Shown here: in pieces, positions 1 to 64,000 of the stretch | Position numbering within the stretch: position 1 is the stretch's first letter | Layout: every line of letters starts with the position of its first letter | Assembly (NCBI GenBank): GCA_039030515.1 | Contig: JBCCEA010000001.1 | Location: forward strand, 1-64,000 | From: Myxococcota bacterium | GTDB lineage: Bacteria; Myxococcota_A; Polyangia; Polyangiales; Houyiibacteriaceae | Length of the DNA: 64,000 bases | Reading direction: 5' to 3' | Program-made: the position numbers and the translations under genes | Notes under the pieces: model-generated | What the model was told of the DNA's origin: nothing | The model's database searches: none | Seen by the model: only the letters and a program-made list of their open reading frames with translations

Positions 1-430
1 GAAGACGACGGTGACGGGCGTCGAGATGTTCCGGAAGCTGCTGGACCAGGGTCAAGCGGGAGACAACGTGGGCTGTCTGCTTCGGGGAGTTGGGAAAGAA
101 GAAGTGGAGCGAGGCCAGGTGCTGGCGGCGCCCGGCTCGGTAAGCACGCACCAGAAGTTTGAAGCCGAAGTGTACGTTCTCAGTAAAGAAGAGGGCGGGA
201 GGCACAAGCCATTTTTCACAAACTATCGACCCCAGTTTTACATGCGCACGATGGACGTGACGGGAACCATCTCACTGCCGGAAGAGGTCAAGATGGTGAT
301 GCCCGGAGACAACGTGAAAATGACGGTAGAGCTGATCACGAAAGTTGCGATGGAAGAAAAGCAGCGCTTTGCGATTCGTGAAGGTGGACGCACGGTAGGT
401 GCCGGCGTTATCGCTAATATTTTGGAATAG
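1..430 (+). CDS. tuf: Elongation factor Tu, 3' part (5'-truncated by the window)
   Basis: [11 protein letters not shown]...[22 protein letters not shown] and [13 protein letters not shown] are EF-Tu domain II/III motifs; frame is open from the window start. Confidence 0.98.
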
Positions 431-439
431 GAACGCGGT

Positions 440-592
440 ATGCCGGTTCGTTCGCCTGTCGCGCTTGTGTGTTCTGAATGTGGCGCACGAAATTACCAAA
501 CAACTCGAACGCCGAACGCGAGAACACGTTTGCGGATTAAGAAATTTTGTGCCTTTTGCAACCATCACACGACTCACGAGGAGTCAAAGTAA
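440..592 (+). CDS. rpmG: 50S ribosomal protein L33, zinc-ribbon (C+) type, 50 aa
   Basis: Hand-translated MPVRSPVALVCSECGARNYQTT...KKFCAFCNHHTTHEESK with two CxxC pairs; canonical position between tuf and tRNA-Trp/secE; too short for the ORF track. Confidence 0.93.
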   Translation: MPVRSPVALVCSECGARNYQTTRTPNARTRLRIKKFCAFCNHHTTHEESK

Positions 593-602
593 GATTCAGC
601 AA

Positions 603-679
603 AGGCCAGTAGCTCCAATTGGTAGAGCAGCGGATTCCAAATCCGCGGGTTGTGGGTTCGAATCCCTCCTGGCCTGCCA
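603..679 (+). tRNA. trnW: tRNA-Trp (CCA anticodon)
   Basis: Acceptor stem AGGCCAG/CTGGCCT, anticodon arm GCGGA-TTCCAAA-TCCGC, GGTTCGAATCC T-loop, encoded 3' CCA. Confidence 0.97.
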
Positions 680-709
680 GCTATTGTAATCCGCTAGACC
701 GAGGAATGA

Positions 710-1114
710 ATGAACCAGAACAACGACAACATGATAGGGCCAACTCGGGCGTTGGGAATGGAACGTTGGGTACAGTTTGGCTTTATCGTTGCCGCGCTCG
801 GTCTGTTCTGGGTATTGGACCACGTGGTTTGGTCCATTTGGGATTTGTGGGCTGAGCCAAGTTCGGTGCTGGTTACCACTACCGCGGCACTTGTATCGAT
901 TGCCGTGGTTTGGTCTGGCTATCAAGTCCCGCGGTACCGAAGCTTTATTCAGGAAGTTGCCGGAGAGCTATCGCGTGTTACATGGCCCTCGCGACAAGAG
1001 ACATGGTCTCACACGGTCGTTGTCGTAATCGTTTCACTGATCGCGGCCGTTATTCTAGGAATATTCGACGCAGCATGGTCTGCGATAACTGACCTTATAT
1101 ATAGTCGAGCATGA
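710..1114 (+). CDS. secE: Preprotein translocase subunit SecE (three-TM type)
   Basis: ELSRVTWPSRQET motif followed by a TM helix; directly upstream of nusG. Confidence 0.93.
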   Translation: MNQNNDNMIGPTRALGMERWVQFGFIVAALGLFWVLDHVVWSIWDLWAEPSSVLVTTTAALVSIAVVWSGYQVPRYRSFIQEVAGELSRVTWPSRQETWSHTVVVVIVSLIAAVILGIFDAAWSAITDLIYSRA

Positions 1115-1773
1115 CGAGCGAAATCACTACATCCGCTGAGGAGAATCCCGGTTCTGATGAAGAGAGAAGTGCTCTTCATTCTGAGCGATCGGAGCAACAC
1201 GAGGAGACAGAGCACTCGGCTTCCGTAAGTGAGAGTGCCTCAAGTCGCTTCAAATGGTACGTCGTTCAGGCATACTCCGGCTACGAGAGCAAGGTCAAAA
1301 TCTCTTTAGAGGAACGCATCAAACAGGCTGATCTTGAAAGCCGATTTGGAGAAATCCTCATACCGAAGGAAAATATCCAAGAAAGCCGAGGTGGTAATCG
1401 TAAGGTTACCAGTAAAAATTTCTATCCCGGCTACATTTTTGTGCAGATTGATCTGAACGAGGACACTTGGCACCTGATCAAGAACACACCGAAGGTCAAC
1501 GGCTTCATCGGAGGTCATAAACCGACTCCGGTGCCTGATACTGAGATTCAAGCAATATCAGAACAAGTTGCTGAAGGGGCAGCAAAGCCTAAACCCCGCG
1601 TAGTCTTCGAACAAGGCGATCATATTCGAGTGATCGACGGAGCATTCGCCAACTTCACCGGCTCCGTAGAAGAGGTGAAGCCCGACAAACAAAAGGTGAA
1701 GGTTTTGGTGTCCATATTCGGCCGGGCCACTCCGGTCGAGCTCGACTATGCCCAGGTCGAGAAAACGGTTTGA
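1111..1773 (+). CDS. nusG: Transcription termination/antitermination factor NusG with acidic N-terminal extension
   Basis: KWYVVQAYSGYE, FYPGYIFV, KOW motif DGAFANFTG, VSIFGRATPVEL. Confidence 0.97.
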   Translation: MTSEITTSAEENPGSDEERSALHSERSEQHEETEHSASVSESASSRFKWYVVQAYSGYESKVKISLEERIKQADLESRFGEILIPKENIQESRGGNRKVTSKNFYPGYIFVQIDLNEDTWHLIKNTPKVNGFIGGHKPTPVPDTEIQAISEQVAEGAAKPKPRVVFEQGDHIRVIDGAFANFTGSVEEVKPDKQKVKVLVSIFGRATPVELDYAQVEKTV

Positions 1774-1794
1774 GGAACGGTTGAGAAACGAGCC

Positions 1795-2268
1795 ATGAAA
1801 AAGGTTATCGGAAGCATCAAGCTGCAGTTGCCAGCAAACAAGGCGAATCCCTCGCCTCCCGTTGGTCCGGCACTCGGTCAGCACGGGGTCAACATCATGG
1901 CCTTCTGCAAAGAGTTCAACGCACGGACAAAAGACCGCGAAGGCATGATTATTCCGGTCGTTATCACTGTGTTCGCAGACCGGACCTTTGCCTTCATACT
2001 GAAAACACCTCCTGTGGCGGTCCTGATCAAAGTAGCACTTGGTTTGCCGGTTCAGGGCAAACCTGGATCAGGTTCCTCGGAGCCTAACAAAACTAAGATC
2101 GGTGTTCTAACCGAGAAACAGCTTCGCGAAATCGCTGAAACCAAGCTCGAAGATACCAATGCAGCCTCGATAGAAGCGTGCATGAAATCGGTTGCTGGCA
2201 CTGCCCGTTCGATGGGAGTAGACGTCGAATGGGAGCAAACTGTTGAGGACGACAAACAGGCTGCGTAA
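1795..2268 (+). CDS. rplK: 50S ribosomal protein L11
   Basis: [36 protein letters not shown]. Confidence 0.98.
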
Positions 2269-2390
2269 AGAACCAGCGAGCCGAGGCTCTGAAGCTCCTG
2301 TACGGAGACTTAGCCAAGAAAAAGAGAACACGAACGAAGAACGCACTTGGTGGCGCGTCACCCCTGTTCATTCCACACCGCTCAGCGCGT

Positions 2391-2425
2391 AGGGCGGGAG
2401 GCGATAGCACGCCGTAAGGAACGTT
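2391..2425 (+). promoter_or_regulatory. Possible L1-binding translational operator upstream of rplA
   Basis: GGGAG followed by a GGCG/CGCC hairpin and TAA just before the rplA start; resembles L1-binding leaders, judged by eye only. Confidence 0.3.
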
Positions 2426-3127
2426 ATGAAAGTTGGAAAGAGGCGTCGTCGACCAATAGAGACCGTCGACCGGACTATGAAGTACAGCCTGCCGGATGCA
2501 TGCCATCTCATCAAAGATTTAGCGTATGCCAATTTTGATGAGTCGGTAGAGCTCGCCGTAAGGCTTGGTGTCAATCCGAAGCACGCCGATCAGCAGGTTC
2601 GCGGAGCGGTTGTATTGCCTCACGGCACAGGCAAGAGCAATCGGGTACTGGTGTTCGCGAAAGGTGACAAGGCCAACGAAGCCGAATCTGCAGGCGCCGA
2701 CTTTGTCGGTGCTGAGGACTTAGTGGCGAAGATCACTGACGGGTGGATGGAATTCGACACAGTTGTATCGACACCAGATTTGATGGGCCAAGTAGGCAGG
2801 CTGGGCCGAGTGCTTGGGCCTCGTGGATTGATGCCAAACCCCAAAGTCGGAACTGTTACTTTCGACGTGGCCAAAGCTGTTCGGGAGTCTAAGGCTGGTA
2901 AGGTTGAGTTTCGAGTAGAACGGCAAGGTGCGATCGTTCACGCTCGCGTCGGCAAACGCTCTTTCTCCAATGAACAGATTGCAAACAATGTTCGCGCTTT
3001 GGTCAGTGCGCTGGTTAAAGCAAAACCAGCTGCGGCCAAGGGAACCTATCTCCGAGCCCTCAGTATCAGTACCACCATGGGTGCCGGCGTGAAAATCGAC
3101 CCCAGCAGTATCGAGGTTGAGGCCTGA
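2426..3127 (+). CDS. rplA: 50S ribosomal protein L1
   Basis: [47 protein letters not shown]. Confidence 0.98.
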
Positions 3128-3128
3128 G

Positions 3129-3683
3129 ATGACATTATCCAAAGATCAAAAGACAGCGGTTGTAGCGGCGGTTCGAGATCGATTTAGTCGGTCTGTTTCT
3201 TCGGTGTTCGTCGACTTTCGTGGAATCGATGTTGCAACGATCACCGAACTCAGAACGAAGTTTCGGGCTGCCGGGATTGAATATCAGGTTGTGAAAAACA
3301 ACCTGGTCCGAAAAGCGTTAGAGGAAACTCCCATCGTGAACAACGAGGTGTTCATGAACGCCTTGGTTGGTCCGACTGGGATTGCATGGAGCTACGAGGA
3401 TCCATCCTCTGCTGCAAAAATACTCAGGGATTTTCGCAAAGAGCGAAAAGATGAGCCCAACAATATTGAAATCAAATGCGGCATCCTCGATGATGCCGTT
3501 CTCGACGGGGATAGAGTAGAAAAAGATCTCGCTAGTCTGCCCGGTAAAGACGAAATCCGATCTATGCTGTTGGCCCAACTGATGGCTCCGGCAGAGCAGT
3601 TCGTGCGTCAGATAGGCGCACCGGCGCAAAATCTTGCCTACGCACTCGATGCCTATTGCAAGAAGCAAGAAGGCGGAGTCTGA
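3129..3683 (+). CDS. rplJ: 50S ribosomal protein L10
   Basis: DFRGIDV...ELR, VVKNNL, GPTGIA, LASLPGKDE; ATG 1 nt after the rplA stop. Confidence 0.95.
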   Translation: MTLSKDQKTAVVAAVRDRFSRSVSSVFVDFRGIDVATITELRTKFRAAGIEYQVVKNNLVRKALEETPIVNNEVFMNALVGPTGIAWSYEDPSSAAKILRDFRKERKDEPNNIEIKCGILDDAVLDGDRVEKDLASLPGKDEIRSMLLAQLMAPAEQFVRQIGAPAQNLAYALDAYCKKQEGGV

Positions 3684-3872
3684 GGTATCCAGGCTCTTTC
3701 GAGTGTTTTGGCACTCGTACCATGCGTCTCTGACTCAGGCCCTCTCAAGAGACGCTGTGTAGCCCAATCAGATGAGTTTTGCGTTCAACTAAACGAGCGC
3801 TTTTTTTGAACAAAGTAATACCAAAATTTTTCCGCGCGCCGCGCGGTCGTATAAAGCGGAGTCAATAGGAAC

Positions 3873-4253
3873 ATGGCGAATATGAACGTCGAACAAATGG
3901 TCGAAGAGCTTAGCTCTTGGTCCGTGATGGAAGTGGCCAACCTTGTTAAAGCCCTTGAAGAAAGCTGGGGTGTATCAGCTGCACCTGCAGCTGTTGCGAT
4001 GGCGGCAGCCCCTGGCGCTGCCGAAGAGGCCGAACCAGAACAAACGGAATTCTCAGTCGAGCTCTCCGAAGTAGGTGGTAAGAAGATTCAGGTCATCAAG
4101 GCGATTCGCGAGATTACCCAGCTGGGACTCGCAGATGCGAAAGCGTTGGTAGAGGCCGCCCCCAAGGTAGTCAAAGAAGCAGTCTCCAAAGACGAGGCCG
4201 AGGAGATCAAAAAGAAGCTCGAAGAGGCTGGGGCCAAGGCCACCCTTAAGTAG
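3873..4253 (+). CDS. rplL: 50S ribosomal protein L7/L12
   Basis: [41 protein letters not shown]. Confidence 0.98.
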
Positions 4254-4540
4254 TGTATCAGAACGATTGCGGATATTTACCGATTGCTTGTCGGCGAGAA
4301 GTTTCTCTGCGGCGTGTCTCCGGTGCGTTCGGCGCACGATTCGTAATCGATATCGGAACCGAAGGAGAAATCATCTTGCGTTCGTGTTCCAGCATACTAA
4401 TGCCCGGTCGTCATCAAGGCGGTCTCATGTTCGACTCAATGGTTGAGTCGCGCAAGTAGCCGTATACGACGTCCGGGTCTTTGTTCTTCTTATCCCTATA
4501 ACTTATGCAACCCGATTCCGGCTCAGGAGCCACAGTACCC

Positions 4541-8689
<4,149 letters not shown>

Positions 8690-8693
8690 TCGA

Positions 8694-12890
<4,197 letters not shown>

Positions 12891-12908
12891 GCTTCTCTGA
12901 GTGTAGGT

Positions 12909-12945
12909 AGGAAAAGGGGGGCCATAGACTGGTCCTCCTTTTTCT
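12909..12945. terminator. Probable bidirectional rho-independent terminator
   Basis: GAAAAGGGGGGCCA-TAGAC-TGGTCCTCCTTTTTC hairpin with A and T tracts between convergent rpoC and the phosphorylase gene. Confidence 0.8.
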
Positions 12946-12956
12946 ATTAACACCTT

Positions 12957-14303
12957 TTATTCGCGAACGTACTCAAGCACCCTGGTTTGCGATGCATTTC
13001 GATGCGTCCCTATCGTGTACGCGGTTTGAATCCGGTTCAGGGTTTTTGCAGCATGCGTGCAATCCCGCACATGAAGCACCGCCAAGGAAGTTCCAACTTC
13101 GACTCGATCGCCAACATGTTTCTTGAGCTCGATGCCGACCGCAGGATCGACCTCATCATCTATTTGGTTCCTTCCTGCACCGAGTGCCACCGAGCACTGC
13201 CCAACTTCGAAGGCATCGAGACGCGTTACGTAGCCGCTTTGCGTTGACGTCACCTCAATCAGATGAGGTGCAGCGGGAAGTCGGTCATGTTCCCTAACAA
13301 CCCTGGGATCTCCATGTTGAGCCTTGATGATCTCCTCCATTTTGGTTGCCGCACGACCGCGGACAAGAGCCTGCTCAAGTCTTTTTCGAGCTCTTGCTTC
13401 ACTCGACTCGACATTCCCCAGAAGAAGCATCTCCACACCTAAAACAAGGGTCAATTCTCGAACGTCCTCAGGACCTCGTCCAAGCAGTACTTCAAAAGCC
13501 TCTCGCGTTTCTAGAGCGTTGCCGACCGCGTTGCCAAGAGGGGCATCCATGTCCGTGAGCACCGCTGAGATATTCTTGCCGGCAAGGGTCCCGACTTGCA
13601 CGAGTAAGCGAGCAAGTCGGCGTGCATCTTCCAGCGTTTTCATAAAAGCGCCCCTACCGACCTTCACGTCAAGCACCAACGCGTCAACTCCAGCTGCCAA
13701 CTTCTTCGAGAGGATACTCGATACGATAAGCGGGATGGATTCCACGGTGGCCGTGACATCTCTCAGTGCATAGAGTCGCTTGTCTGCCGGTACGATGTCC
13801 GCTGTCTGGCCGATTAGAGCACATCCGATTTGATGTATTTGCCGAACATAGGCATCCGTTGAAAGGGCTACGTGAAAGCCTGGGATCGCCTCCAGCTTGT
13901 CGAGTGTACCTCCTGTATGGCCGAGGCCTCTGCCGCTGATCATCGGCAACGGAACTCCGCAAGCGGCCACTAGAGGTGCAAGGCAGATGCTGATCTTATC
14001 TCCCACCCCACCCGTCGAGTGTTTGTCGACTTTGATGCCCTGAATGCCGCTTAGGTCGACAACCTCGCCGCTGTCACGCATCGCTAGCGTAAGCGCAGTG
14101 GTTTCACTCGGCGTCATGCCCTGAAAGTAGACCGCCATTGCGAAGGCGCTCATCTGGTAGTCGGTGATCTCTCCCGAGACGAACCCTTCCACTAGTCGGC
14201 CGATTTCCGCCGGTGGGAGTTCCTCACCATCACGCTTTTTTGCGATCAGCTCTGTAGTAGAGAATCCAGCTATAGAATCCCCGAGCGTGCTTTTTACTTG
14301 CAT
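12957..14303 (-). CDS. deoA: Thymidine/pyrimidine-nucleoside phosphorylase
   Basis: VDKHSTGGVGDK, SGRGLGHTGGTLDKLE, LYALRDVTATV, SILSKK, DVKVGRGAFMK. Confidence 0.95.
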   Translation of the reverse strand: MQVKSTLGDSIAGFSTTELIAKKRDGEELPPAEIGRLVEGFVSGEITDYQMSAFAMAVYFQGMTPSETTALTLAMRDSGEVVDLSGIQGIKVDKHSTGGVGDKISICLAPLVAACGVPLPMISGRGLGHTGGTLDKLEAIPGFHVALSTDAYVRQIHQIGCALIGQTADIVPADKRLYALRDVTATVESIPLIVSSILSKKLAAGVDALVLDVKVGRGAFMKTLEDARRLARLLVQVGTLAGKNISAVLTDMDAPLGNAVGNALETREAFEVLLGRGPEDVRELTLVLGVEMLLLGNVESSEARARKRLEQALVRGRAATKMEEIIKAQHGDPRVVREHDRLPAAPHLIEVTSTQSGYVTRLDAFEVGQCSVALGAGRNQIDDEVDPAVGIELKKHVGDRVEVGTSLAVLHVRDCTHAAKTLNRIQTAYTIGTHRNASQTRVLEYVRE

Positions 14304-14443
14304 CGTGATAGCAGAAATATTGGCATCGTTCTTCAGCCTCTTTTGTGAAGACAGGGATAAGAGTACTGGCTTATGCGAAACTCATCCAACGAAGTCTTAT
14401 GCATAGCGGGAGCCAATAGGGTGAAAGCTCTTCGGTGAATTAG

Positions 14444-16756
14444 CTATCGTTTCTTACCAGAGCGGCGCTGATGCCGACTTTTGTTCTGGCGAGTCTTCCT
14501 GCGTACTTGATCTCGCTCACGGTTTTGACGTTGTTGCCCTCTTGAGGACTCTTTCGACGTGGGAAATGAACGAGCCTCGGGAGTTGAGTGCGGTTGCTCC
14601 TTGTAATTGGCGGGTAGCGCTACGAGTCGTCGGTTTGCAATATCCGCATTTTCGAGCCGCACTCGAATGGGATCACCTAAGGAAAACTGAAAAGAGGTGA
14701 ATCGGCCAGTGAGCGTGATGCCTAACGGATCGAGTTCAAACTCGTCTCGAAGACGTTCGAGCGGTACCATCGCTTCCACAAAAGGCTCATCAAAAACGAC
14801 CCAGAAAGAGTCTTCGCTGACCGATGATATCGACGCCTGAAATTCTTCTCCAATACGTTCCCGTACTAGCAATACTCGATATAGGTCCATCACGCTGCGC
14901 TCGACCTTCATCGCACGCCGTTCGAGGAAGCTTGCCTCACTACACGTATGTTTGATTTTCGGTTTCAGGGTGGCGAAATCGAGCGGCTTTTGTCTCAGAT
15001 GAGCTTTCAGAAGTCGATGCAGTACCAAGTCGGGGTAACGTCTTATCGGTGAAGTAAAATGTGCGTATTCTTTGAGTGCTAAGCCGAAGTGTCCGATATT
15101 TTGCGTGTTGTAAGATGCTTGTTGCATCGAGCGTAGTAACAGGAAGTTGAGAACCTTCGCTCTCGGCGCTTTTTGAATTTTTTTGAGAGATCGAGCGAGA
15201 CTCTTGGGGTCCTCGAGCTCCTCAGGTTCGATCGGGTGGCCCAGTGCGGAGGCGACCTTAGCAAAACCTTCGAGTTTCTTTGGGTCTGGTGAACCATGTA
15301 CTCGGTATGGACAAGGAATTCTATGTTTGGTCATCTGTTGTGCGACAAGTTCATTGGCCAGCAGCATTAGATCCTCGACAAGTTGGTACGCTTCGCGAAC
15401 TCCGGTATCGCGTTTGCTGCGCACGACGTCGATCGGCAGTATTCCATCATCGTCAAGACGAACTCGTGCCTCGTCCACTTCCAACTCGAGTGCACCACGT
15501 CTTTTTCTCTTCTTTCGCAGCAGACGACTCACCTCGAGGAGTACCTGGAGCGTATTTAAGTGTTTTAGCGCCTCTCGCTCGACGGGAGCTTGAGAGCTTA
15601 AATTTAAGGCGTGCGCCGCGCCCTCGTAGCTGAGCCGAGCGCGAGAACGCATAAGGCCTTCCACAAAACTATAGCTCCGTATAGCGCCGCTCGAGCTGAG
15701 GCGAATATCTACAGCCATGCACATGCGATCTTTACCAGGAACTAAAGATGCAAGTTTCGAAGAAAGCTCTGGTGGCAGCATTGGAATAGCGCGATCTGGT
15801 AGGTAGATGGAACATCCTCTGCGCTCGGCTTCCTCATCCATGGCGCTGCCTTCATTCACGTAGTGTGAAACATCAGCGATTGCTATGATGACCCGAAAAT
15901 CTCCATCCGAATCGACTTCGGCATAAAGTGCGTCGTCGTGGTCTCGTGCGTCACTTGGGTCGATCGTGACAAGAGGCATGGGCCGTAAATCAACGCGTTC
16001 CTTTCGTTCACTCGCGAGCACCCGATTGGGTAGAGCCTCGGCCTCTGCCGCCACCGCTGCCGGAAAAACTTCGACAATGGACTCCGCCAGCTTGATTTTC
16101 GCGACTTCGACGGATGCATCTCCTTCTGGGCCCAAGACGTCGACTACGCGCACCTCAACGGTTTCCCTGCTGTGTTGGGGATAGCGTACGACTTCAGCCA
16201 ACACCGTGACTCCAGGACCAGCCTCGCGAGGCACGGTGCCGGAGATCGGTATCGGGCCTTGAATGCGAAGATCGTCGGGATCAAGCCAGATGTCCCTTCG
16301 TTTTCGGCGCACGATGCCGGTTAGCCAGCGCAGACTTCGTTCCAGAATCTCTACGACTTCTCCCTCGCGTCCTTTCGCGCTTGGCCATACCCCCACCGCA
16401 ACTCGGTCGCCGTGGACTGCCCCTGCAAGCCTTTCGGCGGGGATAAAGGCATCCGGTCCACCGTCCGCTAGGCTGACGAAACCAAAGCCGCGACGGCTCA
16501 TCGAGAGACGACCTTGTTGACTGCCCCGAGCGGCTGTCCGCGCTCTGATTTGCCTGCGAACTTTGGCTACTCGAAATCGCAGACCAGGCAGCTGCTTGAT
16601 CGTTCCAGCTGTTTCTAACTGATCCAATACCGCGAGGATTGAGTCCCTGTTTTCTTTGGCAAGTCCAAGCATACTTAAGAGTTCGCCAAAGTGGATGGAA
16701 CGGGGTGCTCGGGATCGCAGGGCGGAAAGGACCGCTTCGGGGCTCACAGCATTCAT
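14444..16756 (-). CDS. rnr: Ribonuclease R (RNB family)
   Basis: Cold-shock domain (GFGFV), TIDPSDARDHDDA catalytic aspartates, HFTSPIRRYPDL, S1-like region and basic C-terminal tail. Confidence 0.92.
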   Translation of the reverse strand: MNAVSPEAVLSALRSRAPRSIHFGELLSMLGLAKENRDSILAVLDQLETAGTIKQLPGLRFRVAKVRRQIRARTAARGSQQGRLSMSRRGFGFVSLADGGPDAFIPAERLAGAVHGDRVAVGVWPSAKGREGEVVEILERSLRWLTGIVRRKRRDIWLDPDDLRIQGPIPISGTVPREAGPGVTVLAEVVRYPQHSRETVEVRVVDVLGPEGDASVEVAKIKLAESIVEVFPAAVAAEAEALPNRVLASERKERVDLRPMPLVTIDPSDARDHDDALYAEVDSDGDFRVIIAIADVSHYVNEGSAMDEEAERRGCSIYLPDRAIPMLPPELSSKLASLVPGKDRMCMAVDIRLSSSGAIRSYSFVEGLMRSRARLSYEGAAHALNLSSQAPVEREALKHLNTLQVLLEVSRLLRKKRKRRGALELEVDEARVRLDDDGILPIDVVRSKRDTGVREAYQLVEDLMLLANELVAQQMTKHRIPCPYRVHGSPDPKKLEGFAKVASALGHPIEPEELEDPKSLARSLKKIQKAPRAKVLNFLLLRSMQQASYNTQNIGHFGLALKEYAHFTSPIRRYPDLVLHRLLKAHLRQKPLDFATLKPKIKHTCSEASFLERRAMKVERSVMDLYRVLLVRERIGEEFQASISSVSEDSFWVVFDEPFVEAMVPLERLRDEFELDPLGITLTGRFTSFQFSLGDPIRVRLENADIANRRLVALPANYKEQPHSTPEARSFPTSKESSRGQQRQNRERDQVRRKTRQNKSRHQRRSGKKR

Positions 16757-16810
16757 CTGGTGCTCAATGATAAAAAAGTATTCATGGTTTACTGCAACGA
16801 CAGTTAAGGG

Positions 16811-18196
16811 TTACCGCAGAGCGTAAATCCCGCCGTCGTCTGCCCCCACATAGAGGGTTCCGTCAGCGCCCAACGCGATGGTTGAATCCACGTCCTGGCC
16901 AATATTGTACTGCCAGAGTTGTTCTCCCTCAGGGGAGAAGGCGTAGATGTTGTCGTCCTGCGATCCAACGAAGATGCATCCCTCACTATCGATTCGGGCA
17001 GACGCACGAATACGACCAGAGGTTCTCGCCTTCCAGCGCAACCCTCCTGTTGGTTCTATGGCGTAGAGAAAGTGATCATAAGATCCGACCACGATGGTGC
17101 CGTCGCGTGCGATCGCCGGAGTGGCTCGCACATCGCTTCCAGTTTCAAATTTCCAAAGTGGTTGTCCGGACGAATTGAAGGCCAGCACGTGGCCTAAATC
17201 ATTACCTATGTAGATAGTGCCGTCCTCACCGATCGCTGCCCCGCCGTCTATACTGGCACCCCCATCCGCCGTCCAGACTTGGCTACCCTCGAGCGAGATC
17301 GCCAAGACTTGTCCGTCAGGTGTACCGACGACAACCAGTCCGCTCGGATGAAGTGTTGGTGAACTTCGCACATGGGATGCAGTGGGCATGTGCCACAGCA
17401 CCTCGCCTCTTGAGGAGATCGCGTAGACACCTGCAGCGGTTGCGTAGAAGTTTCCATCGGAACCGACCGCCGGGCTGCCGTCGATCGCTTCCCCTAGGTC
17501 GACACGAAATCGAAGTTGCCCAGCATGGGTGAGACCCACGATCGAGCCATCGTCGCTTCCCACAACTACAGTCCCATCGTTGAGTAGGGCCGCCGTGCTG
17601 TAGATGCGGTCTCCAGCCGAGTAGCGCCACCGAACCGATCCGTCATGCATCCCAAGCGCATTGAAACTGCCATCTAAGGATCCGATAAAAACCAAGTCGT
17701 TGGGTGCGAGAATTGGTGAGGCGAACACGCGGGCTTGAGTTCGATGCACCCATTGCAGGGTGGGCTGTCGCCGAGGACCTACAAAGCTGCTTCTGCCTCG
17801 ATGGTAGGGTCCTCCCATAAACATCGGTTTCTCGGTCCAATTCGAGTGTGGCTCCGGTTCTCGCTCTTCCGCTGAAGGGGCACCCGAGCGCGATGGTGCG
17901 ACGGCGTCCTGTTCTACAGGTGCTTCCGAGCGGTTTTCGAGACTTGCTCGATTTGTTTTCGCAGCGTGAACCTCAGCCCGCACCTCCTCGAGGAAGCGAC
18001 AACGACCTTCGTGACAGATCCGATCCGCACGGCATTCTCGATCAGACATGCACGGCTGCGGGGCCGTGGGTCTCCCGCTACAGGAAACTACGAACACGAT
18101 GAATATCAGCAGTCCCAAGCTGGACCAGCCGACTGAGGTCAAGCGGTAGGACACGGCCGGCGAACATACGATGTTCAGATGTGTTTCGAAAGCCAT
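16811..18196 (-). CDS. PQQ-like (BamB-type) beta-propeller lipoprotein with a short Cys-rich N-terminal module
   Basis: Hydrophobic leader ending VVSC; CMSDRECRADRICHEGRC; repeated SP/TP-A-I-xx-DG-xIYVGSxD...YA...G...W blades; start uncertain. Confidence 0.82.
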   Translation of the reverse strand: MAFETHLNIVCSPAVSYRLTSVGWSSLGLLIFIVFVVSCSGRPTAPQPCMSDRECRADRICHEGRCRFLEEVRAEVHAAKTNRASLENRSEAPVEQDAVAPSRSGAPSAEEREPEPHSNWTEKPMFMGGPYHRGRSSFVGPRRQPTLQWVHRTQARVFASPILAPNDLVFIGSLDGSFNALGMHDGSVRWRYSAGDRIYSTAALLNDGTVVVGSDDGSIVGLTHAGQLRFRVDLGEAIDGSPAVGSDGNFYATAAGVYAISSRGEVLWHMPTASHVRSSPTLHPSGLVVVGTPDGQVLAISLEGSQVWTADGGASIDGGAAIGEDGTIYIGNDLGHVLAFNSSGQPLWKFETGSDVRATPAIARDGTIVVGSYDHFLYAIEPTGGLRWKARTSGRIRASARIDSEGCIFVGSQDDNIYAFSPEGEQLWQYNIGQDVDSTIALGADGTLYVGADDGGIYALR

Positions 18197-18205
18197 CAGG
18201 CACCA

Positions 18206-20218
18206 TCAGCGTTCCGAGAGCTCGACAACGTAGATCGTCTCGCCTCGAATGAGCGCTACTGCCCGAGCGTCACTGCGAAGAGCAGCATCTCTAGCGGGTT
18301 CAGCCACGTCGTACCAGTCCTCTGAACGAAGCAACACCGTGCGCCCTGCTCTTTGAAAACGAAGTACGCCGTGGGCGGTACCTAGTGCCCAGTAGTCTGT
18401 GCTCGCCCTCGTCCGAAATGGAGCCGGCATGGGCGAGTCACTGAGAGGCCGAGAAGGTCCTGCCTGCTGGCCGCTGATCGTGATCGGCACAACCCAGAGA
18501 GAGGAACCGATGGCCATGACCAGTCCTTGAGGGGCCCATCCCAGCCACAGCGCTCGCGTGTAGGGCGTGTGGGTTGCCCCGGTCTCACAGGGTCGAGGTG
18601 GGGTGGGGCCAAAAACCGGTTCCGATATTGTGGGCCCGACCAACGCACCGGCAGAGATATGTTCTGTCCGCGCGATGCTCAGATGATAGCCGTCACAGTC
18701 TGACCTTAAGTCCACTGCAGCAAGAGAGCCGCTCGGATCGAGAATCAGCAGGTTGCTCTGATCCGTATTCGACAGAAAGGCGTTGTCTAGGCCATTGTCT
18801 TGGCTGGTGTGTGTCACTTGGAGCGATTCCATCGCGAGGTCGCTTTCGGAGGCTCCTCCGGGCGAATCGCTCGGGAGCGCGGGGTTGCTGGCGACCTGGA
18901 TGATCCGGCCATGTTCGCCCCGCACGAGTAAGTCGCCGTTTTCAAGATACTGCAAACTCGGAAGCCTCAGTGCTGGGATAGGTGCGACCGTGTGTGTCCC
19001 AACGATGCGACTGGTAGCCGAGAGGATGGGGGCGCGCCGAAAACCTCGATCGAGGATCGCTTTATCGGTTGCTTTGAGCTGCGTCGGCAAAGTACCGAGC
19101 ATTGTGAGACCCTCATCAAAACGTCCGGCGGCGATCTGCGCACTGGCGACGATCGCTTTGATGCTGGTCCAGAGGGGAAGTCCTCCACAGGAAAGTCCAC
19201 GGGATGGTCCCAGCTCGAGGTAGGCACTCTTGCTGCTCCTGCATAATGCTTCGAAGACCAGGTCTGCTCTGCGTGCAGTCTCCTCGCTTTGGTCCGGATT
19301 TGCGTCGAGTTGGCGAGACGCCTGCTCTCCCAGGCGGACTAGCGTTTCGCGAGGTTCCTCAGTTGCGGTCGTGAGTCCTGAAGGACGGTTCCACATCGTG
19401 AGCCTGAGCTCCACGGGCTCAAGTACCTCAACTGAAACGCGAACGGTGAGCTCTACGTCCGTATGGCCATCCTGATCGAGGTCGAGGCCCCGAAACTGAA
19501 GTGAGAGCCTGGTTTGGGGTCCTGCATCCTGACCGTCCTTTTGCAACGTGAGGCTCTTTGTACTGAGCTCTTCGAGGGCTCTTGGCGCAGCATCGAGCGA
19601 CGCGAGGATCCAGTGGTGATGTGTGCGCTTGTCTTGCCCACACAATTGTTCGATTTCGAAGAGGGCGAGATCGTGGGACAGGCGCTGAGGCCTGCTTTGA
19701 AGGATCGGACAGTCCGTCGGTCGCGCTGGTCTCAAGGTACGGTGGTCACGGTAGCCTGAGCCGTCACCGAGAGATAGCTTGAGCTCGATTCCCTCTGCGG
19801 TTTCGTGAATCCACAAAGCATCTGTATGCCCGTCTTGGTCGAGGTCGCTGACGAACGCAGAACGCAGACTTCCGGTTCCGATGCTGAGCGGCTGTGCCCC
19901 AAGCGGCAGATGGGTGGTTCCGGCAGGCAGAGACGTATGTATTTCGTAGGGCACAAACTCCGGCGAGCCGTCCTGGGCGGTCTTCGCGCGAGAATGTTTG
20001 GCTTGGTATTCCGACGTCACGCCAGAAGATTCCGCCTTAAACGGAACCTTCAGTGACGCTTCATCGCATCCGACTGATAGCGTAACGAGGACCGCCAACC
20101 TCAGATGTCTAAACTTCCAAAGCCTCCAAGCGCGCCTTGGGATGGATGAGAGGACATCGGAGGTGTTTCTAGGAAGATGGTTGTTCCAAAAAGCGCGCGA
20201 AGGTGCGAAGGAGTTCAT
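18206..20218 (-). CDS. Hypothetical exported (lipo)protein with two DLDQDGHTD (DxDxDG, FG-GAP-like) motifs
   Basis: Long ORF in the same minus-strand run; lipobox-like LSVGC; start uncertain. Confidence 0.65.
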   Translation of the reverse strand: MNSFAPSRAFWNNHLPRNTSDVLSSIPRRAWRLWKFRHLRLAVLVTLSVGCDEASLKVPFKAESSGVTSEYQAKHSRAKTAQDGSPEFVPYEIHTSLPAGTTHLPLGAQPLSIGTGSLRSAFVSDLDQDGHTDALWIHETAEGIELKLSLGDGSGYRDHRTLRPARPTDCPILQSRPQRLSHDLALFEIEQLCGQDKRTHHHWILASLDAAPRALEELSTKSLTLQKDGQDAGPQTRLSLQFRGLDLDQDGHTDVELTVRVSVEVLEPVELRLTMWNRPSGLTTATEEPRETLVRLGEQASRQLDANPDQSEETARRADLVFEALCRSSKSAYLELGPSRGLSCGGLPLWTSIKAIVASAQIAAGRFDEGLTMLGTLPTQLKATDKAILDRGFRRAPILSATSRIVGTHTVAPIPALRLPSLQYLENGDLLVRGEHGRIIQVASNPALPSDSPGGASESDLAMESLQVTHTSQDNGLDNAFLSNTDQSNLLILDPSGSLAAVDLRSDCDGYHLSIARTEHISAGALVGPTISEPVFGPTPPRPCETGATHTPYTRALWLGWAPQGLVMAIGSSLWVVPITISGQQAGPSRPLSDSPMPAPFRTRASTDYWALGTAHGVLRFQRAGRTVLLRSEDWYDVAEPARDAALRSDARAVALIRGETIYVVELSER

Positions 20219-20516
20219 CGTCGCTGGCATATACTTCTTCGACGTGCTCAGAATCCAACAGAGTTCGAGCGAGCTTTTTGTACATGTGTTTCGGATTGTG
20301 TGCATCACATGCGGAGGTGACCAGTTCCGCCACAAGAGCAGCCTGATTTCCCTCGTCTACTTCGACGATCTCCCGAGTGCACATCTCCTCAAGACAGACC
20401 GAAAGGCTCATGGAAAGTGCTTTAGCAAAAGGAGATTCTTGCTCGGGCGGATGCTCGCCTTGTTCTTCTGCAACGTTTCCGGCCAGGGCCGCCAACAAGT
20501 CCTCGAGGTCTGGCAT
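20169..20516 (-). CDS. Hypothetical acidic protein
   Basis: 115-aa ORF with protein-like composition (VEEVYASDDEL), co-oriented with neighbours. Confidence 0.6.
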   Translation of the reverse strand: MPDLEDLLAALAGNVAEEQGEHPPEQESPFAKALSMSLSVCLEEMCTREIVEVDEGNQAALVAELVTSACDAHNPKHMYKKLARTLLDSEHVEEVYASDDELLRTFARFLEQPSS

Positions 20517-20657
20517 TGGCGAGAGTCTGACTACGGTTTCTTCGGTGTCAACCTCAGCGTTCCATTTCGCCTGAAAACGCCCTTGAGAATCTCACGGTCT
20601 CGTTGACGACTCCAATCAGAGCGCTCTCGGGCTTCGTTCGCCTGTTTGAGCGGTCAC

Positions 20658-21050
20658 TCAAGGCAGACAGATCGCATCTCCGTTGCTGGTAGAAGTGCAG
20701 AAAAATCCTATCTCACAGTCAGAGTCGAAGAAACAGCGGTCGTAGCAAAGAAACACGCCGCTACCGAGAATGTTCAGGCAAGTCCCGTCTCCGAAACAAT
20801 CGAAGTCGCCGGTGCAGGTACTGGAGCACATCGCGTCGATTCGGGTTTCCGTGGCGATTTCCCAGCAGGCTTCGCTACGGGTGTCGCAGTCCTCAGTGAA
20901 CGTGCACGATTCGTAGGGCGCTCCCAAGACGACGACGAAATCATCATCATCATCGTCATCGATGATGATGCACCCAGGCAGCATGGACACCAGCAACAAC
21001 GTGGATAGCCCAAAAGTCGATCGACCTAGATATTTGTGAATGTGACGCAT
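20658..21050 (-). CDS. Small Cys-rich lipoprotein with poly-Asp tract
   Basis: GGAG upstream of ATG 21050; lipobox LPGC; three C-x4-C modules (CTFTEDC, CTGDFDC, CFFDSDC). Confidence 0.75.
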   Translation of the reverse strand: MRHIHKYLGRSTFGLSTLLLVSMLPGCIIIDDDDDDDFVVVLGAPYESCTFTEDCDTRSEACWEIATETRIDAMCSSTCTGDFDCFGDGTCLNILGSGVFLCYDRCFFDSDCEIGFFCTSTSNGDAICLP

Positions 21051-21248
21051 TTGAGACCAGCTCCCTGTGGATAAGATGCACCGAAGACAGTACCCGAGCC
21101 TTAAGGCAAGTTCAGAGCTCGAGCTAACTTTTGACTCCAATTTTCTGCGCGTCCTAAGACCGCTTCAGACCTGTGCTGTCTTCTCGGCAACGCAAGCCCC
21201 TCGGTTGGCCACTCACGATGTTGGGCCACTCACGATGTCGGGCCGGAA

Positions 21249-21983
21249 CTAAGCTGAGACGTCCCTCAGCCGAGATCGATTCAACCAGGTAGGCTTATCT
21301 TCCCCTTTTTGCCCCCCAGGGATGACCATGAACGGTGAGCCCTTCCGTTTCCCGGTTTGTTTCCTCGGGCGTTTTCTGCTCTTCGGTCGAGTCATCCAGT
21401 CCACAAAGAGCATTCCTGCCGCCATTGCCGACAGATCGCTGATGAGCTCAGTGAGGTTTTTACTTACTAGGAAACGCAGCAGGGAAAGCAGCGCAAAACC
21501 CACGAGAAGCTGCTTCGGTCTGACCGCAAAAAGCCCGTACAGCATGAGTGGATGATTTGAGTGACGTCTCGACCAGGTTGAGGCGGTGATCGAAGCGAAC
21601 AGCAATACGCTGGCGCCAAAAAGCGGTTGGCGGACCGGAAGCACAAACCCAAGGATTACACAAGATATGCTTCCAGCGAGAACCGCAGCCGCGCTTAGCT
21701 GCAGCGTCCGGCGTGCCCCGTATCGCTCTTCGAAAGGGGCAAGCATCCACCAGAGAAAGAGGAGTTGGATTAGAAACACAAAGAGTTGATCTGGAGGAAA
21801 TGCAACTACGTACGTGATGAGCTGCCATAGGTTGTCGACCCCGAGAGAACTCGGTTGCAGGGCCAGGAGGTGGAGCAGGGGAAGTTGCAGCCACTGCTCT
21901 GCGATGACGGTGCTCAAATACACCGCGAAAAATCCGACCAGCATGTTCTTTACGGTCGGGGTCAGTTTTGGGAAGCGAAACAC
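21249..21983 (-). CDS. Rhomboid-family membrane protein, probably catalytically inactive
   Basis: LWQLITY, LWWMLAPFEERYG, GAS motif, multiple TM segments; the expected AHLGG His reads SDLSA. Confidence 0.72.
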   Translation of the reverse strand: MFRFPKLTPTVKNMLVGFFAVYLSTVIAEQWLQLPLLHLLALQPSSLGVDNLWQLITYVVAFPPDQLFVFLIQLLFLWWMLAPFEERYGARRTLQLSAAAVLAGSISCVILGFVLPVRQPLFGASVLLFASITASTWSRRHSNHPLMLYGLFAVRPKQLLVGFALLSLLRFLVSKNLTELISDLSAMAAGMLFVDWMTRPKSRKRPRKQTGKRKGSPFMVIPGGQKGEDKPTWLNRSRLRDVSA

Positions 21984-22110
21984 GTCTCGACGGATCTACT
22001 CATACGCACTGCGCTGGGCAAGTGCTGTCGCTCTACCGTAGGTTGCAAGCGGACTCGGGCCAGGCACGCCGAGGCCAGGTTTCTCAACCCCACGGCGATC
22101 ACGCACCCGA

Positions 22111-25080
22111 CTATTCGGCCGCTACTGCACCCCATTTGTCTCGCAGCCCAAGCGCCTGCTCGATCAGCCATCGTTGCTCGAGGTCATGAGCGGCTTTGCT
22201 GCCGGTCGCTGGGCTTGCGCTCTCCGGTCTCGCGACGCACGCGAGTTTATGCTGTTCTCCGAATAGATGTCTCATCCGGGCGCTGAAGAACAGCCAGGGG
22301 CCCATGTTCCAAGGTTCCTCTTGTACCCAGATAAGCTCGGCGGAGCTCGGGTACGTTCCGAGCGCCTCGCTGAGTTCGTCTTTAGAGAGCGGATAGAGTT
22401 GCTCGAGCCGAACGATGGCGACGTCTTTGCGGTCGAGTTCGTCGCGTTTTGCTACGAGGTCGTAATAGATCTTTCCCGAGCAAAAAAGTACCCGGTTGAC
22501 GTTGTTCGACTCGCCGGGGATGTCGTGCAGGATTTTGTGGAACTGGCCTTCGCTGAGTTCGGAAAGCTTGCTCTGAGCCTTGGGATGCCGCAGAAGGCTC
22601 TTTGGAGTCATGACGATCAGTGGTTTGCGCCATGGGCGAACTACCTGCCTGCGTAGCATGTGAAATACCTGAGCCGGGGTGGTCACGTTGCAGACTTGGA
22701 TGTTGTCCTCTGCACAGAGACTGAGGAAGCGCTCGAGCCGCGCACTTGAGTGTTCGGGACCTTGCCCTTCGAAGCCATGAGGCAAGAGCATGGTTAGACC
22801 GCTAAGTCGATGCCACTTGTCCTCCGAAGAAACGACGAATTGATCGATGATCACTTGGGCACTGTTGGCAAAATCGCCGAACTGGGCCTCCCAGACCACT
22901 AGAGCGTCTGGCGAGTCCAAAGAGTATCCCCACTCGAACCCGAGTACGCCGGCCTCAGAAAGCGGACTGTCGTAAATCTCGAGCGTAGCCTGATCCTGAG
23001 TTAGATGGCCGAGGCGCGTGTAGCGTGTTCCGGTGTTGACGTCGAAGATGACCGCGTGTCGATGGCTGAATGTCCCTCTGCGAACATCCTGCCCGGTGAG
23101 TCGCACTCGGGTCCCCTCAACGAGTAGGCTTGCCATCGCGAGGTTTTCCGCCGTGCCCCAGTCGAGTTTCGGATCTTCCTCCTTTAGATAGCTCTTCTGC
23201 CGGTCCAGTACCGCACGCTTGATCGTTCGGTGGGGGGTGAAGTCGCTTGGAACCGTTGTCAGCTTTTCGATCAGTGCCCTGAGAGTGTACTTGGCTACTC
23301 CGGTAGAGACGTTCGGGCTCTTCGACTCCAGTCCGCCGTGGTATCCACTCCAGACACCACGCATGGAGTCCGGCACCAAGTCATAGTCGCCGCGTCGGGT
23401 TTCCTGGAGTGCAGTCTCGAGGTCCTGACGACGCTTTTCGGAAAGTGCTGCGGCCTCGGAGCGAGGGACGCTTTGTGTCTCGTCTAGGTAGTCGACATAG
23501 ACTTCTCGCACCGTCCGTTTTTCGTCGACGGCGGCATACATCAAAGGCTGAGTGAAGCGAGGCTCATCGCCCTCATTGTGACCGTACTTACGATAGCAAT
23601 AGAGGTCGATCACCACATCACGATGGTAGCGCTGCCGAAATTCTGTCGCGAGGCGGATCACTTGGGTTACCGCCTCCGGATCTTCGCCGTTGACGTGGAA
23701 GACCGGGCACCTGAGCATTCGGGTGATGTCCGTGCAGTAACGGGAAGATCGCGAATCGTTTGGAATTGTCGTGAATCCGATCTGGTTGTTGATCACGAGA
23801 TGGATCGTTCCCCCCGTCGCGTAGGCGGTAAGCTCGCTAAGGTTGAGGGTTTCCGCCACCACACCCTGTCCGGCGATGGCTGCGTCTCCGTGGATGATCA
23901 GCGGCAGCACGCGACTGCGCGCTTCATCGCCAAAGCGATCTTGTTTGGCACGCACTCGGCCTTCCACCACCGGATTGACGAACTCGAGATGACTTGGATT
24001 GAATGCGAGTGTGAGATGGACTTTGTCGCCGCTTCTCGTCACTCGGTCGGTGGACCATCCCAGATGGTACTTTACATCCCCCCCACCGAGGTGGTTCTCG
24101 GGGCTTCCATCCTCAAAACCCGCGAAGATGTCCCGCACGTTCATCTCTAGGATGTTGGCCAATACGTTGAGACGGCCTCGATGTGCCATACCGATGACGA
24201 TTTCTTGAACCCCGCAGGCTGCTGAGCGTTCGACGAGGTAGTCGAGCATCGAGATCACGCTCTCGCCACCTTCCAGGCTGAAGCGCTTAGCTCCTTTGAA
24301 CTTGGTATGCAGAAACTGCTCGAAGATCTCTGCGTCGGTCAGTTTCCTTAGTATCCGGAGCTGTTCCTCGCGACTCAGAGGAACGCGGTTGTTTGTCGAC
24401 TCCATGCTCTCCTGAAGCCAGCGGCGTGCCTGCCGATCCTCGAGAAAAGTAAACTCGACGCCGATCGAACGCGTGTAGGTCTCGTTCAATTTCTGCACGA
24501 TCTCCCCGAGGGTCATCGTGGCCGGTCCTGCCATATCGCCCGTAGAAAAAATCGTCGATAGGTCGACGTCGGCGAGACCGTAGTGCTCGAGCAGGAACTC
24601 GTTGGGAAGCTGAGACTGAAGCCGAAGCGGATCCAGGTCTGCGAAGAGATGCCCGCGCACGCGGTAGGCGTTTACCAACGCAGAGACCCGGCCTTGGAGC
24701 TCGTTGGCCGCAAGGACGTCATGGGTAGGTGGAAAGGAGGTTGTGGCCCTTTGGCGCGTTGAATCTGCGATAAAAGGCACAAGCTCGGCCGTTGGCGGCA
24801 GAGAGGGTAGGTAGTCCCCGCTGCTCCGTGGATGCCGATACGGCGCATCGACATCGCCCGTGCCGCCTGAAGATGTGCCGCCTGAGGATTCAGAGCGTCT
24901 TTTTGGCGGTTCGATTAGCGGCGCCGGAATTTGGCCGTGACTCGTGAGGTCGGGCCAGTCCTGAGGCGGCAGAGAAGCGAAGAATTCTTGCCAGCTTGCG
25001 TCGACATTCTTTGGGTTCGCAAGCCACTTGAGGAATATGTCTTCGACAAGTGCCTGGTTGACACCGAAATCGCGGCTCAT
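22111..25080 (-). CDS. sucA: 2-oxoglutarate dehydrogenase E1 component
   Basis: KRFSLEGGE, GMAHRGRLN, GDVKYHLG, HGDAAIAGQG, WEAQFGDF, GQGPEHSSAR; start at MSRDFG follows AAGGGAAG. Confidence 0.97.
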   Translation of the reverse strand: MSRDFGVNQALVEDIFLKWLANPKNVDASWQEFFASLPPQDWPDLTSHGQIPAPLIEPPKRRSESSGGTSSGGTGDVDAPYRHPRSSGDYLPSLPPTAELVPFIADSTRQRATTSFPPTHDVLAANELQGRVSALVNAYRVRGHLFADLDPLRLQSQLPNEFLLEHYGLADVDLSTIFSTGDMAGPATMTLGEIVQKLNETYTRSIGVEFTFLEDRQARRWLQESMESTNNRVPLSREEQLRILRKLTDAEIFEQFLHTKFKGAKRFSLEGGESVISMLDYLVERSAACGVQEIVIGMAHRGRLNVLANILEMNVRDIFAGFEDGSPENHLGGGDVKYHLGWSTDRVTRSGDKVHLTLAFNPSHLEFVNPVVEGRVRAKQDRFGDEARSRVLPLIIHGDAAIAGQGVVAETLNLSELTAYATGGTIHLVINNQIGFTTIPNDSRSSRYCTDITRMLRCPVFHVNGEDPEAVTQVIRLATEFRQRYHRDVVIDLYCYRKYGHNEGDEPRFTQPLMYAAVDEKRTVREVYVDYLDETQSVPRSEAAALSEKRRQDLETALQETRRGDYDLVPDSMRGVWSGYHGGLESKSPNVSTGVAKYTLRALIEKLTTVPSDFTPHRTIKRAVLDRQKSYLKEEDPKLDWGTAENLAMASLLVEGTRVRLTGQDVRRGTFSHRHAVIFDVNTGTRYTRLGHLTQDQATLEIYDSPLSEAGVLGFEWGYSLDSPDALVVWEAQFGDFANSAQVIIDQFVVSSEDKWHRLSGLTMLLPHGFEGQGPEHSSARLERFLSLCAEDNIQVCNVTTPAQVFHMLRRQVVRPWRKPLIVMTPKSLLRHPKAQSKLSELSEGQFHKILHDIPGESNNVNRVLFCSGKIYYDLVAKRDELDRKDVAIVRLEQLYPLSKDELSEALGTYPSSAELIWVQEEPWNMGPWLFFSARMRHLFGEQHKLACVARPESASPATGSKAAHDLEQRWLIEQALGLRDKWGAVAAE

Positions 25081-25434
25081 GGTCGTGCGTCTTCCCTTCG
25101 AGCTGGTGTGCCACATTGGTCTCGATGGATACCTCGGAACGTGCAGGGTCCCGGGCACCTCGATGTAGTCCGAGGGTACCGCCTACGTTCCTAGGCGACC
25201 AGGGGCGTTCGAGAGGCATAGCGTCGATTTTTCGTCAGTGCTCCTCGAGAATGCACTGTTTGGAGATAGATTCCTCGCTCCCAAACTCACCGCGTAGTCT
25301 TCCGTGATGTCGTGCAAGGTAGGGTGTTCTGCTCGAATCTCCAGGTCTCGCTCGCGCCTCGACCCCATACTGAGGTGATGCGCACGGAGTCGGATTCAAC
25401 ACTGTTTAGACCTCGGTTCTAGGCACGACGGATT

Positions 25435-26199
25435 TCAAGCTGCTTCCGTAGCGCCCTCAGTACGCGGCTGCCGTGATCTCTTATCGGCGTAGAGCGCGCG
25501 ATCCGCAGAGGCAGTGAGCGACGCTGCATCTGTCGGCTCTGCACCTGAGGAGGCTACGCCTACACTTGCTTTCAGGCGTCCAGACTCCAGAACCTGATCT
25601 TCGATGTGCCGGCGAATCCGCTCGGCGACGACCGCCGCCTCACCGGCATCGGTTTCTGGCAGCAGAAGCGCGAATTCATCTCCACCCAGTCTTGCCACAA
25701 GGTCGGTCGCTCTTAGTGCATCGAGGCAGGAGTGGGCGGTGGCGACGATCGCATCGTCTCCTGCCGCATGACCGAAATGATCGTTGATCGTTTTGAGCCC
25801 GTCTAAATCGACAAGGATAATAGAGAGTCCGGCACCCGTACGCTCGCTTCTCGCACATTCACGTTCCAGTGCGTCTCGAAATGCTCGGCGATTTGCAATG
25901 CCCGTGAGCTCGTCGCAGCCAGCCATTCGCTTCAGTCGAAACACCTCTCCAGCCCGCTCCGCGAGACTATCGATGATCGGGTTCCAGTGAAACGCCAGTT
26001 CACCCAGCGTTTTCCGAAGAGCGTTTGACGCATCTAGGGCTTCGTACGGGGTAGTGGCCGTAGCGAGCTCCTTGAGGTAGTTCAGGGCCTCTATCGCAGT
26101 TTCAGGCAGTGGCGGAAGTGCGCTTTCTCGCGTCAGGGCGGACTGACTAGCTATCACACGACCTCTCGTTTTTCGGCCTTCAACTTCGATGCATGCCAT
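25435..26199 (-). CDS. Diguanylate cyclase (GGDEF)
   Basis: DELTGIANRR, DLDGLKTINDHFGHAAGD, RATD I-site, RLGGDEF; start chosen downstream of a sigma54-like promoter. Confidence 0.9.
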   Translation of the reverse strand: MACIEVEGRKTRGRVIASQSALTRESALPPLPETAIEALNYLKELATATTPYEALDASNALRKTLGELAFHWNPIIDSLAERAGEVFRLKRMAGCDELTGIANRRAFRDALERECARSERTGAGLSIILVDLDGLKTINDHFGHAAGDDAIVATAHSCLDALRATDLVARLGGDEFALLLPETDAGEAAVVAERIRRHIEDQVLESGRLKASVGVASSGAEPTDAASLTASADRALYADKRSRQPRTEGATEAA

Positions 26200-26278
26200 G
26201 GACGGTTCCCCCAACTCCTCTAGGGGATTTCGGGCGTTGTTCACGGCATCTTGAGCGCGACGCATGCCGCAAGTCTGA

Positions 26279-26294
26279 AGCAAACCGTGTGCCG
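26279..26294 (-). promoter_or_regulatory. Putative sigma54 (-24/-12) promoter of the GGDEF gene
   Basis: Minus strand CGGCACACGGTTTGCT = GG-N10-GC with TTGC. Confidence 0.55.
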
Positions 26295-26393
26295 GTGCTC
26301 TGAGATGCCCAAACTCATGGTGTTTTGCGAATTGTTACGACGACAGCGCCGAAAGAGCGTCGGGCTTCTGTCACTACGCGTCGGTTTTTTTTC

Positions 26394-26421
26394 TCAACTC
26401 GCACACCGACTCGCCCGAAGG
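26394..26421 (+). promoter_or_regulatory. Putative sigma28 (FliA) promoter of flagellin 1
   Basis: TCAA-N16-CCCGAAGG, same pattern as upstream of flgM. Confidence 0.4.
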
Positions 26422-26430
26422 TTCAGGTGT

Positions 26431-26497
26431 CCGAGGCAAGGAACGCCACGGCCTCTCGAGTCAGGGAAGACTCGAGTGAATCACCAGGGAAAGGTGA
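26431..26497 (+). promoter_or_regulatory. Three GGA-loop hairpins (putative CsrA binding sites) in the flagellin 1 leader
   Basis: GGC-AAGGAAC-GCC; CTCGAGTC-AGGGAA-GACTCGAG; TCACC-AGGGAAA-GGTGA, the last overlapping the RBS region. Confidence 0.65.
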
Positions 26498-26502
26498 AGA
26501 CC

Positions 26503-27351
26503 ATGGGAATTAGTATTGTCACCAATGTTCCGTCGCTCAATGCACAGAACCAACTCAACAACACACAAAACGCACTGAATCGGTCTTTGGGTCGATTGTC
26601 GAGCGGCCTCCGTATCAATAGGGCGTCCGACGATGCGGCGGGATTGGCTATCAGCGAAAAGTTGAAGTCACAAATCCGCAGCATGTCCCAGGCTGAAAGA
26701 AACGCAATGGATGCGATCAGTCTACTGCAAACCGCTGAAGGTGCGATGGGAGAGATTAGCGGAATTCTGACGAGGATGAGAGAGCTTTCGGTTCAGGCAG
26801 CCAACGATACCGTGGGCTCAACGGAACGGGGTTTTATCGATCAAGAGATATCGGCGCTAAGAGATGAACTCGACCGGTTGGCGGAAGTAAGCGACTTCAA
26901 CGGACGGGCGCTCATCGACGGCACTGGGACCGGATTTACCTTCCAGGTGGGAATCAACAACACCACCAACGATAGAATCTCGGTCTCTATAGCGGATATG
27001 CACGCTTCTCAGCTTGGCACAACCACGGTAACTGGAGGTGTGGGAGCGATCGATGTCACTTCGATTACGGGCGCACAAGCTGCGCTTGCCGTACTCGATG
27101 AGGCGATAAGCGACGTGTCCTCGGGTCGCGCGGATCTCGGAGCGATTCAAAATCGAATGGAAGTAACTATCGCGAATTTACAGACGTCACGTGAAAACCT
27201 TACAGAAGCAAACTCGAGAATCCGGGATACCGACGTAGCAGCGGAGACGGCGGCGCTTACAAGAGCCAATATTTTGGTGCAGGCAGGAACCAGTGTGTTG
27301 GCTCAGGCAAATCAGGCGCCGCAGATAGCTCTCAGTCTTCTGGGTGGGTAG
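26503..27351 (+). CDS. fliC: Flagellin 1 (282 aa, minimal D0/D1 type)
   Basis: RLSSGLRINRASDDAAGLAISE; RADLGAIQNR; SRIRDTDVA; AQANQAPQ. Confidence 0.97.
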   Translation: MGISIVTNVPSLNAQNQLNNTQNALNRSLGRLSSGLRINRASDDAAGLAISEKLKSQIRSMSQAERNAMDAISLLQTAEGAMGEISGILTRMRELSVQAANDTVGSTERGFIDQEISALRDELDRLAEVSDFNGRALIDGTGTGFTFQVGINNTTNDRISVSIADMHASQLGTTTVTGGVGAIDVTSITGAQAALAVLDEAISDVSSGRADLGAIQNRMEVTIANLQTSRENLTEANSRIRDTDVAAETAALTRANILVQAGTSVLAQANQAPQIALSLLGG

Positions 27352-28144
27352 CAAGTGGTCTAAATTAATAAATGCGTGGCTTTATGCCTTCGCTCCACTC
27401 ATGGCCTCGAGCAGGCTTGAAGAGAACTGAAAGGTCCAATGCAATGCGAATAGATTCTAAGTGAGGGATGATTTATGCGGCGGAGGTATGTGATCGATTC
27501 TATGATCAAATATAAGTGCCGAGTGCTGAATCGAAGTGCTTCCTCTTTTGTCGAGTACAACTTGTTCTTGCGATGTACAAAGTTTGTCAGAATGGTACTT
27601 CGTTGGATGCATCAGAGATATTCCTTTAGCGTTCTAGGGGTCGATCATATCTTCTTACAGTAGAGATCAATGTTGGGTTTGCGTCGTTTGTTCTAAGCGA
27701 TTCGGACTAGCTAATCGGCAGAATCCTTTAGGACGAAGTCGGCCGGTTGTTAGTGAGTTGTCGGGTATGCGCCAAAGGCGCTCTGTAGTGAGTCTCAGCA
27801 AATAGATTTGCGAAGCTAGACTCGTCTTGTCTTAGAGGTTAACTATGCGCAGTTCTTTATTTTATAAATGATACTCAATGATGATGATCTGTTGCATTTG
27901 TGATCTCTGCGGACTGATTTTATCCAATGCGATCTACGATTGATAGGTTCTTATTTGTGTTTCTTGGTTATTTGATGGGCTCTAGGTTAAATGTCTGTGG
28001 TTGATTCGCTCAATTTGACTTTGGTCGAGTTTATGTCTGTCTCGAAGTTGCGTTATCGGTAGGTGCTGATGATGTCCTTGTGTGAATGCGGTCGTTGTGT
28101 ACTGATGTTGTTCGTTGGAGAATTTCGAGGTCTATTTACTCTCC

Positions 28145-28173
28145 TCTTGATGGGTCTTGATGGGTCTTGATGG
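28145..28173. repeat. 10-bp tandem repeat TCTTGATGGG, about 3 copies
   Basis: Read directly in the AT-rich inter-flagellin spacer. Confidence 0.8.
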
Positions 28174-28689
28174 CAGTTTGTTCGTGGTGGGGAGTCCATG
28201 ATTTAGAGTGAATTCAAGAAATAGATCTAAATCATTTTTATGGACTTCCACTTAAGAGGCCGGATGATCGTTTTGATCATCGATTGATCTAGGGAGCCTA
28301 TCTCTTGTCACGCTTTGTTGTTCAGAGATCCCTGCAATTTATTGTGATTCTGGTGATGGTTTATTCAGTGAATGAGAATGATTTGCGATGACGTTTTGTG
28401 TTGAGCGGCTGGTATTTTGAGTGTTCGAAGTACGGTGTTCTCCAGTAAGATCCTGTGTAAGATCTTTGTTGTCGAGTGTTAGTAGATTGCTATTTTCAAA
28501 TACGAACGAAGTTGATTTTGTTAAGTGAACAAAAGAAGAGCTGCTCGTCGTGCTCTTTGAGATGGAGTGAATGGAGGCGCTATGAACGCATGTAGGCCTT
28601 GGGCCGCGCGCCCGCATTTTACAAAAGATGCTCAGGCAACTCGGGTGGAATCGTTTGCCCGAGCTGCGCTGGACAGTCATCCGGATTCA

Positions 28690-28791
28690 ATTGGGTGTTT
28701 TGAAGCTGGATTGACGGAAAGACCAATGCGTGTGGAAGCACGCGATGCCGAATCGGGAAGGTTCGGAGGGTAGCTCACGGAGGAGACTTAA
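28690..28791 (+). promoter_or_regulatory. GGA-loop hairpins (putative CsrA sites) in the flagellin 2 leader
   Basis: GCGTG-TGGAAG-CACGC; CCGAA-TCGGGAAGG-TTCGG; CTC-ACGGAG-GAG at the RBS. Confidence 0.55.
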
Positions 28792-29637
28792 ATGGGTATT
28801 AGCGTAATTACGAACGTTCCGTCGATCAATGCGCAGCGGAACCTGAGTAAGACTCAGAATATGTTGAATAAGAGTCTCGGTCGGCTTTCGAGTGGATTGA
28901 GAATCAACAGTGCTTCGGACGACGCGGCAGGCCTGGGTATCAGCGAGAAGCTGAAATCTCAGATTCGAAGCATGGCTCAAGCCGAACGAAACGCTCAAGA
29001 TGCGGTCAGTCTGCTTCAGACCGCAGAAGGCGCAATGGGTGAATTGGCTGGAATTCTGACACGCATGCGCGAGCTAGCTGTTCAGTCGGCCAACGACACC
29101 GTGGGTTCTGTCGAGCGAGGGTTCATCAACGATGAGCTCTCTCAGCTTCGAACAGAATTTGATCGAATCGTGCAGGTTTCGGAGTTCAACGGTACCAAGC
29201 TTCTCGATGGCACCAATGGGCCTATGACGTTTCAGGTGGGTATTAACAACACTACCAATGACCGAATCACGGTAAATGTTGCAAACCTGACTACGTCTCA
29301 GGTCGGCGATACAAACTTCTCTTCGGGTCTGCAGGCGATCAATTTATCTACCCTCTCCGGTGCGCAAGCTTCATTGAACATCCTTGATGAGGCTATCAGT
29401 GATATCTCGAGTGAGAGAGCAACGATGGGTGCCTTCCAGAATCGAATGGAAGTTACTGTTTCGAATCTGGGTTCTGCTCGAGAAAACTTATCCGCTGCGA
29501 ACTCTCGTATTCGAGATGTCGATGTAGCGAGTGAGTCAGCAAATCTTACCAAGGCAAATATTTTGTCGCAGGCAGGTGTATCGGTTTTGGCTCAGGCCAA
29601 TCAGGCACCACAGCTCGCACTCAGTCTAATCGGTTAG
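28792..29637 (+). CDS. fliC: Flagellin 2 (281 aa)
   Basis: RLSSGLRINSASDDAAGL; SRIRDVDVA; AQANQAPQ. Confidence 0.97.
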   Translation: MGISVITNVPSINAQRNLSKTQNMLNKSLGRLSSGLRINSASDDAAGLGISEKLKSQIRSMAQAERNAQDAVSLLQTAEGAMGELAGILTRMRELAVQSANDTVGSVERGFINDELSQLRTEFDRIVQVSEFNGTKLLDGTNGPMTFQVGINNTTNDRITVNVANLTTSQVGDTNFSSGLQAINLSTLSGAQASLNILDEAISDISSERATMGAFQNRMEVTVSNLGSARENLSAANSRIRDVDVASESANLTKANILSQAGVSVLAQANQAPQLALSLIG

Positions 29638-29650
29638 TGATTCAAGAGGA

Positions 29651-29680
29651 CTGAGGGCTCGGCGGTATCCAAGTCCTCAG
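29651..29680 (+). terminator. Hairpin downstream of flagellin 2 (terminator or stabiliser)
   Basis: CTGAGGGCT...AGTCCTCAG inverted repeat; no clear U tract. Confidence 0.4.
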
Positions 29681-29959
29681 CTCTAAGGAGATTTATCGTG
29701 TCTTTTAGAACTCGTACTTCATCGCTTCCGCGTGACGGACCGCGCGGGGCGAGTCGTGGGCCCTCGCGAGGGCCGCCTTTGAGTAGAGGGTCGCCATATG
29801 GCTATGCTCCTCGTTGGTGTGCTGTCGCGATTTACCGTGGCCCACCGCTCTTCCACGAAGGAGCGCTCAAGTCGTCCAAAAGCTTCGTCTACATACGTGT
29901 TCGGCGCATGTATGTGGGCAGGGATGAACTGAGACGAACACTCAAGGAAGAGGTGTACC

Positions 29960-30811
29960 ATGGCGATGACCGTAGTCACGAACGTGCCGTCAATGACAGC
30001 ACAGCGAAATCTCAACAAGACGAATAACTCTTTAAATAAGAGCTTACAGCGTCTGTCGAGTGGATTGCGAATAAACACCGCAGCGGATGATGCGGCGGGT
30101 CTGGGCATTAGTGAAAAGCTACAGTCTCAGATTCGCAGCATGGCCCAGGCGGAGCGAAACGCGGGTGACGCGGTCAGTCTGTTACAGACTGCCGAGAGCT
30201 CGCTAAGCGAAATGAGTGGAATTGTCACCCGCATGCGCGAATTGACGATTCAGGCAGCCAACGACACCGTCGGGTCGACAGAGCGGCAGTTTCTTGACGA
30301 CGAGCTCACGCAGCTCCGAGACGAGTTTGATCGCATCGCGTCGGTTACGGAGTTCAATGGCACCAAACTCATCGATGGTAGCGTTTCGGGTACCAACCAG
30401 CTCACGTTCCAGGTGGGTACCGGCGCGACCAGCAACGACCGAATCGAGGTCAGCATTGGAACGACAACAGCGGGTTCTGTAGGTACTACCGCTGCTACTT
30501 CGGGCTTGAATGCGGTCGGTCTTACGACCCTCACTGCAGCCCAAGGTTCGCTTGCTATCCTTGATGAGGCCATCAGCGATATCTCGACGCAGCGTGCGAC
30601 GTTGGGCGCGTCGCAAAATCGGATGGAGGTTACGATCTCCAATCTATCCTCTGCTCGAGAGAATCTCTCGGCGGCGAATTCTCGGATTCGCGATGTGGAT
30701 GTAGCCAGTGAGTCAGCCAATCTGACTCGAGCGAACATCCTGACCCAGGCAGGTGTCTCTGTTCTCGCTCAGGCGAATCAGACTCCTACCCTCGCGTTGT
30801 CACTCATCTAA
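29960..30811 (+). CDS. fliC: Flagellin 3 (283 aa)
   Basis: RLSSGLRINTAADDAAGL; SRIRDVDVA; AQANQTP. Confidence 0.97.
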   Translation: MAMTVVTNVPSMTAQRNLNKTNNSLNKSLQRLSSGLRINTAADDAAGLGISEKLQSQIRSMAQAERNAGDAVSLLQTAESSLSEMSGIVTRMRELTIQAANDTVGSTERQFLDDELTQLRDEFDRIASVTEFNGTKLIDGSVSGTNQLTFQVGTGATSNDRIEVSIGTTTAGSVGTTAATSGLNAVGLTTLTAAQGSLAILDEAISDISTQRATLGASQNRMEVTISNLSSARENLSAANSRIRDVDVASESANLTRANILTQAGVSVLAQANQTPTLALSLI

Positions 30812-30826
30812 TGGGTGCGCGCGAAG

Positions 30827-30858
30827 CGCTCCCGGGACTGATCCCGGTCCCGGGAGCG
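30827..30858 (+). terminator. Strong GC hairpin downstream of flagellin 3
   Basis: CGCTCCCGGGAC / GTCCCGGGAGCG perfect 12-bp stem; no U tract. Confidence 0.5.
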
Positions 30859-31024
30859 GGGGCGCGTCTTGAGTACGCTATAAAAAGGCCACGGAACCGT
30901 CGTAAGATCGCCAAGCTTCTGACAGAGAGCCTGCCCGATTTCCCATGAGTTTTCAGTCGCAAGCGTAGGCATGGGGCATGCATCACAGCGTCTGCAATCG
31001 AACCTCAAGGTTTAGGAGCGTTCC

Positions 31025-32389
31025 TTGACTCAGCCCCTTGCATCATTTTCCGGATTGGCCTCCGGACTCGACACATCTTCACTTATCGCCCAGCTGGTCG
31101 AAGTCGAAAGCCTTCCCATCGTACGGATGGAGGATCAAAAGGCCGACTACGAATCGATGAGTCGGCGGATTACCGATATCGCTGGTGAAGTCGAAAACAC
31201 GCGCACTGAGATCAAAAAGCTCGAAACCGAAGACGATATCCTGACCTATACGGGAACCAGCAGCGACAGCACCAAGGTCGGTGTGACTGCCACATCTCTC
31301 GCTGTTCCCGGTCAATATACGGTACAGGTTTCGGCCCTTGCTGCGGCTCAGTCGAACGTTTCAGACGGTTTTTCAGATGCCGATACAGTAGGCCTTTTCG
31401 GCACAGGGGACCTCGCCATACAAGTCGGTACCGATACTGCTGTGACAATTAGCATCGACGGTACCGATACTTTGAATACTGTAGCTTCTAAGATTAATGA
31501 TTCAGATGCTCGGGCTATCGCATCGGTGATCTTCGATGGAAGTACGTATCGACTACAGGTGGTTGGAGAGGATACCGGAGTTGCGAATACTGTGAGTTAC
31601 ACAGAGGGTGGATCTCTTGCCTTTGACTTCGAAGGTACTTCTGGTGGCTTAAGCAATCAGCTTGTTGCGGCTGTCGACGCCGCCTTTTCGGTAAATGGCC
31701 TTGCAATGACCCGAAGTTCAAACGCGGTAGATAGCGCTATTCCGGGATTTCGACTGAATCTGTCGGACACGACCACAAGTGCGGTGACCATATCCGTAGC
31801 CCAGGACACTTCGGCGCTTTCGGGCAATGTTCAAGGTTTCGTAGATAAATTTAACTTCATGATGGATCTCATCGACCAGGAACTGCTTTTTGACGGTACT
31901 GTTCGATTGGGGGATTCGTTGCGCGGAGATTCGGCTCTTCGGAGCACTCAGGAGCAGTTTCGTTTGCTCATAGTTTCACAGGTAAACGGACTTTCCGGCG
32001 AGTATGATACTTTTGCTCAGCTGGGAGTGAGTATCGATCAGACAGGAACACTTACTTTCGACTCGGCCATGCTAAGTACCGCACTTACGGATGATCCCGA
32101 TTCGGTTGTCGAGTTTTTCACGGGAAATGATACCGCCGACGGCTTTGTCAGCCTCTTTGATTCACTTACGGATACCTACACCAACGCCGACAATGGAGTT
32201 CTGACGGCGCGAACCGATGGACTCGCGGACCGAGTTACCGATTTGGATGATCAAATCGCGAGAACTCAGACTCGGATCGACGCTTATGAAGCGCGCTTGC
32301 GTCGGCAATACACGAATTTGGAGACTACGGTGAGCAGTCTTCAAAGCCAGGGCGATCAGCTTCTGGCTGCTTTGGGATCGGTCAGCTAG
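31025..32389 (+). CDS. fliD: Flagellar filament cap protein FliD
   Basis: FSGLASGLDTSSLIAQLVEVE N-terminus; RSSN, LRGDSALR, LRRQYTNLE C-terminus; TTG start after AGGAG. Confidence 0.92.
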   Translation: MTQPLASFSGLASGLDTSSLIAQLVEVESLPIVRMEDQKADYESMSRRITDIAGEVENTRTEIKKLETEDDILTYTGTSSDSTKVGVTATSLAVPGQYTVQVSALAAAQSNVSDGFSDADTVGLFGTGDLAIQVGTDTAVTISIDGTDTLNTVASKINDSDARAIASVIFDGSTYRLQVVGEDTGVANTVSYTEGGSLAFDFEGTSGGLSNQLVAAVDAAFSVNGLAMTRSSNAVDSAIPGFRLNLSDTTTSAVTISVAQDTSALSGNVQGFVDKFNFMMDLIDQELLFDGTVRLGDSLRGDSALRSTQEQFRLLIVSQVNGLSGEYDTFAQLGVSIDQTGTLTFDSAMLSTALTDDPDSVVEFFTGNDTADGFVSLFDSLTDTYTNADNGVLTARTDGLADRVTDLDDQIARTQTRIDAYEARLRRQYTNLETTVSSLQSQGDQLLAALGSVS

Positions 32390-32405
32390 GAGGAGCGGTA
32401 TTTCC

Positions 32406-32801
32406 ATGTCCTTTGGTCTCGCACAATATCGAACAGCCCGTGTGCAAACTGCTTCGCCAGTGAGCCTCCTCGTGCAACTCTATGATGCCGCGTTGAAGCA
32501 TTTGGGGTCGGCCAAAGAGGCGATAGCGGATGGTGATCACGCAGCGAAAGGGCTCGCTATCGGGAAGGCGCATCGAATCGTTACCGAGCTTCAGGCCACG
32601 CTTGATCATGAAAAAGCCCCGGAGATCGCGGAGCAGCTCGACCGACTCTACGACTTTGTGCTTCATCGAATCGGGGTTGCTAACTTCAAAAACGATGCAA
32701 ATTCGATCGACGAAGCGGCTTTGGTCATGGATACGTTGCGAGGCGCCTGGGTTGAGATCGCTCAGAGCGGGGAGCAGCCTCAGGTCAAGGTCGTCAAATG
32801 A
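32406..32801 (+). CDS. fliS: Flagellin export chaperone FliS
   Basis: VQTASPVSLLVQLYDAA, ELQATLD, LDRLYDF, LRGAW. Confidence 0.94.
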   Translation: MSFGLAQYRTARVQTASPVSLLVQLYDAALKHLGSAKEAIADGDHAAKGLAIGKAHRIVTELQATLDHEKAPEIAEQLDRLYDFVLHRIGVANFKNDANSIDEAALVMDTLRGAWVEIAQSGEQPQVKVVK

Positions 32802-33139
32802 ATACCGTGGTTTCAATTCTGGAGGCCGTTGAAGCACTCGCCTCTCAGGATCCGGCGGCCTTGACGTTCGAGCAATTTGACGCGCTGGTCACGCAGCGGG
32901 AAGTACTGGTGACACAGCTGGCGAAAGCGATTCGGCAAACGCCTCCGGAGACACCGGAGGTGCAGGATCGCGTGCTCGCTCTGGTCACGCAAGGAACGCA
33001 TCTTCAGCAGGTTGCAAATCTACGGATCGAGGAGATTCAGGCTGCCCTTCACAAAGTGCAGCAAGGCAGGCAGATGCTTCGCGGATATCGGCCTGGTCGC
33101 GGAGAGAGGCTGCGAGGTGCAGTTCGGAACTCTGCCTAG
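32798..33139 (+). CDS. Small helical protein, possibly FliT/FlgN-like chaperone
   Basis: ATGA overlap with fliS; helical 113 aa ending LRGY; call rests mostly on position. Confidence 0.5.
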   Translation: MNTVVSILEAVEALASQDPAALTFEQFDALVTQREVLVTQLAKAIRQTPPETPEVQDRVLALVTQGTHLQQVANLRIEEIQAALHKVQQGRQMLRGYRPGRGERLRGAVRNSA

Positions 33140-33662
33140 GGTTTTTATACGGCCTAGCGTTTTTGTATTCGCACTTATAGTGCAATGCATGCTGTCTTCA
33201 GAAGTCTTGGCTCAGCAACGTCGCTTTGGTGTGACCTTTGATTCGGGTTCGGGCATCTCTATGGCTTCCGGACAGGAAGATGTTGTCACGCGTCGAACTC
33301 CGATATTTCTGGATGCCGGTGTGCGAACTTTTGTCGACACAAGACCTGAGCTTGCCTACGCGGGAGCCCTCAGAGTCGAGGTCGATGGCCGCGCGAGCGT
33401 GGGAGTGGTGGCTCGGGTGGAGTACTCGGTTCCGCTCACTCGGAGCCTCACCTTCAGGCCTCAGGGAGGTCTGAATCTATTTTTGGCACCGTTCAGCATG
33501 TTCGGCCCTGAGCTTGGTTTCGCGTTGCGCCTCGCGCTCGATCCCAAAGCAGCCCTGGTCGCGCGCGGGCTTATCGACGGCTATCTATGGGGCAGCGATG
33601 TGCCCGACGATACGGCGGTAGTCATGATCAACGGCACGCTCGGATTAGAGCTGCTTTTATGA
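33117..33662 (+). CDS. Hypothetical exported protein, possibly outer-membrane beta-barrel
   Basis: Signal-peptide-like segment ending VLA; alternating hydrophobic beta-strand pattern; start uncertain. Confidence 0.55.
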   Translation: MQFGTLPRVFIRPSVFVFALIVQCMLSSEVLAQQRRFGVTFDSGSGISMASGQEDVVTRRTPIFLDAGVRTFVDTRPELAYAGALRVEVDGRASVGVVARVEYSVPLTRSLTFRPQGGLNLFLAPFSMFGPELGFALRLALDPKAALVARGLIDGYLWGSDVPDDTAVVMINGTLGLELLL

Positions 33663-34135
33663 AAGGTGTCCGCAGAACCGTCCGCAGCTCAGGCTTTGCC
33701 CGAGTTGCGTTTCTGGTGATTTTGGAGGTCTCGCTGTGGTCGGTTTCGGCGTGCGGTGACTCTTGCGTTCGACATAGCGACTGCCCGGGAGATCAAGAGT
33801 GTGTTGTGGGTGTGTGCACAATTTTGGCATCCGAGGCGTCGGTTGGGGATGCCAGTCAGGAGGCTGGATCGATCGATGGAGCGGCCGGCGGCGAGGGCGG
33901 AGTTGTGGACGCCACCGTACTGGTCGATTCGGCGGTTGTGGATTCAGCGGTCGATGGAGCGGCCGGCGGCGAGGGCGGAGTTGTGGACGCCACCGTACTG
34001 GTCGATTCGGCGGTTGTGGATTCAGCGGTCGATGCCGCGGCGACGGATGCAGGGCTGAACGACGCTACGCCAAGCGATGCATCGAGCGATGCTGGCGCAG
34101 TCGACGGAGGCGCTGCGGATTCGGCAGCTTCGTAG
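33659..34135 (+). CDS. Cys-rich lipoprotein with D/A/G/V low-complexity tail
   Basis: Lipobox VSAC; CVRHSDCPGDQECVVGVC module; ATGA overlap with the upstream gene. Confidence 0.65.
   Translation: MKGVRRTVRSSGFARVAFLVILEVSLWSVSACGDSCVRHSDCPGDQECVVGVCTILASEASVGDASQEAGSIDGAAGGEGGVVDATVLVDSAVVDSAVDGAAGGEGGVVDATVLVDSAVVDSAVDAAATDAGLNDATPSDASSDAGAVDGGAADSAAS
33873..34034 (+). repeat. Exact 78-bp in-frame tandem duplication (26 aa)
   Basis: Unit starting TCGATGGAGC at 33873 and 33951, with a partial third start at 34029. Confidence 0.9.
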
Positions 34136-34241
34136 TCGACCGATATCGTGATCGACCGATAGGTCCTCTCAGAGAATCGCGGCGAGTTGATCGAATAACC
34201 CCGAGAAACCAAGCACAGATGTTCGAAGGGTCACTCAATCC

Positions 34242-35144
34242 TCATTCCCAATCTGCGACCTTTGCACGAATTTGCTTTTCGAGTGCAGCTCGCACGTCGT
34301 TTGAAATACCGAGGCCATGCCACGACTGGTGCACCTCTTCCTGAGGAGTGTAGTCCGCGTTGTCGAGGAGCGGGATTCCAAACCCCTCTCCTCGAACGAG
34401 GTCGTCGGCAATGGTGACGATCGCCGCCAGCGGGTTGATACGCCCATCCATGCGCGGGCAGTGGTGATGCTCGACGATCCACCGGATTTCATCGGAAAGT
34501 TCCCAGGCCTTGCAGACCGCACCGCCGGCGTGCTCATGGGCGCTGTCGATCGCCGATGCGAGTAGATCTGCGCTCAAGTCGTCCAGGTCTTTGAGTTTTG
34601 GACTGTCGACGATCGCTAAGGCGGCAGCCGTACCCATGTCGTGCAGCAGACCGCAGAGGAAGAGATGGTCTGATGGATATTGCGTCTGGTCGGAGAGAAA
34701 CTGACAGGCTCGGGCCACCTTGATGCTGTGGTCCTTGACGGAATTCATGACCTCTCCGTACCGCTTGCTTCGAAAGAGGGTAGATTCCATCGCCACGATC
34801 CAAACCAGGTTCTGGATCTCTTTGAGACCTAGCCGCATGCACGCATCTTTCAGGCTTCGCGGCGCTACCTTGGTTTTGTACATCGGAGAGGCAGCGCGAT
34901 GAAGCATGCTGGCTGCGATCATCGGATCGGTGGAAATCAGCTCGATGATCTCCTCCATCCCGACGTTGGGTCGCTTGATCAGTGCATTGACCTCCAGAGC
35001 GACCTTCGGCAGTAGGGGCGGACGGTAGTCTTCTCTACGAAAGAGCGCCAAAATCCGCTCGGTTGGATCGTCAAAGAGCGAGGCGTCGGCTTCGTTTACG
35101 CTGTGTATGCCCCGTCCATAGTTTGGGTTCATCCTCGCTTTCAA
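34242..35144 (-). CDS. HDOD domain protein
   Basis: PPLLPKVA, DPMIAASMLHRAASPMY, RLG, GLLHDMG, HEHAG, HHH; TTG start after AAAGGAGG. Confidence 0.88.
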   Translation of the reverse strand: MKARMNPNYGRGIHSVNEADASLFDDPTERILALFRREDYRPPLLPKVALEVNALIKRPNVGMEEIIELISTDPMIAASMLHRAASPMYKTKVAPRSLKDACMRLGLKEIQNLVWIVAMESTLFRSKRYGEVMNSVKDHSIKVARACQFLSDQTQYPSDHLFLCGLLHDMGTAAALAIVDSPKLKDLDDLSADLLASAIDSAHEHAGGAVCKAWELSDEIRWIVEHHHCPRMDGRINPLAAIVTIADDLVRGEGFGIPLLDNADYTPQEEVHQSWHGLGISNDVRAALEKQIRAKVADWE

Positions 35145-35248
35145 ATTACATTCCTCCTTTGAATGAAGGAGCCCAGGCGATCCGCATTTCTATGGGAAAC
35201 GGCGAGTTGATCGAGAACTAAAGCCGATGTCCTTTTTTTGCGCCTCCT

Positions 35249-36367
35249 TTAGCGAGACGCGAGCTTCAATGCTCGCACCAAATCGCTTGCGTTGTTGGCG
35301 ACGGCCTGTGCGGTTTGCGTCGCGATCACGCCGTCCCGCACCAGGCGGATCAACATCCGATCAAAAGAGTGAGAGCCTACCTCGCTGGAGCACGTGTCGA
35401 GTGCGGCAGCCAGGCCCCGGAGACGACTCCCGTCTCGAATGCACTCCATGATGGTTGGGGCTGGAACGAGGATTTCGGTGGCAAGCACCAGTTCGCTGCC
35501 CCCTCGTTTGGGGATGAGTCTTTGGGACACGATCGCGCTGAGGCAGTCTGCAAGTCGTTGACGGGTCGCGTCGCGCTGATCTTCCCCGTAGAAGTTGACG
35601 ATTCGTGAGATCGCTCGCGTGGCGTCCTTGCTGTGCATCGTCGACACGACGAGTCGGCCTGACTCTGCGGCGGTGATGGCGACGTTGATGTCTTGATGGT
35701 TTCGGAGCTCTCCGATGAAGATCACGTCCGGGTCTTCACGCAGGGCGCCTTCCAGTCCCTCTTCGAAAGAATCGACATCTCTGCCCACCTCGCGCTGCGA
35801 GAATCCCGAGTTGACATCTTTGAAGACAAACTCGATCGGGTCTTCGATGGTGACGATATGTTTCGAGGTCGTTTTGTTGATGTACTCGAGCATCGAAGCG
35901 ATCGTGGTTGACTTGCCGTTCCGAGTGGCTCCGGTGACCAGGATCAGACCTCGGTTCTGCATTGCGATGCGCTTCATCACCGGTGGAAGTCGCAGGCTCG
36001 TGAAGTCTGGAATCTCGCTTGGAATGTTTCTGGCGATGAGGCCGAGCGTCCCGTTTTGCTTGTAGAGATGGCAGCGAATGCGGGTCACGTTCGGTATCTG
36101 ACATGAAAAGTCGCACTGGTTGCGCTTGATGAGATCGAGAGAGATCCCTGCCCATCGCGCAAGCGCACTCGCTCCTCCGGTGATCGTGGCCTCGTCGAGC
36201 GGGGGGTGGTCGAGAGGACAGAGCTGACCTCGAATACGGACCATCGGGGTAGCGGCGGCCCGAAGGTGGATGTCGGAGGCTCCGGCGGCGAGCGCGCCCT
36301 TTAGAATTCTCAGTACCGTTTCCTGCGCTTTGTAGTTCTCACCCTCGCTCGGCGTGGCCGCCTTCAC
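35249..36367 (-). CDS. PilT/PilU-family secretion/retraction ATPase
   Basis: ASDIHL, Walker A GATRNGKST, Asp box TIEDPIE, QREVG, LREDPDVIFIGE, STMH. Confidence 0.88.
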   Translation of the reverse strand: MKAATPSEGENYKAQETVLRILKGALAAGASDIHLRAAATPMVRIRGQLCPLDHPPLDEATITGGASALARWAGISLDLIKRNQCDFSCQIPNVTRIRCHLYKQNGTLGLIARNIPSEIPDFTSLRLPPVMKRIAMQNRGLILVTGATRNGKSTTIASMLEYINKTTSKHIVTIEDPIEFVFKDVNSGFSQREVGRDVDSFEEGLEGALREDPDVIFIGELRNHQDINVAITAAESGRLVVSTMHSKDATRAISRIVNFYGEDQRDATRQRLADCLSAIVSQRLIPKRGGSELVLATEILVPAPTIMECIRDGSRLRGLAAALDTCSSEVGSHSFDRMLIRLVRDGVIATQTAQAVANNASDLVRALKLASR

Positions 36368-37827
36368 GACTTTGCCATTTCAACCCGATTGCGACCCGCG
36401 TTTTTGGCGGCGTAGAGCGCTCGGTCGGCGTTTTCGATCAGTTCCTCTGGGTTTTCTGCCGCAAGTCTCGAGTCACAGGTGACGCCGAGGCTCGCGGTAA
36501 CCCGCAGCGGTTCGCCATGATAGTCGACCACTTTGGCCTCGATGGCTTCCCGCATCTCTTCCGCAAGTCGGGCTGCCTCTTTGGCTTCGGTGTTCGGCAT
36601 GATGACGCAGAACTCTTCTCCGCCAAATCGGGCCGGAAAGTCGGACTTCCGCAGATGGTCCTTCAGCGCTGCGGCGACCGAGCTGAGCACGAGGTCGCCG
36701 GCCTGGTGCCCATGGGTATCGTTGAACGCCTTGAAGTGGTCTACGTCGATCATGGCGACTGCGAGGGGGAGGCCTCTCTTACGGCTGCGCTCGAACTCCC
36801 TTGTGATCGTTTCATCGAGGGCTCTTTTGTTCGGCAGTTTGGTCAGCGCATCGCTCAAGGCCATCGTCTTGAGTACTTGGTTGGCTCGCCTCAGTTCCGT
36901 CGCAAGCACTTCTTTTTCTTCGAGCAGGCGTTCAAGTCGGCGCACCGCACCTTCGTACTGTACGTTCAGCTGGAAGAGCTCTTCGGCGGCGTCCTTGATC
37001 AAGTCTTCGAGATTTGCCTGAGGCCTAAGGGTACGTTCAAAGTCTCGCGCGCATTCTTCAACTTTTATGGGTATCGAGTTAAGTAGTTCCTCGATTATTT
37101 GCTCATCAAGCGCAAGGTGAACCCCTGCTTCGATCGCTTGCGCTCGTAGTTTGTGGGTAGGGCCTCCTTCAAAAACGGCCGCAAGGCGTTCTGCCGCCCA
37201 GCTCAATCGCGCGAGCTTGTCCTCTGGAGGTTCGAGTTGGTGATGGCATTCGATAGCGAGGGCGGTCGCCTGAGGCATGCCGTATTCCCGGGCGAGGCGA
37301 GCGCCTTTTTCAGGGTGCGCCATCCATCCTTCGGCACGCTCTTGAGTAGGACGGTGCAGCGCCGGTGAAGCCGCAAGGGCTGCGGCACGACTCAAATCGG
37401 TTCGCGCATGAGAGAGCAGCCCGAGTTCCAGCAGGAGTCCCGTGGTGAATACCTCCGACTCGTCAGGATAATGCACGGCATGGGCAAGCTGCGCGATCGC
37501 TACCGCCCGACGAAGACAGCACGCCAAGAGCTGTCTTCCTTCTGGGGTATCGGGCGCCATATCGGTGACGGCGATGTTTAATGCGAGGTTGCGAATGCCG
37601 CGCACCCCGAGTACCGCACAAGCACGTCGAATGTCGGTCACCTTACTACGACGTAGGAGTAAGGGGCTGTTGACCAGGGACAGGACCCGGACGGTGAAGG
37701 CCGGATCGCTCTGTATCAGTCCTGCAACGTACGGCAGGGAGCAATCCGGCTGCATGGCCGCACTCACGATCTGCACCGCTAGGGCAGATATGGGTGAGCT
37801 AGTTTGTGAATCGGTATGCCCGGTCAT
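36364..37827 (-). CDS. HDOD-GGDEF diguanylate cyclase
   Basis: N-terminal HDOD (DPAFTVRVLSLVNSP), coiled coil, DALTKLPNKR, DVDHFK, RKSD I-site, RFGGEEF. Confidence 0.9.
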   Translation of the reverse strand: MTGHTDSQTSSPISALAVQIVSAAMQPDCSLPYVAGLIQSDPAFTVRVLSLVNSPLLLRRSKVTDIRRACAVLGVRGIRNLALNIAVTDMAPDTPEGRQLLACCLRRAVAIAQLAHAVHYPDESEVFTTGLLLELGLLSHARTDLSRAAALAASPALHRPTQERAEGWMAHPEKGARLAREYGMPQATALAIECHHQLEPPEDKLARLSWAAERLAAVFEGGPTHKLRAQAIEAGVHLALDEQIIEELLNSIPIKVEECARDFERTLRPQANLEDLIKDAAEELFQLNVQYEGAVRRLERLLEEKEVLATELRRANQVLKTMALSDALTKLPNKRALDETITREFERSRKRGLPLAVAMIDVDHFKAFNDTHGHQAGDLVLSSVAAALKDHLRKSDFPARFGGEEFCVIMPNTEAKEAARLAEEMREAIEAKVVDYHGEPLRVTASLGVTCDSRLAAENPEELIENADRALYAAKNAGRNRVEMAKS

Positions 37828-37913
37828 GAGGCGGCATCACTCCCACATCCCAGGTTTACGTCCATTTGGGGACAAACTGGACCCCTCGGCGTAGAGGGTC
37901 GTTCGTATTTTTT

Positions 37914-38528
37914 TCACGCGGCCGGCGAAGCGGGTTGGGCGACGAGTCCACCGAGTCCCTGAGCCACCAGGGTGTGTCGAACGCCGAGCTCTCGGCGATC
38001 GAGGATCACCTGCTTGCCCTCCCGCGAGTTGAGACCAAGCACGATAGGTGCCGCCAGGTTTACGGTGGCGGGGGCGTTTGGCGGCGCTGTAATCACCGCA
38101 GCTACCGCGACCTCCTCGTCGTCAAGTCCAGCGATTTGTTGGGCCTCTTCGATTGGGTAGCCCTCAAATACGAGTCTTGCTTCGATGACCAAGAGTTGAA
38201 TCTGCGGATCGACGCGTGATACGAGCGCGCGTACGTCGTGCCCCTCGTCGGTTTCGCAGAGCACAAAGCTCGTATGCTCTTGCATCCCGAGCAAACCTGC
38301 CGGAAAGGCGAGTGCATGCTCGTCTGCCTCGCGGATCTGGACTGCACCGGCCTGTGCGCGCTGATTCTCGCTTTGAATCTTATCCACGAGCTCTCCTCGA
38401 TACACCGAGAATTCCTTAGGGGCGTGCACCCCTATTCGTACTCTGCCGCGAGATACCGAAAGGACTGAAATCTGGATGAGTCCTCCGATTTCAATTCGCT
38501 CTCCTATTTTTCTTGTTAACGTCAGCAT
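37914..38528 (-). CDS. csrA-fliW: CsrA-FliW fusion protein (204 aa)
   Basis: N-terminal CsrA (MLTLTRKIGERIEIG...VRIGVHAP...VYRGE) continuous in frame with FliW (FPAGLLG...TVNLAAPIVL...GKQVIL...RH); RBS AAGGAG upstream of ATG 38528. Confidence 0.85.
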   Translation of the reverse strand: MLTLTRKIGERIEIGGLIQISVLSVSRGRVRIGVHAPKEFSVYRGELVDKIQSENQRAQAGAVQIREADEHALAFPAGLLGMQEHTSFVLCETDEGHDVRALVSRVDPQIQLLVIEARLVFEGYPIEEAQQIAGLDDEEVAVAAVITAPPNAPATVNLAAPIVLGLNSREGKQVILDRRELGVRHTLVAQGLGGLVAQPASPAA

Positions 38529-38542
38529 CCTTGCTCTCCTTT

Positions 38543-38892
38543 TGCAGCACGCCTCGCTGGGCCCGAACGCCCGCTTACCTCCGATGCTCGTCGCTCGAAG
38601 TACCGAATGTACGCCTTCGCGTCTGCGCTTCGTGGGCGCAGGGCGTTCGGGCCCATCGAGACGCGCTGCAGTACGCCTCGCCGGTCCGGAAAGGCCGCGA
38701 ACCTTTGATGTTCGTCGCTTGACGTACGGAATGAAGGCCTTCGCGTCTGCGCTTCGTGGGCGCAGGGCGTTCGGGCCCATCGAGACGCGCTGCAGTACGC
38801 CTCGCCGGTCCGGAAAGGCCGCGAACCTTTGATGTTCGTCGCTTGACGTACGGAGTGTACGCCTTCGCGCCTGCGCTTCGTGGGCGCAGGGC
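38543..38892. repeat. 124-bp tandem repeat (~2.8 copies) with ~30-bp terminal inverted repeats; REP/MITE-like
   Basis: Units start at 38543, 38667 and 38791; GCCTTCGCG recurs at 38613/38737/38861; unit ends are near reverse complements. Confidence 0.88.
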
Positions 38893-38931
38893 TCCTAAGC
38901 GAATTGGTGCGCTCGCGATGAGCCAAGTACA

Positions 38932-39816
38932 TCATCGCTGCGCCAAGCTTGGTGGCGGAAGTTCTCCTGCGATCTGAACGGCTGTGTTCAAAGCCGTTTG
39001 GGCTTGATTGAACGCGAAGTACGCATCGACATCCGATTCTCCGACCAGCTCGGTTTGCCGGATGGCCGCTTCATCTTCCACTCGATCTGCCACAGACTGT
39101 GCAACATCCAGGGCTGCAATCAGTGCACCGGTGGTTCCACGCGCATCGGAGACACGACCATGGGCGATGTCCAGACCGTCAAGCGTGCCTCGAATCGCCG
39201 GCACATCATCGGCGCGAAGCGCAGTGGACAGATTTTCCAAGACCGCGATCGGGTCGTCCGGTGCTCCCGGAGCGAACGCCGCTTGCGCATTGATCTTCAT
39301 CGGCATGCGTACGCCTGGCGCCACTTCCACTTCGCGAACATTTTGATCGCTGACGAATGTGCCCGATGCATCAAAAGGTGGTGCGTCCTCTAGGTAGCCC
39401 GCAAAGAGATAGGCCCCTCCCTGACCCTGGGTGTTCGCCAGAGAGATAAGCTGCTGCCTCAATTCCTCAACCTCCGATGCGGCGTTGAGCCGGTCTCCGG
39501 CATTGAGGGTATCGTTGGCGGTTTGGGTCGCGAGCTCGCGGGCTCGGTTCAGAATGTCGGTGACATTGGAAAGCGTATCGTCAGTGAGCTGCAGGTTTGC
39601 GATAGCGCGCTCGGCCGACTCCTTATGCATGGCGGCACGGGCCTCTCGGCTTCGCTCACGGCGGGCGGCCGCAAAATCCGCCGGATCGTCCGAAGGGTCC
39701 TGAACCCGGCGTCCGGTGGTCAACGTTTCCTGAGCCTGAGCTACTTCTTCACGGGATTTGGCGATGTTGATCCGGTTCAGTTCATAGAGCATGGAATCCG
39801 TAACGCGCATCACCAT
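38932..39816 (-). CDS. flgL: Flagellar hook-associated protein 3 FlgL
   Basis: MRVTD, TGRRVQDPSDDPA, YLFAG...PPF; follows flgK. Confidence 0.9.
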   Translation of the reverse strand: MVMRVTDSMLYELNRINIAKSREEVAQAQETLTTGRRVQDPSDDPADFAAARRERSREARAAMHKESAERAIANLQLTDDTLSNVTDILNRARELATQTANDTLNAGDRLNAASEVEELRQQLISLANTQGQGGAYLFAGYLEDAPPFDASGTFVSDQNVREVEVAPGVRMPMKINAQAAFAPGAPDDPIAVLENLSTALRADDVPAIRGTLDGLDIAHGRVSDARGTTGALIAALDVAQSVADRVEDEAAIRQTELVGESDVDAYFAFNQAQTALNTAVQIAGELPPPSLAQR

Positions 39817-39819
39817 CTC

Positions 39820-41211
39820 CTATCGCTTGAGGTTGATCAGCTCGGCGAGCATTTCATCCGCGGTTTGAATCACCTGGAGGCTGGTCTGGTAGCTGCGCTG
39901 AAACTGCATGAGGTTGACCATCTCCTCGTCGGTACTCGCTCCGGAAACGGACTCTCGCAGGGTGGAGACCTGTTCAAGTGCAGATTCGGAGGCTTCTTCC
40001 CGAAAAAGTGCATCCGATACGGTCACGCCGGCGTCGCCGATGAGCTCTCGAAGCGCTTCTCCGGCGGTCGCGGTGCTGCCAAGAGCGATCGAGCTTGTGG
40101 CAAGCGCTTGAAGATCGAGGGCGTTGCGGTTGTCCCCCGGTAAGAGCGTGGGGTCTGTGGCTGCCGCGAGCGCTTCAGGCACGCCATCTACGGCTGAAGA
40201 AATTTGCACTTGAGAAGCAGCGCCGCTTGCGGTGCCGATCGTTTCAAATAGATTCCGGCCGGTGATTCCATCCAGTCCATATCCGGCGCTGTGGGTGCCG
40301 TTGTAGGCGGTGGTAAAGTCGAACGCGAGCTGATCGAGCGCGTTTTGTGCGGAGGTCAAACCTCCGTCGCGTGCATCGATCCACCCGCTAAGCTGTCCGC
40401 TCGTAAGACTGGAGGCCACATTCTCTTGGACGCCAGCACTGATGCGGAACACGTCGACGTTGGAAGTCGCGGGATTTCGCTGCGTCGAGAGCGGATGCAC
40501 GGATCCATCGGCAGTGACCAAGGACTGGCCTCCTCCGAGAAGCAGTTGAATGGGGCCATCTTCCTGCTCGAGTACGGTGACCGGGACGACATCGGCTACT
40601 TCACGTACGAGCTGGTCTCGTCGATCTCTGAGGTCGCTTGCCTCAAGCTCAGAAAGCTCCGTTTTTGCAATTTCTTGCCCTAGTCGTGCGATTTCTTCAA
40701 GTTTTCCATTTAGGTCTGCAACTTCGTCTTCTATACGCCCGTTGATGTCCTCGCGTCGCTGGGTCAAGAAATCTGAAGTGGCTCGGAACGAATATGCGAG
40801 CTGTTCGGCAAGGGTGAGTACCGAGTTGCGGCGCGTAAGGTCCGATGGATCCGAGCTGAGATCGGCGATCGCGTTTTCAAACGCGTCGAGTGCATCCGCC
40901 AAGTTTCCAGCCTCATCGCCGAACGCCTCGTCGAGGGGTCTTAGCGCCTCTGCGCGCGCGGACGATTCACCCATCATCGAGCGGGCGCCGAGCAAACGAC
41001 GTTCGATGTACGGATCGATGACCCGTTTTTGTCCGACCGCGCGAGAGCCGAGTCCAGGAGATTGCGCGGCGATGGGATCGATGTGTGCCAGCCTCCGGCT
41101 GTATCCCTCCGTGCCGACGTTGGAGGCATTTTGTGAGGAGACCTGCGTTCCGAAGGCATGGCTGCGCATACCGTTGGCTCCCAGATTTAAGATGCCGAAT
41201 ACGGTCGTCAT
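39820..41211 (-). CDS. flgK: Flagellar hook-associated protein 1 FlgK
   Basis: NASNVGTEGYSRR, DLRDRRDQL, GDNRNAL, SVSGASTDEEMVNLMQFQRSY. Confidence 0.93.
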   Translation of the reverse strand: MTTVFGILNLGANGMRSHAFGTQVSSQNASNVGTEGYSRRLAHIDPIAAQSPGLGSRAVGQKRVIDPYIERRLLGARSMMGESSARAEALRPLDEAFGDEAGNLADALDAFENAIADLSSDPSDLTRRNSVLTLAEQLAYSFRATSDFLTQRREDINGRIEDEVADLNGKLEEIARLGQEIAKTELSELEASDLRDRRDQLVREVADVVPVTVLEQEDGPIQLLLGGGQSLVTADGSVHPLSTQRNPATSNVDVFRISAGVQENVASSLTSGQLSGWIDARDGGLTSAQNALDQLAFDFTTAYNGTHSAGYGLDGITGRNLFETIGTASGAASQVQISSAVDGVPEALAAATDPTLLPGDNRNALDLQALATSSIALGSTATAGEALRELIGDAGVTVSDALFREEASESALEQVSTLRESVSGASTDEEMVNLMQFQRSYQTSLQVIQTADEMLAELINLKR

Positions 41212-41215
41212 TCGG

Positions 41216-41533
41216 CTAGATCGCTCCCCTGCGCAGTCCGGACTGCAGGTCCTTGGGTTTGCCGCTCGCGCTGTACGCGATCGATGGCTCTTCGCCTCCC
41301 GTCGCCAACCCTCGGAGGCACGAAACGAGATGTCTCATGAGCCCGATGTTTCGGCGGGACAGCTCGGAAATTTCCTCAAGTTCGGAGTCGTGGATGCCGA
41401 TCTCTTGGATACGTGAAAGGAGGGCCCGCTTCTCTTCCTGAATCTTGAGGAGCTCGTCCAGGTTCGCGTATCGGGTTGCGGTGCGTTCCTTTGCCAGTAC
41501 ATCCCGAAACTTTTCAATTAAGACGTCATTCAT
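41216..41533 (-). CDS. Probable FlgN-like export chaperone
   Basis: Helical 105 aa between flgM and flgK; RRN..L and Y...G tail pattern. Confidence 0.55.
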   Translation of the reverse strand: MNDVLIEKFRDVLAKERTATRYANLDELLKIQEEKRALLSRIQEIGIHDSELEEISELSRRNIGLMRHLVSCLRGLATGGEEPSIAYSASGKPKDLQSGLRRGAI

Positions 41534-41602
41534 TTTTGGATACTCATGTGGCTAGAGATTCAGCAAGGTGGTTTGAGTAGGCGTAGCCCCACCACTTCTG
41601 GG

Positions 41603-41881
41603 CTAGCGTTCCTCCTCGAGCATGCGTTCGGCGATGCGTGCCGGATCGATCTCAAAACTACCGTCTTCGATGGCGGCGCGAAGGCGTTCGATCCGCTCTA
41701 GGTCGGGCTTTTGTTCGGCCCGGGCGTCCGCCAGGTGCTTTGCGGCTCCCGAGAGCTCTACCGAGGTGGAGTGCTGCGGACGCACCTCGCTCTGCCGTTG
41801 TTCCTCATGTACTTGCTTTGCACGAGTCTGGCTCGCTTTGATGTCGGCAAGAGTGCTCGCGTGTGGGTCTTGGATCTTCAT
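41603..41881 (-). CDS. flgM: Anti-sigma28 factor FlgM
   Basis: SVELSGAA and ERIERLRAAIEDGSFEIDPARIAERML. Confidence 0.9.
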   Translation of the reverse strand: MKIQDPHASTLADIKASQTRAKQVHEEQRQSEVRPQHSTSVELSGAAKHLADARAEQKPDLERIERLRAAIEDGSFEIDPARIAERMLEEER

Positions 41882-43098
41882 GATGAATGTTCCTCCAATC
41901 GTCGGTTCGGACGCTTCTCCGAGGACCTTGAGGAATAATTCGTAGGCTGAGGTCGAATTTCTCGAGTTGCGGGTGCCTCAGGTCGGTCGGAGTTTGATGC
42001 TCCAGGGGTTCCGGACAGCGGTACTTCGGCGTCTTCCATGGATGTGGAGCGACGAAGTTCAATGATTTCAATGCGCGAGAATCCGCCCCGGGGATCGGTT
42101 CCACCAAAAGTTCCCGTTCGATTCCAGGTCCGGCGGGTTAAGTGACGAGCGCCATCCACCCGTGCCTCCCAGCCGTCGTAGACGATCTTCTGGATCGCTC
42201 CGGAGGAGTCGTAGTCGATCGAGTGCACCCGCTCGACGATACCCATATGACCCGCACGCTCAGGATGGGCTGCACTTCCAGTGAGCATGAATGCGCGACG
42301 TCCCTGTAGTATTTCCTGATCGATGGAGGTTGCGCTCGCTCCTGTGACCACTCGACCCCACCCCTTTGGAACCTCACCATCTTCGATGCTCGTCGTGAGT
42401 CCGTTGGGCGCGGGATAGCCCCATCCGTGGGCCCGTGGGGCTACCGGCACCGAAAACCCGGCTCGTCTCGCAAGCTCCATCGTAAACAGATTGCACTTGT
42501 ATTGACCCTGGTAGCCCCCTGCGTCTTGCACGTTGAATGCGGCTATCTCACCGGAAGAGGTACGGGTGTGGTAGTTGCTCGAGAGATCGTCACGCTGAAG
42601 CGTGCCCTCGCGGCTCCAGCGCGTGGACCGCTCGGCGGAAAGAAGTTCCTGGGCGGCTTGCTGAAGTTGGGCAGTCGCTCCCTCGAGTGGGGCGCCGGTG
42701 ATCGGACCAAAGTCTACCGACCTCATACGGCGTAGGGTGCCGACGAGTTTTGGGGACGATTCCCCATGCGGCTGGTTGGTCTTCGATGTGCTGACGCTTC
42801 CAGTCTCCTGAGTCGCTGAAGAACCCAGAGACGCGTCCAGCGCATCTCGAAGCCCAATACCTCCGCCATCCGATAAAGCTTGGGTCAGGGCTTGGTCCAC
42901 CAGGTGACCGAATACCGAGGCGCCCGGAGCCTTGCCGAGCATGCCGTCTGAAACGCTGGTTTCTCTCAGCACGCGAACCAGCTGGGCGAGGATGAGCTCT
43001 TCGAACTGACCTGCTGCCTGAGCGGAGTTGGTCTGCTTCGATGGTTGCTGCATCTGCTGCATCTGCTGTGCGATTTCTTCTGTGCCGATGAGCGTCAT
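41878..43098 (-). CDS. FlgJ-like protein: rod-binding N-terminal domain plus putative Cys/His hydrolase domain
   Basis: AAGQFEELILAQLVRVLRET...GGGIGL rod-binding motif directly after flgI; C-terminal YKCNLF...GHMGIV...WEA. Confidence 0.7.
   Translation of the reverse strand: MTLIGTEEIAQQMQQMQQPSKQTNSAQAAGQFEELILAQLVRVLRETSVSDGMLGKAPGASVFGHLVDQALTQALSDGGGIGLRDALDASLGSSATQETGSVSTSKTNQPHGESSPKLVGTLRRMRSVDFGPITGAPLEGATAQLQQAAQELLSAERSTRWSREGTLQRDDLSSNYHTRTSSGEIAAFNVQDAGGYQGQYKCNLFTMELARRAGFSVPVAPRAHGWGYPAPNGLTTSIEDGEVPKGWGRVVTGASATSIDQEILQGRRAFMLTGSAAHPERAGHMGIVERVHSIDYDSSGAIQKIVYDGWEARVDGARHLTRRTWNRTGTFGGTDPRGGFSRIEIIELRRSTSMEDAEVPLSGTPGASNSDRPEAPATREIRPQPTNYSSRSSEKRPNRRLEEHSS
41904..41931 (-). 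promoter_or_regulatory. Putative internal sigma28 promoter of flgM
   Basis: Minus strand TCAA-N16-TCCGAACC followed by GGAGG RBS. Confidence 0.45.
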
Positions 43099-44270
43099 TG
43101 TAGTTCGATCTCAGCCTGCAGAGCTCCGGCAGTTCGGAGCGCCTGAAAGATCGCCACGAGATCTCTCGGACGGGCGCCGAGGGCGTTGAGTGCAGTGACC
43201 ACGTCGGCGAGATTTGCTGAACCCTGCAGACGTTGTAAGGACCCGGTCGCCGCTTCGGCGCGGACCTCGCTCTCCGGCACCACCTCGGTCGTTCCCTCGC
43301 CAAATGGGTTCGGTTGAGATACCGCAAAACTCTCACGGATCTCGACGGTCAGGCCTCCCTGGGCGATCGCCACTTCAGAGATGCGAACATGGGTCCCAAG
43401 TACGATGGTGCCGGAGCGCTCGTCGATAACCACCCTTGCCGGAGCGTTTGGGGTCACGGACAACATTTGTACGTTCGCGATAAGGCCCACCTGCTGTCCG
43501 CGATACTCCGGAGGCACCCTCATGCGGATCGTACCTGAGTCGACCGCCTGGGATATGTTGGGTGCTACATGTGCATTGATCGTGTCGACGATGCGCTGGG
43601 CGGTGACGAAGTTGGGGTCTCGAAGCGTGAACACGAGCAGATCGCGATTCAGTGCTGGAGCCGCCACCCGCCGCTCTACGATGGCTCCTGCGGGCACGCG
43701 TCCCACCGTCACGTGGTTGTTTTGAACGCCGGACCCTGAGCCGCCTTCCGCGCTGAAGCCTCCGAGTAAAAGGGGCCCCTGAGCGACCGCGTAGACTTCT
43801 CGATCGGCACCGTGAAGAGGCGTTTGAACGAGCGTGCCGCCTTGGAGGCTGCGGGCGTTGCCCAAGGAGGATACCGCGACGTCGATGCGCGTGCCCGGAT
43901 TGGCAAAAGGTGGAAGCGTAGCCGTGACGACGACCGCGGCCGCATTCTTGGTTTGAATCGTGGTGGGATCGATCGTGGCTCCCAGACGACGCAGCATGGC
44001 GGCCGTGCTCTGGACGGTGAAGCGCGCCTGCCCGCTGTCGCCCGTTCCGTTTAGGCCGACGACCAGTCCGTAGCCGATCAGTTGGTTTGGCCGAACGCCG
44101 CGAATATCACAGAGCTCTTCGATTCGTGAGGCTTCTGCGACTGCGGCCGCCGAGGCGAGAAACGCTACCAGCAGAGTCTTTTGTACCCGGAAGCGTGCGC
44201 GTGATCGCGTCCTCGGCGCCGGACGCGCTGCGCTTTCGACTCCCAGCACCCGTTCAAGACGAGCCGTCAT
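43095..44270 (-). CDS. flgI: Flagellar P-ring protein FlgI
   Basis: GVRPNQLIGYGLVVGLNGTGD, KNAAAVVVTATLPPF, SLQGGTL, AGALQAEI. Confidence 0.96.
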   Translation of the reverse strand: MTARLERVLGVESAARPAPRTRSRARFRVQKTLLVAFLASAAAVAEASRIEELCDIRGVRPNQLIGYGLVVGLNGTGDSGQARFTVQSTAAMLRRLGATIDPTTIQTKNAAAVVVTATLPPFANPGTRIDVAVSSLGNARSLQGGTLVQTPLHGADREVYAVAQGPLLLGGFSAEGGSGSGVQNNHVTVGRVPAGAIVERRVAAPALNRDLLVFTLRDPNFVTAQRIVDTINAHVAPNISQAVDSGTIRMRVPPEYRGQQVGLIANVQMLSVTPNAPARVVIDERSGTIVLGTHVRISEVAIAQGGLTVEIRESFAVSQPNPFGEGTTEVVPESEVRAEAATGSLQRLQGSANLADVVTALNALGARPRDLVAIFQALRTAGALQAEIELQ

Positions 44271-44971
44271 AGCGGTCTCACCTTAGAAAGAAGTCTCGAA
44301 AGCCAGCCTTGACGCTGGTTGTCCGCCAAGGGGCCGCGACCCGCAAACTGAATCTGAGCGTCGGCGATGAGGCTCGAGCCAATCGAGTTGTCCTGCTCGA
44401 TATCCTCAGGCCGAATCACTCCGGAGACGTAGATATGTAGTTCTTCATTATTGATGAGAATGATCTTGGTGCCTTCGATGAAGAGATCTCCGTTTGGCAA
44501 TTTTCTTTTGACACGGACCGCGATCGAACCGTTCGCCGTCGACCCGCGGGAGGTACTGCCGTCGCCGCTGAAGGAGGCGTTGCTCAGCACCGAAAGCAGC
44601 TGGGAAGGGTTGATGTCTGGGTGGGCATTTTGCAGAGCCTGTGTCAGTCCGAACAGCACCGGAATCCCGAAGGATTCCTCCGAATCCCGCTGCACATCGG
44701 TCGATGCATCGCCTGATGCCTGAGCGCTCTCGCTGATTCGAACGGTGACGAGATCGCCTACGTGACGGGCCTGAAAGTCTGCGAACAGTCCGGATGCGTT
44801 ATCGGTCCAAAGGGACCCGTCTGAAACCGGCGTTGGACGCTGCTCATATTCGCCAGGTTGGTAGTTTCGTTCTCTCGCCGTGTGAGGACGTATCTGTTGC
44901 GGCCCGCAGGAAAAGGCTAGCGAAGAGGAGAGGGAGGTGAGCGTGAGCACGGTCCGCACTCGGCGATTCAT
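44267..44971 (-). CDS. flgH: Flagellar L-ring lipoprotein FlgH
   Basis: Lipobox AFSC, GSLW, LFADFQARHVGD, LPNGDLFIEG, SGVIRPEDI, GWLSR. Confidence 0.94.
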   Translation of the reverse strand: MNRRVRTVLTLTSLSSSLAFSCGPQQIRPHTARERNYQPGEYEQRPTPVSDGSLWTDNASGLFADFQARHVGDLVTVRISESAQASGDASTDVQRDSEESFGIPVLFGLTQALQNAHPDINPSQLLSVLSNASFSGDGSTSRGSTANGSIAVRVKRKLPNGDLFIEGTKIILINNEELHIYVSGVIRPEDIEQDNSIGSSLIADAQIQFAGRGPLADNQRQGWLSRLLSKVRPL

Positions 44972-45681
44972 CGAACCACCTCTACCTGCTGTCCATCCAG
45001 GATCTTCGCCTGTAGCTGGGTGTTCGTAGGGCCGGTGCGCACCACGATGACCTCGCCGACCCGTCCAGGTTGCCTGGCCTCGCCCGGCGCCGTGGCTCGA
45101 ACAGCGCCAACCTGCACCACCACCTGCACTCGGTTTCCCGGTTCGATGATCGGAGGCGGACACCGCACATCGGCCCGAATGGGCACCCGCTTCTCGCGAC
45201 CGTTGGACCGGAACACGACGACCGCGCCCGTGCTGCCGGAACGCCTCGGCGGCTGCGCCTCAGCGCGAATGTCGAGTCCGGAGGCCGCTATCGTGAGGCG
45301 TGCCGGCCCATGAATCGCTCTCACCTCGCAAGGCTGAATCGCCCGTTGAACAGAGGGCTGCACCATTTCTGCAAATCGCTCGGCATTCAGCTCTTGCGCC
45401 TGCCTTTCGATGCGAGTCGCAGTGGGAATCGCGAGTCCACGTGCGTTTCGATCTGCCCTGCGGAGTGCCGCAAGCACCTCGGAGCGACGCACAATTCGTG
45501 AGCTTCCGACTGGAGGAGCGATCCCCAGCTCCAGCGCCCCGAGTTCTGTCCCAGAGAGTGCTGGAATCACCTCGTCAAGGGTGATGCGATCTTGCGCGGC
45601 TGCCGAGCGGTGCTCGGTCCCGAGGACGATCAAAAAGAGAACTCCGCAGCAAAGCACACGAATCTGCGAGGGAGACGGCAT
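44968..45681 (-). CDS. flgA: Flagellar P-ring formation chaperone FlgA
   Basis: Signal peptide; C-terminal G..VQV...GEARQPGRVGEVI.V; upstream of flgH; start uncertain. Confidence 0.75.
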   Translation of the reverse strand: MPSPSQIRVLCCGVLFLIVLGTEHRSAAAQDRITLDEVIPALSGTELGALELGIAPPVGSSRIVRRSEVLAALRRADRNARGLAIPTATRIERQAQELNAERFAEMVQPSVQRAIQPCEVRAIHGPARLTIAASGLDIRAEAQPPRRSGSTGAVVVFRSNGREKRVPIRADVRCPPPIIEPGNRVQVVVQVGAVRATAPGEARQPGRVGEVIVVRTGPTNTQLQAKILDGQQVEVVR

Positions 45682-45694
45682 CTTCGTTAGACAC

Positions 45695-45711
45695 AGCACT
45701 GAACGTGCCAG
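45695..45711 (-). promoter_or_regulatory. Putative sigma54 promoter of the flgA operon
   Basis: Minus strand CTGGCACGTTCAGTGCT = GG-N10-GC; lies very close to the chosen start codon. Confidence 0.5.
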
Positions 45712-45861
45712 CCGGTTTGTTCAAGGATCACGGTGACGCGACGCAAAAGGTGCCAAGGACTCGTCAATCCCGCGTCGTGGTCCGCCATCATTTCGACACT
45801 GGATCATGTCGGTGCGCACCCACTGCACCACCAGTCTCACGCCGCGCCAAGTTGAGTACGA

Positions 45862-47055
45862 CTACGGTGCAGTCGGAGCGGCTCGCAACATCGCGATGCG
45901 TCCAGCGAGGCCGGTACACTTCAGATCGATACGTTCGAGAGGCTGCTCGAGTGACGGGTACTTTTCCGGATCAAATTTCTCGAGCTTTGTGATGCGGATA
46001 TGAGGATTGTCTTCAATATCGTTGAAGATACTACTCAGAGTGTTGAATACCTCTGAAAGCGCCTCGAGCACGTCTTCTGAGGGGTTTTTCGATGAGATTT
46101 GCTCCTCGATGCTGCCCTCCGGGACCATAAGCAGGGTGCCGCCTAGCCACACGCCCGCTTCGATATCGCACACCAAGGATCCGATAAGGACATCCTCGTC
46201 GGTGAGAAGGGGGCAGTGGTAGAGGGTGTCGTACTGTGAAGAAAGCGCTTTTTCGGCAGGCTCCAGATTGATTCGCTGCCCCACAAGCATTTCGAGGCAA
46301 TTGTCTGCGGCGACAGGTGTAGGCAGACGGAACGGGATCTCTTGTTTCGGTGGAAGGCTCGGTCCCGCTTCTTCGACGGCTTCGCCATCTGGCTCTGACT
46401 CCTCCTCCGGAGACGAGGGAAGTTTCACCGCGTCCGGAAGCTGTGCGCTTTCCGCGTCAGAGGGCGATTGGGAATCGTCCATCGGCTCATCGGGCGGAGG
46501 ATCAGAGCCAAAGGGACTCGGCGAAGCCCTACCGAAAGAACCCGAAGCGACTTTCTCTTCGAGGGCTTCCACCCGCCGCATCAAACTTCGAAAATCTTCT
46601 CGCAGCTGCTGCACTAGCTGGTTCGACCCGGACGCGCTCTCATCTCGCAAGCGAAATACGGTCGTCTTGAGCGAGGCGACCTCGTCTCGAAGCAGCTCTA
46701 GTTCGTGCTCACGTTGCACCTCGGAACGCGCCTCAAGCTCGCTCCGCTCGAGCAGCACATCGGGAGTCCACTCTCCCCGAAAAGGAACATAGGCCCGATC
46801 GGTTTCCGCGTCGCCACCGGATTTCAGAAGTTGGATGGCGCTCTCTCTCAGACTGCCGTGTTCACTCGTTTGCTCCAGAGCCAAAACGATACGCTCTGGC
46901 TCCTGCACCTTTTCGATCATCGGCCTCAGCATGTGAGGCCCTACCGAAACGAGATGCTCGATCTCCAGGGTCCAAGTTCCGCCTTCCTGAAGCAGCCTTG
47001 AGGGCTTCCCTGTTTGCAGAATGTCTTTGCTGTTTGAACTGTTCAGTCTAGACAT
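45862..47055 (-). CDS. Hypothetical protein: unknown N-domain, coiled coil, Pro/acidic linker, C-terminal CheX/CheC-like domain
   Basis: EALSEVFNTLSS carries the ExxN phosphatase motif; downstream of cheY. Confidence 0.65.
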   Translation of the reverse strand: MSRLNSSNSKDILQTGKPSRLLQEGGTWTLEIEHLVSVGPHMLRPMIEKVQEPERIVLALEQTSEHGSLRESAIQLLKSGGDAETDRAYVPFRGEWTPDVLLERSELEARSEVQREHELELLRDEVASLKTTVFRLRDESASGSNQLVQQLREDFRSLMRRVEALEEKVASGSFGRASPSPFGSDPPPDEPMDDSQSPSDAESAQLPDAVKLPSSPEEESEPDGEAVEEAGPSLPPKQEIPFRLPTPVAADNCLEMLVGQRINLEPAEKALSSQYDTLYHCPLLTDEDVLIGSLVCDIEAGVWLGGTLLMVPEGSIEEQISSKNPSEDVLEALSEVFNTLSSIFNDIEDNPHIRITKLEKFDPEKYPSLEQPLERIDLKCTGLAGRIAMLRAAPTAP

Positions 47056-47229
47056 GTTCGCTCCCGAGAGCGCACTTCGATCGGCCTGAACGGCAGCTGC
47101 CCCCGAAGCGCCGACCAGAAGGGTAGAGGGTACCTCGAGGGCCTAGCGACGGGGGCAGATGGGCGTTTAGACTACGCTCGAACCAACCGATGCGCGCCGT
47201 CGGCGCTGGTGGGCGAGACTTGATCAACT

Positions 47230-64000: not shown

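Follow-up and report, generated by a model that had tools for sequence, protein, structure and literature searches.

In textbooks, the flagellin-FliW-CsrA circuit exemplifies both the control of CsrA by a protein antagonist and the homeostasis of a structural protein. In Bacillus subtilis, the partner switch made of the flagellin Hag, FliW and CsrA is said to have been described by Mukherjee in 2011 and 2016. One FliW antagonises a CsrA dimer in this organism, at about 1:1:1 for Hag, FliW and the CsrA dimer, and this stoichiometry is held partly through translational coupling (PMC6529632). Flagellin protects residues 3-11, 22-28 and 95-115 of B. subtilis FliW (PMC6070490). Regions 22-28 and 95-115 include P26, N108 and A111, which lie close to N55 of CsrA in the complex, and this supports the view that flagellin and CsrA would compete for one FliW surface. 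N55 of B. subtilis CsrA is essential for FliW binding, and P26, F58, N108, A111 and Q124 of FliW are needed for binding to CsrA (bioRxiv 10.1101/2020.07.02.184341). A salt bridge between K123 of FliW and D41 of CsrA is needed for inhibition in Bacillus and is labelled Bacillales-specific (bioRxiv 10.1101/2020.07.02.184341). The published model needs a free FliW that switches partners, at a tuned level of about one FliW per CsrA dimer.

Here, we describe a locus in an uncultured, flagellated marine myxobacterium (a Polyangia metagenome-assembled genome, MAG) in which CsrA and FliW are joined in one polypeptide. It resembles the B. subtilis switch in that the same two families are involved, the contact residue N55 and the equivalent of Q124 are conserved, the flagellin leaders show two candidate GGA sites, one of them over the Shine-Dalgarno (SD) sequence, and there is genomic linkage to late flagellar genes. 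It differs in that fliW and csrA of B. subtilis are separate, translationally coupled genes in the order fliW then csrA, whereas a single chain in the order CsrA-FliW is found here; in that FliW and the CsrA dimer would be present at a fixed 2:1 rather than about 1:1; and in that the N-terminal segment of FliW is replaced by a tether and the K123-D41 pair is not conserved. Both parts of the protein also align with the FliW-CsrA complex of Geobacillus thermodenitrificans (PDB 5DMB; chains 5dmb_A and 5dmb_D). The chains of 5DMB, however, are separate and held non-covalently, and the fused protein is without most of the CsrA C-terminal tail and about the first 5-9 residues of FliW. A lineage that carries the covalent join across several families, with no free copy, tests which features of the published model are essential.

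Results

A single reading frame encodes CsrA and FliW

The window (the whole stretch of DNA that was analysed, 64,000 nucleotides) carries on its minus strand, at 37914..38528, a csrA::fliW fused coding sequence of 204 codons plus a stop, defined by ORF translation and Pfam and free of stops across its entire length from 38528 to 37914. The CsrA domain, residues 1-52 (38373..38528, minus), matches PF02599 with 70.8 bits, against a cut-off of 27, over profile positions 1-52 of 53. The FliW domain, residues 74-187 (37968..38309, minus), matches PF02623 with 74.1 bits, against a cut-off of 25, over positions 2-122 of 122, and is followed by a non-conserved tail of 17 residues. A first-pass annotation, made from the letters alone, had read at this place a 204-residue chain of CsrA and FliW located downstream of flgK-flgL, and had proposed to compare its C-terminal part with the FliW family, to search for both domains on one chain and map their taxonomic spread, and to inspect the junction. 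Pfam bears out the single chain, with both domains complete and the C-terminal part assigned to PF02623, and same-strand annotation agrees with the position behind flgK-flgL.

We place the start codon at 38528, and not at 38780, because the residue aligned with M1 is the start in 22/22 aligned homologues (with the consensus 'ML(T/N)L(T/S)R') and because of the position of an SD-like AAGGAGA (38535..38541, minus), 6 nt upstream of this ATG. The 288-aa ORF starting at 38780 was set aside as a spurious extension, which crosses an intergenic repeat (see below). An internal start giving a separate FliW product was also dropped: the first internal Met, M82, lies within the FliW domain, the tether of the fused gene contains no in-frame ATG, and no conserved Met was seen in the tether across the 22 aligned homologues. 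No sigma-70-like promoter was found between 37600 and 39100, and the single terminator-like site in that interval is unremarkable against a mean of 1.7 in shuffled sequences. No other match to CsrA or FliW was found in the genome (4.08 Mb, 75 contigs, 85% complete), of which the fused gene is the sole CsrA and the sole FliW found.

The fused gene closes a flagellar block

A flagellar block on the minus strand ends with the fused gene; it also holds flgA, flgH, flgI, a gene for a rod-binding protein, flgK (39820..41211, minus) and flgL, which codes for the hook-filament junction protein (38932..39816, minus) and lies between flgK and the fused gene. Three flagellin genes, fliD and fliS are found on the plus strand at 26.5-32.8 kb. 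Taken as a whole, the region from 26.5 to 47 kb has a full flagellar set (flagellins, fliD, fliS, flgK, flgL, flgI, flgH and flgA). Flagella are unexpected from the standpoint of the classical gliding myxobacteria. In the five relatives checked, flgL is directly upstream of the fused gene and abuts it. In the window the gap between the two is 403 nt and is filled by a 124-bp tandem repeat (38543..38892; 2.8 copies, 91% matches), which is no part of the switch, but separates the fused gene from flgL.

Downstream of the fused gene are HDOD-GGDEF, PilT-like ATPase and HDOD genes. Genes of the c-di-GMP type (HDOD-GGDEF, HDOD-HD and GGDEF) and for a PilT/T2SSE-like ATPase occupy 34242-37827 and 25435-26283, both on the minus strand; these signalling and ATPase genes keep the fused gene apart from the flagellin operon.

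Distribution of the fusion and co-occurrence with flagellin

Both Pfam domains were present in 22/22 database homologues (40-100% identity, 190-237 aa). A profile of 22 sequences, run against 1.84 billion representatives, gave 36 hits at E<=1e-30, and 46 of its best 150 hits matched over both domains in a single stretch. A scan of contig databases confirmed 36 distinct loci, 18 with a fused ORF, 2 with split genes and the rest with the CsrA part only; the MAGs bearing the 18 fused loci are titled Polyangia, Polyangiales, Polyangiaceae, Sandaracinaceae, Myxococcota or 'Deltaproteobacteria'. We also sampled 400 genomes of the phylum; apart from the window's own genome, 132 of them had a match. 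In this sample, only families of the window's own order (f1, f4, f6, f14 and f18) showed full-length single matches, with one match to the protein in each fused-bearing genome listed; family f11 has a full-length single match as well, in a set of 40 related genomes.

Among the 40 relatives, 10 have an uninterrupted full-length match and 13 have flagellin genes. The fusion is present in 10 of these 13 and absent from all 27 relatives in which flagellin had no match, all fusion-bearing relatives (10/10) having flagellin genes; since related genomes are not independent, this co-occurrence is descriptive. The link of the fused gene to flagella is thus seen both in its place behind flgK-flgL and in the co-occurrence with flagellin among the relatives. 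In the three other flagellin-bearing relatives (G026, G036 and G039, of the same order), neither half of the protein found a match at E<=1e-3; either the genes are missing from the assemblies, or flagellin may be regulated there in the absence of CsrA and FliW.

Split csrA-fliW pairs and the origin of the fusion

In family f17, of the same order, and in the rest of the class and other classes, two separate matches were found, commonly adjacent and with csrA preceding fliW. In the loci compared, the frames of the two genes either abut or overlap; in locus L076, for example, fliW starts at 1923, before the end of csrA at 1926, and the pair in L078 shows a 4-nt overlap. We infer that an ancestral pair, csrA followed by fliW and often overlapping, gave rise to the fusion. 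The domain order CsrA-FliW is that of the ancestral genes, because other Myxococcota have split csrA followed by fliW. The first-pass annotation had pointed out that the order is the reverse of that in B. subtilis; this is true, but calls for no special explanation, csrA-fliW being normal in the phylum.

A tree was built from the concatenated CsrA and FliW parts of 46 distinct fused sequences and of 12 split pairs, a selection from dozens of two-match genomes together with the 2 split loci of the contig scan. The 46 short-linker fusions form one clade within Polyangia, for which a single change suffices, with an SH-aLRT of 99 that may be flattered, as junction columns filled in less than half of the rows were dropped while columns adjacent to the trait were kept. 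The stem of the fused clade is long (0.69-0.76). The split family f17 and the fused clade stand in an open polytomy.

Because the frames of csrA and fliW overlap in split relatives, a one-base error at such a place would make a fusion, and a frameshift or assembly error that merged two genes has to be weighed. Sequencing support came from Logan contigs of four marine-metagenome runs, which belong to one study and possibly include the source sample. In all four runs, contigs span the junction at 38330-38350, where the first-pass annotation had suggested looking, without an indel: X1 (37700-38588) has 0 differences to the fused locus, and X3 (37700-38590), X2 (38106-38588) and X4 (38279-38536) also cross the junction. 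The only indel in these contigs, at 37908 in X3, is outside the fused coding sequence, and the 6 SNPs within it in X2-X4 comprise 4 synonymous changes, V142I and Q83P. Moreover, the fused architecture recurs in 22/22 homologues and across many assemblies, which together gave 46 distinct sequences, and no second CsrA or FliW was found in the genome. An artefact or pseudogene is therefore very improbable indeed, and the fusion is confirmed as real.

RNA-binding and contact residues

In the CsrA part of the 46 distinct fused sequences, L2 (46/46), L4 (45/46), R6 (46/46), R44 (46/46) and E46 (46/46) are conserved. We take these five positions to be the RNA-binding residues, as in work on E. coli CsrA. 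N55 is present in 43/46 and replaced by I, T or Q in the other 3. For the FliW part, residue equivalents were mapped through the alignment to 5dmb_A. N157 (N108 of the Bacillus protein), A160 (A111), G171 (G122) and Q173 (Q124) are each found in 46/46, and L112, the equivalent of F58, is always hydrophobic (L, F or I). The equivalent of P26 is a Pro in just 8/46, and otherwise F, Y, L or I. The K123-D41 pair is not conserved, position 172 being V, R, K, E or S and position 41 P, A, S or T.

A tether replaces the N-terminal segment of FliW

The junction or tether (residues 59-72; 38313..38354, minus) is variable in sequence and has a pLDDT of 66 in the block 61-70; measured from A58 to residue 73, it spans 13-31 aa across the 46 fused sequences, with a mode of 14. 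The split FliW proteins of the phylum start with 'xIxTxRFGxIEV...IxFPxGLxGF' and carry 'WLQS', whereas in the fused clade 'TxRFG' is absent, with the variable tether in its place, and 'ALVS' is found for 'WLQS'. By sequence alignment to the Geobacillus proteins, residues 2-61 correspond to CsrA 3-62 and residues 61-189 to FliW 10-140.

An AlphaFold2 (AF2) model of the monomer has a mean pLDDT of 88.1 and a pTM of 0.80, the latter a hint of a fixed arrangement of the two domains, and shows a helix at 45-57 that contains N55. The FliW fold is supported, with a Z of 15.2 to both 5dmb_A and 5dmd_B; against 5dmb_A (VIA), the rmsd is 2.7 over 130 residues (model 61..203, chain 6..142). The CsrA part of the model compares with CsrA chains at a TMt of 0.70-0.79, with 0.70 for 5dmb_D. 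Because model residue 61 aligns with FliW residue 6, the tether is modelled at the site usually taken by the N-terminal strand of FliW.

Candidate CsrA sites in the flagellin leaders

Paired GGA sites are found in the leaders of all three flagellin genes in the window (3/3), and recur in relatives. In the leader of flagellin 1 (candidate sites at 26455..26496, plus, by folding; ATG at 26503), the minimum free energy (MFE) fold predicts a hairpin, CUCGAGUC[AGGGAA]GACUCGAG, at 26455-26476, followed at 26482-26496 by CACC[AGGGAAA]GGUG, which covers the ribosome-binding region. That of flagellin 2 (28748..28785, plus, by folding; ATG at 28792) has a predicted hairpin, CCGAAUC[GGGAA]GGUUCGG, at 28748-28766, and its SD is covered by CUCACGGAGGAG at 28774-28785. 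In that of flagellin 3 (29920..29952, plus, by folding; ATG at 29960), AGGGAUGA at 29920-29927 is outside the predicted loops, and CUCAAGGAAGAG at 29941-29952 lies over the SD.

We examined 16 leaders: 4 belong to the window's own genome, and 5 relatives that bear the fusion supplied the other 12, two of which are identical. A GGA was present in the SD region of 16/16, and an upstream GGA was placed in a hairpin loop in about 12/16, as judged by eye from MFE folds; 'UC(A/G)GGA(U/A)GA' and 'CUCA(A/C)GGA(G/A)GAG' are recurring forms. GGA at an SD is common. A genome-wide control for hairpins with GGA in the loop before start codons was non-specific, with 1615 hits, and a 12-mer derived from the leaders, CTCA[AC]GGA[AG]GAG, had 12 hits in the genome, 2 of them before flagellins. 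The leader evidence falls short of proof because these controls are non-specific. The hag leader of B. subtilis has a two-site layout for CsrA (PMC6070490); judged by their sequence, the paired-GGA leaders are consistent with this layout as candidate sites, which is not proof.

Discussion

A proposed single-chain form of the switch

On balance, we lean towards the reading that the product of the fused gene is the flagellin-FliW-CsrA partner switch in single-chain form, as the first-pass annotation had suggested with its one-component flagellin sensor; we hold this to be somewhat probable. It fits the conserved contact pair, the RNA-binding residues, the paired GGA leaders and the co-occurrence with flagellin. 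The completeness of both domains, the lack of a second copy, the inheritance of the fusion as one clade, the fit of the AF2 model to 5DMB and CsrA chains, and the 4/6 synonymous SNPs also speak for it. In such a switch, the CsrA domains would dimerise, bringing two FliW domains to each CsrA dimer, and each FliW domain would dock on the helix with N55, as in PDB 5DMB. Docked FliW would block the RNA-binding faces, leaving the flagellin mRNA to be translated. When unexported flagellin accumulates, it would bind a surface of FliW that overlaps the contact with N55, and FliW would undock; the freed CsrA dimer could then clamp the two GGA sites, in the hairpin loop and in the SD region, and block translation. 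Presumably, release of the dimer would require flagellin on both FliW domains. The antagonist being tethered, the set point would therefore lie in the balance between intramolecular docking and affinity for flagellin, and not in the relative amounts of two proteins.

Two features speak against a switch of the Bacillus type in the strict sense. The fusion would force a 2:1 ratio of FliW to the CsrA dimer, and the separate, diffusible FliW of a partner switch is not found, both domains being on one chain that has no second copy. Moreover, the segment of the flagellin footprint made of FliW residues 3-11 is replaced by the tether, so that flagellin binding may be altered and a simple transfer of the Bacillus model is weakened. 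The replacement of N55 in 3/46, the unconserved K123-D41 pair, the commonness of GGA at an SD and the three flagellin-bearing relatives with no match also count against the single-chain switch. The footprint includes both the N-terminus of FliW and the residues next to N55, and for this reason the chain ends that are joined here are probably neighbours in the complex; a short tether would then be compatible with docking within the chain.

The single-chain switch has to be weighed against readings in which the tether has a different meaning. The fusion could be neutral, of the 'Rosetta stone' kind, with the function of the split type: the short tether would keep FliW from docking inside its own dimer, inhibition would pass from the FliW of one dimer to the CsrA of a second to give chains or higher oligomers, and the fusion would fix co-expression only. 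With the frames overlapping in split relatives, and csrA and fliW translationally coupled in B. subtilis (PMC6529632), a fusion would be a small step, and the predicted structure, in which residue 61 aligns with FliW residue 6 and the helix ends at 57, would leave almost no free linker. The long stem of the clade and the remodelled FliW motifs suggest instead that adaptation followed the fusion, and the joined ends, as argued above from the footprint, are probably neighbours in the canonical complex; we regard such action in trans as unlikely. A change of logic, in which the FliW domain is no inhibitor of CsrA and would serve to tether flagellin to CsrA-bound flagellin mRNA, and through flagellin also FliS and the export gate, so that translation is coupled or localised to secretion, appears to us less likely still. 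Such a change would accommodate the loss of the N-terminal segment of the footprint, the unconserved salt-bridge pair of Bacillus and the absence of N55 in 3/46, and the CsrA-FliW network of Campylobacter jejuni is reported to affect the localisation of flaA mRNA (PMC4894983). Against it, Q173, N157 and A160 show no variation and N55 persists in 43/46, as expected under selection on the CsrA-FliW contact, with the caveat that these three FliW residues may also serve flagellin binding.

Returning to the single-chain switch, a more specific form of it can be envisaged, in which the switch has been re-engineered and the tether stands in place of the flagellin-contacted strand of FliW, so that the hinge that joins antagonist to repressor would itself be the point at which flagellin acts. 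We consider this form possible, if doubtful. If true, the flagellin threshold would be independent of protein concentration and cooperative, with two flagellins per dimer, and flagellin, sensor, repressor and mRNA would all be in one complex. Overall, the Polyangia fusion is a real, conserved and uncharacterised variant of a known system, with a plausible mechanism. It also offers biochemistry and synthetic biology a ready-made single-chain sensor-repressor.

Other covalent arrangements of CsrA and FliW

A Pfam run on 35 selected hits of the profile search revealed further fusions. P0047, P0064, P0068, P0073, P0083, P0089 and P0120 are CsrA-FliW proteins with a long linker, of about 55-65 aa, which differ from the Polyangia fusion in that they have a complete FliW N-terminus and the 'LQ(S/C)' motif. 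P0047 even has the initiator Met of FliW, and looks like a recent read-through fusion. Their clusters have up to 11 members, from different sources and of identical length (in one case 11, all of 253 aa), and one cluster member is named Desulfobaccales bacterium. In the tree, the long-linker fusions fall outside the Polyangia clade, with at least four state changes on a topology with weak deep nodes and four long-branch rows; because they lie outside this clade, they look like independent read-through fusions. The reverse order, FliW-CsrA, was found in P0075, P0171 and the fragment P0154, and P0052 is a CsrAx2-FliW protein; FliW-FliW proteins and proteins with two or four CsrA domains were also present. 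That fusions have arisen independently, and with the domains in either order, suggests that tethering is a viable solution which recurs. P0045, P0046, P0051 and P0053 are, with P0052, P0075 and P0171, among the other covalent arrangements of CsrA and FliW modules. We also noted odd fusions of CsrA to ribosomal protein S17 (P0157), to an IF2_N motif (P0149) and to zf-HC2 (P0145).

The first-pass annotation knew of no characterised CsrA-FliW fusion, and we likewise found no description of a natural one, of any type, in the searchable full-text literature; going by their titles, the papers listed for CsrA, FliW and fusion seemed to deal with reporter or tag constructs. A full-text literature search returned no paper on FliW in Myxococcota, and the accessible part of a 2026 NAR survey of CsrA variation mentions no CsrA-FliW fusion. 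The architecture is hidden from annotation-based surveys because the sources name the proteins only 'carbon storage regulator' or 'FliW'; the combination of CsrA and FliW is probably listed in domain-architecture databases.

Repeats near the fused gene and the fourth flagellin gene

The 124-bp repeat that separates flgL from the fused gene has the look of a dispersed REP-like element. A 15-base core of the repeat recurs in the genome, with 12 occurrences spread over 7 contigs, and contig depth over the repeat rises to about 1100, as compared to about 22 in the flanks; in one run there is a form from which 186 bases (38608 to 38795) are missing. Copies of a related repeat ('...GCGCTTCGTGGGCGC...') are located upstream of the fourth flagellin gene of the genome, on contig C45 (locus L006, G000:C45, at about 2000-2367 on the minus-strand ruler). 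A sigma-28-like motif, TAAAGTTT-N11-CCGATAC, is also present upstream of this flagellin gene, in the same interval; the three flagellin genes of the window had no equally clear sigma-28-like match. Downstream of the C45 flagellin locus, at about 290-430 of L006, are about 9 tandem copies of an 18-nt unit (CAAGGCCAAGACAAACTT-like).
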